Source: Neoechinorhynchus agilis (lineage: Eukaryota > Animalia > Acanthocephala). Taken from it: DNA of 64,000 bases. The stretch covers positions 12,254,784 to 12,318,783 of the forward strand of contig CM121341.1 in assembly GCA_051530055.1 (NCBI GenBank). Direction: 5' to 3'. The stretch's first letter is position 1, and the number at the start of each line of letters is the position of its first letter. Under the pieces are notes generated by a model. That model searched no databases and had not been told where the DNA came from. It saw only the letters and a list, made by a program, of their open reading frames with translations. Made by a program: the position numbers and the translations under genes. This document shows, piece after piece, positions 1-64,000 of this stretch.

Positions 1-56
1 GCGTGATGGCGACGGTCGAGGAAGGACAAAAGCTGGAATTTGGTGGGAGGTGGTGA
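1..56 (+). mobile_element. 3' end of CRE-clade non-LTR retrotransposon ORF (continues off the left edge)
   Basis: Translates VMATVEEGQKLEFGGRW*, matching the C-terminus of the element at 441-880 (VKATADEGEKLQFCGRW*). Confidence 0.75.
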
Positions 57-440
57 ATGTAATATCGAAATTTGGTTACTTTTCTTGTCTGTTATTGTTT
101 AGGTCGCATTTCGAAGAATGAGGGAGATCGTTAAAGACGAATGTATTTCGACCGATTGAGTCGGTCATTCTCAATTCAATCTAAAATAACATAGGGATTC
201 GTCACAACACGTACATGTGATTTTTTATTTGGACTCGGGACCCAGGAGAGCGCGAGCTTGTGATCCAATCGTTCGTTTTATCGTTTACTGCCTTCATATA
301 GAAGCGAATCATTGTTTATTCTTAAATTTAAACTCAGTGACTGAATATATGAATTTTGTTGGTCTAATAATGCGATTAGAAAAAACCATCATTGAATCTT
401 TTTTAACATCAAAATGTTTGTTAAAGTACAAAACGTGCAA

Positions 441-880
441 TCACCACCGTCCGCAAAATTGGAGCTTCTCCCCTTCATCGGCTGTCGCTTTCACGCTAAC
501 AGCAGTGCCTCGTTGTACTGCGAGCGAGATATTTTGTCGCAGGAATACACCTGCTCGTGCGTCGCCCGTCGTTTCTCTCAATTTCTTCGAGAGATCCTGG
601 AGCAGGGTAAGTGCCGAGCTGCCAAGCGCTCCATACGTCTCTACTCCGAAGGGGACAAAATAGTGGGCCTTTGCTAATTCTCTATATTTCCGTACCTTCC
701 TGCCTTCCGCTGCACTGGCTACACCTCCAGGGATTTCGAGTGAGTAGGGAATGTTGCTTGCTGCAAGGGTGGCCAAATCTCCCAGATGACACAGGCATTG
801 AAGCTTGTCGCCACGCCTCATCTGAGAGCTGGACATTTAAAATACGCTCGATACAAGTCTTCACCTTGTCGTCGAGCTTA
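441..880 (-). mobile_element. 5'-truncated, internally deleted CRE-clade retrotransposon (RLE C-terminus)
   Basis: YFVPFGVETYGALG...RQNISLAVQRGTA motif typical of CRE-type RLE elements. Highly similar to 16788-17040 and 17700-17795 but jumps from the post-RT region (QASMPVSS) directly to the RLE region. Confidence 0.85.
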
Positions 881-964
881 ACCACGACGAACGACGCAAT
901 CGAAGTTAACTTGATTGAGGAGCATACCGTGACGAATATGGAATTCACGGGAATATTAAATGCA

Positions 965-1856
965 ACTTCACAACCAATGAAAGGATGCTCTTTCATGAAA
1001 TAGATACTAGGGATTTTGATCGATTTGTTATTAACAATATTCAGCTTATAAATAAAATTATAGGTCACGTAAAAATTTATCATTGTTCAGTAACTTTATT
1101 TCTCATCGGATTAAGTTTGAAGTTCAGAATTATTAGGAAGAATTTAAGGTGTTGATTAATTTGCTAAATTTCAAAAATGTAGGGCCCAACCTTTATAAAA
1201 ATCTAGTACAACCTTTCAAAAATGCTAACTGTTAGATCTTTGATTGTCGTCATTTATAATTTGGAAAGGTATAGAAGATTTTCCGTCGGCTATTACGCTT
1301 ATTTAAAGTCGCTTAAACCGTTTTGAGCAGCATGCGTAATAATTTGCACGGAATTCGAAACTTTCGTCTTAGTAACTTTTAATACTTCTTGCAATATGGT
1401 TGGCTCCCTGAATTAGCACGATCTAACCTTTATAAAACAGATTACCGTTTGGCATTGCTCGGGAAGCTTAATCGAGGATGATCACTATTCAAAAACTAAG
1501 ACATGATCAAAAGTTATGCAAATTAAAAACATACGAACTTTAGCTATACTTTGACCAATTCAAAAGTCGCCTCGTTATTATTATGCTCCGTAGGCATTAA
1601 GATCAACGGAAACTTCTTTGCGGTTTTCGATTTCATTTGATTAAATGTCAGAGACAAAATCAATTTATGACCTAGAAAGTTTACAAAAACTTTCCAAAAA
1701 TCTACATGCAGACTTTATTTTATTTTTAACACTCCCTGCCGGTCAAAATTTTAACGATCTTTTATCCGTCTTAAACTTTTCGCTCAATCCGATTCGAGTG
1801 CGGAATTAACACTTTAATAACCTAAAAAAGTTCGACGAAAAGGATCAAATATTGAG
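965..1856. repeat. ~890 bp dispersed direct repeat, copy 1
   Basis: Aligns by eye with 4762-5618 at high identity with small indels; no coding signal. Confidence 0.9.
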
Positions 1857-1888
1857 TGCAATGAAACTAAAAAACTGACTATAATTCG

Positions 1889-2236
1889 CGAATCAGAAGA
1901 CGACAATTCATCATCTCCTTAAATCGGATGTCACTGTCTTTTGTTCATCATTTTCGCAGTTAAGAAATATTTTAAAGAAATTGCACAAATTCTGTGTTGC
2001 AAAGCAATTAAAAAACTGATTACAATAATTAACGAATCAGAAGAAGACAAATCATCACCTCGTTAAATCGGACGTCCCTATATTTTGTTCATCATTTTCG
2101 CTCTTAAGAAACATATTAAAGAAATTGAATAAATTCTGTGTTGCGAAGAAACTGAAAAGCTGACCACAATAATTTTCGAATCAGAAGACAAATCATCATC
2201 TCTAAATCGGATGCCCCTTTTTTTTCATTATTTCCG
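1889..2236 (-). ncRNA. Tandem cluster of three box C/D snoRNA-like units (144 bp period; 1889-1956, 2033-2100, 2177-2236)
   Basis: Minus strand reads cgaaa-ATGATGA-guide-CCGA-spacer-RTGATGA-..-CTGA-ttcg, i.e. C, D', C', D boxes with a 4-bp terminal stem. Unit 3 has a degenerate C box (ATAATGA). Confidence 0.5.
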
Positions 2237-2296
2237 TACTTAAGAAATATTTTAAAGAAATCAAAAATCTGACTACAATAATTTTAGAATCAGAAG

Positions 2297-2635
2297 GCCT
2301 CCAGCACGAATGTTTTTCGCTTCTGGCGCTTGCGGCAGAAACTTTTCCAGGGGAAGAAGTCTTCTTGGATCGATAGATAGCTGTTTTTCCTTGTTGAATG
2401 AATTCGCCTACATACTATCCATCATTGTTACTGAAAAATAGTATTCTTTGATTGGTCCGAAAATCTCATCGACTTTTCCGATTTATTCTTTATTTTCCAA
2501 GTTGATTTGAGCATTGAAATAGGGGACGTGTGACTTCATCTCTGATCTGAGAACGAGTTGTCCCTCGCAAGGGTGTAGAAATTCACCGGCATGTTGGACG
2601 CTTTGAGGTGTTCCCAGGTCAAAATCGCGCCCGCC
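2297..2635 (-). pseudogene. GAR1: GAR1 (H/ACA snoRNP subunit) pseudogene, intronless, two nonsense codons, no GAR tails
   Basis: Translates GEFLHPCEGQLVLRSEMKSHVPYFNAQINLENKE*IGKVDEIFGPIKEYYFSVTMMDSM*ANSFNKEKQLSIDPRRLLPLEKFLP. Stops at 2483-2485 (TAA) and 2408-2410 (TAG). Confidence 0.9.
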
Positions 2636-4201
2636 TTTTTAAGATTACGCCTCTGTGGTTCTAGCTGCTGTTGTGCTTATTTTGTTAGTTCGCAATTTTC
2701 CGAAATTGTAGTTTGTTAACAGAATGTCTCGTGTTGACTACGAGAAATAATGTCAGCCGCATTATTGCTTCTTTGTTTAATGGGCCTGAATATACTTGTA
2801 TCGAATTCGTTGCCGCCATCTCTTCGGTATGGCATTGCTTATTTGAGTGTTTGTTTATCGTTGCGCATTTCAATGTTTTCTGAACTTTTCGAAATTAATT
2901 TATCGCCTTGTCGTAATTTTATTCTACGCGTGAGGAACCCAATTTTTCCTTGAAAAGATTGTCGTTTACGTCGTTTTGAAGCATTATAAAGGTGTTCTAG
3001 TAAACATGTTTGCTTATTAGTTTTCGAGTTGTTGAGCAAACTTTGAACGCCCGTGTACTATTTTGGTGCTATGTTTACCATTAATAGTCTCCGTTTGTGC
3101 ACCCGTTAAAGTCTACTTGGTTCGAGCGTCACTCCGTTTTCGAACCAAAGAACCATCTTCATCACTCATCCTTGAAACGAAATGTACACGGCCTTTGAAC
3201 TTGCCTGGATCTACAACGATTTCCAATACGAAATCACTTGGTTGACTCAGGTGTATCAGTACCACTATGCGCTCTATGGAGATCGGTATACCGACTATTT
3301 TAAAAAGTACCACTGGGTTCAATACTGGAACCACATAGCTTTGTGGGCCATGAGCAGAGGCATAACCGAGTAGCTGCCTCTGCTAATGAAGGTCGGCTAA
3401 AATCGCAAACTGACCCCTATGTCATAGTCATTGCGATATTTTCAATAAAGTGTTATCTTTATTGCTTGATCGAATTCTTGTGTTACGCAAACTATAGAAT
3501 CCAGGACATTCGCTTTTCACTAATTTTAATATAATCTTTTTAGCGCAAGTTTTTTTGTGATTCTTATATCTAACTTTTTGTTCGATGAGCGTTCTCATCT
3601 ATACCAATCGATGTGTCCATTTTGTACATTTGCACACCAAATTACGTTCGTCGCAGGGATTTGCTGTGATTTTAAGCTGTTCGATGTGAAAATGACTATC
3701 AAGAATATTTATTGCTACCAATAATCCAATATAGAAGCCAATCGCGAGCAATATAATTGGGCCGATAATTTTGTGATTGCATGCAATGCGTTCCCTTAAA
3801 AAAACTAGTACCATTCAGCAGATAGAATTTTCGGAATCTTATGGAGGCTGATATTTAAGAACATTGACATGTGAGATAAATGAAAGTAATGTTTAATTTG
3901 AACATTTTATTTTGCGTTCACGAAATATAAAAACGTCCTAGCTAAAAATTGTAATGTCCTTGCGGTTCACCGTTCTCTTTTTCAATGCTCATAGTTGAGC
4001 GATTAATCAATAATTGTTCACGCCTCGCACGAATGATCATCGAGTCGATTTCCTAGGAACGTCGTATTGGGTGTAGCATTTCTATTTATTGAATACCACT
4101 GCCCTTTTACTGTCGATATCCACAGAATCTCCAACAATGCAAATATTTTGGATTTTGAGACTTCAATAACGACGTTTCGGACGATGAAATTCCTATGCGC
4201 G

Positions 4202-4690
4202 ATCTATTAATATTATTGCATGTTGTGTTGCAATTGGTTCGAACAAGTCTCATTTTCCAAAACAAAATTTATCGCTTAAGCAAGCTCTTGGTTCTACAAA
4301 ATATAGAAGTTTGTCAATTTTCATATGCGGAAAGTTTCTCAGATTTTCAAATATGCATGGATTATAAGACATTTCGTCCTTTTATGCATCGTGCATTTTG
4401 AAATCAAAGTCAATCACTCATATAAGATCACAGATAGAAAAATCCTTCAGGGTGATAGAATTCGACCTGTGGTAAACATAATCCCGGGCATGACTTAATT
4501 GAATTGTTGTTTAGGTCTACACCCGGTAAATGATTATTTATTAAAGACGTTTCGAGCCTCGTCGGGTTCTTCATCAGTTTGTTTGTTAGTAGCGTCTTTT
4601 ACTAACAAACAAACCGATGATGAACCCGACGGGGTTCGCAGAACGTCTTTAATAAATAATCGTTTACAGGGTGTAGATCTAAACAATAAT
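4202..4690. mobile_element. ~490 bp non-autonomous repeat ending in a palindromic double-hammerhead module, copy 1 (probable Penelope pLTR derivative)
   Basis: Near-identical to 16207-16695; the right ~190 bp is an imperfect inverted repeat. Confidence 0.75.
4543..4580 (-). ncRNA. Minimal type-I hammerhead ribozyme motif (family 1)
   Basis: aaa-CTGATGA-A-GAACC-cgacga-GGCTC-GAAA-CGTC-ttt: intact core, 4/5-bp stem II, palindromic ACGT stem III, 3-bp stem I. Confidence 0.65.
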
Positions 4691-4761
4691 TTCAATAGTA
4701 TTTATATCATGCAGTCACGTTATTTTTTATCAATGCAAATTTCTTTTTGTAAAATTATGTC

Positions 4762-5618
4762 ACTTCATAACCAATGAAAGGATGCTCTTTCATGAAATAG
4801 ATACTAGCGATTTTGATCGATTTGTTATTAACAATATTCAGTTTATAAATAAAATGTAACTTTATTTCTCATCGGATTAAGTTTGAAATTCAGAATTATT
4901 ACTAAGAATTTAAGGTGTTGATTAATTTGCTAAATTTCAAAAATGTAGGGCCCAACCTTTATAAAAATCTAGTACAACCTTTCAAAAATGCTAATTGTTA
5001 GATCTTTGATTGTCGTCGGTTATCTTTTGGAAAGGTATAGAAGATTTTCCGTCGGCTATTACGCTTATTTAAAGTCGCTTAAACCGTTTTGAGCAGAATG
5101 CGTAATACTTTGCACGGACTTCGAAACTTTCGTCTTAGTAACTTTTAATACTTCTTGCAATATGGTTGGCTCCCTTAATTAACACGATCTAACCTTTATA
5201 AAACAGATTACCGTTTGGCATTGCTCGGGGAAGCTTAATCGAGGATGATCAGTATTCAAAAACTGAGACATGATCAAAAGTTATGCAAATTAAAAACATA
5301 CGAACTTTGACCAATTCAAAAGTCGCCTCGTTATTATTATTATTATGTTCCGTAGGCATTAAGATCAACGGAAACTTCTTTGCGGTTTTCGATTTCATTT
5401 GATTAAATGTCAGAGACAAAATCAATTTATGACCTAGAAAGTTTACAAAAACTTTCCAAAAATCTACATGCAGACTTTATTTTATTTTTAACACTCCCTG
5501 CCGGTCAAAATTTAAACGATCTTTTTGCCGTCTTAAACTTTTCGCTCAATCCTATTCGAGTGCGGAGTTAACAATTTAATAACCTAAAAAAGTTCGACGG
5601 AACGGATCAAATATTGAG
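4762..5618. repeat. ~890 bp dispersed direct repeat, copy 2
   Basis: Matches 965-1856. Confidence 0.9.
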
Positions 5619-5734
5619 ATCAATAAAATAGTCTCTATTTTCATAATCACCAAAGAACACATAAATACATGAACAACTTCTTTACAAACTTTATCTTAAA
5701 CGAAAAATCCTGAGAGACGGAAATGTTCTGCCAC

Positions 5735-6040
5735 TTGTTGAACTAAAACACATCGACATTCAGTGGACCCAGGACTCGAGGAGTTGCAATGCGATCCCCA
5801 TTTTGGAAGTTTTGATAACGCGACAAGGAGAAGAGTACAATTTCCGTATACAAGAAGATTGGTAACCGACAGACATTGTCTCCCTTCATCACAATGGCAA
5901 CATTTAAGTATAAAATGGCCAGGATTAAGTCGCTGTTTTGATCGTGCATACAACTACTGCTCCAACCTAGATTCCCTTAATAATAAATTTAAGATTCTTG
6001 GGCATATGCTCAAAGGAAAGGGCTACCCAATCTATGTGAT
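5735..6040 (+). mobile_element. Penelope-like element RT C-terminal remnant (frameshifted)
   Basis: HIDIQWTQD...IPILEVLITRQG resembles the PLE (N)IKFTME...LPFLDVLITR motif; then RCFDRAYNYCSNLDSLNNKFKILGHMLKGKGYP resembles the PLE RA..ICS..L..NGYP motif. Confidence 0.65.
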
Positions 6041-9000
6041 GAGAAGAGCTAGTTGCAGGGTCTTCTATGGTAGGAAAACAGTGCGCCAGGAGTCGAAACA
6101 AAGGACCTTCGTAGATGCGCCATTCGACGATGACCAAGCGTATTTTAACATGCCTTCACCTTGAACTCTGTTGTTGCTCATTGTCACTGATCACGGATTA
6201 AACTCATTTCGCTCCTTTACAGTCTTCGATTCTTTGTTATGATATCCCAGTTCGATCCGAACGTGATGAGCAATTGTGATCGGAATCTCGGTACGCTATT
6301 AAAAAATCCTCAGTTGAATTCCGCCATTAACCTTCATTTAAGAAACATTCGTTATTTGTTGCATTTTAAACGATTAGCATTATAACTACATTTATTAAAA
6401 TAACGTTCTAATGGTCGAATAATGAAAAATTAGCTGAATATTTTAAATAATAAAGGTTGGACGAATGTTTGATTATTTCGCGGAACGACATTCCAGTTCG
6501 ATCTGAACGTGATGGGCAATTGTGATCGGAATTTCGGTTCGCTTTTAGGAAATCCTTGGTTTAAATCCGCCATTAAACTTCATTTAATAAACATTTGTTC
6601 ATTGCTGTATTTTGAATGATTAGCATTATAATTACAATTATAAAAGTAATTTCTCAATAAAAGTTGTATATCGGTTTATTAGCGCTTATTTTTCATCCGT
6701 TATTGTCGATGCCTGAAAATAAGTTTAGAATAACCGTAATTTTGTGTGAAATCGATTAAAGTCCCAAATTGTTGCCCAGTGGATTTGTCGATTATTAATT
6801 GTTTTATTCTTCAAAGGATGCCCTCTCCAATGCAGGAAATACTCTGCAAGTGTTAGCGTGGACTGTTTCAATGAAATCTTCAATGTCCATTTGCTTTATG
6901 TGACTAATAACCTCTGCGACTTGGCTTAAAGATCGCGATTGGGTTGTAAATAAAACTCAAAGGAAGAAACGCCAATGGCGGCTACTTTTTCAACACAAAG
7001 ATCTACCTTTGATGAAAGTTCTTCGAAATAGCCACATTCACCTCGTTCAAAAACCAAAAATTCGTTGCAATTCGTTGGATGCGTTCCGACCGTGCAGAAT
7101 ATATTGTCTTAAATGGTGAAAATGCTTAATTCTGTAGAAATCAAAATATTCAAAAAAATTAAACGTTCTTTTTCACACTTTTGACTTTAGTTGAAATCAA
7201 AATGCTTCCTGTGCTCATAATGCATTTGTAAATACAGTCGATTCTCAAACCTGCGACGAGGTCTACACAAACTAAGTCAATAATAACTTATTTGTTTTCA
7301 AAAGTCGACATTAAACTTTGTAATAATTTTTAGTTTGAAGGTATTCAGGCGACAACTTACTGCCCGTTTTGTGATTACTTAAATAAGACTTACTGTTAGA
7401 TGTGGCCAATGAAATTGCTTCTTGTGTTGTCTTCAAATTAGTTCCGGTCACAATAATCTAATTTTACAAAGACGATTAATAATGTCATCTGCATAAACAA
7501 ACCACGCCAACTTTGTGCTCCACCGCACGATTGATTACATTTGTAAGATCCTCTTAAATAGAAAGCACTTAAAAATAATAACATCTTATAACTTTACGCT
7601 GGTGAACTTTGCGTCCATTGTATATTCCTTGATACATGAAATCTACCGCGAAATTATAAACGGTACTGTTTTATTTAAAAAAAAGATGAAACCTGTAAGA
7701 TTTGCACCCACATCTAAGAATACCTTTTCATTTAGATGCAAGATAAAAAGAATTTACCTATTAATCGTCGCCTCATTGACCTTTGTTAATCAGTGGTCAC
7801 TATTTATCTGGAAAATGTTATATAATAATACATTTTATTTCAATAGTACCCATGACATGATCTTTCCCTTAACCAAGCTTTTATTTTTTAATAATCATCT
7901 TTACTCCGTTTCCTATAGGAATAATTTTATTTCTACCGATTCCTTTTTCGTTCGGTGCATTTAAGCTTCCATAGGATTTCAATATTCTACTATAAACTAC
8001 CTTATCAATTCTATGTCTTATAAAGACAAAAAGAGCTGTTTTCATTAACTAATAGGTTAGTTTTTTGAAGGCAAGTAGGGGTATTGAGGAGCTAAGAGTT
8101 AGCTACTTGCTCAGCCCCCACTCCCTTCTTCGCTTTACTCTACCTTTAGATTTTACGTTGATTATTAGAATCAACTCAATCTAAAGAAAAAACTCATAAA
8201 CTAACAGTATGCGCGTATTAATAATAAATATCACGGATTAAACTCAATTTGCTCCTTTACAGTCTTCGATTTTTTGTTTATTGGTTTCTCCCACTCCTAT
8301 TACCAGTCGCCACATTGTCATTCTACTCTTCATCATCAAGATTTTTCGTTTCGTTTTCTACATCCTCCTTGGGCTTCGTCGTAACTGTCTTTTCCATTTC
8401 GTCGGTTGCAGGAATGCGTTTAATAACTCAGAATCATTGTGAATGAATGCATGAAAAGGCGGTGGAGACGGGCAGCAGCAATAGTTTTCTTTTTGAAAAG
8501 GAATTCATTGTAAGGGTGTTTGCAGATGCCGTTCAAAAAGATCAAAACAATGAAATCTAGAATGTACGCTCAGAGCTAATAAATATTGTCCATTTTTCAC
8601 AAAATCAGCGGGCGCGGAAACGCAATTTGTTCTTTGTAAAGTAGGATCTTAGATCTTCTAACGGAACGACGTGAGCGAAACGGACATTCACATCTAATCG
8701 TCTTTCTAGAAGACAAATGAATCAAGTCAATAGAACCCAAAAAGGAAATCAGCTCTTTGATTTTGCATTAAGTGATTTTCAAGAAATTAAAGTTGCACCT
8801 TAGCGACACGAGCATCTGCTTGCAGATTAATTACCAATGAATAACTTATTTTATGAAGATTTAACAGAATTAAATGTTTATCTATTGCTGCAGCTTAAAG
8901 ATTGCTTCATATGTTCGGTGACGTTTAGATTAAATTTAAATCCTTCATTACAATGCTTGGAATATATAGAAAGCTTGTGGGCTTGCTTTTATTAAGCTGG

Positions 9001-10228
9001 CAATACTGAACAGTTTAGACCTTAAACAAAGCTTTTCTAATTTTGAACCAGTCCAGTCAAGGGCACTATAGTTTCTTAAGCATTGATATATTTCTGATGT
9101 AATAAATCTTATGCAAATAAAATTGTCAATGGATTTTGGTTCAAAAGTAATTGCCTTTTCGATGTATAAAGTGAGCGTTTCGCCCTTAATTTTTAGACAG
9201 AAATTACCATTTTCCTGTTAGAAAGAATAGTATATCTTTCAATAGGGACTGGACTAGAATTTGTAGTCAAAAAAACGGGAAGGAATTCGCGAATCTGTAT
9301 TTAATGGATAAATTCCGATTTTTCGTAAAACAATTCAACAATTGATCAGAAATCCAGGACGGCATTGCAATCAAAAGTAAACGATAAAAGTCGTTTGAAT
9401 GTCAACACAGAGTTATGCAATCTTTTGATATTTTCCACATCACTATAAGCTGCAGTCAGCCTTTGAAATCAACAACTTGCAGTCTAAAGTTGAGTCATTT
9501 TTAATAACAAAGAATTGCGTATGCTTTTATACTAAATAGGCAGCCAAGATTTTCATTTGCTTTTCCCATAGAAGAGATCAGCGCTTTTGGTATTAAGTTG
9601 ATATTTCTCAATTTTATTCTTTTTTGTCTTAGAATAACCATATCAATGATTTGATTCCTATGAAGACTCCTTGAATTTTATCACTCGGTGTATATAACTT
9701 TTAAGGGGTTTCAAGTGTTAAATTCAATTTTAAACCTTTTGCCCCAGGTTATGTTCAACGTTAAATAAACTGGAAGAGACCTCGGCCTAAAAATCAAACT
9801 CGATATGTCTAAAAATTCTAAATGAAACAGTGTAAATCGGCTGAGCATTTAGAGCTTAACGTATCTGTCTAATAAATTAGTCCATAATTCTGTAATGAAT
9901 TCGTTGACAGTGAAGAGAAATGTACTTAAAGCAAGCGATCTAAAAAACGATGTAGAAGCGGATGGCTGGAGTTGCATTGCTATGCGTAAATCTTAGGTTA
10001 CAAGTATAAAAACGAAGAAAAAATAAAAGATAATTCTTTGCCTGACTCACTGGGTTTCAGGAATACGCTTTTCCACGTCGCTAAGTCCTTTTACAGCGCA
10101 CATTTAAGGAACTTAGTCGAAAAACCGCAAAAAAACTTGAAGGATGCGAATGCGATCCTCCTAATGCTTATGCGCCTTTATTGGACACATATTTGATTAT
10201 TATACTTATGAACATATCGCAATTTCGC

Positions 10229-13158
10229 TCAACTCATTACTATCCTTCCGTTTAACCTTGATACGTTGCCAATCCGAGTTCCCGATTGTCGCCTTCTTAA
10301 CGTAATTGGCTGATGTGGTCTCATTTCCTCTAGATATGGATTACTGGACCTCGTGTGAAGAGAACATTGATTGACCAGTACATACATGGTTGCGAACATC
10401 ACTATCATGAACAATATAATCATCCACCAATACGTTCGGGCTAACCTCTTCAAAGTTGCGACATTCCGGTCGCTAAAGATCATTTTACCCAACATAATCA
10501 ACGGCCCTTCGTTCACAACTGCTCTGCAAACGTCAAACGCATCACAATATCCTTCATTATTGGCACACGAAGATCCTTTTCGAAGAACATAACCTGTTCC
10601 GTTAGCACTTAACTGAAAAGTGTCGTAACAAGAACTTGACGAGTTTGAGAATCGATATCTACATCCAAGATGGCACATTTGCTTCTTAACATCGATTGTC
10701 TTTGATTTGAGATCACCACTGAGTTGACACTGTTCCATTCCAAACAATGAACAAATGGATTGCGAGCATTCTCCATTACTACAAAGTCCAGTCTTATCAT
10801 TGCAAAATGTACCATCTTTTTTAAAGAAGTTCATATTTGTCGTCGGACACTGAGAGTTTTTCCCATCACAATAAACAGCTTCAAGGCAGCCTTTCTCTTG
10901 TCTCTGTTGGCATACAACCGAGCTTTGAAGCGGTTGGCAATTGGTGCCACAACATCGTCCCTGTGACTGACTACATTGGGCGGACGCCATCAGTTTGCAT
11001 CGTCGCTCAGGTGGAGCATTAGCCGGCTCACAACATCGATCGTTGACCTTATCACAATCCTCATCATATCCACAATCGCAATCTTCACCCGGCTCAGTTA
11101 TACGGTTTCCACAAAACTCTGCTGTGCATTTCTCAAGACAATTCGGTTTGTGAACTATTTCGCCTTTAACCATTAATACCACGATTTCGCCCATATCCAA
11201 TAAAGAACATGGAGAAAATTTGTTGCTGTTATCTTCGCCTGTGGACATTGCTTTAGAAAACATGAGATAATTTCCACCCTTTGAAGCAGACGGTGCGCAG
11301 ATTCCTGTTTCTGGATCATGTTCTGCGCCGAGGTTGTGTGCGACTTCGTGTGTAAAAGTGAGTTCCATCATTCTGCGAGAAACTCGAGTGCCATAGTTAA
11401 CTGTTGTTACGATTCCTCCATTATAACCGCGGAATCCGTCTTGACTTGATGATCGATCGCATATTCCTCCAACATTGTGGGATTCGGTTTTTCCAGCCCA
11501 TGCCAAACCAAGTGTACCGCCGTCAAAGTCACGAGCTGTGAAGGTGTAAGCCAAACAGTACTCGCTGAAGTCTTGTCGTGAATGGGCTGTCAAGAATGAT
11601 AGAACATCCAAGTATGGCTCACAAAGACGAGATCTGTCTTGTGAAACACAATCACTGGGTAACATTATTTTTGTTCGTTTAATTTGCAATTGGAAGCCTC
11701 TGTATCCGATATTGTTGTGAAAAAAATCAACCTCTCGATAGATCTCATTTGCAGCTTCGACGGTCTTATGCGACAGATGAATTTGATTCAATACATATTT
11801 TAGAAATCGATTAGCAAAATCTGCATGAAACACAAAAGAGATTGCCGGGCGATTTCGAGACTATAGAACTCGAGTCGATTAGTTGTGTATATTTACCAGA
11901 GAAGATGAACTAAACCCCATCAAAAATAAAAGGGTTTAAGTGGTTGATTAATGAAATCGATTTGCGCATTTCGATTACCTGATCCTCCATTTAAATGTGA
12001 TAAGCTACAATGATAGATATGAGCAATGAAGACACCTGTTAATATTGTGAGCGTGTGGAAATGAGTAAAACCTAAGTATACTTAAAGACATTCTGAAAAT
12101 GTTAATACCGAGGAAGATTACGACACGGCAACAATCAGCTTGGAAGTAACGGTATATGTAAATGAACCGGATGATTATCGACAATTCCCTTATGCTAGAT
12201 CCCAAGCTCCTCAAAACGAGTAAACAACCAACGGATCGTCCATAAAAACGACGCATACAGAAGCGATTAGATTTGCTGAGACATAAAATTGATTTTCTAA
12301 ATTACAAAACGTTAAGACGAAACTATTGGGGTTGCAGTCCATAAGCGGTAAATGGTCATTATGCTACTAAGTGTGGCAGTCCGAATTTCGAAGAAGACCG
12401 CTTACCCGCGCAACTCATCTCTCGTTCATATGGAAAAGATCGAGAATTGCCATCTCTGTAAGTCGAACGTCTCTTTGTCCTTCATTTCTATATATATCAT
12501 TCCAAAGAGCGATATCTGATCGGATATAAATATGACAACACGATTTGCCTTTGGGCCAATCAAAACTCGATTTGACAGCCCTCGAGACTCGTCTGCTAAC
12601 CGGCCTAACCAAACCATATTTTTCTTGACTGATAAAATCAAAAGTGCCATTAATGCGACGTACGTCTTTAAGGCTGTATACAGCTAGCTCGGTAGATTCT
12701 GGATATCCGAATCGCGATAAGGGTTCAATTGAGAAAGTAGTTTGATTTCCGAAAGTGACATCGCCATCGAATCTATGTTTGCCTATCAGAGATCCTTTAA
12801 CCTTTGAATTAGGATGACCTTGAGCAGATAAGTAGAATTAAAAATGTGACCATGGCACTACGAACCATGCACTTTTCCTTCTATGATCCACCCATCCGAC
12901 TGATTTGGTATTAAAGGACGAATGCTATGACAAGAAATGACAAGAGCATCTTCGGTACCGACGAATTTGATGACGAATGGATTATAAGTGGAGAGTGGAT
13001 AAGATTGCTTCGAAACGACGGCCCTGCGGTATTTACTGACTATATCTAAATCGAAAAAAGGTTGATGATAATCGAACGCGAGTTAGCAAACCGTTTATTG
13101 AGCAATCGAGTGATCCAGTATAAAAAATGATTACACAAATAGTCATTTGGACATACAT
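10229..13158 (-). CDS. ADAM10: ADAM10/kuzbanian-like metalloprotease-disintegrin (multi-exon)
   Basis: Zinc motif HEVAHNLGAEHD, Met-turn, disintegrin FCGNRITEPGEDCDCG, Cys-rich region, TM helix and HTRSSNP tail in ORF 10229-11833. Upstream exons give a signal peptide, prodomain (GHPNSKVKGSLI..FSIEP) and RRVSRAV..KSCCHIYIRSD. The junction near 12420 is unresolved. Confidence 0.88.
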
Positions 13159-14136
13159 TGGGTTGATTTCGTTCTTCTCTAAAGGGGCTATAAGAAATAC
13201 ATGAAAGTGAGACTGATGTGCTTATGATGCAGAAAGGCAACGTGCTCTGATGGAGGCGGAGGAGGAGGAAGCACGATGCCCACGATCCGATGCAAGTGAT
13301 GAAATTACTTAGAAGGAAAAAGTGTTTTTGAGATTAGTCTTTGGTCACTTCTCAAATTTTAAAATCTTAATTGCGGAGTTTGGAAAACGGTTTAGGGACT
13401 GAGTTGTAGTTCAGGGGGGGATTTTGTTATGCCTGAAGGAAAGCGGAAGAGAGTCTGAAAAGTGAAGACTGACACCACGCCCATTCTAGGAGTTGCAGAG
13501 ATTGAAAGCACTTTAATTATGAAAAGAGTTTAAATCGCCTTTTTTACTACATTTGGAAAATTTCCTGTTTGTTTCTGTTCTTGTGCAAAATTTATATCGG
13601 TTTTTGTGAAGATTTTAGTATCCTTACCTATCTTTTAGACCTGAGGAAGTCCGACGATACGGGCCACCAAACAAAGTATATAAATGTGAAATGACGACAA
13701 TTTCCTCATGAAATATCGGTGTCAATCGATTTTTTCGAAATTCTAACTAATTCAGTTTTGTAACAATTCGAATCAAACTATGTAGTCGAATCAGGGGCTG
13801 GCGGGCTTATTTATCGGTTTTATGAATCTATGGCAGTTTTCTATTAAAGAAATTTATGGATGGGAATCAAATTAAATTTGATTGATGACTGTTTTAAACC
13901 TGGAGGCTGATAATGCCGCGTTTACTGTATCTACGTTCAATATCAATAAAAAAATAGATATGATAACAAAATGTGATATTGATCGATCGCTATTTTTTTA
14001 GGTAAGCATTCAAGCTTACCGTGGAACGATCGCTTGCTTTGGGTAATCCACTGTTTTTGATTGGGTGTTCTTATGGATTAGCCATTCAAAGCACTCTAAA
14101 TGGGGTAAACAATTCTCAAGAGCCAAGTTCGAAACT

Positions 14137-14303
14137 ATAGACTTATTGTTTAGAAGTCTCCACCCGATAAATAATTTTTTTATTAAAAACGTTTTGAACC
14201 TCGTCGGGTTCATCATCAGTTTGTTAGTTATTATGATGAACCCGACGAGGTTCGAAACGTTTTAAAAAATATTTACCTGCTGAACACCTAAACAATAAGC
14301 CTA
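14137..14303. mobile_element. Palindromic double-hammerhead element (family 1), both cores mutated
   Basis: Inverted arms around ATGATGAACCCGACGAGGTTC. The minus arm has AAAA in place of GAAA; the plus arm has lost CTG. Confidence 0.7.
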
Positions 14304-16206
14304 ATCATATTACACCGGTACCTCCTCAAATATCGACAACGAATTAACTTGTTTAATTTCGGCTGCTTCTCACAGTTAAAACTATTTAAGGGTTAAGTAA
14401 ATTTTATAAATTCGAATTAAAATACGCCTGCTTCATAAAACAATCTTCTTCGTTAGTGAGTCAGTCGAAATTATCATTGGAAATCAATAGTATTGAAACA
14501 TTGTATTCAGCCAGAGGTTATTTCTGTACTTCCTGAATTAAAAATCTTTGGCCAAACGGATTAGATTTTACATACCGGTAATGTTTAAGCGTTAATATTA
14601 GTACCCATAAATTGCGAAAAGGACAATTTGAGTCGGCAGTATTTTTTATCCGATTTTAAGGCAGAAAAGGTTAGTGAAATAAATCTCCATAAAACTTAAA
14701 TCGGGTACATGGTGGAAAAAGCTCGCTATTATACAAAAGTGGATCAACTTTAAAATCGATAGTTAATGATCCATGCTACCGTAAGAGACTGTTAACAATC
14801 CTTTGAATGTTTCAAGTGCCACCAGAAGATCGAAATAGTTTAATCTAGGTGGGATATGAATCCGTCGCTGGATTATTAGTAGATATTGTTAACGTTGACG
14901 AACAAAACCATCAATTCATGACATTAAAGAGCGACTTACTCTTTTAATTTTAAAAACCCCTATCGCGGCAGTTCGATGGAGCTGGCAAGAAGGCAGTCTA
15001 TGATGGCATTAAATAGCTTCGATTCCTTTAGAAAACAAATGTAAATTCTATTGTATGTCTATTTTGCCAGTTATTTTTTTCTTTAAGTGTTGTGAACATT
15101 CCCCTTACACGGTTGATAATTTTATTGTTTGGGCGCACAACATAACGATATGTGCCGGGGAACTGATTGAATCATTTCAACTCTGAACCACACGAATCCG
15201 AAAACCCGAATCCCTGTTTCAGGGTCAAAAGGGTTCAAAAATCACTATCGCTTATGGCTCATAACGAAAGAGAGGAAAATCACTTGTGAGTCTCCTTCTC
15301 GGGAGGTACCTGAGGATCCGGAGGAATGTACAAACTCATAACTGTGCGGTTCAGGGTATTGAGTTATTTTATGCGCTTCCCTGATCCAGATCGGTGGCAG
15401 TGTGCTCAAATTTCCAAACACCCAAAGCTTCAGGGATCGGTGTTTAGCATTGGACTTTTAAAAGAGTTTGAAAGCATAATTTTAGTTTGATGTTGGCTCG
15501 ACTAAGAGTTTCGTCAAAATAACCGGGTTCTACTTTCAGTTCGAAACGCTCTTTGTTAACACTTTTTTAATTATGCTGAAGGCAAAGGCGCACTTCGTGA
15601 TTGTTATCTTCGTATTGCTGAACAAAATTACTGCTTTACGAATTTAAATATTGCAAAATAACCTTATTAAAGGGTATTCTACATTTTCATTTAAGGGCTC
15701 CGTTTCTGTAAACTCGCTAAATTAAAAAAACGTTTGGTCAACAAAGTTGATTTCGTAGCTTAAATACCCATCGTCGTTTCTCTAGGATATATGCAAGATA
15801 TCGATATCCACATAAAATTTACCTCAGTTGTGATTATTGACTAATATCATTCAATCACGTTCTTAATTTTTTAATTGATTTCCTCTTTTTCGTTGTATAT
15901 TAAGACGTATGAGTTTTTAAGGGCCATCTAAAAATAAGAATAATGAACACATCGCTTTCTTTTTTTGTTCGATGCGAATTTTCCATGCGACAGTGTTGAT
16001 GGTTCAAGGCAAATATGATAAAGTAAACACTTTTAGAATAAACCTATTTGATAGATTGTAAGTGCGAAGAGTATAAAACGATGCTAGACAGAGGCGCCTT
16101 TGTGTATTTTTGCCTTATTCAAGGACCTACTTTTATTTCGTTAAAAGTCGTCAATAGTGGATACGTGATTATTGCATTTGAAATTAAATTGTACTGAAAA
16201 AGCGCC

Positions 16207-16695
16207 ATCTATTAATATTATTGCATGTTGTGTTGCGATTGGTTCGAACAAGTCTCATTTTCCAAAACAAAAATTATCGCTTAAGCAAGCTCTTGGTTCT
16301 ACAAAATATAGAAGTTTGTCAATTTTCATATGCGGAAAGTTTCTCAGATTTTCAAATATGCATGGATTATAACACATTTCGTCCTTTTATGCATCGTGCA
16401 TTTTGAAATCAAAGTCAATCACTCATATAAGATCACAGATAGAAAAATCCTTCAGGGTGATAGAATTCGACCTGTGGTAAACATAATCCCGGGCATGACT
16501 TAATTGAATTGTTGTTTAGGTCTACACCCGGTAAATGATTATTTATTAAAGACGTTTCGAGCCTCGTCGGGTTCATCATCAGTTTGTTTGTTAGTAGCGT
16601 CTTTTACTAACAAACTGGTGATGAACCCGACGAGGTTCGCATAACGTCTTTAATAAACAATCGTTTACCGGGAGTAGACCTAGACAATAATTCCA
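16207..16695. mobile_element. ~490 bp repeat with palindromic double-hammerhead module, copy 2
   Basis: Near-identical to 4202-4690. Confidence 0.75.
16548..16585 (-). ncRNA. Minimal type-I hammerhead ribozyme motif (family 1)
   Basis: aaa-CTGATGA-T-GAACC-cgacga-GGCTC-GAAA-CGTC-ttt. Confidence 0.65.
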
Positions 16696-16787
16696 ATCAC
16701 ATTCCCCGGTACATCACATATCGACATGACTTAATTGATTTATTAATTTATCATGCTTTATTATACATTCCAATATTAACTATGCAA

Positions 16788-19700
16788 TCACCACCGTCCG
16801 CAAAATCCGCAGGAATACACCTGTTCGTGCGTCACCCGTCGTTTCTCTCAATTTCTTCGAGAGATCCTGGAGCAGAGTGAGTGACGAGCTGCCAAGCGCT
16901 CTATACATCTCTACTCCGAAGGGGACGAAATAGTAGGTCCTTGCTAATTATCTATATTTTCGTACCTTCCTGCCTTCCGCTGCACTGGCTACACCTCCAG
17001 GGGTTTCGAGTGAGTAGGGAATGTTGATTACTGCGAGGGTGCCCACAAACGTGGCGTCCCATAGAAGGCATTTGCCCTCCCGCCACGGAAAGACCGAAAT
17101 TCCGTCAGGTCGACGACCGTCTAGTCGACAAAGATGGGCGGTTCCAAAATGTTGGGGAAGTTCGCAGTTCTCAGCGCCCGAGAAATTACGCGATTGATCT
17201 CAGAATGGCGTGAAAACCTTCCCCCGGACTTTCGGCAAGCGAGACCGTGTCGCCCCAAAGCATCAACCAAAGACCCACATCGACAGCGATGGGGTGTGCA
17301 TATCGGGAGACCAAGTCTTAAGGACACTGCGATTCTCGTTACCTCATCAGTGAGAAGAGTTCCCACAGATGCCAGAGCAACAGCATCCAACAACGCCCCG
17401 ATTCTCGTGTCGAAGCTGCCAACAATCTAGCTCGGACGACCCCATCGCGAGTACCTGAAAGTTGAGAGCTGTGAGCTCTCGCGACGAGAGGTCTGTCCCA
17501 GATAGACTATCTGAAGCCATTCAAGGGAACATGGTTAGCGCCTGTCTGCTTGCACCATTCTTCAACTGCCACCACAAAGTCTTGGTTAAGACAAAACTTT
17601 CCTCTCAGAATTTTCTTCACTATTGGTTGACCCCCTAATACGATCCAAGAAAGGCTGGCAAGGCAAGGTCTACTAGCACCCGAAGGCAAAATCCCAGAGA
17701 TGACACAGGCATTGAAGCTTGTCGCCACGCCTCATCTGAGAGCTGGACATTTAAAATACACTCGATACAAGCCTTCACCTTGCCGTCGAGCTTAGCCAAT
17801 CCTTCCTTATGTTTGAAGCATGTTGCTGTGCGGTCCTTATATAATAATTTGGGGATAAAGAGTGAGTTCTTTATCAGAGATAACGCTTCGTGAACCGAGA
17901 GAGCGCTCACCTTATCGCACAGCAACGAAAGTTTTGGTATGATACGGATGATCTCAGCTTCCACATTTGAATCAAAGACGCAACTGCCCAGGAGGCTGAG
18001 TTGCTCTGGAGTCACGAGTTTCAGACCTGGAGCTACGGCCCGAACCCATCCATTAGCTCCTTTTCTTTGGCGACGTCTTCGAAATTTAATAAAAGAATCT
18101 CACACTTTCCAGCATTGAGCTCAATGCCCATTCTCGAGGTCTCCCTAATCAGCGTCTCCAAATCGCGCAGTACAACGGAGGGATCATCTCCGAGCGTAGC
18201 GTCATCCAAGTACCAAGCGTTGAAGCTGGAATGTGGAGAGCGCGCTATTGAATTTACTGTTAGGGAGAATGCGATTTGACCGAGAGGACCTCCTTGCTGC
18301 ACTCCTCCTTTGGACCAAATGAAGTGGTCTTCGAAAAGCAAAGGAGTTGCGGTCCCGTAGACATTGAGAAAATACTGGAAGGCTTCTGGTGCGTGATCCC
18401 TAATTGCGCAGAACATGCTTTCTCTATTGAGAGAGTTATAGGCATTCTGAAAATCGCACTTAAGAATCACGCATGGCTCTGAACTCCTCGTAGTAAAGTT
18501 GCGGAGCGTGTGGACAATTTCTTCCGCTCCGCAGGATGTGAAGCAGCCCAGATGGACTGGGCGAATTCGCTGCCCGTTTTTCTCTGTGATACGTTTAGAG
18601 AGATTTTTCCTGCAAGTCGGTGTATCGTCAAAGATACGGCGATGGGTCGAATCCCACCTTCTTTTTTTGTGAGGGCACATAATGATGCTCCGAAAAATAG
18701 GTCTTTTGCACGGTCGACTAACCGAGAAAGCGCACTTTCATAAGAGAGCTGCTTCACCAGCTGTAAAGGAAATCGTGTCCTTTAGGTGCAAAGGCCTTAG
18801 CCCGTCGAGCCCATGGCCCGATCCATTTGCAAAAGATGAGATGGTCTTTTTTAATTCTGAAATTTGAGTGGGTGTCCTGTCTTGTATGGGAGGAGGTACG
18901 ATTTCAAAACCGCCATGACTGCATTGGTGTTTTAACCGGAGTATTTGTGGTGTCGCGTTGTCTCTTTGTGCAAAACTGTCGGAGGATGACAATAACCGAA
19001 CAGCCCCCGAACATCTCCGTCCGCAAGCTTCGAAGCAACACATTCAGTCACGGATCGCTTTGAAAAACGGCAACGAAACCCTTCGTTCGTGCGTCCCTTA
19101 CGAACCTCGCGAAATTTCATTTCGAAATTGTTAAATATATGTTCGAAGGAGGTCACCCTATCTTTGATTGTTGATGTCAAAGACACCCCAGAATCATCAC
19201 TGGTGCAAAGGACTAAGCGCGGGAATGCGAAGAGCCGTGTCCATGATAGTGTACAGCTCTTTTGGAAGCAATCGTTGAGCAATCCCGTAAATGCTTTGGC
19301 GACCTGATATCGTGCGCCCTTTGGAATCCGTTTCATGACGTTCCTGGGCAGAACCCGCACGATATCAGGTAATGAAATAGAGTCCGTGGTGATCTAAGAG
19401 GTCCCATGCATAAACAGATCGGTTGATTGTGGTGGAGAACCAGACACCGCTACAGCGGAGATCCCGGAGACCATGGGCAAACAAAAACCCCAAATTGGTT
19501 AATTTAAAAGATTTACCGCAAACCGAACACACCAGTAGAGACGCGTGGGAGCCTGGCAGCGTTGGTATTCTCAGGTTGAGCGCGATCGATAAGTGGCGCG
19601 TTCAAGGTGTCTGCGTCAGTGATTTGATGAATATAATTTAGGCCTGGTGTCCCGGTAGTCTTGGGCGTTTCCTTGGTCTTTTCACTTGGCTAATTTTGGA

Positions 19701-19980
19701 CGGGCAAATTTCCGTCTTCATATTATTGTCTAGCGTCCAGGTTCCGGGCGAAGCAAGGGGACTGCATCGGTGTCTTCGGTGGTGGAGGCAGAATCGGTGA
19801 TGGAGGCGGATTTATTGATTCGAAATATTTCGCAATCTTAAAAGGTATTTTCCAGATTATGTATTCATCGCCATACCAGAAGTCCGGGGGAGATGTATCC
19901 GCTCCCTGCGCTGTGTTGCGTTTTCCATTGATTTTTAACAGGTCGCTGGACGGTTGTTTTAAGCTTAAGTTTTGTTTCAT
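16788..19980 (-). mobile_element. Near full-length but frameshifted CRE-clade non-LTR retrotransposon (Zn finger-RT-CCHC-RLE)
   Basis: In order: CSVCGKSFKLTNLGFLFAHG Zn finger, KRIPKGAR, GGIRPIAV, CDFQNAYNSLNR, GVQQGGPLG, WYLDD, CRCGSLVDALGRHGLAC, RPDG..W..GKCLLWDAT, YFVPFGVE. Split over many frames. Confidence 0.92.
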
Positions 19981-20089
19981 TCTATAGTGTTGGACACAGC
20001 GATATGTAAGGCTTCCAAAACAAGACGTTTTTTTAGGTTTTGCTCTATTTCTACAAAATAAGTGTCACCGAAGTCAGCGCGATGTTAAA

Positions 20090-20310
20090 AGGTCTCTTAA
20101 TGATTCGAAATGGCAGAGGGATGCCCGAATCGGCTGGCCGATGATGAGGCATAAAATCTCTGCGGTCACTATGTATTTCAGAAGAGCATCCTTGATCTCA
20201 TCCACTCGAGTTATGTGGAGTAATGAAAGGAAGAAGTTAGTCTAGAAGCTGAAAATGAAGGGATATCCTCGTAGTTCATAGACCGCGGAATCCTGCAGAG
20301 CCTGCGTTTT
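20090..20310 (+). mobile_element. Second Penelope-like RT C-terminal remnant
   Basis: Reads HKISAVTMYFRRASLISSTRVMWSNERKKLV*KLKMKGYP, the same motif class as 5735-6040. Confidence 0.5.
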
Positions 20311-21956
20311 TGAAATCAGTGCATTTCATCATTGATGAGACTAATCAAATGATCTACTCTATTGTGAGTAAGAAGTTTAGAATTCGCCTTTATGGGTAAA
20401 ACTGACCCGACTCATTTCGTTCAAAGTATGCACGATTAACAAATGTTAGAAACGGATCAAATACTTTATAAAATCCAAATGCCAATGTACTCTTCTCAAG
20501 TAACAAAAACACGATCGCCAGCTTGTTCTTTTCATATCTATGTTTTTTTAATAAAACATCTGAACTCTTTTTTATGATCTGAATCAAAGTCGTGATCTTT
20601 GCGGTCTTTTGTGCGGCAGTTCAGAATGAAATTGTCTTGATTAAATTACATTCCGGAGAAGGTACAAACCCGTAGCACAAAATCTTTAATGATGTGGATG
20701 CTGCCCGCAGGTTAGCGTTTTGCTCGATTTTTACACCTACGGCAACGTTGTAATTATGATTTTCATAGTGCAACCATCTCAAAGTCAATTCTGTTAGCGG
20801 TTAAATCACTGAATAAAACCCGTCGTCTTACAGTCAATGGATTGAGTGTATCAGACGGATTTTTTATCTTTAAAAATTATTCCGCTGAGCAGTTCTTATT
20901 CACTTTTAGCATTTTCTCTCCAATCGCGCTTAGAACGTAATTAGTGGAAAATTCTTGGTTATACCGTCTGCAATCATTCACCCTTAAATAACAACGCACA
21001 CAATGATCGAGTCAATAACTTTGATCTTAAATTTTTGTTGGCCATCGAACTTCAGTTATCCTTGAACGCATGAATCATTTTCTAGAAAGATCCGGAAATC
21101 TTCATGAACCGAAGAAAAGATTTTTTTAAGATTTTCAGTTTCTTTACACTTTTAGTCTGTGTATTTTCGTTGCTTAAACCAGTTAGAGACCATTATTTAA
21201 GAGTAAATTTAAGAAATCGTAGTAGGATCAGTGAATTACAATTGAAGAATGAGCGTAAATGGCGTATAGATTATACTGTATAATCATGAAACCAACTTAA
21301 ATTTTTCTTATTCCACGGATCTTTCTTTAAGCTCCAGTCTATCACAACAAATCGTCGTAGTTTGTTCTTTTAATAGACTTTCCTTACGTTTGATTCAATG
21401 CGATTTAGCAATTTAGTTTGATTGTTTGTTTTCTAGGTGACACGGTGTTATTATTCGAAATTGGTCGTGAATTTCTATAAACTAATAAAATTATGGGCGT
21501 TGTTGATTTGAGCGGAATTTAGTTTTACACCAGTATTGAATTCTTGTAAACTGAACTTTTTCAGGAAAACGCGATTGGCAAAAAATGTAGAATCTTCAAT
21601 TTAATAGCCGCTAAAGACGGCAGACGCCATGAAAGGACATAAATCATCGTCAAACAAGACAGTTTACTCAAAAGGCGAACGATAGAGGCCACTATGGATA
21701 GCCTTTTGTATTTAAAAGAATTATAGTTTAAATTAACTTTTTGAATTGTTTTTGTTGGTTATCAATCGATTGAAAAACGCGCAGTTTTGGCGCTAAATTT
21801 TTATGATTTGAAAACAACCATTTTCACAAAGACGATTCCGCGATGATAGTCTATTTGCTTATAGCAATCACAATTACTTTCCGCACTTCACTGGAAAAAC
21901 AAAATGAAATTAATGAAATGAAAATTCATGTATTATTTGCTTCGTTTTTACGCCAG

Positions 21957-23939
21957 CAAGATGGAATAATAGGAATTAGAGAAAATTTGCCTATCGGAAT
22001 CTATCTTGGCTCAATACACATCCTTACGAACGACAAAATATCAACTGAACCTCGATGGCGGTTTCATCTTTCAAACAGCGATTTTCTTGTTCGTCAGTAA
22101 TTCTCACAACTTGATAATGGTGAATTTATGACTGATGGTATGTTAAAATCTTACATTGAGCATAATTTGGAGGATTTACGAAATTAGTTGGTTTCGATCC
22201 GTTGTCTCTTAACCTAAAGGATTCCAAACTAAATTTTACCCTGTGGGCTCAAAAATTACATGGGTTAAGACGTAGTTTTCGAGTAATCTCGAGTCCGGGC
22301 ATTCGGAAAGAGATGAAAAATATCGTAGTTTATATCATACTGAGCAAAAATGCGTCTTAAAAGTACTTTAATATTGTTAAGAAATAAAAAGCGTCAATGC
22401 TCTCCGGGTACCATTTTATATATACGATGCCAAAGCCACTCATGCAGGTCAAATCGAAATTTAACCGAAGTTTATGCTGAAGAACATTTTGTTAAAGAAA
22501 GGGCAAAATGATCGAACCAGCCCATTAGCATTTTAATCCTTCCGAAATCCCAGTGAGCAACAGTATCTTATTGCAACGCTAATGCTTTAATCTAATACTG
22601 CGTGCATATAAAAGCAAGATCGAAAAAGCCTGAATAATTTTGAAGATTGAATGATGGTGAACATAATCCCCCGATTAAAGATTCCTTTATTATTGGGAAA
22701 TATTTCGAAAGAGGAAACCTCGCCTCACCAGTCATTGTTTCGCAAGTTTGTTGCTTCAACGTGAGTCTTTAACCGGGATTATAATCACCACCATTCAATA
22801 TTTACCATCCCGAAGGATCTTCTATATATGATTTTGGAGACCGGTTCCCGTATAAATATGAACCTCTTATACTACAAGGTCAGTAATTTAGTGTAATTTT
22901 TAAATCTAATGTCTACTTTTCTTCTTGTTTTCTGAAATCAGTTTTCATTACAAATTACCGTCAGGGTGAGCTTCAAAAAAAGACATTTGGCAATGACGTT
23001 GTAAGAATCGCTGTGATATATCCAATTTTCTCATACACATGGTCCTTGAACCTGAACACTCACTTAGACCGAGAATCAAAACCATTCCACAATGTCACAA
23101 TTTATGCCGCCCGAGTATTTGAACGACAAACTCCTGTCGTGCTTGAACGAGAAATCGTTGTTAAAGTCCTGGACTCAAACGATAATAGCCCTCGATTTGA
23201 TAAACCAGTTTACCGTGTTACACTGAACAAAGTCATCGCTAATGATCAGGATGGAAGCGACGTGTTTGTTTCACAAGTATCAGCAACGGATCTTGACGAC
23301 GGAGCCAATAGTAAACTAATGTACTTTATTGAGAACTACAAAGACTTATTCAAAGTGGATAAATATAGCGGCAGTGTGTTTTACCGCAAAGCGATATTTC
23401 TTAGAGCGATCGAACAAAATCCTCGGAGTAGATTTGATATTGTCATCCGTGCTCAGGACTTGGCAAAGCGTGGTTCAGAAAGATCAGGATTATGCGTACT
23501 TAGGCTCTATGTGGATATCAGTGATAAATATGGGCAACAGATTAAACACAGTGGCTCAACCGCATTCCTCTTCTATGCAATGACTGTATTATTCATCATG
23601 ATCCTTCTTTTTCTTATTTTGTATTTGCTAAGGACTGCGTATCCATGGCTTAACTTCAATTTCTTTAAACGCAAACCGCATAGAAATTACAACACTTATT
23701 TCGGGTCTCAAAATCTTAATCGGAGAAAATCAAAAATGTTTGGAAGCACCTCAGTATCTCCAGGATTCGTTGGATGTAGATGTGAGTTGCGAAAGAGTAG
23801 AAGAGTTTTTGATTTTATTCCGAAGATATATGCTATGATTACTCAACCGTGTTCAACCGAGTGGGATATAAGTAGAAATTATGGAACAAAGGTTTGTAAA
23901 CTTCTTTTTACCAACGGGAGAAATTATTGCATGCTTTAA
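21957..23939 (+). CDS. Cadherin/protocadherin-like membrane protein (partial model; main exon from ~22965)
   Basis: Cadherin motifs LDRE, DSNDNSPRF, VSATDLDDGANSKLMY, AQD, followed by a TM helix. Upstream exon ENLPIGIYLGSI. An open frame at 24485-24755 may be the last exon. Confidence 0.78.
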
Positions 23940-26373
23940 CGAGCACAGAAATTGTATCGGTTAGACGCGATCATATCTCGGTTCAGTTTATTTATCAACC
24001 GTTCGAGTCACCCTGTTCATATACTAAACTAAAAGTTGATTTTATTGAAGTTATGACAAACCAATAATAAAAATCGTATTAAGTTTCAAAGTAAATTTGA
24101 TTGTAAATAGCGGCATTCGAGTAGTCGAATAATTTGACGGGAAAATTGATTTATAAAAGGCAAAATATCGCCAAATTCTTATGTAAGTTCATTTAAATGC
24201 TCAATACGTCGCAAATAGGACACATTCGAAACAGAAAATCGGCACTGATTTGTTGCCTTTTCTCAAGTCTACTTTTCATCGTCAATAGAAGTATTTAAGT
24301 TTTATTTTTGAATTGACACTTGGACGGGCAAAACAAAAGTTGATTAATCATACGGGTGAAAAATCAAGTAGCATTTCAATAGATAATCCAGGTATGATCA
24401 AAGAGTCGCGAATCTAATCTTTTTTAAATGTATTTTTTCAGAAATCAGCTGATTTTATTCTACTTATTCAAAAAAAACATTTAGAAGTTCCTGGAACGAA
24501 AGCGATACGCCAGCCTCTGTGGGCATCACACAAAAGCTTCACAAGAAGCACTTGTTCAGAATCTTCGACCTGGCGGATACAGAGTTGTAGATGGATTCGG
24601 AAGTGCAACTGGCACTGTTCATCCGCGAAATTGTTGCAGTGAATGCAGATTTTTTGTTAACGACACAATGATTCAGTCAATCGAAAATTTAACCACCAAT
24701 TTTCTAAATGCAGGCGAAGTCTTGCTACAGCCTACATGTAAACCCAATGATGTCTGAGCAACTTATAATTTTTTAAAGAATAAATTTTTTGAATGACGAA
24801 TAGAGAACGTAGTATTTTGAACTTATTAAAGTCTACTAGAAATCCTTTACCGGAATTCCAAAATATTTACGACTGTTGCAAAAATGAGACTTTGATCGAT
24901 TAGACCAAGTATTTCACTGCAGTTTCAGTTTAATAAACACTTAAATGTAAGCTATGACTTGATGTAGATAGTGTATTTTGCACCTAAGCGCTTAGAGCAA
25001 TCTGAGCTTTAGTTCAAAATGGTTTTTAGATTTTATCATTCACTTCTTGTCTTTAGCTTTTACAGTATTTCTCGCACATTTTAGAGGTGACGTCATGTCA
25101 TTAAGTTCGACCACTGTTAAATTCCGGGTTCCAGGAAGGAAAATCATTCCTTTAAGAATGACGATCAGTTTGCTACCTGGGATGGTATACTTTAGAAGTG
25201 GACTTAGTCCATTAACCAGTAGCCTAATTGTAAAAACTAAGCTGGAAAAGTTTGGGAACGTGGACCCAAACAAGTGCGAGATCTAAGGTGACAGCAAATT
25301 TGCGTAAATGATGACTGAAAACATTAATGTTGATTGTTCCTAAAGTAGTCACGGTCATCATAAAAAAATCCCAGTATTAACGTTTGATAAATTTAGCGAT
25401 TTTGCAAGAGCACACAAAACAAAGCAGGCGGAATTTCGGCCAATTTACTCATCAGAAAGTTGCCGTGTTTGTCCGACTGATGTTAAAATATAGCAGCAAA
25501 TTGGAGTGTAGATTAACGTTGGTGATAGAAGTGAGCTCATGATTGACTCCTTCGAGAAGATATCCAACGGATGTTCACAATCGTCACATTTCTTTTTTGT
25601 TAACAGAGGATTACTTGCTGAAAAAGCTTCCATAATCCTAGGAGTCCGTTGATTCTGCAAGCTTTTAACAAGTACGATTTTAGGGCTTTATTCTTTCCTT
25701 TTACATGTAACCAATTTTCGGTAATCAATTGAACCTTGGCTTAACATGAAGTTATACATGGAAAAAATTGAAACCTATTAAACAAGAACTTTCTGTTAGT
25801 GTCCACAAATATATATTAGACTTATTAAAGCAAATGAATGGAATTACGAATCCATTTCTAATAATGAATACAGTACGCCATGAGACTACAAAAACGCGAT
25901 CGACAATGACCATGCAATTTCATTTGCTATCCGCAGTGGAGTCTATGAACAGGAGCGAATGTTTCAGATATAAGTACCGTCGACGTTAGGGCACAGATTT
26001 GAAATTACCTTTTACACGTAAATGGATTTAAAAACGCGAAACAAAAATCTGGACGCCGCAGCCAACATTGTGCTGTAGACGAAACCTTTTTCTCTAACTC
26101 ATCTCCTAAATACGATTATCACACCAGCGGCATTACCAGCAAAAATGTGTTAAAGCAACAAATCACCGTTGCGCTTAATTTTTTGCCTTTAATTTGAGTC
26201 AGTGATTTGTACGCTCAACAAGTCACATTGCGGTAAAATGAACGTTCAAGTTACATTCAATTGCTCTTTGGTTGCGATTCAATATGTTTTTCAGATGTAT
26301 ATCAACTCGGCTCTATAAACGTTTAAAAATATGACTCATATGCCTTGACCCTGTCACTTTAATTATTTGAGAA

Positions 26374-27867
26374 CAGTCAAATCCGATTAATTGGACCACA
26401 GTTGCCTATTACGACCGAATTCTAAAGAACCAAAACAAATGTATTTAGTTGAGCGTAATATTATTCGTTTATTCGGACCGAAATTTCGTTTAATCGGACC
26501 ACAAACACTGAAGTCACAAGTCGGCTGCATATTCCCCAAGCTTTGAGTAGCGGCATTTTTTTATGACCCCGAAACACCAAGGTTTCTTGCGAACGTTTTT
26601 GACAGTGAACTGTGTGCGTCTTGTTTCCTCTGTCAAAATGCCACGATGGAACTTGACGATAGCTGAAAAGATTGTTTTCCTGGATAAGATCAAGCGACGG
26701 CCTCGAAACACAAGTCAGCGTCGGTCGTTGGGAATTACCGGATTGTTGAAGGACGGAAACGTGAAAGTGAGGATCTAGATGAAGTCCTTACTGAGAATGG
26801 GTTGTCTGTTAAAATGCAAATCAGAACTTGGTTAAAAAGTTGAGCTACGAGAGTTGGTTGTCTCGTTGGAAATCTAGACATGACATAAAATTCAAGGGCG
26901 ACAAGAAAATTGATGATAGTGGAGGTGCTAAAGTAAAAGAAATCAACAAAGCTGCCAGGGCTTCTTGAGAAGTATCCAGCGGTCGTGCTTATCACCGTTT
27001 GGCTCGTCGATTTTGCAAATAATTTACGCTCAGAAAAATGTTAGAAACAGCAAGAGGAAGCTGTTGTTTGTTGAGCGGAAAAACACCAAGCCTCGCTGCT
27101 ATCAGTTGTGTATCTTGAGATGATAGAAATGTATGCATGACATCTAAACTTTTTAAAGAATTACTGAAAAATTGGGACAACGATTTACAAAGTCAATCGA
27201 GAAAAGTGCCACTACTTCTTGACAATTGTATGACCTAGGAATACAGCTTCGGTGCCACCAATGGACATCATAAAAACTGTGAAAAATTTTTATCGTGCAG
27301 GATTGATTATTTACGTCCTTGAAGCATTTGAAGAAAGCTTGCTGACTTCGTCCTCAATAGCCGACGAGCATTTACATTTGTGACCAATAATTGGCGAAAA
27401 GTGAGCAGCAGTGAGCTGGTTTTAAGCACTTCGTTTCTTAAATTTATGTGGAGGTGCCCATTAAAAATGAAAATGATGACGGATCCAATTAATTTTTATC
27501 CATCGAAAACGAATTTCAATGCTACGATGTTGCAATCATTGCTAGAGTTGGCCTCTATAATTTGGTACGAGTGACAATGCGAAGAAATGCATTGAAACTT
27601 TATGCCGATATTTCAGGAAGGAGTGTAATGAAGCGTTAAATGCTTGTGGCGACTTCGTTCAAGTGCGATCCGTCAACCGAGCATTTGAGACCGAATTGGA
27701 TTTCTTCAAAAACGTTGACTTTGCTTCGGTAAGAACATTTAAAAATTGTGCTTCGTGTGCTCTAAATTAATTTCTAAACAAATGTTCGATTGTAGTTTTA
27801 GTTCGTATGTTATTAGGACTAAAATTATGGCTTCTCGGTGTGGTCCGATTAACCCCGGAATCGATTG
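26374..27867 (+). mobile_element. Degenerate, internally deleted pogo/Tigger-like DNA transposon
   Basis: HTH-like LTIAEKIVFLDKIK; DDE-region WDNDLQSQSRKVPLLLDNC and IIKTVKNFYR; imperfect TIRs cagtcaaatccgattaattggaccac / gtggtccgattaaccccggaatcgattg. Confidence 0.7.
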
Positions 27868-28371
27868 TCATGGAAAATAAACCTATTAATCACGATTAAG
27901 CCCTCCTCATGTAAACTTTGACAAACAACACGATTTTCTATTGCTAAGCCAATTCTGTCACTTTTTGAGTTCATTACAAAATTCATATTTGTATACGAAA
28001 GCAATTTTAATCTTTACGACCAGGTTCTAAATTCGAGATAAGAGAAAGTTAAAGGTTGTTTTTCGCAGAGTTCGTTAAATTTCTTCATTTTTTTCGTAGT
28101 ATAAAAATGAAAACTCTAAACTGATGCCTGAATAATTGGCAGCTTGAAATTGAAAAGTAGAAAGTTTTCAAATATTCTATTTATCACAGCCGCATATACT
28201 ATAAAGTCAAACGGTTCGGATCCTTCCATCCGTCACTCAAAGAATTAACAAAAAATCCGATTATGCTAAAATAAGTTTAAAAATATAAATTTTGTTAGCA
28301 CTTAAAAACAAGATTTTAGCATGAATTCCAATTTAAAAATCTTACTGACAGGATGAATTTAATGCATATGA

Positions 28372-28764
28372 TCACTTTTCATCATCTTTTATAAGCATAT
28401 TGGGAATGCTGTCTTTGATTGGAAACACCCTTCCGGATTCCGGGCAAACTAATTCGCCCTCCACAATATCCACATTGAACAACAACCTGTGAACAGCCGT
28501 TAGAAACTGCTCATCTTCCAATTTGTCTCCTTGTGGAACCTCATCCCAAGCAATTCCATCATCCTCTTTTATCAGCTCAAGTCCACGTGCCGCACTGATA
28601 AACACCTTCCAATCCAACCGGTCAATCATCCGCCTTACTAATCGCGAACTATAGTTCTTAGAATCAGTTTCAATGACTTTTGTAGCTTTAATCAACAATG
28701 GATAACCCTCTTTTACATTCTTCAAGAAACTTGAGGTTAACATGTTGTGAGTTACTAGACGCAT
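28372..28764 (-). CDS. TRMT112: Multifunctional methyltransferase subunit TRM112 (single exon)
   Basis: MRLVTHNMLTS...GYPL...EGELVCPESGRVFPIKDSIPNML, the Trm112 signature; 130 aa. Confidence 0.95.
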   Translation of the reverse strand: MRLVTHNMLTSSFLKNVKEGYPLLIKATKVIETDSKNYSSRLVRRMIDRLDWKVFISAARGLELIKEDDGIAWDEVPQGDKLEDEQFLTAVHRLLFNVDIVEGELVCPESGRVFPIKDSIPNMLIKDDEK

Positions 28765-30389
28765 CTTTTAAATTTTGAAATTATACCCCATAAATGGAAT
28801 CCTAGTAAAAATATCATGCTTTCTTCCGGCATCAACTACGTTAACAATCAATATTGTCTTGCACATTCCGATGAATCAAGTGTTCTTTTTTATTGACACT
28901 TAGACGGGTTGTTGTAATGATAAAGAAAAATTTTTGATTTGATCGTCGCCACTTCACCGGCTCCCGAAATTGTAATGGGCAATTTGTTCTTTAGCAATCG
29001 TATTCGGGCAAATGAAGTTAAACGGAACAGTTGATGAGTCGTCCGGTTTTTCCAGTCATATCTTCAAAAACCAATTTTCTCGAGGATGGAATGCCTCCTT
29101 ACGTTTTGGAGTATTCACTAAGCTGTGACGATTGGACTGGGTATCGTTTTAAGACAATCGAGTTCCGTGGTTTCCACTGCACCCAACTTGCATTTCGCAA
29201 GGATTGAGCAAAACACGCCGAAGCGAGACCAGAAGAGCGGTCATCCATTTGAGTACCAATCGACGAGATTGGTAAAGCGTAAAGAAAAGCACAGGGGTAG
29301 ACGTGATCGCCCTTTGTGGTTGGCACAAGAACCAAGGAAGTTTCGTAATAACGTTTTTGTATTGATTTATCAGTTGGGACAGTCAGTTGGATATCCCTAC
29401 TTCAGTTTTAAAGGATTTGTCATCAATTTCCGATCGGTCCGAGGGAAATGCCGGTAAAATTAGAGCGGTGAAACGGTTTGTTCGGGACACGAATCATCCA
29501 AAGACTGGGATTGTTATTTCTGTCGCGTGTAGAACACCAAAAGGTCCCAAGTAAATTGGGAGCGATGCTTAACGCCACAATGAGTCGAAAAGTTTAACAT
29601 TCGAAATTCCGGTTATTATGGAGCGGATTTCGTCGCCGAACGTGACAAGAGTTTCGATTTGAAAGCACGGTACATAGTGAAGGAGGAAATTCGTTTTCGG
29701 TACGACAAGGCAGTGTTGAATAAACTTTTTTCTTTCACTCTTAAACAATGCATTTTTGCTGCCTTCATGTTGCAGCAACTTCGAAACCTTTTCCAGAAAA
29801 TGAAAAGGTATTCCTTTTATGAATAAACAGGAAGTCTAACTACCTCGCCGAAGAGATCACAAAAAATCGCGAGCCTTCATGAAATCATGACTTTGTGCAT
29901 TAATTGCGTACGATTAAATGCAAAGAAAACTATGTAAGACATTAAAAATGCGAGTTCTAGCTCTAATCTTGACTTTTGTAGTTCTAATAGCAATGTTAAG
30001 AAATCTGCGGAACTTACTAGTCAATTTCGTGGCTTGCGAACCCGAAGTAGCGCATCCTATTGAGAACGTTCGACAAGGTCCTCCCGAGGAAACACAGCTT
30101 TGATGGCAACAACCTCGCAAAGGACCACCTTTCGTGTATACACGTCCAAGGTTGATAGCAATTTGTCAATTCTGTTGGTTAAATAGAACGTGATCCTCAA
30201 AGGTGATCCAGAATTCTTGGAAGAAGATTATGCCGCGAGAAGGCTACAGAACAGCGGACCCTGACAGATTGGGACTCCGGTGATTGCCGCTGTGCAGTCA
30301 ACTTATAAAAACTATGGATCTGAAATCACGCAGTCAGATACAAGTTCCCGGGTGGGCTTAAAGGCAAACCCAAATATAAAGGGCAAATG

Positions 30390-32030
30390 TTAAGAGAATC
30401 AAACTGGACCAACATAGCAGAAGACTTCAATACATCGAGATTAACATGCAGAGGCGCACTAACGAAAAAATTGAGAATCAGCACTCAACATGTCCCCCGT
30501 TTCCTCGTCTTCATTGTCCCAGAATTCTTCGCTCTAGAATTGGCAGAGTTTCTCATCTACGGATTTATAATAAAATGCCTAAACCAACTCCTAGAATCGA
30601 GGGAAGCCAAAGACGGCTAGGAAATAATATTTTAGAAATTCATTAGATTTCCATCCGCGACCCACCATGGATAAAAGCAATCTTCTAAGGCCCACCGCAA
30701 TAGCCGCCCAGACTTCCCCGTTTACAATTAGCTCTAACTAACATACTTATCGCTCGCAAAAACTTTTTTCCTCCAAAATTCATTAAGGTGGCAATTCAAC
30801 ATGGTGTCTACGCAAACATTATCCCTTCCCTAATTTGACCTCTTCTGAATTAAAACAGGTTCTAGACTCCATCAATCAAAAACTCTGCCCTGGCTCAATT
30901 TACAATCACTGCTCCACATCCGACACCACACAATCTTTCACGCCCACATCTGAAACTTTTGTCAACTCGCTGATACTCCCCTTAGTTTCGTCATACGAAG
31001 TACTACAACATCTCAAGAAGTTACCGCGAAATTCGCCTTTCAATCCGAAATTTTATACTGGGCTCTTAGCTACATGGTCCCCGAACTCATCGACCCTCTT
31101 ACCCACATTATAAATCACAGCTTTTTATATGGCATCTACCCCTCATGCCTAAAACTGCTAAAGTTATCCTTCTTCCGAAAAATGGATATCCGATTACCAC
31201 CGAATTATTCCGTCCAATATCCATTCTACCCGTTCTTTCAAAAATCATCGAAAAATGTTTTAAATCTCGCCTTCTTTCACTTCTCAACGACAAGTAATTC
31301 GGCTTCAGGCCCAAATTTTCTGCAACCCATGTCCTATTCTGCATTTATGACACGATCCTGCATAACCTTGACAATAATCCCTCTCACGTCACCCGTCTCA
31401 TTCAACTTGATTTATCTAAAGCTTTCGACTCAGTTGACCATTCACTCATTCTTCGGTCCTCCTCCGATTTTGGTCTCAACTTGTGGCAGATTCGCTGGCT
31501 CGGATCCTATCATCACAATCGCAAACAATAAATTCACTGCCGTTCTACCTTCATCAGCCTATCCCTCACCAAAGGCGTATCTCAAGGTGCTCTACTGCCA
31601 CCACTTCTCTTTAATATTTTCCTAAACGATCTCAAACCTCTCCTCCTCAAACGTCTACGACATTTAGGAATCCCTTCACTTGATCTCTACAAATTTAACT
31701 TCAGTTTAATTTTACCCTCCCCCACCTACGGTTATCCCGTCTTCTGCAACCTATCAAAAAATAAGAGCCGCCGTCTTGAAATGTTTCATAAAAGCGCATC
31801 TAAAATTTGCACAGCTGACTTCCCCCTCTCACCGAATGCCTTGATGTTATTTTGATAAAACAATCAAAACGCCTCTCCACCCTACCACCATAATTTTTTC
31901 CACGTATCGCCCCCTTTTCACACGAGCACAACACTCTTAATCCTAATTCGTTTCATCTTCCTTCTACCTCGCACCTCTTTATACTTACGATCCTTTTTCC
32001 ATGCTGCACAATCTTCTCGGATATCATAAC
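30390..32030 (+). mobile_element. CR1/L2-type LINE RT relic (frameshifted, catalytic YADD region deleted)
   Basis: DPPWI, PLTHIINHSF, RPISILPVLSKIIEK, FGFRP, DLSKAFDSVDH, GVSQG..LFNIFLND read across frames. Confidence 0.85.
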
Positions 32031-32882
32031 CTGAAATGAACCTGAGGAAAAACCAATCTTACAAGCGCTCATGCAAACAATAACCACCAATTCCCACCAG
32101 AACCCAAACGAATATTCTCAAACGAACGGGCTCGTAATCCACTCCAAAATCAATAGCCAGATTCATTTTCGAATCAGAACTCGAATGATTATGATGACAA
32201 AATGTACATGGGTCCTGTTCGTTGTACATCAACAAATAAAACGTGATATTATTATAACTTTCACTTAATACTCCACGAGATTGTCATTTTTTAGCATTTC
32301 GGTGTGAAATCTAACTTTTTTCGATGGCGAATTTATTATTTAGAACGAGAAACAAAAAGTCACATGTAAAAGACTTGGAAAGTCTTGCATTTAGGGTACG
32401 GAACATATGCATTACTTTTGGAAGAAAAATGACATCTAAGGTGAAAAGACTAGAGCCACATTATGATTTCCAGCGAACTTAAGAACTGGGCGAGGGATCG
32501 TTAAAGACGAATGTATATATTTCGATTGATTTAATAAGTCATTATTAATTCAAATTATTAGTACGTTTTACACAATGTATGCAACCTAATGATCACTTTA
32601 AATAATTTGGGCAAATCGCATACTTATGAAAGGTTGAAGTAACACGTTTTTATAATATTGTTCCTCGTGAAAATCGAAACGATCCTTCTCGTGTGTCGAC
32701 AAGGACGGACCAAAATAACAACATATCTAACAACCCGAATGCAATCCTAAAAGCCAATGTAATAGAAGTGTTATAAAAAATTTGAAATCAGTGTGAATAT
32801 TTGGATCAATCAACTTCTAATGTAAAGATCGTTTTTAAAGCCAACCTGTTAAATTTATTTGTCGTTCTTCGACTACACTTCC

Positions 32883-33680
32883 TCATTCTGCTTCAGCAAA
32901 GCTATTGAGATGTTGTTCGGTTTCTTGTTCGTTTAATATTCTAAATCGTGGATTATTTTTGGACACAATACCGATCTCAATATCCCATGGTTTAAAATCT
33001 GAAGCGAGTACTTCAGCAAGGACCGATATTGCAGTTCGAATCGTTTCATCTTCACTCAAAAGCTTATCGCGTCCACATTTTCTTTCCAAAATGGTATTAG
33101 CTTCCAATCTCTTCACACCAGCACTCGTGGCATAGAATCCAGTATAATAGCCAGCTGGATCTGTTTTAAACAATTGAGGACCACGTTCAGGATCCAATCC
33201 TATTAAAATCATACTACACCCCAGCGGTCTCATCATTGCTTCTTGAGTGTATACCTGATTGATATCGGCAATACGACGACACAATTGATCGACACTAATT
33301 TCCTGACCGTTGTTGTATTTCCATTTAAATCAAAACTCTATTTGGATAAAAACGAAACTAAAGTTCAAACGGAGTTTTAACTTAGCAGCTTCACTTCGTG
33401 CTCGGGCTACTTGACTTCTTGAATCGGCTATCAGACCAGTCATTACGCATCCGATATATTGAGTGAGCTTGAACATATGAGTGACACTGCTCTTATCCAT
33501 TAGAGTGTCCGGAACTTTACGCTGGGTTATGATCACGCAACAGTCCTTGCCTCGGACGCCGAGAGAAGTGAAACCAGCTTGGTTGACAGCTTTAAAGGCG
33601 TATTCCACTTGATAGATACGTCCTTCAGGAGAAAAAATAGTTATATCCCGATCAAAACCCGCACTTTGAGCCCGAGACAT
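32883..33680 (-). CDS. PSMA6: Proteasome subunit alpha type-6 (2 exons; 57-nt intron ~33325-33381)
   Basis: [31 protein letters not shown]...ARSEAAK|[20 protein letters not shown]...DPAGYY; colinear with alpha-6 over its full length. Confidence 0.95.
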
Positions 33681-33857
33681 ACTTGTTAAATAAGCGAAAC
33701 GAATGTAGTGGAACTTTCGATGAGAAATGAAACAGTGAATTTCTTTCTTATATTCCGGCGTAGCGCTTTATACACGAGTTTTATGACAATGAATTCGCCG
33801 GATTAAAACGGTACAATTCTTTAGAATCCAGTGGTCTACTTGGGATCCTCATAAGTC

Positions 33858-34880
33858 ATCAACTTTTTCTTTTAAATGGACACTTGAACGGACTGTTGTA
33901 ATGACAAAAAGAAAAATCTTTGAGCTTTCGCCGTCTTATTACTTCTTCAGAACTTGTTTGCTGAGGAAAGTTCAAGTAACGGTTTTTTTTGCCACAAATC
34001 AACGGGTTGTGAAATTCGATATCAGTCAAACGACCGAAATTAAACAAATTGAGCAAAACGGCGGTTCATTAAATCGTGTTAAATACTAATTCATTTTTAG
34101 CCCCATAATTGATCAACTTTTTCTTTTAAATGGACACTTGAACGGGCTGTTGTAATGACAAAAATAAAAATCTTTGAGCTTTCGTCGTCTTATGACTTCT
34201 TCAGGAATTGTTCGCTGAGGTTCAAGTAACGGTTTTTTGCCACAAATCACCGGGTTGTGAAATTCGATATAATTCAAACGACCGAAATTAAACAAATTGA
34301 GCAAAACGACAGTTCATTTAATCGTGCAAAATACTAATTAATTTTTAGCCCCATAATTGATCAACTTTTTCTTTTAGATGGACACTTGAACGGGCTGTTG
34401 TAATGACAAAAATAAAAAATTTTGAGCTTTCGCCGTCTTATGACTTCTTCAGGAATTGTTTGCTGAGGTTAAAGTAACGGTTTTTTTGCCACAAATCACC
34501 AGGTTGTGAAATTCGATATCATTCAAACGACCGAAATTAAACAAATTGAGCAAAACGACAGTTCATTAAATCGTGTAAATACTAATTAATTTTTAGCCCC
34601 ATAATTGATCAATTTTTTCTTTTAAATGGACACTTGAACGGGCTGTTGTAATGACAAAAAGAAAAATCTTTGAGCTTTCGCCGTCTTATGACTTCTTCAG
34701 GAATTGTTTGCTGAGGAAAGTTCAAGTAACCGTTTTTTGCCACAAATCACCGGGTTGTGAAATTCGATATCATTCAAACGACCGAAATTAAACAAATTGA
34801 GCAAAACGACAGTTCATTAAATCGTGTTAAATACTAATTAATTTTTAGCCCCATAATTGATCAACTTTTTCTTTTAGATG
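33858..34880 (-). repeat. Tandem array of 4.1 x ~250 bp units, each with a hammerhead-like core (family 2)
   Basis: Unit starts at 33858, 34112, 34360, 34608 and 34860. CTGAAGA-A-G..C-GAAA-GCTC on the minus strand at 33922-33950, 34176-34204, 34424-34452 and 34672-34700. Confidence 0.9.
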
Positions 34881-35227
34881 AACCAAAATCTCACAACATT
34901 TTTAATTTTCGATGTAATACTCGAACATACACAAAAGAAATAAAGCAAGGAAATAAGCAATTTTTTAGAAGAAATCTGACTTTGAATGTAAAGGTTAATT
35001 ATAATTTAAGTTACAAAATCAACCTACAAACTTCTTATATTGTATTTAATAGACGAAAATAGTTTCTGTGATTTATTACAAACATGAAAACCATCGATAA
35101 TCTTTTTTCTGAAATCGCTTTTCGTTGATGCATTAATTTAAGGAATAATGCAAATTTTAAAAGGGTTCAAAATGACGATTGACGAGGAGGTAACGGAATA
35201 TATGATTAGAAATTTTATTTTTTGCAC

Positions 35228-35352
35228 GGGTTCATCATCAGTTTGTTTTGGTGTCTTTTTTATAACGAACAAACTAACTATGAACTTGACGAGGTTCGAA
35301 ACTTATACAGTGCAACAACATAAATATTTACCGGGCGAAGACTTCTAAATAA
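35228..35352. mobile_element. Degenerate palindromic double-hammerhead element (family 1)
   Basis: gggttcatcatcagtttgtt ... aacaaactaactatgaacttgacgaggttcgaaac, plus the flank aaatatttaccgggcgaagacttctaaa shared with 14137-14303. Confidence 0.6.
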
Positions 35353-35640
35353 CACTTCTTTAAAAAAGTTTACTAAATGCATCTTGTTCCCCGTTCCCAT
35401 CGGAACTTTTATAAATTAAAAAATAGCGTCTAAGAAATGAACATACTAAATTTTCAAAACTTTAGCTCAAATATTCATCTTAATATCAATGCGAAATAAA
35501 GATAATTTTTATGTTATTTGTCTTATTAAGGACTGTCTTTTTTTATTCTGAAGGTATTAATCCGTCAGTAGTTTCCTTTCGTCAGCCAAATCATTCGTCA
35601 TGGATTACAACGCGAACGTAGCTTATACCGTCGACGTGGA

Positions 35641-36617
35641 ATGAAGGTTAAAATGAAGGTTGGCAGCAGCGGCGGGTGTTCTCAATTTCTTAACAGCATT
35701 GCCTCTGACGATGTATTTAAGCAATGTTCAGAGTTTAGGTTTGTTTGGGGGTAATTTACGACCAACATAGTTGTCGGTTATTTTCCAGCACACCAGGAAT
35801 CGAAATAGGAGAAGAACTTAGTTACAATCCTTTAACACCGCCGTTGAGAAGAGATACATCCACTGCAACTGCTGAACAATGTGAAGTGATAAAAAATCCA
35901 TTCGGTTGCATTCGTTTGTCTCCTAGTCAGACAAAACTGGGAGAGAAATCCCAAAAAGTGAACTCCGACTTTAACGCGGACATTCATGATAAATGTGAGG
36001 AAGTTTATGATGTACTTGAGACCATAAAAAGAAAAGTCAGGAGGACTTTTGTCAGCATTAAGGACGAAAGTGGAAAACTAAGGTGTTTTTGATTTTTTAT
36101 TCCTTGTAAAAAATCAAATCCAAGTAATTGATAGGTACTTGTCCAATGAACATATCTTCGAAGAAGACATGCGTAGTATTTCTTTTAATAAACAAACCAA
36201 TCAATCGATCGCTTATGGCAGTTGGGATGATGACGACTTCTATTATCCGGCCAAGATTATAACGAAAATGCCAAATAATCAGTTCGAACTGCTCTGTGAC
36301 GACGGCTTCAAACGAACGATCGACAGTAATCGTATTATTGAATTTTCATTTTTAAAGTCAGGAACTCGTCTAATGGCTCAGATCCGTAAAAATGTTTTCA
36401 TGCCCGGTGAAGTAATCGATATGGTTACGGACAATCAGGTTCAGATACGTTTAGATAACGGTGTTGAACAGTTATTTAAGCATTCTGATATTTTGTTCAG
36501 CCCTGATCAAGCGGAACTGCTGAATGGGTCGCATGAACAAGATAATATTTCCTATTAAGGCACCTAATAAGTAGCGGGAGTTTGAGTTTGGACGATGATT
36601 GTATTAAGAGATCATGA
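35641..36617 (+). CDS. Short 53BP1-like tandem-Tudor protein (inferred 4 exons)
   Basis: AYGSWDDDDFYYPAKII..FELLCDDGF..ILFSPDQAELL parallels 53BP1 VAKWSSNGYFYSGKI..YKLLFDDGY..VILSLEQGNRL. Canonical introns link the ORFs; the last exon is tentative. Confidence 0.65.
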
Positions 36618-36960
36618 ACCCCTTTTAAGGAAATGTATAAAAATGAGACTCGTAAGGTAGTTAGAAGGGTTTGAATTTTGATGCTCTAATGTATGAAATC
36701 CGCGATGTGCTGTCTTGTTTTGTCTTGAATCGGTGAGGAGTCTTCTCATCGCAGCCATGGGATTGAGTACTATGTAGCACGACAAGTGAAAAAGTTAGTT
36801 ATATTTGTTCAATAGGTTATAGATGCGACTATTCAAGTTTTTAGTTTTCCTTAATTCTAAGATAAAGGCTTTGATGATCACGATTTCATTAAATATCGCT
36901 TGGTCATTTAGTCACTGAAATCGAAGAACAACGAATAGGCTCACTTTCTTTTCGTTTCAG

Positions 36961-37839
36961 ATGTTCGCTAAACAACTTCTCAATCACGTTTTGAACGATA
37001 TTCGCATAATTCATACCGCGAGGTAACATGTAACATGCGTTGAAGACAATCGCCAATTTTCGATCTCAATTTTTAAGTTCACTGAAGCGTCTACAAATGG
37101 GTATACCCAGTCCGAATATTCAGACAACATCGATTTCGTTTCCAGTTAATGAAAATCCAGATAAAATATTTATTACAGGTCTTAAAGAACATGCATTTAT
37201 AATCAATCGAACTTTGACCGTTTATGGTCCAATAATATGTTTTCCTTGGCATATCCTTCATTGGAATGTAAGTATAGTTTCTAATGATCTTCATGCAAAA
37301 ACTAAAAGGTTTCTGACGTAAGTTCAATCAATGCTGAATCTTTATGCCTATTGTCTGTTCTTTATCCAAAGCCAGGTAAATGAAAGTCTTGCTTAACATT
37401 TAATAATATTTAGCGTTAAAAGATTTGTTTATTCTTGGAATAGGAGATAGTTGGAACCTACAAAAACCCATTGGTAAAAATAGCTCAGCAATGTCTCTAG
37501 AGTCTATGAAGGAGATCCGGAGTTTTTTAACAAAACACAGTATCACACATGAAATTCTGCCTACAGTAAGAGAAAACGCCAAAAATTTATACTCTTATTG
37601 AAATCAAGGAAAAGGCGATTCAAGCTTTCAATGTCCTAAACTCCGAGTACCGTGTAGCCGTGGCTGCAATGTTGCCCGTGCGACAACTTCGGCGTAGTCA
37701 ATTGGATTCGCACACTTTTGAGAATATTGGAAAGCCTTTGCGATTTCCTGAGGTTAAGTATCATAACGAGGAATTAGAAAAGTATCATGAAAAAATTGGA
37801 CAACGATTGGACGACGCTATAAAACCGAAAAATGATTAG
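36961..37839 (+). CDS. NDUFAF3: Complex I assembly factor NDUFAF3 (Mth938 domain), 5 exons
   Basis: Spliced by GT-AG introns: AFIINRTLTVYGPIICFPWHILHWNV...FILGIG...HEILPTEKAIQAFNVLNSEYRVAVAAMLP. Confidence 0.85.
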
Positions 37840-38632
37840 ATTATAGTTTAAAACGGTATCAAATGCATTAGAAATTCTTTAAGGTGTGGGTTTGCAATAC
37901 CTATGAATTCCCTGGTAATAACCAGAGTGGCGCCGGGCCGAATAGAGAGGTTTTACCACTTATCATCGAAAAGGTAACCCTTAAACGATTTAAAATCAAT
38001 TTAACGAATCTTTTTTGTGATCCGTCTTTTATTTTTGCATTCTATTCTATCGAGGTATTCATCTCTAACAAAGATAAAATTTTATGGATTTTAGATCACT
38101 GATTTAAGTGATTATATCTACGTCTTCAATTTATAACCGGAAGCAAAAGACTGACCGCTTCAAAGCTGTCAAAAATGTAAATACGATTTACTGCTTCTTG
38201 AATAAGACAATTTATGGCGAACGTTGCATTGTATGGGTCCGTCCGATGAACGGTAAAAGACCACTTAGACTACATTTTCCACCATATAGCATTTTCCAGC
38301 AAAAGCGTCTGCGTCTTTCAATCTTATCTTTTTACACCAATGAAGTTACCAATGGTTTAATTTATGCTTGAAGATTGAATTGTTCGTGTTTTATTTGGCG
38401 GAAAAATTGAAGTAATTTATTTATTGAGTCCGCTATTTTGCCACAATCTTGTGTAATTTATATTGTTTTATTTACTAAATGTAAAAATATTTAAGAACTT
38501 GACTAACATGTTATATGGGATTTTTCAGATCGCTTCTATTGATTCTTGGCAATTTGCTTAGTTGTATACGTTTATTTCTATAGCCGGGAATCAAAATCAT
38601 AACCAGACGAACTTTTTAATTTCGACAAAATC

Positions 38633-38674
38633 TTACCAACATCCATACCACCGCTCTGGATCACTTAGCTGCCC
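38633..38674 (-). mobile_element. Extreme 3' tip of a CRE element
   Basis: GQLSDPERWYGCW* matches the RQLSDPERWCGCL* end of the element at 63266. Confidence 0.7.
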
Positions 38675-39177
38675 AGAATCTTTTAAATACGCTTTGACAA
38701 GGATTAGATATATCGCAGTATTGCGCTTATTATTGATCTTAGAAATAACTATTAAGAAATAAGGCAATATTGCAGTTTTGCTAGGATCATAATGTGAAAT
38801 CATTCGTTCTCAAAATCGAGACATATAAGCCTCGGGAAAAATCTTATCTTGCAAAGGGATACACATTTCAAATATTTCCAATAAACATTTTTCTTTGTTT
38901 TACTATTGTTATTTATCGGTAAATAACCATGTTTACTTGACTATCGTATGTTCCTTCGAACCTTTTCAGGAACGATTTCAATAGACTATAAATCGATCCC
39001 TGCTCATAATCTCACACTCGTTTTAATACTTGTTCAAAGCCTTTTCCTACGCGGCTGTAAGAGATTTGACTTGAAAGAAAACCTTAATGTGACTATAAGC
39101 ACAAGAGTGAAGACTTGCGAATAAAAAACTGCCCCCCTTTCAAAAAGAACCATCCTACATTTTAGCCATATTCTTAA

Positions 39178-40947
39178 ATGCAGTCCGTAAAGCCGGTATT
39201 GACACTTATGAACTGTATGCTGGGAGTAACACTACTATCAATGCCTTATTGCTTTCAGGAGGTTTGAATAAAATTTTGTTAAAAGCGTAAACCATTATCG
39301 TTTTTCCCCACAAAATAGGCCGGTATCATTCTCAGTCCCATTCTTTTATTCGTCAGCTACAAAATGAGCACTTCAACTTCTTGGGCACTAGTTCAGTCCT
39401 GTAGACAAAGCGGATGCATTTCATCTTATGATAAAGTAGCCGGTGTGCTGCTTGGACACCGGACGCAAAGAGCAGTCCAAATTTGGTGAGTAGCTGACAA
39501 TTGTGTGTGTAGAAAACATTATTCCCTCACGAAATCCTTTAGTATATCCTCAATGATGATGGGAATATTGGTTGCCTATCAAAAAGCCATTGGTGATTCA
39601 GTTCAAGCGATTGCAGTTACGCTCTTTCCGGTCCGTACACATGATAAAAAACCAGAGCTGATCATTTCGTGATTTAGGAATTGGCAAGAGTTTCCTTTTT
39701 ATGGTCGATTGGTCTTATCGCCTCAACTGCAACAATCGGTCTCCCGCTATCATTATTGGAAAAAGTTGCTATGCTCACTCCGTTTTGCTTCTGTGCTGTT
39801 GCACTCTATATAATGTTTGGAATATTCGTTAGTGTCCATTTATAACCAATCAAAAGTGTGGCTAGACTTTAACGCTCCAACAGGTGTCATCTTTGGCCGT
39901 TGAACCATTCTTTAATCTGAACTCTATGCAAAAGTCGATCACTTCATTGAATTTATTTTCACTCCAAAAATCAGTCCACATATTTCCAATTTTTTTATTG
40001 GCTTTATCATGTCATAGGTACGTTTAAATCAATCTAGAGGATGACTAATGAATCTCGTTCTTTCTCCCAGTTGGCTTCTGACAATATATTCCGAACTTGG
40101 AGATACTAGTGTTTCTGAATTTGAATGGATCTTCACCACTGCTACCGCATCGTCGACTATTATTTATGGAATCGTAAGTATCGCTCCTTGCTCATGCAAC
40201 CCGAGCATACAACGACAAATACTGCCGCCCATCTTTAGACTGGTTTTTGTGGATACGTGGGACTGGGAATTCAAGGAATTAAGCTCCAAGGAAATGTAGT
40301 GAGCGTCTTAACTAGAAATTCACCTTCGTATACGTTTGTGGATGTAATCATAGCAACAACGTGTTTGCTTTCAGTTCCACTCGTGGTGAATCCATGCCGG
40401 CAAAATCTTTATGATCTTTTGTTCGAAACAGAAAATGTTAAAGATCAATAATATTGGTTTTTTGCTCATGCAAATTTGTTTAGACTTCAACTCGTGCTCT
40501 CCCCTTTGACATCGCAGCCAATATAAAGGAAATTAATCGATATATTAGAATTAGAGAGCGCCATAAGACTCTAACCATTGCAATCTTATGCTTTTCAACA
40601 ATATTGTGCATTTTGGCAACCAATCGTAAGTCGCGTGTTTGAGTGTCGCCCGAAATCGAATAATCCAACGTATCGCAGTACAATCTGTATTGACAGTTGT
40701 TGGATCCCTTTTCGGCTCATTTTTGAGCCTTATTCTACCAAGTGCAATGTTAATTATTGCTCGCAAAAAAGGTAAGAACAAATCGGATTGAACCTATAGT
40801 AACAAAAAACGTATTTTAGAAAACTTTAACGACCTCAACAAGACCAGATTCTTAAAGGCGTGTTTCGTAACCGGAGCATTCACCGTCCTCATGAGCATAA
40901 TGACAATCTCATGCGAATCCCGAAAGTTTATACGATGGCTAATATGA
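39178..40947 (+). CDS. SLC38A10/A11-like amino-acid transporter, ~11 exons
   Basis: Spliced translation MQSVKPVLTLMNCMLGVTLLSMPYCFQEAGIILSPILL...AYQKAIGD...LPLSLL...SVPLVVNPCRQ...VGSLFGSFLSLILPS; all introns GT-AG. Confidence 0.85.
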
Positions 40948-41764
40948 GCATTATAAACAAAATAAATAATTACGCCCCAAGTAGATACGTTGGATTTAAA
41001 AATTATCTTTTGCCCTCATTTGTCCGTCTAATAAATTAAAAAAAAGAGCAAACAAACATATATTTATCGAAAGTAACGACGACAAGAATAAACTGGTGCT
41101 TTTAACGTTAAATTTTTTAGCTGTTGTTCACTTTCTCGCGCGAGTATAGAATCTCAACAATGGTTTCTGGGTTTATTTTGCGGAATTTTTACAATTCACA
41201 ACTTTAGAAAAGCGGTCATCCGATTAAGGAAGGTCAGCATCGTTTGATAAGATCCTTCCCAGAAAGTGCCATCCTCGAGAAAATCAAAACGACCACAGAA
41301 TCGCCCCACTTCACAATAAAACATCTCTTAGACAGGAGTTTAACAATTTGCGTCCTCTTGTAGGGAACACTGGCGACAAATTTTAATGCAACGATAATGT
41401 AGGAAATTTATTCGTAATTGTGGTCGACAAAGATCGCCACGGATATGTACAGTTTTGCCTATTTTCATTGCACTCTGACCTATGTATGTCGGTTCTATCT
41501 CATTATTGATTTATGTGCTAACACAAAAATCAAAATCGTTTCTATGGCAAAAATTTATCATCTCGATCGGATTCGTGATATTTTTGTAGTCTTCATGGAG
41601 AAGCAAAAGACAATCAATAGCAAAATTGTTATTAGCAAACTTACTTGTCCTTTGGAAAATTCTGGTAAGCGATGGCGTTTTGATTCATCAAATTTTTGTT
41701 GGTCAGCGTCGCATTAAAGTTTTCTTTTATAGCAAATGGTCTTAACGAATCAATTGCTTTAGAT

Positions 41765-43531
41765 ATGATTTTGAACCTGAAAAATCAGGTTTATGAGGAG
41801 GTTATCGAGGATTGTAGAAAGCACGGGAAGCTCTTCGTGGACAAGACTTTTCCGGCCAACAAATCTTCACTTGGAAAAGTGAATCAGAAAGTTGAATGGC
41901 ATAGACCAAAAGAATTATATGAGTCACCCGTTTTCTTGGAGGAAACCAGCCCTGAAGGAATTAGGCAAAGTTTTTATTTATCAAACTGTTGGTTCGCAGC
42001 CGCAATCTCTGCTTTGATGGACCACAGAACAGCCCTTGAGTTCACAACGCCAAATGGTCAAGGTTTCGCAGATAAACAATACTTTGGGGTTTTTCGTTTT
42101 CGCTTCAACCAACATGGCACGAGAATCGAAGTTGTCGTGGACGATCAACTGCCTTTTGTTACAGAGAACGGACAAAGGACAATGATGGCGATGGGAAACG
42201 CATTGAACCCGATCGATTTTTGGTTGCCTCTGATCGAAAAAGCATATGCGAAAATTCGAGGGGGCTATTGGACGATGAACTTCGGATTGCCCAGTGAAGC
42301 GATGGGCGATTTAATGGACGGATTGCCTGAAAAACTCAATTTACGACTCAAGTCTTTGACAAGTGAATGGATCCGGACTCACATAGAAAGAACAATAAGC
42401 GAAGGTGGAATAATTGTAGGTTCAACGATATCGTCCGAGAACACAGTGAGGGCGAACGAAATCGCAAACAATCACTCTTATTCGATACATAGAGCGGAGA
42501 AAGTCTCGTTTGGAACATTTGGAAGCAGTCTTATTTTACTAAAGAATCCATGGAGCGATGGAACGACATGGAGCGGAAAATGGGCTTGGAAAGATTTTGT
42601 TTGGCAACAGATCGGCAGTTCGGAGCGTTTACTCCTTGGCTTCGAAAACTTCGAAAAATCCGGGATGTTTTGGATGGAAGCAACGGATTTTATTGCTCAA
42701 TTCGATACGGTTGACTTTATCCATCGATCTCCGTGTTCATTAGTTCATAGAAATCCCACGGATTGTATCAGTACAACGGAATGGGTTACGAGTTATCACT
42801 GGGGAATCTGGCTGAGCGAAAATCGACCAAATGGAAGTCGTACTTTTTGGGAAAACCCAAGAACGATTTTCAGGATTGAGTCTTCATCTAAATCTACTTA
42901 CATTTATTTAAGATTGAATCAAATGTACCGAAGGCAGAATAAACACCATGAACAACACGATTTCGAATTTATCCAATTGATTTTGTGTCGAACAAAGACG
43001 TCAATCGAAATGCCATTAAAATGGATTACGTTCAATACGCCCGCGAACTTCGAATTAATCGCAACGTCCGGGCCATATTGCAATCTGAGAGAAATTTCGA
43101 TTCTAACGACAATAACAGACGGATGGTATATTGTTTTGAGTTGTCTAAAGAATGTTGTTGCAACTAAAGAGTTTATTTTGACAGTGACAAGTGAGGCGAG
43201 CATTCAATTCTTTGATTTATCGGAGAATGCTCTCGAGTCGTTATCAGTGACGAGTTTTATGAAAGTAGACGATATTAAGAACCACAGAGAGAGGATTCTC
43301 AAAGGCGATCGAGTAGAGGAAATCGACGTTTTCGACGTTTCAAAAAACGAGGTTCGAAGCAACAGCTCTGTTTTATCAGATATTTTTTCAGATGAAGGAA
43401 TGAATGAACCTAAAAAGAAAATAAGTCGTTGGAGCAAATTTAAGAAAAGAGCAAGGAAGGCGTTTGGCTTTCTTTGGAAAGGTCTACAAAGAATGAATTG
43501 TCTTCGTCCTTTATTGGAATTTGAAAAATGA
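41765..43531 (+). CDS. Intronless calpain (CysPc + domain III, no penta-EF hand), copy 1
   Basis: FVDKTFPAN, catalytic C in LSNCWFAAAI, VVVDDQLP, FWLPLIEKAYAK, H in NHSYSI, N in LKNPW, FWENP. First in-frame ATG at 41765. Confidence 0.92.
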   Translation: MILNLKNQVYEEVIEDCRKHGKLFVDKTFPANKSSLGKVNQKVEWHRPKELYESPVFLEETSPEGIRQSFYLSNCWFAAAISALMDHRTALEFTTPNGQGFADKQYFGVFRFRFNQHGTRIEVVVDDQLPFVTENGQRTMMAMGNALNPIDFWLPLIEKAYAKIRGGYWTMNFGLPSEAMGDLMDGLPEKLNLRLKSLTSEWIRTHIERTISEGGIIVGSTISSENTVRANEIANNHSYSIHRAEKVSFGTFGSSLILLKNPWSDGTTWSGKWAWKDFVWQQIGSSERLLLGFENFEKSGMFWMEATDFIAQFDTVDFIHRSPCSLVHRNPTDCISTTEWVTSYHWGIWLSENRPNGSRTFWENPRTIFRIESSSKSTYIYLRLNQMYRRQNKHHEQHDFEFIQLILCRTKTSIEMPLKWITFNTPANFELIATSGPYCNLREISILTTITDGWYIVLSCLKNVVATKEFILTVTSEASIQFFDLSENALESLSVTSFMKVDDIKNHRERILKGDRVEEIDVFDVSKNEVRSNSSVLSDIFSDEGMNEPKKKISRWSKFKKRARKAFGFLWKGLQRMNCLRPLLEFEK

Positions 43532-44108
43532 AACTACGAGTGAACGGTGCATATATAGAAAAATCTCGCGTTCACTTAGAGAAGTCGCGAATTTCGGGAA
43601 ATCAAAACTTTTGGTTAAACCAAATGTATTTTTGAGGAGGATCGTTGGGTGTATCATAAAAGACTTAAATCTTGTCAAGCCTCGAATTTAAATATCAAAA
43701 TCTACTGACTGTCGACGCTTGAGATATTTGCCGGTGACTTGTTTCCTTCAAAATATATCAACTGCGACGGATTTATTATCCGCCTTTGATTAAACTTTGA
43801 CGCCGGAAACTATTAGCTGCTATAGATTATTCAATTATTTTCGTGGCGCAGGATTCGACTTTATACTGCTCATTAAAAAGATTAAAATCGTTGTATCAGA
43901 TGAACAGTCACTCTGAACTTTTAAATAATCAAGAATGTTATCGTGATTGATGACGATTCCTTAAACTTGCGTATTACTTCAATTCGAAATTAAATTTAAT
44001 AAAAACAACTCACGATAGCTCAATTTTTCCTAGCGCAAATAGAAACTGTAAACAAATTCAAAATGTAATCCTGTTTGCTTAGTTCTCCAAGTGAACACGT
44101 CGAGGCAA

Positions 44109-44681
44109 ATGAGCAATAGAGAGTGCTGCAAACCAGTGTACCATCGAATAAAAATGCTCTTGCAATGGATCGAGAAGATTCGCCTTAATCCGGAGAAGAT
44201 CATGCAAACCGTTCACGAGATTCACGATCTTTTAGACCGTAAAGGCACTTTCAAGGGAAAAATCAATCGGAAGGAAATTGCTGCGTACCTGTACGTTGCA
44301 TGCAAACGGAATCGCAGACCGAGAAGCCTGTTCGAATTCTCCAAGGTTTGCAAGATATCTCGAGCAGAACTTCATCAAAAGGTTTCTATCATCCTTAAGG
44401 CCTTGGATGATAAATTTCCCTGTTCAAACGAAATGGATTATCTCAAAGAAGGTTGCATTCGATTAAGACTGAACACCGAAATTGAGGAAAAAGCTCAACA
44501 ACTTTTGAACATGTGGTGTGTTGGCTTTCTTGCATCGACTAGAGCTGCGTCGGCGATTGTTGTCGCAGCCGAAAAATATGGTTCGAAGCTTCAAATTGAA
44601 CAAGTTGCTGATGGACTAGCAGTGTCCGTACGAACCATGAAAAATTGCATAAGGCGATATTCAAGAAACTCAAGAATTTGA
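44109..44681 (+). CDS. TFIIB-like cyclin-fold protein lacking the N-terminal Zn ribbon, copy 1
   Basis: IAAYLYVACKRNRRPRSLFEF..ILKAL and AASAIVVAA..VADGLAVSVRTM match the two TFIIB core repeats. Confidence 0.8.
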   Translation: MSNRECCKPVYHRIKMLLQWIEKIRLNPEKIMQTVHEIHDLLDRKGTFKGKINRKEIAAYLYVACKRNRRPRSLFEFSKVCKISRAELHQKVSIILKALDDKFPCSNEMDYLKEGCIRLRLNTEIEEKAQQLLNMWCVGFLASTRAASAIVVAAEKYGSKLQIEQVADGLAVSVRTMKNCIRRYSRNSRI

Positions 44682-45772
44682 TTTGACGCGTTGTTGAAAT
44701 TTGCAGATTTTTAATAAATTTTTACAATTAATGCGGCATTGAGTTTTGAATACACTATAGGCTCCAAACTATTTCTCAATTCGCTCCTGCTAAATATCAA
44801 TTGAAGAACATTTCAACTAAGCCGTCACCGAAATTTGCATCGTTTTTGAGCTCGTGAGGTAGGCAATCAAAGTCTTAATAGGTAAGATTTTATTTAAAGA
44901 GCCTTCGATGCTGCATACTTTTAACTACGAATTACTATCACAGAGGTTATGGGACGGATGTGATAGATGGAAGATTTATTAAATGTTCTATTTAATGCGA
45001 TGTAGACATGCACGTCTAATAAAATGTTTAAATAGTCTTTTTCGTTTCTATTCGCGCAAAGTAGAATTATTCAACAATTTCAAATACTTAGTGATGCACT
45101 GAAGTTTTCTCGATAGACATTGCATATTTTGCTTCTTAGCCAATAGCAATGCGTATTAAAAATGAAATTACAAATTTATGCTTTTGCCGAACTTAATCGC
45201 AGTTTAATGACCATTCCATTTTGTATATTGCGAAACGTCTTCAACGTGAGACGGAAAACCAGTAAAACGCTCAAACAATTAGCGTAACACACAAAAAGAT
45301 TCATCGAACAAATTTATGTAATTTAAAAAATCCGTTTGCGCTGTAAATCCGTGAAATAAAGAATAGTTACTTTCCAGATTTTCGTCGATTATTAGAAAAA
45401 CCAAAATTTATTTTATGGCGCATTGGACGATTTCATAGGTTTCACGAGTATTCTTTAATGTTTTGAATTGGATTTGTGGATGTTTTGGTTATCACTTTAC
45501 CAACAAAAATTGTAATGAACAATACCCAAAGTTTTGGAATGATTTAATCTGATTTTCGAAACTTTTGATTCAAGTTATCGGGACACATTAAAAAATTAAA
45601 ATTATGAAAAGAGCGGCTTTCGATTGACTAATTTCTGGACATTGGCCTAACTCTCGTTTGCGAAATTCAAATATGAAAGCATTTAAAAGGCGTTAATTAA
45701 TTTTTCCTAGACAGAGAAATCTAACGTTGCGACTTAGCCGAAGACAGGTTAGGTATTGAAATTATTTCGGTC

Positions 45773-45915
45773 GATATTGCGCAAAAAATAAGCATTGCGG
45801 TGCAGCGGGGCAATGCGGCCAGCATTTTGGCCAGCGCCAATGAATAGGAGCGTCGGAGAAACTATAAATTATGTATGCTTGCTTTTGGTTAAATAAAACT
45901 TCTTCAATTGAAAAA
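45773..45915 (+). mobile_element. 5'-truncated CRE insertion present only in duplication copy 1
   Basis: ILRKKISIAVQRGNAASILASANE* followed by AATAAA and an A-run; absent at the equivalent site (~53255) in copy 2. Confidence 0.85.
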
Positions 45916-46625
45916 AATTAAATAATATTTTAATTTCCAATTCGTCTTCCATGGAAATGCTAAGACCTTTACCACTCGGAAAATAAAATCTTTTTTAATC
46001 TAATGATAAAGAGAATTTACAAAGGATGCCAGAATTTAAGATTTAAATTTGAAACAAATGCATCTTAAGCATTTCCGGTTTTTGTATTTAGATCGAATAA
46101 AATTTGGCAATGAAATTGCTGTAAATAGACTGTTTCTGTCCATTACTATTCTTCAGCGTCTCAAATTAGTGTGCTGATTTTTCAGTCTGAACTCGACGAA
46201 GAAATTCCTTTGGCAAAATAAGTCATAGTTACAACAAAAATTAGTTTCCATGTTCAAGGAAGGCATAAAAATCGTAAAGTGAGAACTTCGACGTATATTT
46301 TTCGGATCACACAAGTCAATTAGCTTTACGTCTTTGCTGCGAAAATTTGATATATTTTTTAATAAATAAGGAAGCGAAAATTTGTTAAACGTACTTTCTC
46401 AAACACCATTTTTAGCTGACTTGTGTTATCGAAAAATTTATAAACAAATGAAAAAACTAGATATTACAATTTTCTAATCATTGCTTTTTACTACACAGTA
46501 CCCTTCGTTGTTGATAAAATATTACCGATCAACTCGAAGGAAATATCGTTCCCAAGAATTTATCGCAACATATTAAAAATCAAAACTTAAAAGTGAGTAA
46601 AAAAGCAAATCTATATGAAAATCAG

Positions 46626-47150
46626 TTCGATTTTCTCGGGCCTCAAGATAAGTACGATCTTATGTTTGATCTTACCTGCGATGATGCCATCGCCGGCATC
46701 GAGGATTTTAATAAAATAATGATGATTTACGTGACAAACGATATCAAATATTCTGACCGCTTCTATGCATGGAAATGGATACTTATTAAGCAATTATGGA
46801 ATCTCATCGGAAGCTGAATTATACTATAAGCAATGATCTGAATAAAACGTGTCAGGGTAGAATTTATATCGTAAAAATTTTCAATGTATTCTATCGAGCC
46901 AAGGTAAAACTACGATTAATTTCAAGTGGACCGATTGGTATGTTGTTAATCGATTTAGGAAAAGAAGTCGACATCATGGACGATTCGATATATTCTTATC
47001 CATTACTCTGTCAACGGGACGCCAAAAAGGGCGATACGATGCAAACTTAACATTCCGGAACCAGCGTCAAAAGATCAGTTCAGAACTTCGTTTTCAAGGC
47101 TAAATTTCTTCACGTTGAAGTTAAATTTTATGTTCGACGCGTAGAATATT
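46626..47150 (+). pseudogene. Extended-Tudor (TDRD-type) domain remnant with two apparent frameshifts
   Basis: IYVTNDIKYSDRFYAW / GRIYIVKIFNVFYRAKV..LLIDLGKEV / AIRCKL lie in three different frames. Confidence 0.5.
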
Positions 47151-47301
47151 TCTTGAAAATATGTTTCAACTATGAAACAGCGAATCAAATGTATTCGAGC
47201 ATTTGGAATCGCAATTCTTTTAGTTAATTACCAAAAATATCACATTTATTAACTAACCGTGATCTAAAACTCTTAGACGTTTTTTCTTCGGGATCTGTTT
47301 G

Positions 47302-48430
47302 GGAATATTCGTTAGTGTCCATTTATAACCAATCAAAAGTGTGGCTAGACTTTAACGCTCCAACAGGTGTCATCTTTGGCCGTTGAACCATTCTTTAATC
47401 TGAACTCTATGCAAAAGTCGATCACTTCATTGAATTTATTTTCACTCCAAAAATCAGTCCACATATTTCCAATTTTTTTATTGGCTTTATCATGTCATAG
47501 GTACGTTTAAATCAATCTAGAGGATGACTAATGAATCTCGTTCTTTCTCCCAGTTGGCTTCTGACAATATATTCCGAACTTGGAGATACTAGTGTTTCTG
47601 AATTTGAATGGATCTTCACCACTGCTACCGCATCGTCGACTATTATTTATGGAATCGTAAGTATCGCTCCTTGCTCATGCAACCCGAGCATACAACGACA
47701 AATACTGCCGCCCATCTTTAGACTGGTTTTTGTGGATACGTGGGACTGGGAATTCAAGGAATTAAGCTCCAAGGAAATGTAGTGAGCGTCTTAACTAGAA
47801 ATTCACCTTCGTATACGTTTGTGGATGTAATCATAGCAACAACGTGTTTGCTTTCAGTTCCACTCGTGGTGAATCCATGCCGGCAAAATCTTTATGATCT
47901 TTTGTTCGAAACAGAAAATGTTAAAGATCAATAATATTGGTTTTTTGCTCATGCAAATTTGTTTAGACTTCAACTCGTGCTCTCCCCTTTGACATCGCAG
48001 CCAATATAAAGGAAATTAATCGATATATTAGAATTAGAGAGCGCCATAAGACTCTAACCATTGCAATCTTATGCTTTTCAACAATATTGTGCATTTTGGC
48101 AACCAATCGTAAGTCGCGTGTTTGAGTGTCGCCCGAAATCGAATAATCCAACGTATCGCAGTACAATCTGTATTGACAGTTGTTGGATCCCTTTTCGGCT
48201 CATTTTTGAGCCTTATTCTACCAAGTGCAATGTTAATTATTGCTCGCAAAAAAGGTAAGAACAAATCGGATTGAACCTATAGTAACAAAAAACGTATTTT
48301 AGAAAACTTTAACGACCTCAACAATACCAGATTCTTAAAGGCGTGTTTCGTAACCGGAGCATTCACCGTCCTCATGAGCATAATGACAATCTCATGCGAA
48401 TCCCGAAAGTTTATACGATGGCTAATATGA
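47302..48430 (+). pseudogene. 5'-truncated duplicate of the SLC38 transporter (3' exons only)
   Basis: The duplication starts 9 nt before an internal splice donor; the start codon and the first exons are missing. Confidence 0.85.
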
Positions 48431-49246
48431 GCATTATAAACAAAATAAATAATTACGCCCCAAGTAGATACGTTGGATTTAAAAATTATCTTTTGCCCTC
48501 ATTTGTCCGTCTAATAAATTAAAAAAAGAGCAAACAAACATATATTTATCGAAAGTAACGACGACAAGAATAAACTGGTGCTTTTAACGTTAAATTTTTT
48601 AGCTGTTGTTCACTTTCTCGCGCGAGTATAGAATCTCAACAATGGTTTCTGGGTTTATTTTGCGGAATTTTTACAATTCACAACTTTAGAAAAGCGGTCA
48701 TCCGATTAAGGAAGGTCAGCATCGTTTGATAAGATCCTTCCCAGAAAGTGCCATCCTCGAGAAAATCAAAACGACCACAGAATCGCCCCACTTCACAATA
48801 AAACATCTCTTAGACAGGAGTTTAACAATTTGCGTCCTCTTGTAGGGAACACTGGCGACAAATTTTAATGCAACGATAATGTAGGAAATTTATTCGTAAT
48901 TGTGGTCGACAAAGATCGCCACGGATATGTACAGTTTTGCCTATTTTCATTGCACTCTGACCTATGTATGTCGGTTCTATCTCATTATTGATTTATGTGC
49001 TAACACAAAAATCAAAATCGTTTCTATGGCAAAAATTTATCATCTCGATCGGATTCGTGATATTTTTGTAGTCTTCATGGAGAAGCAAAAGACAATCAAT
49101 AGCAAAATTGTTATTAGCAAACTTACTTGTCCTTTGGAAAATTCTGGTAAGCGATGGCGTTTTGATTCATCAAATTTTTGTTGGTCAGCGTCGCATTAAA
49201 GTTTTCTTTTATAGCAAATGGTCTTAACGAATCAATTGCTTTAGAT

Positions 49247-51013
49247 ATGATTTTGAACCTGAAAAATCAGGTTTATGAGGAGGTTATCGAGGATTGTAGA
49301 AAGCACGGGAAGCTCTTCGTGGACAAGACTTTTCCGGCCAACAAATCTTCACTTGGAAAAGTGAATCAGAAAGTTGAATGGCATAGACCAAAAGAATTAT
49401 ATGAGTCACCCGTTTTCTTGGAGGAAACCAGCCCTGAAGGAATTAGGCAAAGTTTTTATTTATCAAACTGTTGGTTCGCAGCCGCAATCTCTGCTTTGAT
49501 GGACCACAGAACAGCCCTTGAGTTCACAACGCCAAATGGTCAAGGTTTCGCAGATAAACAATACTTTGGGGTTTTTCGTTTTCGCTTCAACCAACATGGC
49601 ACGAGAATCGAAGTTGTCGTGGACGATCAACTGCCTTTTGTTACAGAGAACGGACAAAGGACAATGATGGCGATGGGAAACGCATTGAACCCGATCGATT
49701 TTTGGTTGCCTCTGATCGAAAAAGCATATGCGAAAATTCGAGGGGGCTATTGGACGATGAACTTCGGATTGCCCAGTGAAGCGATGGGCGATTTAATGGA
49801 CGGATTGCCTGAAAAACTCAATTTACGACTCAAGTCTTTGACAAGTGAATGGATCCGGACTCACATAGAAAGAACAATAAGCGAAGGTGGAATAATTGTA
49901 GGTTCAACGATATCGTCCGAGAACACAGTGAGGGCGAACGAAATCGCAAACAATCACTCTTATTCGATACATAGAGCGGAGAAAGTCTCGTTTGGAACAT
50001 TTGGAAGCAGTCTTATTTTACTAAAGAATCCATGGAGCGATGGAACGACATGGAGCGGAAAATGGGCTTGGAAAGATTTTGTTTGGCAACAGATCGGCAG
50101 TTCGGAGCGTTTACTCCTTGGCTTCGAAAACTTCGAAAAATCCGGGATGTTTTGGATGGAAGCAACGGATTTTATTGCTCAATTCGATACGGTTGACTTT
50201 ATCCATCGATCTCCGGGTTCATTAGTTCATAGAAATCCCACGGATTGTATCAGTACAACGGAATGGGTTACGAGTTATCACTGGGGAATCTGGCTGAGCG
50301 AAAATCGACCAAATGGAAGTCGTACTTTTTGGGAAAACCCAAGAACGATTTTCAGGATTGAGTCTTCATCTAAATCTACTTACATTTATTTAAGATTGAA
50401 TCAAATGTACCGAAGGCAGAATAAACACCATGAACAACACGATTTCGAATTTATCCAATTGATTTTGTGTCGAACAAAGACGTCAATCGAAATGCCATTA
50501 AAATGGATTACGTTCAATACGCCCGCGAACTTCGAATTAATCGCAACGTCCGGGCCATATTGCAATCTGAGAGAAATTTCGATTCTAACGACAATAACAG
50601 ACGGATGGTATATTGTTTTGAGTTGTCTAAAGAATGTTGTTGCAACTAAAGAGTTTATTTTGACAGTGACAAGTGAGGCGAGCATTCAATTCTTTGATTT
50701 ATCGGAGAATGCTCTCGAGTCGTTATCAGTGACGAGTTTTATGAAAGTAGACGATATTAAGAACCACAGAGAGAGGATTCTCAAAGGCGATCGAGTAGAG
50801 GAAATCGACGTTTTCGACGTTTCAAAAAACGAGGTTCGAAGCAACAGCTCTGTTTTATCAGATATTTTTTCAGATGAAGGAATGAATGAACCTAAAAAGA
50901 AAATAAGTCGTTGGAGCAAATTTAAGAAAAGAGCAAGGAAGGCGTTTGGCTTTCTTTGGAAAGGTCTACAAAGAATGAGTTGTCTTCGTCCTTTATTGGA
51001 ATTTGAAAAATGA
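49247..51013 (+). CDS. Intronless calpain, copy 2
   Basis: ORF intact; differs from copy 1 at HRSPC->HRSPG and RMNC->RMSC. Confidence 0.92.
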   Translation: MILNLKNQVYEEVIEDCRKHGKLFVDKTFPANKSSLGKVNQKVEWHRPKELYESPVFLEETSPEGIRQSFYLSNCWFAAAISALMDHRTALEFTTPNGQGFADKQYFGVFRFRFNQHGTRIEVVVDDQLPFVTENGQRTMMAMGNALNPIDFWLPLIEKAYAKIRGGYWTMNFGLPSEAMGDLMDGLPEKLNLRLKSLTSEWIRTHIERTISEGGIIVGSTISSENTVRANEIANNHSYSIHRAEKVSFGTFGSSLILLKNPWSDGTTWSGKWAWKDFVWQQIGSSERLLLGFENFEKSGMFWMEATDFIAQFDTVDFIHRSPGSLVHRNPTDCISTTEWVTSYHWGIWLSENRPNGSRTFWENPRTIFRIESSSKSTYIYLRLNQMYRRQNKHHEQHDFEFIQLILCRTKTSIEMPLKWITFNTPANFELIATSGPYCNLREISILTTITDGWYIVLSCLKNVVATKEFILTVTSEASIQFFDLSENALESLSVTSFMKVDDIKNHRERILKGDRVEEIDVFDVSKNEVRSNSSVLSDIFSDEGMNEPKKKISRWSKFKKRARKAFGFLWKGLQRMSCLRPLLEFEK

Positions 51014-51590
51014 AACTACGAGTGAACGGTGCATATATAGAAAAATCTCGCGTTCACTTAGAGAAGTCGCGAATTTCGGGAAATCAAAACTTTTGGTTAA
51101 ACCAAATGTATTTTTGAGGAGGATCGTTGGGTGTATCATAAAAGACTTAAATCTTGTCAAGCCTCGAATTTAAATATCAAAATCTACTGACTGTCGACGC
51201 TTGAGATATTTGCCGGTGACTTGTTTCCTTCAAAATATATCAACTGCGACGGATTTATTATCCGCCTTTGATTAAACTTTGACGCCGGAAACTATTAGCT
51301 GCTATAGATTATTCAATTATTTTCGTGGCGCAGGATTCGACTTTATACTGCTCATTAAAAAGATTAAAATCGTTGTATCAGATGAACAGTCACTCTGAAC
51401 TTTTAAATAATCAAGAATGTTATCGTGATTGATGACGATTCCTTAAACTTGCGTATTACTTCAATTCGAAATTAAATTTAATAAAAACAACTCACGATAG
51501 CTCAATTTTTCCTAGCGCAAATAGAAACTGTAAACAAATTCAAAATGTAATCCTGTTTGCTTAGTTCTCCAAGTGAACACGTCGAGGCAA

Positions 51591-52163
51591 ATGAGCAATA
51601 GAGAGTGCTGCAAACCAGTGTACCATCGAATAAAAATGCTCTTGCAATGGATCAAGAAGATTCGCCTTAATCCGGAGAAGATCATGCAAACCGTTCACGA
51701 GATTCACGATCTTTTAGACCGTAAAGGCACTTTCAAGGGAAAAATCAATCGGAAGGAAATTGCTGCGTACCTGTACGTTGCATGCAAACGGAATCGCAGA
51801 CCGAGAAGCCTGTTCGAATTCTCCAAGGTTTGCAAGATATCTCGAGCAGAACTTCATCAAAAGGTTTCTATCATCCTGCTGCCTTGGATGATAAATTTCC
51901 CCGTTCAAACGAAATGGATTATCTCAAAGAAGGTTGCATTCGATTAAGACTGAACACCGAAATTGAGGAAAAAGCTCAACAACTTTTGAACATGTGTGTA
52001 AGTTGGCTTTCTTGCATCGACTAGAGCTGCGTCGGCGATTGTTGTCGCAGCCGAAAAATATGGTTCGAAGCTTCAAATTGAACAAGTTGCTGATGGACCA
52101 GCAGTGTCCGTATGAACCATGAAAAATTGCATAAGGCGATATTCAAGAAACTCAAGAATTTGA
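51591..52163 (+). pseudogene. Frameshifted TFIIB-like copy 2
   Basis: atccttaaggcc -> atcctgctgcc (-1) at ~51876 gives a premature TAA at 51945-51947; a second indel lies near 51995. Confidence 0.85.
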
Positions 52164-54112
52164 TTTGACGCGTTGTTGAAATTTGCAGATTTTTAATAAA
52201 TTTTTACAATTAATGCGGCATTGAGTTTTGAATACACTATAGGCTCCAAACTATTTCTCAATTCGCTCCTGCTAAATATCAATTGAAGAACATTTCAACT
52301 AAGCCGTCACCGAAATTTGCATCGTTTTTGAGCTCGTGAGGTAGGCAATCAAAGTCTTAATAGGTAAGATTTTATTTAAAGAGCCTTCGATGCTGCATAC
52401 TTTTAACTACGAATTACTATCACAGAGGTTATGGGACGGATGTGATAGATGGAAGATTTATTAAATGTTCTATTTAATGCGATGTAGACATGCACGTCTA
52501 ATAAAATGTTTAAATAGTCTTTTTCGTTTCTATTCGCGCAAAGTAGAATTATTCAACAATTTCAAATACTTAGTGATGCACTGAAGTTTTCTCGATAGAC
52601 ATTGCATATTTTGCTTCTTAGCCAATAGCAATGCGTATTAAAAATGAAATTACAAATTTATGCTTTTGCCGAACTTAATCGCAGTTTAATGACCATTCCA
52701 TTTTGTATATTGCGAAACGTCTTCAACGTGAGACGGAAAACCAGTAAAACGCTCAAACAATTAGCGTAACACACAAAAAGATTCATCGAACAAATTTATG
52801 TAATTTAAAAAATCCGTTTGCGCTGTAAATCCGTGAAATAAAGAATAGTTACTTTCCAGATTTTCGTCGATTATTAGAAAAACCAAAATTTATTTTATGG
52901 CGCATTGGACGATTTCATAGGTTTCACGAGTATTCTTTAATGTTTTGAATTGGATTTGTGGATGTTTTGGTTATCACTTTACCAACAAAAATTGTAATGA
53001 ACAATACCCAAAGTTTTGGAATGATTTAATCTGATTTTCGAAACTTTTGATTCAAGTTATCGGGACACATTAAAAAAATTAAAATTATGAAAACGGCGGC
53101 TTTCGTGTGACTAATTTCTGGACATTGGCCTAACTCTCGTTTGCGAAATTCAAATATGAAAGCATTTAAAAGGCGTTAATTAATTTTTCCTAGACAGAGA
53201 AATCTAACGTTGCGACTTAGCCGAAGACAGGTTAGGTATTGAAATTATTTCGGTCATTTATAATTAAATAATATTTAAATTTTCAATTCGTCTTCCATGG
53301 AAATGCTAAGACCTTTACCAGTAACCACAATTTCGAATTCCTTTACAGAATGTTAAAATAGTCTTTTATTTTATATTCCATCTTAAACAAAATTATATAG
53401 GTGATAATGTCTTAATAAATTGCGATTTTATCGTCGTCGATCATTAAAATTGTCGTTTCGAAATTACCTCTTATAGAAGCAATTCTGGTGTTAGTATTTA
53501 AGGTTAAAATCATTTTAATCATGATCGCGAAATTCTTGCTTCTCGGTGCGGCAACTGTACGTATTCGACAATTGAACCTTCTTTTGGATCGTTTTTATAG
53601 TTTTCGCGATTTTTGCATTGAAATCATTGCAATGAAATGGATCTCAAATTCCTACAAGTTGTTAAAAAAAATTTGCAGTAATAAATGTATTCAATCAATC
53701 TTCATTTCTCGACAATTAACACACTCACCACCTCCCGCCGAATTCCAGCTTTTGTCCTTCCTCGACCGTCACCATCAAATTGGTTCTGCGTTTTTAAAGT
53801 TTTTCGCGATTTTTGCATTGAGATCATTGCAATGAAATGGATCTCAAGTAGCTACAAGTTGTTAAATCAGTTCTACGTTTTTAAGCTTCGAGTTATTTAA
53901 AAATCGATAGGTCTATTGTCGGTTTTTTGGGTTAGCCTAGAATGCATTTCTAACGCAGCAATCACAATGCAACAAGCGATTGAGAATCTCATTACTATTT
54001 TAGAGTACCTCCTACTCGAATGAATGGTATTCTTTGGTTTTCACAATGCTAAATAGCGAGGATGTCGATAAAAGCCTTCTAAACTATATCCAACGACTGT
54101 TGAGTGTGTATT

Positions 54113-54739
54113 ATGCGTCTTCGATACATTTTGCTCGCATTAGTCTTAAGTTCAATGGCAAACTGCCTTAAACTTATAAGTTCATTTGAAGTAGAAGAGT
54201 GTGGTTCAGCGGATGCCATTGACCATCGAAATCCGCTTTCGAAACAAAGATTTAAAATAATAAAAAGCCGCGACGTGTTCAAAAGAGGAATTCGGAATAC
54301 TTTAGCGGAAGGATATGCAAACAGTAGATCACGCCGAGTTGGTTGGTTGAACGTCGTTTAGAGTGTGGAAACGGAATTGTTTGAAATAACCAATTGTTGT
54401 CTTTATGCTGAAGAGAGCAGCTTCCTAATAACTAGTTTTAGGTAACTTTTTCAAAGAAAGTTTTGCCGGGATAATCTGAATGCCGGAGATAAAATCAGTG
54501 AATCTCACGAGATTAAATTCATATTACAAATCGGGTCCATTGCGATTTTTGATAGTTATAGGTGCTTTACAGTAACGAATAAATGTTTTGAAGGGTGCAT
54601 CTTAAAAGCCAAGTCTATTTTAGTTCGTTCCATAGCTGCACCAGGCAATTGTCTTTATAGAGCTGACTTCATGAAATCGAGGCAGTTGTGGGATGTATTC
54701 AAGAAAAAACACGACATTGCTAAGGGAATTTATAGCTGA
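54113..54739 (+). CDS. Possible small secreted protein of unknown family (exon model uncertain)
   Basis: Signal-peptide-like MRLRYILLALVLSSMANC and open downstream frames bounded by GT/AG; no recognisable homology. Confidence 0.3.
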
Positions 54740-55067
54740 TAATGTTTACAATCAGGAGATATGCTCTTTTTAGTAGTAAACTCGTTGATTTAAATTTACC
54801 ATATTCCGAGTTTCTCAAATTATGTGTTTTAATAACAGTCTTACTATAGCCATTTGTATTTCCCCTGACAAATTAGATGAATCTACAAAAATGTTCCTGC
54901 TTAAAATCTTTTGTTTTTGTGAAGTTTAAAGATTTATAAAAAGTAGAAATACACAAGAGTGAATGGAATTTTTGTGGTCGGTAGTGAACGTTAGCGGAAT
55001 ACCTGCGAGCACATTTTCTACAATCTTGGCAGATTTACCAATGCTCTTCCCAATAAACCAGTTTAGC

Positions 55068-56525
55068 TTAAACTCTCTTTTCCGAAATACAATCCACTAA
55101 GGAAAATCCTCCATTAAACAAACATTCAATGTTAATGGTTTCTGCAAGATATACTGCCGTAATGTCCCCAAATGACTTCGCCGTCCACATATCCTCAAAA
55201 CGAACTGAATCGCAATCAAGATCAATAGTCTCATGTTCAAGTTCAACGAGTCGCAATAAACATTCTCCGGCATGAACGGGCTTTACGTCTTTTGTCCATA
55301 AGGTCATATGCGCTCTATGCCCAAATCCACAAGTGGGATGCTCTATTGAACCCTTTCGCTCACATGTGAATTGCGTATTCTCAGGTTGTCGGAAAAGAAC
55401 CCAGGTAAGCGGCTCTATTAATCGTAATCGAATCAAACTTATATTTGCTGTAAATACAAATCCGACAACTGCTACGGTGAAGATGCGACCTAACATTTCA
55501 CGTATCTCGCTTGGAGGATTATTACGTTCGGTTTTTGATCGATTGTACATTGTAGTCATATGAAGCTGCTGCGATGGTCCTAAGACGAACTCGAACCTAG
55601 AAAAGTCTGAGCCTAATTGACGTGCGATCGAAGTTGCTTTATGGGAGTGAAAAGATCCTTTTGATTTAATTTAGCCAAGTAATTTAAAATGAATGACATT
55701 TTAAGGCTTCATATTCTTCTTGTTATTTTATGGTTTTTAGTCACAACAAGGACACCATTGGCGATTTGCATTACTTCTTTTGGATAGTTATAAACGTTTT
55801 GTATCTTATTTTGATTTAAAGAGCTTTCAATAGATGTTTAGAGCGACGCAAAGCAACTGTGGAGATTTAAATTTCCAAAAAGGTTTCCACTTACCCATCG
55901 AGCAGGATCTTTTCGCCTCGCCTTGATGGCATAATCGTCCGCATTCATTAATGCCCGGAAAGAGTCCGTAATAGAAATATCCGAGTGGTCTATATAGTGA
56001 TACCTTTTTCTTTAAAGTCTCATTGGGGACTCCATGAGTGTTCCTCTCGCATAAGTGAATGAAACAGGTCCGCCAGTCACTTACCGTTTCCAAAACGATG
56101 GGTAAATACGAATACAAGATAGCTATTTTGACGTAAGGATATATCTCGTCGAAATATCGGATATTCGTATTATCCACAATGACGGCATTCGCTCGATGTT
56201 GGCTCACAGCACGTAAAGCACGACTGCGACATTGAAGATGAGCTTCATGGATAAGGTTAAAGTTATAATTGTAGGTTTTTGTGTCAGGATCAATGAAGAA
56301 ATGATCAGCAGAACACACTAAATGTTCCGGATACTTACGACATAGCTGGCGACTGATGTAGCTTTTTCCGCTTCCAGGAAGTCCTCGTAAAATGAACATT
56401 ACTTTGGTTTGAAGTAGGAACCGAACTGTACGTTTGTCGTTCAATACATTGTTTAAAAGAGATATTTCTGTTTTGGAAGATGGTGAGCAGGTGCAGGTTG
56501 ATTGAGAGAATGCTTCAGTGCTCAT
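55068..56525 (-). CDS. CNP: 2',3'-cyclic-nucleotide 3'-phosphodiesterase (PNK-like P-loop + 2H domain)
   Basis: MFILRGLPGSGKS, CSAD, IVDNTN, then the two HxT motifs LHMTT (just upstream of ORF 55068-55559) and RAHMTL. Confidence 0.82.
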
Positions 56526-57186
56526 CGACTCTATAAATGAAATTCGAAAGTAAATCATTCTTGAACTTAATATTAGTGGTTTAGTGGCAAATATATTTGT
56601 ACTCTTTAAACATGTTTTAGGCATTTATAAATGGAAGATGCTATAGTTGAGCTTAAAGAATTGGCGATTTCTAACAAGTCAAATTCACCAGAGAAATTGC
56701 TCCCTGCCACCGGTAAAGAGCGGGAATTTGGATTTATAAGAGTCCAAAATTAGCAGACAAAATCACGGGTCACCGAAATTTTAATAATATATCTATCGCT
56801 TTAAGCTTGAATAACGAGCAAAGTTAAACTTTCAACACTGTCATAGCGTCGCTAACAATATCTTAGGTTCCATTATTAGACCGCTCGCATAAGTAAATCG
56901 ATCAGTAGATAACCTGGGATGGAGAAAATAATTTACAATCGCAATTGCGAGCTGTGACCGTTTTTCCTAAATCGACCGAATTCTAGAGCATTTAAGCCGG
57001 AAGGGTATTTCGTCGGTTTCTGTTTCACCCAAGAATTAATTTTCGTTCCTTTGAAACCTATACAATTCGAAACTAAAGACGTACTTAGAAATATAGTCAA
57101 ATTTGAGAATATTGTATATTTTCAAACCGTTATACTTAAAATTGATCTTATGAAATACTACTCGATTTGCCAGCCGTATGATTGAG

Positions 57187-57582
57187 CAGGTTTTGTTTTT
57201 TAGTTGACACTTTGGCGGGTTGTTGTAATGATAAAGAAAAATCTTTTTCGACATTCTCGACGCGAGTTGGATTTGTTGCCAAGGACTCGGTGGAACTATC
57301 TATCACCGAAGCACTACCTATATCCCTGGCGGTTGGAAGGGGATGGCGCTTCCGTAGACAATGCGAGGGGGAGTTTTGAATATCAGCTCCGCAAATTCCA
57401 GGAATTAATCAATAGCCTGGGCGAACTTCCCGCTTCGATGTCGCTACTTTAACACATACTTTACATCTTCACGTGCCTTTGTAGATTCCTGAGGAGGCCG
57501 TAAAACGACCAAAGCTTGAGAATAAAGATTTTTCTTTATCATTACAACAGCCCGAACAAGTCTCATTTAAAAACAAAACCTG
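57187..57582. mobile_element. 396-bp element with ~60-bp inverted termini made of the family-2 hammerhead-flanking module
   Basis: 57187-57246 is the reverse complement of 57524-57582. The right arm carries CCTGAGGAGGCCGTAAAACGACCAAAGCTT, homologous to the 34 kb array unit. Confidence 0.75.
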
Positions 57583-58762
57583 ATTTAAAATTGAGCACAT
57601 CTTGAAAGACTTAAGGGGAGATGTGAAATAGGTAACGAAAACCAAGTAGAGAATTAACCTGAAAGCAAATTATTGGGCAATCAACGCAAAAAAACTGTAA
57701 TTGCTTAAATCGAACATGAACCTTATTGATTTTAGAATTATCCCTTTAAGATAATTTAGAGAAATCACATACTCATGGAGAGTTAGAGGATGTTTTCGCT
57801 GTAATTAATTTGAGGATAGCACAATCTCGTAGGAATTGTTTGAAGAATAAATATGATTTAAACGGAACTGAACACTACCATTTTTGTGATTTTGACTCGC
57901 TCATGGATGTAACAGGCTCAAAAAAGAAATCAATCCATTCTGATATTTAATCAAAAATAGTAAAGTTCAGTTTTGTTTCTTAGATAACTCTCAGGCGTAG
58001 TAGCAATTATTGACCATGTAAAAAGGGTCCACCGTCGTAAGCCATCCAGTGGAACGCGCATCATTTTCGTCAAAATTTTCAAATAACCTACTTAAAGCGT
58101 GAAAGGTACCTACAATTTTTGATTAAATTGGTGTTGAAATTTGGATTCTGCATCACTTAGGACTTGATTTATCAATCGCAATATAAAACCATAAATTGAG
58201 TTGAAATTATTTTCGGATTCTTATAGTCGATTTATTCTTTCTAAATTTCTCAAGATTTAAGGGAATAAACGAGAAAAGTGTTGGTAGATTATTGTTTAAA
58301 GATTGCTTAACGATTTTAGAAACTGACGTCATGATAGAGAATATAAATCATTGCATTGAATCGGAGTACGATTGCTGTATATTTGCGAACTAACGTATAT
58401 TTTAAAGCTAAAATAAATTGATGGCGGAAAAACAAGAAAGTTTAAAAACGTGGAAAGTTTTCTATTTCGCATTAGACTTTAAATGCGAATTGAGTACAAC
58501 AACGGTCTCTTATTATTAAGCGCATTAATACACTAAACGGGATTCGGACTTTACTTTTATATTATTCGATTATTCAAAATACAAAAGCAGGCATACTTGC
58601 TGCGAACAATCCCGTGGAGATTTTTTCTAGCAAATTAATAAGACTTCGCACATCTGCGAGCATTTGTTTCGTAGATACTTGAAGTTGTTTCTTTTCCCCC
58701 GTATGCTGCGCAAGATATCACTCATGCTCGTTGTTTTACAATATCGTCAAAACGCAATTGCG

Positions 58763-61623
58763 TCAAGCTAAATTTCCATAATTTTGATTCCATTTGAGAT
58801 AGGAATCAACCAATTGTTGAGAGACGGACGGCCGTATGTTTTTCATCGCTTTATCGAAATCAAGGGACTCTATTGGTCGAAATTGGCGACTGTCGTTTAT
58901 TTGCTCAAGCTGTTTTCTAGACATTTCCCGAACTGGTTGAAGAGCAGCATCTTTTGCAAGCTCTGTAAGGTCACTAGCGGAGTATCCTCTGGTTAATCTA
59001 CGTTTCCATTTATTTGGGAAAGGTTTAAAGCGGTCAGACTCACTCTGCCAATCTTTGCATTTCGGCTTCTCCTATGCAACAATCATGAGCACTTAGTAGA
59101 CTACGAAGCAGGCATAATCTGGCACTAAAGTTTGGCATCCCGACGTAAATGCGTTTGGGAAACCGCCTGATTATTGCAACGTCCAGTTCCTGAGGGCGGT
59201 TGGTTGCGCCCATCACAATTAATCGATCAGTTGGCGATGTCGATAACTGAATGAAAAAGATCCGGATTTGATCGAAAACTTTCAGGGCGATAAAAATGTA
59301 ATTGATGGACGAGCTTTGTACAAAAATGTCACAAAAAAATGTCAAAGGGATTAGAGCACAAGTGGAAATAAAATAAAAGATGTTACAACAAGGGGATTTA
59401 ACGGATTACTATTCGCTATTGCATCATTAATAGGTATCTTCAAGAAGGAAAAAGGTTTTTGAAGAAGGCAGTATGAAGTGCAAAGAGAAATTCAGCGGGT
59501 TTAAGGTGTTCGGATATTAATAAAAGAAGTCGTGATGGAACGACAAAATTCTAGACGATGTAAAAGAGAAGCAAATGAGGTTTTTAAAATGGAGACAGAA
59601 GCCTCAGATAAATATTGAGGATGATTTCGATGGCATAAACGGGCAAAATGATGTTAGTAGAAAATTATTAGTATGATGAATTAAAGAGCATGCAAAGATT
59701 TGAAAACAACATAACTCAATGGAAGGATATGGATTTTATGCGAAAGTGAAAATAAGGGGAAAAATAAGATGAAGTTAAGGTTGGAGCGAGATATCTTAAG
59801 CTTGCGAGAAAAAGAATCATTGCGGAGAAAAAATCTGACAAGAAAACTGAATGGAATCCAAATAGATTGATACACTATGGCTTAGAATTGTTGTTAGATT
59901 AATATTATGGGTTGGGTTAAAAGAAAAAGATCAATGGATAGCAAAGGGCGACTAATTTAGGAAGTGAATCGAAATGGGTATTATTTCCGATAAACAAGAT
60001 CCGTCCTTTAGACCATTACACCAGGAAGACAGCTGAGTGATCCAGAGCCGTGGCGTGAATATTCGTAAATGCATGTGAAAGTGGTGTAACAATATAACTT
60101 CAATACAAAAAAAAGAACTAAGGCCACAATTGACACATTAAATTAAAGAGAGAACACAAATAAAGGTGTAAATTAAGACGAAATAAAATTGTACACGATT
60201 CTTGATACTATAGAGACTTGTTGCAAGCACACAATTAGACTTGCAAACGTCTTTAAGAAAGGATTTGAAAGGTCACATAATCAAATGACATGTTTAAAAG
60301 GCTCTAACATAAATCCGAGAAAGCAAGACGATAACATTTATAGGGTTTAAATGCATAGCAATTGAAAAATTTGAACTTCTCCTGTATTTAAGGAAATTTA
60401 AGTCGAACCCAATTAAATCGATAATAGAAAAATTATCACATAATTCAATGTCAAAAACGAAGAGTACTCACCCCATCAAATCTGAGAAGAAACTCAGTCT
60501 TCATCCTCCGACTAGCTTCATGTTCGGTATCTTTCCTTTCGCACAAAAACGAATCCACTTCATCTGCACAAAGCAATGGGAGATTATTTACCTAAAAATA
60601 AAAAATATCTACCTATAAAAATCACCGACGGTTGAATTTCCCGAGCTACCTCGAACAAAGATCTAACGAGTTTTTCACCTTCACCAACCTACACGAGTCT
60701 TTAAAAAGATAGACAGAATTAGATAAAACTCACATATTTTGAGGTCAGTGTCGAAGCGCTAATATTAAAAAAGTTACATTGGGCTTCCTTAGCAACGGCA
60801 CGTGCCTATTTTAACACTCTTTTATTAACTGATTATTTGTTTTTGAGCTTACGAGCATTGTCTTGCCATTTCCTGGAGGACCAAACAATAAAATACCCTT
60901 TGCTGGAGACCGCAGTCCAGTAAAGACCTAAATTGAATAAAGTTCGTATTTCCTTTTTTTCAAAAAGATTCCTTACCTGCGGTTTGAGCGCTGGTAAAAT
61001 GACGGTTTCGTTAAGGGCTTCCTTAGCTTTTTCAAGTCCTACAATCTCTTCGAAATCGGTCGACGTGGACCGCTCAACAATTTCATCCAAAATGATCTCT
61101 ACTAAGCGCTTTTCCACATTAGGAATTCTAAAAACTCGTTTCCCCTCTGACTTCGTGGCTTTTCCATAACTTGGAGGACTATCTTCATACGTTGTGCGAT
61201 TTCGGCTCATCGGTGTCGTTGGTCGCGAAAGTTGTTGCTCTAAAATAAATCAGTTTATTAAAGAAGATGGGCAGTATATGCGTCCGAAAATAACCTAGCT
61301 CAGTTAACCGTGTTCGAACACTTTTTAAATTAAACTATTGATCAGTATTAAAAGATTTCCTCTTGACTGAACAATAGTATATCTTTAATTTTTGCCTGGA
61401 TTTGTCTCGCACCGACACTCGATTGATCGTAGCCACGAACCGTTATTCGTAGCGACGCTTCAAAGTACTCAGCTCCTTGTCTGTAGAGCGGTAGAGCGTT
61501 TCTTGGGTTTCCGCCGGATTCTTCAAGTTGAAGAGCTCGATTGATAGCATCGTACCCCAATTGAGATAACTCATTGACTCGTGAACTCGCTTTTACAGCC
61601 ACCGGACTTGTGTACGCACTCAT
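58763..61623 (-). CDS. SPAST: Spastin (MIT + AAA ATPase), ~9 exons
   Basis: MIT domain, [80 protein letters not shown]. The start could lie further upstream (frame open to 61791). Confidence 0.93.
59430..59900 (-). mobile_element. Probable LINE ORF2 3' remnant inside the long spastin intron
   Basis: C/T-rich minus strand with [16 protein letters not shown], resembling the L2/CR1 C-terminal LHWLP..FK..PxYL pattern; heavily decayed. Confidence 0.35.
60003..60068 (+). mobile_element. 3' tip of a CRE element in the spastin intron
   Basis: [20 protein letters not shown] matches [17 protein letters not shown] at 63266-63330. Confidence 0.7.
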
Positions 61624-63265
61624 CAGAAATCTGAAGTGACCAGAACGTGGCTTTGCTGCGCGGAAAACACATAACGAACGAAGTATCCGCTTTCCGTAAT
61701 CCACGCGGCTGATACTACCCTCACGCGGCTCTGACAAATTGTGGAAATGTTTTCTTAGATATTTGAGGAAACATGAACTTTGGAGAACCACAGAACTAAG
61801 TGAACAAACATTCGGTTTTTTTGGATTAGAACCGATTACAATGATTGAAGAATGCTTTTATCGTAATTCAAGCGTGCGGTTTCAAGAAATTGTGAAATTA
61901 TTTGATTGAAAAATCGGAAAAGACGGAACATTTGGAAAATCATGGCCCTGGGAAGCGACTACTGAACCACTGGTTCCTATCAACGAACAAAATTATTTCC
62001 TACGGAAAGATAGAAAAAATGCCTTTAATAATATATTAATGTTACAGTTTGCTCCATTGTAGATAACTAATTGATTTCAGCGAGCGTCGGAAGCTAGAAC
62101 ATTCTTTAAGAATTAAATTAGACATTAAGGAGGAAGAATAAAGATTCGCAAATCCTTTAATCAGATTCTACAAATTGAGAATACTTCAAGTCTCACCTTT
62201 AATGATGTAAATGGGGAATCGTACCGTTTGTGATTGTCAGGGATTACTCGCGAAATCGCATAGAAAGAATTTCGGATGTTCAACTACATGGTTTTTTATT
62301 TACTTTTGCCTAAATTATTGTAAATAGTCTAAAATGGCAAAGTTTATCTTCTTCATCAGACTACTTTGATATTCGCGCCCTTCATTTGATAGGTTAAAAA
62401 ATAATTCCGGATCGAACCCGTAACCCACTTAAAAATCAAAAACCGCATTCTTTGAACAAATCTGAACTCAAGTGTTCATGAGGACCCATAGGAGAACATG
62501 GGTTTAATTCTTTGTTAAGTAACAAAGAAAGGTGTTATTATAGACAATTTTCGTCGGGGTGAATTTGATTCGAGTTTGGCGAACGCACATATTTAAAAAC
62601 TTACAAGCAATATAACTGAAGAGGTAAGCAAAAAGCCTACGAAATATTTTAAAATAAATGATCAATACCAACAGCAATCCGGGGGAAAAACATCGCCAAA
62701 CTCGAAAGGTTATTATTATAATTAATATCAGGTTCTAGGTTAATCTGTTTTGTTAAAAGTAGTTAGCGCGTTCTTTTATTGGCAAAATTTTCTTATTAAT
62801 ACGAACATTCGTGAGTATTTTTAGTTTATAATCATGCGCAAAATATGTTGAGCTTATCGGTGGGAAAGTAGAAGTTTTTGAATGCGTGGATTGTAGTCAA
62901 AAATTAAAGGTGTGCTTTTTATTGCATTGATTGATACTGATTAATAGCGCTTTTAAAATCGAACAAAATCTAGTGTCGATTTAAATTTTTTAATTCACAT
63001 CGTCTTGGCAGTTGGATATCTCTGGAAATTAAAAAACTCATTATTCATTGCGCTTTAATATAAGTCAAAGGTACTAGATTCGTGTTTAAAAAGTCTGTGA
63101 TTTATTTTATAGAGCAAGAACTCTTCTCGGCGAGACGAAAATGCAAATTGTGCCGTGCGAGGGAATGAAATTTTGATTATAAAGTCTCTTTTTACCTGTA
63201 TTCGTCTGTAAATTGAACATAAAGAGTTTATTCCTTAGGATTAATATTTTCTCAACAAAAAGAGT

Positions 63266-64000
63266 TTATAAACATCCACACCACCGCTCTGGATCACTTA
63301 GCTGCCGTCCTGATGTAACGGTCGAAAGGACGAATGCAGCGTTCCCTCGTTGTACAGCCAGACTTATGTTTTGTAGGATGAATGCTCCTGATCTCGGATC
63401 GTCAGTGATTCGTCTCAATCTCTTAGACAATTGCTTGAACAGTTCCTGTGCCGCGGTACCAAACGACCTGGGTGTCTCGACGCCAAAGGGAACAAAATAT
63501 TGATTTCGACTCAGGTCCCTGTATTTTGTCCTTTTGCGTTCCTCAGCGGCAGTTGCTGCTCCCCCTGGTTTAATGGCGGCGAATTTTATGTTGATGGCTG
63601 CGAGTGGTGTCCCAGAGAAGGCATTTTCCTTCTCGGCATGGGAATACAGTGACACCGTCCGGTATACGGCCATAGAGTCGGCAAAGATTGCTCGGCTCTA
63701 GGATGTTGGGCGCATTCACAGTATTCAGGGCACGGCTAAGAATTTCGTTCACTTCGGCGTGTCGTCAGTACCTTCCTCTCGATTGCCGACAGACGAGACC
63801 GTGGAATCCCGATGGTTCCACGGTCGCTCCGCAACGGCAGCGATGGGATGTGCACATCGGTACTCCAAGTCTCAGGGACACTGCAATCCTTTCTGTCTCG
63901 TCGGAGACGATTGGGATAGCGTTGAGCCAAGCACCCGATTCTCTTGTAGAGACTGCCGCTAATCGAGTTCGGTTCACCAGGCCACAAGAATCTGAAATTA
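63266..64000 (-). mobile_element. CRE-clade retrotransposon, second subfamily, 3' portion (continues off the right edge)
   Basis: SGAWLNAIP, AVSLRLG..CRCG..HGLVC, RIPDG, GKCLLWDTT, YFVPFGVET, QNISLAVQRGNA; frameshifted. Confidence 0.9.

What the first reader, a model, noticed from the sequence alone, without database searches (positions are those of the whole stretch)
1860..2296. A 144-bp 'satellite' that reads as a polycistronic box C/D snoRNA cluster with an 18S rRNA guide
Seen: each minus-strand unit has canonical geometry (cgaa stem, C box ATGATGA, D' CCGA, C' RTGATGA, D CTGA, ttcg stem; 60-68 nt). The D' guides are acaaaagacagtgacat and acaaaatatagggacgt. Established: the conserved 18S segment 5'-ACGUCCCUGCCCUUUGU-3' has the complement ACAAAGGGCAGGGACGT. 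Each guide matches it at 13/17; their consensus matches 15/17, with the 9 nt next to D' perfect. Inference: the +5 rule predicts 2'-O-methylation of the first C of ACGU-C-CCUG, which I do not recognise as a known yeast or human site. The copies are diverging, so they may be decaying or retargeting paralogues.
Basis: partly seen in the sequence, partly recalled or inferred. Interest (0 to 1): 0.75.

Follow-up and report, generated by a model that had tools for sequence, protein, structure and literature searches.

The report
Decayed copy of rRNA-guide gene array
The 144-bp repeat is a worn-out duplicate of a tandem array of genes for a well-known small nucleolar RNA that guides methylation of the large (28S) ribosomal RNA, not of 18S; the working array, about 40 copies, sits elsewhere on the chromosome directly behind the GAR1 gene.

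Summary
The repeat is real: 2.9 tandem copies of 144 bp. Two of the three full minus-strand units have complete box C/D geometry, which occurred in none of 50 shuffled windows.

The 18S reading fails. This worm's own 18S reads AAGUCCCUG, not ACGUCCCUG. The window guides match it at 13/17 and 12/17 with scattered mismatches, which is no better than shuffled guides.

The family has about 80 units in the Neoechinorhynchus agilis genome.
- **Master array:** it lies at C1:19.085-19.091 Mb and has 40 units, 29 fully intact.
- **Guide:** the master guide pairs without a gap over 11 nt with 28S UGUCCCUGUCU (0 of 200 shuffles do this).
- **Family match:** the units match Rfam RF00357 (snoR44/J54) at E 1.6e-6, and the guide is identical to that consensus. 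This is the snoR44/U74(SNORD74)/snR64 family, which guides the conserved LSU site Cm2327/Cm3820/Cm2337.

The master array starts a few bases after the stop codon of the only intact GAR1 gene. All eight GAR1 copies in the genome are followed by such an array.

The window holds a GAR1 pseudogene (two stop codons, C-terminus lost) plus three units with mutated guides or boxes, so it is a decaying duplicate.

The RNA itself is ordinary. The layout is unusual for an animal. The scan has already noted other tandem snoRNA arrays elsewhere in this genome (s1-037793, s1-263362).

The parts
1857..2296 (-). Short tandem array: three full 144-bp units plus one partial unit, a decayed duplicate of the master snoRNA array
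   Evidence: TRF; unit alignment; coordinates
1887..1958 (-). Unit C: 72-nt box C/D layout. Stem 1952-1958/1887-1892, C box 1945-1951, guide 1928-1944, D' 1924-1927, C' 1908-1914, D 1893-1896. All boxes are intact. The guide has a G-to-U change at the position next to the methylation position, which breaks the 28S duplex
   Evidence: RF00357 33.6 bits, genome-wide E 0.003; guide scan
2031..2102 (-). Unit B: 72-nt box C/D layout with intact boxes (C' GUGAUGA) and a 4-bp stem. The guide is changed at several positions; its best pairing to 28S is 9 pairs, 2 of them G-U
2175..2237 (-). Unit A: degenerate unit with a broken C box (ATAATGA), a guide reduced to an A-run plus GGGGCAU, and a shortened D-side region
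2269..2296 (-). Partial unit (D box, 3' stem, start of spacer) fused to the truncated end of the GAR1 pseudogene
2276..2638 (-). GAR1 pseudogene core (Pfam Gar1). It has in-frame TAA at 2483-2485 and TAG at 2408-2410, where the intact copy has CAA and AAG. The C-terminal RGG domain is replaced by the array
   Evidence: comparison with the intact gene
3116..3169 (-). Stretch identical to the first 18 residues of the annotated N. agilis GAR1 protein (upstream exon). It shows that the whole gene, not a retrocopy, was duplicated

Best explanation
Window 1857-2296 is the remnant of a duplicated 'GAR1 gene + snoRNA array' locus of Neoechinorhynchus agilis. The unit encodes a 72-nt box C/D snoRNA of the snoR44/U74(SNORD74)/snR64 family. 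In its working form this RNA pairs through the 11 nt upstream of its D' box (AGACAGGGACA) with 28S rRNA UGUCCCUGUCU. By the 5-nt rule it would direct fibrillarin to 2'-O-methylate the first C of CCC, the site known as Cm2337 in yeast, Cm3820 in human and Cm2327 in Arabidopsis. Working-looking copies exist only in one array of 40 units at C1:19,085,4xx-19,090,9xx, which begins a few bases after the stop codon of the only intact GAR1 gene, on the same strand. From that layout I infer that the array is transcribed as the downstream extension of GAR1 or as one long precursor, and trimmed to single snoRNAs. The window copy arose by segmental duplication of that locus and was then duplicated again 30 kb away. 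It is decaying: GAR1 has two stop codons and has lost its C-terminus, and all three snoRNA units have lost the guide or a box. Shown: the repeat, the boxes, the family match, the guide-28S pairing, the GAR1 linkage and the decay. Inferred: transcription, processing, and the methylation itself.
For: Repeat and boxes. About 80 units genome-wide in arrays. Rfam RF00357 matches at 45.8 bits, E 1.6e-6, with guide AGACAGGGACAUC identical to the family consensus; all genome-wide hits fall in this family. Own 28S reads GAGAUUCCUACUGUCCCUGUCUGC in 27 exact copies. The master guide forms 11 uninterrupted Watson-Crick pairs there; the best-site score is reached by 5 of 200 shuffles and an 11-nt exact word by 0 of 200. 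Published equivalence: AtsnoR44 (RF00357, CL00069) guides Cm2327, which equals U74 Cm3820 and snR64 (PMC3511168; PMC8817022). Register check: the two guides of the RF00357 consensus predict sites 11 nt apart on this 28S, as published for Am2316 and Cm2327. One master unit has a canonical CUGA in the same register as CCGA. Census: 29 of 40 master units are fully intact and 25 keep the guide. No unit outside the master array keeps the guide; the only other intact-box units are one in L017 and two each in the window locus and its paralogue, all with mutated guides. All 32 'C box + guide' occurrences lie in the master array. The intact GAR1 ORF is immediately followed by the array and is identical to the NCBI N. 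agilis protein. All 8 GAR1 copies have an array downstream and only the master is open. In the other arrays, boxes, stems and guide diverge as much as the spacers. The window locus is 98.2% identical to its paralogue and 91-96% identical to the master flanks.
Against: No RNA data could be reached, so expression of any copy, the ends of the RNA and the methylation are unshown. The Rfam score is just under the curated cut-off (45.8 against 48). Concerted evolution within an array can keep copies alike without selection, so the intactness of the master array is suggestive rather than proof. Units B and C of the window still have perfect boxes and stems and could still yield stable RNAs. The GAR1 linkage was not found at the Pomphorhynchus laevis GAR1 locus, so it may be young or incidental.
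Confidence: 0.8

Rival explanations
1. One reading: the window units are working snoRNAs whose D' guides direct methylation of a new site in 18S rRNA (the first C of GU-C-CCUG near the 3' end).
For: Unit C matches the own 18S site at 13/17 and unit B at 12/17. The boxes and stems of both units are intact.
Against: The mismatches are scattered, including at positions 2, 6, 10 and 12 from D' for unit C, and the longest run is 5 pairs for unit C and 6 for unit B. Guide function needs an uninterrupted duplex around position 5. Shuffled guides do as well in about 10-50% of trials. With the anchored duplex score the 18S site is not among the top three sites for either guide. The ancestral, well-kept guide points to 28S, and 18S and 28S simply share GUCCCUG.
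Confidence: 0.03
2. The window units (B and C) are still expressed and are orphan or retargeting snoRNA paralogues with a non-rRNA or regulatory target.
For: Boxes C, C', D and the terminal stem are intact in B and C. Unit C folds with a closed terminal stem. The same two units are kept identical in the paralogue 30 kb away.
Against: Identity with the paralogue is explained by the recent duplication (98.2% over 2.7 kb, spacers included). The adjacent GAR1 is dead. Unit A is already broken. In the non-master arrays as a group, boxes decay as fast as spacers. No significant target was found in rRNA.
Confidence: 0.1
3. The whole family, master array included, is only a satellite that happened to capture a snoRNA gene. 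None of it is used, and the working gene lies in unassembled sequence or has been lost.
For: The arrays show satellite behaviour: higher-order 284-bp repeats, propagation of broken units and multiple decayed arrays. Eleven of 40 master units are defective.
Against: No other locus matches RF00357 or SNORD74 or carries the guide next to a C or D box. The target site is one of the methylations conserved since the last eukaryotic common ancestor (PMC3511168). Within the master array, the boxes and stem vary less than the loop and spacers.
Confidence: 0.07

Closest known systems
snoR44/J54/Z268 (Rfam RF00357), human U74/SNORD74 (RF00284), yeast snR64 (RF00509); Rfam clan CL00069
   Same: Box C/D layout. 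The guide sits in the 5' half, upstream of D', and the antisense core AGACAGGGACA is identical to the RF00357 consensus. It targets the same LSU cytidine (Cm2327 in Arabidopsis, Cm3820 in human, Cm2337 in yeast).
   Different: The plant RNA has a second guide (for Am2316, the U79 site). Here the D-side region UUUGUCUUCUU has no significant rRNA target, so the RNA is single-guide like U74 and snR64. At 72 nt it is shorter than the 97-position plant model, and it scores just under the curated cut-off. Human SNORD74 is an intronic, single-copy gene (from memory: in GAS5). Here there are about 40 tandem copies behind GAR1.
Polycistronic or tandem snoRNA gene clusters of plants, yeast (snR72-78), trypanosomatids and Euglena
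   Same: Head-to-tail snoRNA genes with short spacers and no obvious promoter for each unit. Processing from a long precursor is the expected route.
   Different: Those clusters mostly hold different snoRNAs. Here a single snoRNA is repeated about 40 times with satellite-like higher-order structure, in an animal, and fused to the 3' end of a protein-coding gene.
SNORD115/SNORD116 arrays of mammals
   Same: An animal genome with tens of tandem copies of one box C/D snoRNA.
   Different: The mammalian units are about 2 kb, each snoRNA lies in an intron of a long non-coding host, and they are orphan guides. Here the units are 142-144 bp, show no intron signals, and carry a classic rRNA guide.
Human SNORD82 (RF00158), guide for 18S Am1678 next to the GUCCCUG heptamer
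   Same: Weak Rfam similarity (25 bits, E 0.1) through the shared CAGGGAC core.
   Different: The score is far below its cut-off of 43, and the pairing to the own 18S is interrupted. It is not a member.

Membership tests
Box C/D snoRNA (general) | C box RUGAUGA near the 5' end and D box CUGA near the 3' end | tested here: met
   Units B and C of the window and 29 of 40 master units meet it. Window unit A fails (ATAATGA).
Box C/D snoRNA (general) | Terminal stem of 4-6 bp bringing C and D together | tested here: met
   Master UGCGAA/UUCGCA, 6 bp; window unit C 5 bp; unit B 4 bp
Box C/D snoRNA (general) | Internal D' and C' boxes | tested here: met
   C' is UGAUGA. D' is CCGA (3 of 4), and one master unit has CUGA in the same register
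Box C/D snoRNA (general) | Uninterrupted antisense element of about 10 nt or more ending next to D or D', with the target nucleotide opposite position 5 | tested here: not met
   For the window units, no guide beats shuffled guides (108-195 of 200 shuffles reach the observed score). The master array meets it (11 nt).
Box C/D snoRNA (general) | Stable RNA of defined ends bound by fibrillarin, Nop56, Nop58 and 15.5K | not testable with these tools
   No small-RNA or immunoprecipitation data could be reached. The look-up for transcripts of the linked GAR1 returned nothing
snoR44 / SNORD74 / snR64 (Rfam CL00069) | Covariance-model score at or above the curated cut-off | tested here: inconclusive
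   RF00357: best master unit 45.8 bits against a cut-off of 48, E 1.6e-6; window unit C 33.6 bits, genome-wide E 0.003. RF00284 (SNORD74) gave no match, but its control search rang nowhere either
snoR44 / SNORD74 / snR64 (Rfam CL00069) | Guide complementary to the LSU site equivalent to Cm2327/Cm3820/Cm2337 | tested here: met
   Met for the master array: 11 pairs with own 28S UGUCCCUGUCU, and the predicted C lies 11 nt after the A predicted from the family's second guide, as published. The window units have lost it: 10 of 11, 7 of 11 or fewer core matches
   Own 18S is AAGUCCCUGCCCUUUGU. Pairing is 13/17 and 12/17 with 4-5 scattered mismatches, which is not above shuffles

The most novel reading that the evidence does not exclude
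In this acanthocephalan, the functional genes for rRNA-guide snoRNAs are satellite-like tandem arrays, an organisation known from kinetoplastids, euglenids and plants rather than animals. This particular C/D snoRNA array would be expressed as the 3' extension of the mRNA gene for GAR1, a core protein of the other (H/ACA) snoRNP class, so that the two modification systems share one transcription unit. The locus would spread by segmental duplication, leaving decaying 'gene + array' copies such as the one in this window.
Probability: 0.3. Interest if true: 0.55.

Novelty: new member of a known kind. Interest (0 to 1): 0.33.

Why it matters
The RNA and its target are textbook items. The predicted new 18S methylation site does not exist as proposed, so that claim should be dropped. 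Two things remain of interest. First, an animal seems to keep a conserved snoRNA as a roughly 40-copy tandem array instead of a single intronic gene, and other arrays noted in this genome suggest this is a general habit of the species. Second, the array is physically fused to the 3' end of GAR1 and the pair is duplicated as a block. This gives a ready-made series of live and dead copies for studying how snoRNA genes are born, amplified and lost. It also warns annotators that 'satellites' in this genome can be essential RNA genes.

Tried and rejected
1. Variant genetic code. The Gar1-like frame in the window has an in-frame TAA and TAG, and from memory both seemed to align with Q in yeast Gar1. 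I rejected this because the intact copy has CAA and AAG at these places, so they are ordinary nonsense mutations in a pseudogene.
2. My first recall of the target as the snR76/SNORD88 site (C2197/C3680) was wrong. Spacing checks failed, and the literature table assigns RF00357 to the U74/snR64 site.
3. D-side guide. UUUGUCUUCUU has only an 8-nt match (AAGAAGAC) to 28S, about 70 nt downstream of the main target. This is not better than shuffles (128 of 200), so a role as accessory pairing is only a guess.
4. Spacer hairpin as a processing signal. It is strong (z about -5) in every second spacer of the master array only, weak in the alternate spacer type and in the other arrays. Inconclusive.
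5. Conservation in a second acanthocephalan. There is no such snoRNA within 10 kb of Pomphorhynchus laevis GAR1 by pattern search. This is a weak test, and no eukaryotic genome collection was available for a proper one.
6. RNA evidence. The look-up of the GAR1 protein in public assemblies found nothing.
7. The bacterial-type promoter and terminator scan is not meaningful for a eukaryote.
8. One Rfam call on four loci failed internally.
9. The genome paper (PMC12690905) mentions no snoRNAs, satellites or GAR1.

Full report
**Observation**

Tandem Repeats Finder reports a 144-bp period at window 1857-2261 (2.9 copies, 81% matches). Read on the minus strand, there are three full units.
- Unit C (1887-1958) and unit B (2031-2102) have a complete box C/D layout: a 4-5 bp terminal stem, C box AUGAUGA, a 17-nt region, D' CCGA, a short loop, C' UGAUGA, an 11-nt region, D CUGA and the closing stem.
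- Unit A (2175-2237) has a broken C box (AUAAUGA) and a degenerate guide.
- A partial fourth unit (2269-2296) is fused to a protein-coding remnant.

The full box pattern occurs twice in the window and in none of 50 shuffled windows. The geometry is therefore real and not chance.

**The 18S claim**

I located the rRNA genes of this genome. The species' own 18S reads AAGUCCCUGCCCUUUGU.
- Unit C is complementary to it at 13 of 17 positions and unit B at 12 of 17. The mismatches are scattered, and the longest run is 5 pairs for unit C and 6 for unit B.
- Shuffled versions of unit C's guide reach 13/17 or more somewhere in the 5.8 kb of rRNA in 19 of 200 trials. Shuffled versions of unit B's guide reach its 12/17 in 95 of 200.
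- I also used a duplex score anchored on the D' box that requires a pair at position 5. With it, neither guide beats its shuffles (108 and 148 of 200), and the 18S site is not among the three best sites for either.

**What the family is**

The unit is not private to the window.
- A search of the whole 46-Mb genome finds about 80 units in several arrays. The largest is at C1:19,085,4xx-19,090,9xx and has 40 units.
- Scanning that array against Rfam gives RF00357 (snoR44/J54/Z268) at up to 45.8 bits (cut-off 48, E 1.6e-6). The guide AGACAGGGACAUC is identical to the family consensus.
- Genome-wide, every RF00357 match falls in this repeat family. Window unit C scores 33.6 bits.

Hoeppner and Poole (PMC3511168) list AtsnoR44 (RF00357, clan CL00069) as the guide for LSU Cm2327. 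They equate it with human U74 (RF00284, Cm3820) and yeast snR64 (RF00509). The Dictyostelium RiboMethSeq paper gives the same equivalence, Cm2337/snR64 with Cm3820/U74 (PMC8817022).

**The real target**

The assembled 28S genes are interrupted by R2-type retrotransposons at the classic site, so I read the 3' part of 28S from C1:2297 onward.
- It contains GAGAUUCCUACUGUCCCUGUCUGC, present in 27 exact copies in the genome.
- The master guide pairs with UGUCCCUGUCU over 11 uninterrupted Watson-Crick pairs. This is the best site in all rRNA (5 of 200 shuffles reach the score), and no shuffle gives an 11-nt exact word (0 of 200).
- With D' = CCGA, the fifth nucleotide upstream pairs with the first C of CCC.

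As a register check, the second guide of the plant consensus predicts the A of GAG[A]UUCC. On this 28S that A lies exactly 11 nt before the predicted C, matching the published Am2316/Cm2327 spacing. One master unit even has a canonical CUGA in the same register.

18S and 28S share the heptamer GUCCCUG. That is why a decayed 28S guide looked like an 18S guide.

**Genomic setting**

Upstream of the window array, on the same strand, lies a Gar1-like frame (Pfam PF04410). It has an in-frame TAA and TAG, and its C-terminal RGG domain is replaced by the array.

Searching the genome with a piece of this frame shows eight GAR1 copies, each directly followed by an array of this family. Only one copy is open (221-aa frame), and that is the one in front of the master array.
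- There the intronless core ORF (L015:342-914) has both RGG domains. It equals the NCBI protein of Neoechinorhynchus agilis, which also confirms the organism.
- The first, decayed unit starts about 10 nt after the stop codon.
- The intact gene has CAA and AAG where the window has TAA and TAG. So the window copy is a pseudogene, not evidence for a variant genetic code.
- The window also keeps the annotated upstream exon (3116-3169), so the copy arose by DNA duplication.
- The window locus is 98.2% identical over 2.7 kb to a paralogue 30 kb upstream. Its flanks are 91-96% identical to the master locus, and its array about 80%.

**Live and dead copies**

| Test | Master array | Other arrays |
|---|---|---|
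| Units with all boxes and stem intact | 29 of 40 | one in L017; two each in the window locus and its paralogue |
| Units that also keep the 11-nt guide | 25 | none |

- All 32 places in the genome where a C box is followed by the intact guide lie in the master array.
- No stand-alone gene with this guide next to a D box exists in the assembly.
- Relative to the master consensus, the non-master arrays diverge as much in the C box (17%), guide (28%) and 3' stem (33%) as in the spacers (21-31%).
- Within the master array, the boxes and 3' stem vary less (about 4%) than the loop and spacers (10-12%).

Concerted evolution confounds the last comparison. The overall picture is still one maintained locus and several decaying duplicates.

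**Mechanism**

Shown: the sequence features above.

Inferred from established box C/D biology:
- The master units give 72-nt RNAs that assemble with 15.5K, Nop56, Nop58 and fibrillarin.
- These RNAs methylate the 28S cytidine.

Inferred from layout only:
- The array is transcribed from the GAR1 promoter as a 3' extension, or as a long precursor, and trimmed to single snoRNAs.

Every second spacer of the master array folds into a strong hairpin (z about -5). The alternate spacers and the other arrays do not, so a processing signal remains open. A conserved A/T-rich element (AAAUAUUUCUUAAC) ends one to two bases upstream of each unit's terminal stem and a T-run follows it, so independent transcription of each unit is not excluded. 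No RNA data could be reached.

**Comparison with what is known, and verdict**

- The RNA is an ordinary member of an ancient snoRNA family. It is single-guide, like U74 and snR64. The D-side region has no significant rRNA target.
- The layout is the unusual part for an animal: about 40 tandem copies of one snoRNA fused to the 3' end of GAR1, copied as a block. It resembles protist and plant clusters more than the intronic genes typical of animals.
- At the GAR1 locus of Pomphorhynchus laevis I found no such snoRNA, but that was a weak test.
- Earlier notes of this scan describe two other large tandem snoRNA arrays in the same genome (s1-037793, s1-263362). I did not test them, but they suggest the habit is general.
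- The genome paper does not mention any of this (PMC12690905).

The 18S target and the 'new methylation site' are wrong. The window element itself is a decaying duplicate of low intrinsic interest. The master locus is moderately interesting.

Noticed in passing
G000:C1:1-3430 (L028); also C2:1-9999 (L025), C2:250000-259999 (L024), C1:19295800-19305799 (L022): Every assembled 28S gene I examined (four rDNA units plus the copy at the start of C1) is cut at the classic R2 site. The 5' part of 28S ends near ...GUAACUAUGAC, and the 3' part resumes at GCCAAAUGCCUCGUCAUC directly after a reverse-transcriptase ORF. The rDNA units are scattered near the ends of C1 and C2 and on small contigs. No uninterrupted 28S was seen.
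   Followed up: partly
L015:900-6450 (G000:C1:19085400-19090950): The master array has a higher-order structure. Two unit types (142 and 144 bp) alternate; they differ in the D'-C' loop and in the spacer. Only one spacer type forms a strong hairpin (UAGGCAG...CUGCCUA, z about -5). Three units have an 11-nt deletion that removes the guide.
   Followed up: partly
G000:C2:8992580-8994472, C2:8796221-8798200, C38:16391-17389, C2:8859824-8860537, C1:12173826-12173945, C1:12226633-12227436: Further 'GAR1 pseudogene + decayed snoRNA array' copies. Some arrays propagate units with broken C boxes (AUUAUGA, AUUAUUA, AAAUUUA) or broken D boxes as higher-order repeats.
   Followed up: partly
window 1676-1700 and 5438-5462: The same 11-bp tandem motif (AAACTTTACAA, 2.3 copies) occurs twice, 3.76 kb apart. 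This suggests a local duplication or two copies of a mobile element flanking the pseudogene locus.
   Followed up: no
L015:1 to about 340 against window about 2640-3720: The region upstream of the GAR1 coding sequence is better conserved between the master and window copies (96.5%) than the coding sequence itself (91.5%).
   Followed up: no

Follow-up and report, generated by a model that had tools for sequence, protein, structure and literature searches.

A tandem array of Penelope-type hammerhead units, probably decayed, upstream of the proteasome gene PSMA6 in Neoechinorhynchus agilis

A short tandem repeat lies directly upstream of PSMA6 in the genome of the acanthocephalan Neoechinorhynchus agilis, and each of its units carries a core resembling that of the hammerhead ribozyme. 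The question raised by this locus is whether it is a working self-cleaving array or the remains of a mobile element. The window analysed is a stretch of 64,000 nucleotides (contig CM121341.1, positions 12,254,784 to 12,318,783, forward strand), to which all positions below refer. A sequence-only reading had described the repeat as a retrozyme-like locus. The explanation considered likely here is that the array is a decayed head-to-tail multimer of about 1 kb, built from a short non-coding, non-autonomous derivative of a Penelope-type element (PLE), with hammerheads that probably do not self-cleave.

The repeat is observed directly. Tandem Repeats Finder (TRF) returns positions 33850-34880 as one tandem array with a period of 248, 4.1 copies and 93% matches, in agreement with the four units of ~250 bp first noticed. 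In the unit alignment the units are pairwise 91-95% identical. The cores listed below are given with their scores under R2, a covariance model built from ten PLE-linked hammerheads of other families, with the array and its own family excluded.

33847..34883, minus strand: tandem array of four full 248-bp units and a partial unit (TRF, one-unit BLAST against the window, unit alignment)
34883-34633, 34632-34385, 34384-34137 and 34136-33883, minus strand: the full units of the array (BLAST)
33882-33847, minus strand: partial unit of 36 nt, stopping ~13 nt beyond the family 3' tail (BLAST, unit alignment)
34672..34700, minus strand: minimal hammerhead core of unit 1, units being numbered from the upstream end (R2 21.4 bits, E 0.025)
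34424..34452, minus strand: minimal hammerhead core of unit 2 (R2 23.6 bits, E 0.007)
34176..34204, minus strand: minimal hammerhead core of unit 3, with a G->A change giving ACGAC (R2 23.1 bits, E 0.0096)
33922..33950, minus strand: minimal hammerhead core of unit 4, the closest to PSMA6 (R2 14.9 bits, E 0.89)
after 34672, 34424, 34176 and 33922, minus strand: predicted cut positions of units 1, 2, 3 and 4 (motif reading)
34604..34671, minus strand: family 3' tail of unit 1, AAAGAUUUUUC...CAUUACAACAGCCC...UGUCCAUUU...GUUGAUCAAU (alignments)

The array is non-coding, with only short, chance-like frames in the ORF list. The hammerhead segments of its units have 33-40% GC, and the window has 37%. 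The pattern CTGANGA..GAAAGCTC has exactly four matches, one per unit and all on the minus strand, and none in 100 shuffles, which bears out the claim of a single core per unit with a palindromic AGCT. In unit 1 the core consists of CUGAAGA, an extra A, stem II GUCAU/ACGGC with an A.C mismatch, GAAA, the palindromic AGCU and C17. The catalytic boxes C3-U4-G5-A6-N7-G8-A9, G12-A13-A14, A15.1/U16.1 and H17 are complete in all four units (CUGAAGA...GAAAGCUC). One unpaired nucleotide, the extra A, stands between A9 and 10.1 and is followed by G10.1-C11.1, both in every array unit and in the dispersed family to which the units belong. Helix III is replaced by a palindromic 15.2-16.2, AGCU in all units. 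As helix III amounts to just this palindrome, the predicted hammerhead could act only as a dimer.

The 248-bp unit is composed of a PLE-type minimal hammerhead, an AC-rich family 3' tail, a post-tail linker and a shortened 5' segment. In the 46.2-Mb assembly (102 contigs), only the last ~78 nt and the first ~30 nt of the unit frame recur elsewhere, namely the core and the tail of ~75 nt that follows it. Alignments place the tail segment of unit 1 in the dispersed copies and after every core of the array. A BLAST search of the genome with one unit recovered at least 35 partial copies at ~80% identity. At least 150 copies of the dispersed family were found with R1, a family covariance model of core and tail segment made from 25 copies; both R1 and R2 cover only the ~54-nt RNA motif. 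The family reads AAUUC/CUGAAGA/A/GCCGU-AAG-ACGGC/GAAA/GCU/C/GAAAAU, with a helix II of 5 contiguous pairs and a helix I of 3 bp beside the cleavage site. Every catalytic box is kept in 16 of 61 distinct dispersed copies, and both helices as well in 10 of the 61.

The genome offers abundant PLEs to which such a family may be related. It holds at least 150 GIY-YIG matches, and one locus (L079) combines RVT_1 and GIY-YIG on a single strand in the manner of a PLE. At six loci (L035, L075, L078, L084, L085 and L086), a hammerhead built like that of the family comes within ~10-110 nt after a GIY-YIG frame. A cross-family descriptor (CUGANGA, 0-1 extra nt, stem II of at least 4 bp, GAAA, a palindrome from A15.1, H17) was run over the fetched loci and returned ten more minimal hammerheads, whose stem II sequences are unrelated. 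All 21 descriptor matches of other families have the extra nucleotide and G10.1-C11.1, and neither is required by the descriptor. The palindromes in the other hammerhead families of this genome are AAUU, AUAU or ACGU.

In the alignment of the ten hammerheads (A3), covariation is 0.437 compared with 0.163 in shuffles, none of 500 shuffles reaches the score and 9 of 12 pairs vary on both strands; part of the signal in stem II and helix III is forced by the descriptor that selected the sequences. Helix I, which the descriptor did not ask for, is formed in 9, 9 and 7 of the ten sequences at its three proximal positions. Within the family itself, 25 copies are 73.2% paired against 73.2% in shuffles, with nothing above chance. 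The covarying stems sought in genomic copies were therefore recovered across families but not inside this one. The within-family test is uninformative because transposon copies decay neutrally, and what supports a ribozyme is accordingly the family consensus together with the cross-family comparison.

No family copy joined to a reverse transcriptase or endonuclease frame was found in the sequence downstream of the copies in two loci (L047 and L087), with the family model on the GIY-YIG loci, or by tblastn of PLE reverse transcriptase/endonuclease against the fetched loci. The proposed link from the family to a parent PLE is one of architecture and genome context only. An apparent adjacency of family and PLE at another locus (L013) was rejected; it consists of a PLE stump with its own hammerhead beside an unrelated head-to-head insertion. 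The arrangement of family copies is a further point of comparison with PLEs. Among the 150 R1 matches listed, the opposite-strand pairs within 600 bp are all head-to-head with tails outward (9 of 9; two-sided binomial ~0.004), and the two arms of one inverted pair (L031) are unequally truncated at the 5' end. Head-to-head pairs with unequal 5' truncation are consistent with a PLE enzyme acting on both target strands by cleavage and extension (PMC11167929).

A further member of the family lies in the window at 57.5 kb and had served as the comparison for the array units. It belongs to a sister subfamily of 330-407 bp.

57192..57582, plus strand: copy of the 330-407-bp sister subfamily (alignments, BLAST)
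57247-57582, plus strand: body, motif and tail of this copy (alignments)
57192-57246, minus relative to the copy: inverted, strongly 5'-truncated tail preceding it (alignments)
57478-57531, plus strand: motif of the copy, with G12 -> C (alignments)

The copy does carry the helix I 3' strand, as gagaat after GCTT (gaaaat or ggaaat in the family), but it is not an intact hammerhead either, since its G12 is a C. The body upstream of its motif recurs at least 40 times, mostly from the same 5' position. The sister subfamily also forms arrays. Two have 407-bp units, with 10.8 and 10.6 copies, both on chromosome C1 at ~113-197 kb from the window, and an array of 336 bp x 2 is present on C2. No unit of the 407-bp arrays has an intact core; CGAAAG is replaced by CAAAG (G12 -> C) in 16 of 20, and the AGCU palindrome is lost. 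The array of 10.6 copies (L074) is the only one whose ends were read; it begins at the 5' end of the element and stops at the tail, with a linker of ~75 nt between successive units.

Outside tail and motif, the 248-bp unit aligns to the 407-bp linker and 5' start, with a local score of 55 against 29.4 +/- 4.5 for shuffles (maximum 47). The two units are therefore related, the 248-bp one being shortened internally. By this homology the 248-bp unit is element-derived throughout, and its tandem junction is inherited and was not made at the PSMA6 locus. Captured flanking or PSMA6 sequence was considered as the source of the non-tail part and rejected on the same homology.

The alternative with the most in its favour, possible though doubtful, is that a single or double insertion was multiplied in place by unequal crossing-over or replication slippage, and that no multimeric cDNA was inserted. 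A 4-nt insertion and a TTTTTC variant are common to the outer units and absent from the two inner units, and because outer and inner units share different indels, later rearrangement inside the array is still likely. Both array ends fall within the same part of the unit (BLAST), and inspection of the array ends reveals no recognisable target-site duplication, as amplification of DNA at the site would allow. A unit that is wholly element-derived, with an inherited junction, nevertheless argues against simple co-amplification of the PSMA6 flank, and flank sequence is not repeated in the array beyond ~13 nt (sequence, BLAST). The formation of arrays by sister subfamilies at several loci also speaks against amplification in place.

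Insertion of a multimer copied by a PLE enzyme is the preferred reading, and the lineage of the array is instructive in this respect. The units share a deletion of 6 nt, and this deletion occurs at three loci only, the array and two solo copies (L005 and L011), all within ~0.43 Mb of chromosome C1. L005 starts at unit position 101 and L011 inside stem II, and both end at the family tail. Both are retroposed copies, truncated at the 5' end and made once the deletion was in place. Solo copies with different 5' truncations and the family tail end mean that the lineage was mobilised after the deletion, and therefore that helix I was not needed for mobilisation. The array cannot be shown to be the source of L005, which is not nested in the diversity of the array units.

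It is proposed that the array was formed by reverse transcription, that it was mobilised in trans by a PLE and that cleavage was lost. The observations underlying this mechanism are the PLE-type motif, the fixed tail end, the 5' truncations, the head-to-head pairs, the inherited tandem units and the abundance of PLEs. A PLE reverse transcriptase/endonuclease supplied in trans would recognise the module of motif and tail. The AC-rich tail would be where reverse transcription starts, in line with a published model of internal initiation. The enzyme would copy transcripts longer than one unit and would often stop early, giving rise to arrays that end at the tail with a variable start, 5'-truncated solo copies and head-to-head pairs. 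The lineage has lost the 3' strand of helix I (6 nt) and has a weakened helix II, and the array would be a decaying relic. Lineages with damaged hammerheads, through the deleted helix I strand here and G12 -> C in the neighbouring 407-bp arrays, still spread and formed arrays. This agrees with the report that PLE insertion in vitro is independent of ribozyme cleavage, hammerhead mutants leaving it unaffected (PMC11167929).

The state of the helices bears on whether the array motif could still cut. In all four units the tail segment lacks, at its start, the six bases that pair with UUC in helix I (GAAAAU or GGAAAU in the family), as the comparison with the 57.5-kb copy had indicated. Helix I is thereby reduced to two A-U pairs and, beside the cleavage site, an A.C mismatch at 1.1-2.1, which is short of the ~4-5 bp of a PLE-type minimal hammerhead; intact family copies have 3 bp. 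Helix II of the array reads G-C, U.G (or U-A), C-G, an A.C mismatch and U-A, and so falls below a run of at least 4-8 contiguous bp. An additional C->A change in unit 4 (GUAAU) leaves 3 of the 5 pairs. The unit at 34204-34176 has ACGAC where the others have ACGGC, and the G->A change pointed out earlier does convert U10.2-G11.2 to U-A; it is one-sided and is not covariation. The 8-nt pair acttgaac/gttcaagt, said to enclose every core, is present in three of the four units, while the unit near 34470 has actttaac.

The predicted folds of the array RNA are not those of a hammerhead. In the fold of a 126-nt segment the outer 8-9-bp pair forms, while the interior is not a hammerhead (z -0.16), the prediction placing the CUGA and GAAA boxes in other pairings. 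The unit RNA has a minimum free energy of -38.9 kcal/mol compared with -44.6 +/- 4.3 for shuffles (z +1.34), and the opposite strand has z +0.63. RNA folding of the array thus gives, as modelled, no sign of selected structure. The outer 8-nt pairing is peculiar to the array lineage, and the matching part of the tail varies among family copies.

Covariance models from Rfam did not recognise the motif. A scan of the window at gathering score returned no hammerhead and no other family, the hammerhead models gave no match in the region 33700-35000 even at E<=10, and RF00163 (Hammerhead_1) gave none across the genome at E<=1. Minimal dimer-type variants lie outside the coverage of these models. R2, applied unfiltered to the window on both strands, finds all four units with the scores listed above (14.9 to 23.6 bits, E 0.007 to 0.9). 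Copies with an intact stem I do exist in the genome, and these family members, with their 3-bp helix I, score 30-43.5 bits under R2, the array units being 15-20 bits lower. As R2 finds the units well below intact copies, the array motif belongs to the PLE-type hammerheads of this genome but is a poor example of them. Since the helix I 3' strand is lost and helix II is weakened, the array hammerheads are most likely inactive or nearly so, and the possible inactivity suspected from the weak stem I is thereby strengthened.

An active retrozyme locus is consequently unlikely. It would require that neighbouring units fold as double hammerheads and cut after each GCUC, that the 248-nt linear RNAs be ligated to circles and that read-through transcripts be trimmed before PSMA6. 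Such activity could draw on CUGAAGA, GAAA, AGCU and C17, intact in all four units, on a tandem layout that provides a partner for the palindromic helix III, and on the position of the array on the PSMA6 strand, ~170 nt from the ATG. The complete boxes are compatible with residual function, the four units not being independent of one another. Inactivity cannot be read from sequence alone, given that a helix I of 2 bp has been reported for the PLE hammerhead of Drosophila virilis (PMC4209133) and that a PLE hammerhead has been found to cleave only in the presence of protein (PMC11167929). These points are opposed by the mismatched helices, with a second helix II defect in the unit closest to PSMA6, by the deficit in R2 score, by folds that sequester the CUGA and GAAA boxes with a stability not above shuffles (z +1.34 and -0.16), and by the confinement of the lineage to 3 loci. 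Even consensus minimal hammerheads (min-HHRs) of PLEs cleave poorly in vitro (PMC4209133).

That an ordinary AT-rich satellite happens to hold the CUGAAGA and GAAA boxes is scarcely credible: the absence of any Rfam hammerhead match, at gathering score or at E<=10, and of within-family covariation would suit such a chance resemblance, but the pattern occurs 0 times in shuffles, the family carries all the published PLE-specific features, R2 finds the units after training on unrelated PLE-linked hammerheads, and the same architecture follows PLE endonuclease frames in the same genome.

The neighbourhood of the array comprises the following features.

33333..33680, minus strand: PSMA6 exon 1, with the ATG at 33680 (ORF list; Pfam Proteasome and Proteasome_A_N; PDB relatives)
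~33284-32886, minus strand: PSMA6 exon 2 (ORF list)
~35200-35350: decayed element of another hammerhead family (R2 scan)

The best solved (PDB) relatives of exon 1 are proteasome alpha type-6 chains; the two exons, separated by an intron of ~50 nt, were searched separately and not as a spliced model. The array, on the PSMA6 strand, ends ~170 nt before the ATG, close to the ~180 bp first estimated, and the identity of the gene as an alpha-type subunit is upheld by Pfam and PDB. The encoded protein differs from human PSMA6. An AT-rich spacer of ~2 kb separates PSMA6 from a divergent gene starting near 35745, and much of it is filled by the array and the decayed element. The array is most likely a decaying relic, and no result points to an effect on PSMA6. 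Read-through transcripts could be cut before PSMA6 only by a motif that has stayed active despite its damage. The unit-length linear or circular RNA and the read-through cutting that had been envisaged find no support in the sequence, and the deletion, the mismatch, the R2 scores and the stability of the unit argue against them. It is very improbable that adjacent units still cut as protein-assisted double hammerheads and process array-initiated or read-through RNA ~170 nt before the PSMA6 start codon. The cuts would then define where a housekeeping mRNA begins, or would release a 248-nt RNA circle from the promoter region.

The array is of little weight alone, being a further relic of the well-described class of PLEs, minimal hammerheads and their tandem derivatives. 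The Rfam hammerhead models miss this whole class, and a small model from the same genome recovers it. Like the array, newt satellite 2 and Schistosoma Sm-alpha are short repeats with a type-I hammerhead that needs a dimer since its helix III is weak. Their helices I and II, however, are canonical and make tertiary contacts, their cleavage has been demonstrated and Rfam Hammerhead_1 recognises them, whereas the array matches no Rfam model.

The term "retrozyme-like" is apt for the array by probable ancestry. It is a head-to-tail multimer of a short non-coding unit with a Penelope-type minimal, dimer-style type-I hammerhead, and related arrays exist; this much of the original designation holds, while the motif is not a canonical type-I hammerhead with loop-loop contacts. 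Metazoan non-LTR retrozymes contain canonical type-I hammerheads in which helix III is short and the loops of helices I and II are in contact (Cervera and de la Pena 2020, PMC7229834; Li et al. 2026 preprint, 10.64898/2026.07.22.740005). They are numerous, give abundant, highly base-paired circular RNAs and are thought to be non-autonomous PLE derivatives (PMC7229834; 10.64898/2026.07.22.740005). The array is similar to them in its non-coding, low-GC tandem repeats within 150-450 bp, with one type-I hammerhead per unit. It differs in its minimal PLE variant of the motif, in the restriction of its lineage to 3 loci and in a unit RNA that is not unusually structured.

A signature of partial-tandem pLTR and 'tail' has been described for an autonomous vertebrate PLE with a hammerhead at the junction of pLTR and ORF (Frangieh et al. 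2024, PMC11167929). The units here differ in lacking a reading frame, and in the PLEs of this genome the motif follows the endonuclease frame. The family is otherwise alike in its tandem or partial-tandem copies, its fixed 3' end in an AC-rich tail past the hammerhead, its 5' truncations and the use of both target strands, which yields inverted pairs. The spread of motif-defective lineages (6-nt deletion, G12C) is consistent with insertion that does not need cleavage, as in that system (PMC11167929).

The closest comparison is with the min-HHRs of PLEs, for which four features outside the search descriptor have been published: a nucleotide between 9 and 10.1, G10.1-C11.1, a palindromic 15.2-16.2 and a frequent pairing of motifs on opposite strands at distances of 100-700 bp (Cervera and de la Pena 2014, PMC4209133). 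The array lineage differs from them in being without the helix I 3' strand and in its mismatched helix II, and a family copy within a full PLE was not found among the fetched loci. The dispersed family shows all four features. It is also alike in the CUGANGA and GAAA boxes, the short helix I, the lack of a real helix III, the high copy number and the mostly solitary or opposite-strand paired motifs, and the endonuclease-encoding PLEs of this genome carry the same architecture.

A second family of minimal hammerheads is present in the window, beside the dispersed family of Penelope-like element (PLE) type to which the 248-bp tandem array upstream of PSMA6 belongs. Its motif reads CUGAUGA-A-GAACC...GGYUC-GAAA-CGUC, and its elements are laid out as head-to-head palindromes of ~200 bp each. 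In the window scan, its three motifs score 23-29 bits with R2, an independent covariance model built from ten minimal hammerheads of this genome, with the array and its family left out. The hammerhead and PLE traces of the window are as follows.

Hammerhead and PLE traces in the window
4536-4587, minus: second-family motif, R2 match, in an element at about 4499-4695
5837-6050, plus: PLE reverse-transcriptase (RT) fragment, a short tblastn match (E 1e-5) to the RT of L079, a PLE locus with RVT_1 and GIY-YIG on one strand
14178-14229, minus: second-family motif, R2 match, in an element at about 14137-14303
16541-16592, minus: second-family motif, R2 match, in an element at about 16506-16697
28904-28979, minus: heavily decayed tail of the array's family, core degenerate
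35200-35352: decayed copy of the palindromic family, ~320 bp upstream of the array
62312-62369, minus: weak R2 match
62606-62658, plus: minimal hammerhead with palindrome AUAU, the top R2 match of the window (31.3 bits, E 1e-4)

The last of these hammerheads is possibly one half of an inverted pair. The RT fragment lies near the palindromic element at 4.5 kb. The decayed palindromic copy stands beside the array, and therefore at least two PLE-type insertions have entered the PSMA6 spacer. Within PSMA6 itself, an intron of ~50 nt (about 33381-33330, minus) separates the protein segments 'EAAK' and 'FKWKYNNG'. Read in the frame that the protein implies, this intron shows no GT...AG ends; its ends are formed by the inverted repeats AAAACTC...GAGTTTT.

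Tandem arrays were also found elsewhere in the genome, among them those of L073 and L074, two chromosome C1 loci carrying a sister subfamily of the 248-bp unit.

Tandem arrays outside the window
L073 5649-9997 (C1, about 12.058-12.062 Mb): 407-bp array, at least 10 units
L074 4731-9026 (C1, about 12.139-12.143 Mb): 407-bp array, at least 10 units
L074 832-2569: 261-bp tandem repeat, 6.7 copies, 87% identity
C1, about 1.4538-1.4582 Mb: GIY-YIG matches at ~410-bp spacing
C2, about 4.5493-4.5545 Mb: the same
C2, about 5.2048-5.2132 Mb: the same
L086, a locus with a hammerhead after the GIY-YIG frame: the same

The ~410-bp GIY-YIG series on C1, C2 and L086 are PLE 3' stumps without RT, set in tandem arrays, and every such stump has the start of the endonuclease and a minimal hammerhead. 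The 261-bp repeat of L074 shows no kinship with the 407-bp array 2 kb away. The two 407-bp arrays lie in opposite orientations, separated by about 77 kb, and nearly all of their hammerhead-like motifs carry a G12 to C change and have lost the palindrome. The largest arrays are built by a subfamily whose motif is dead, and which spread all the same.
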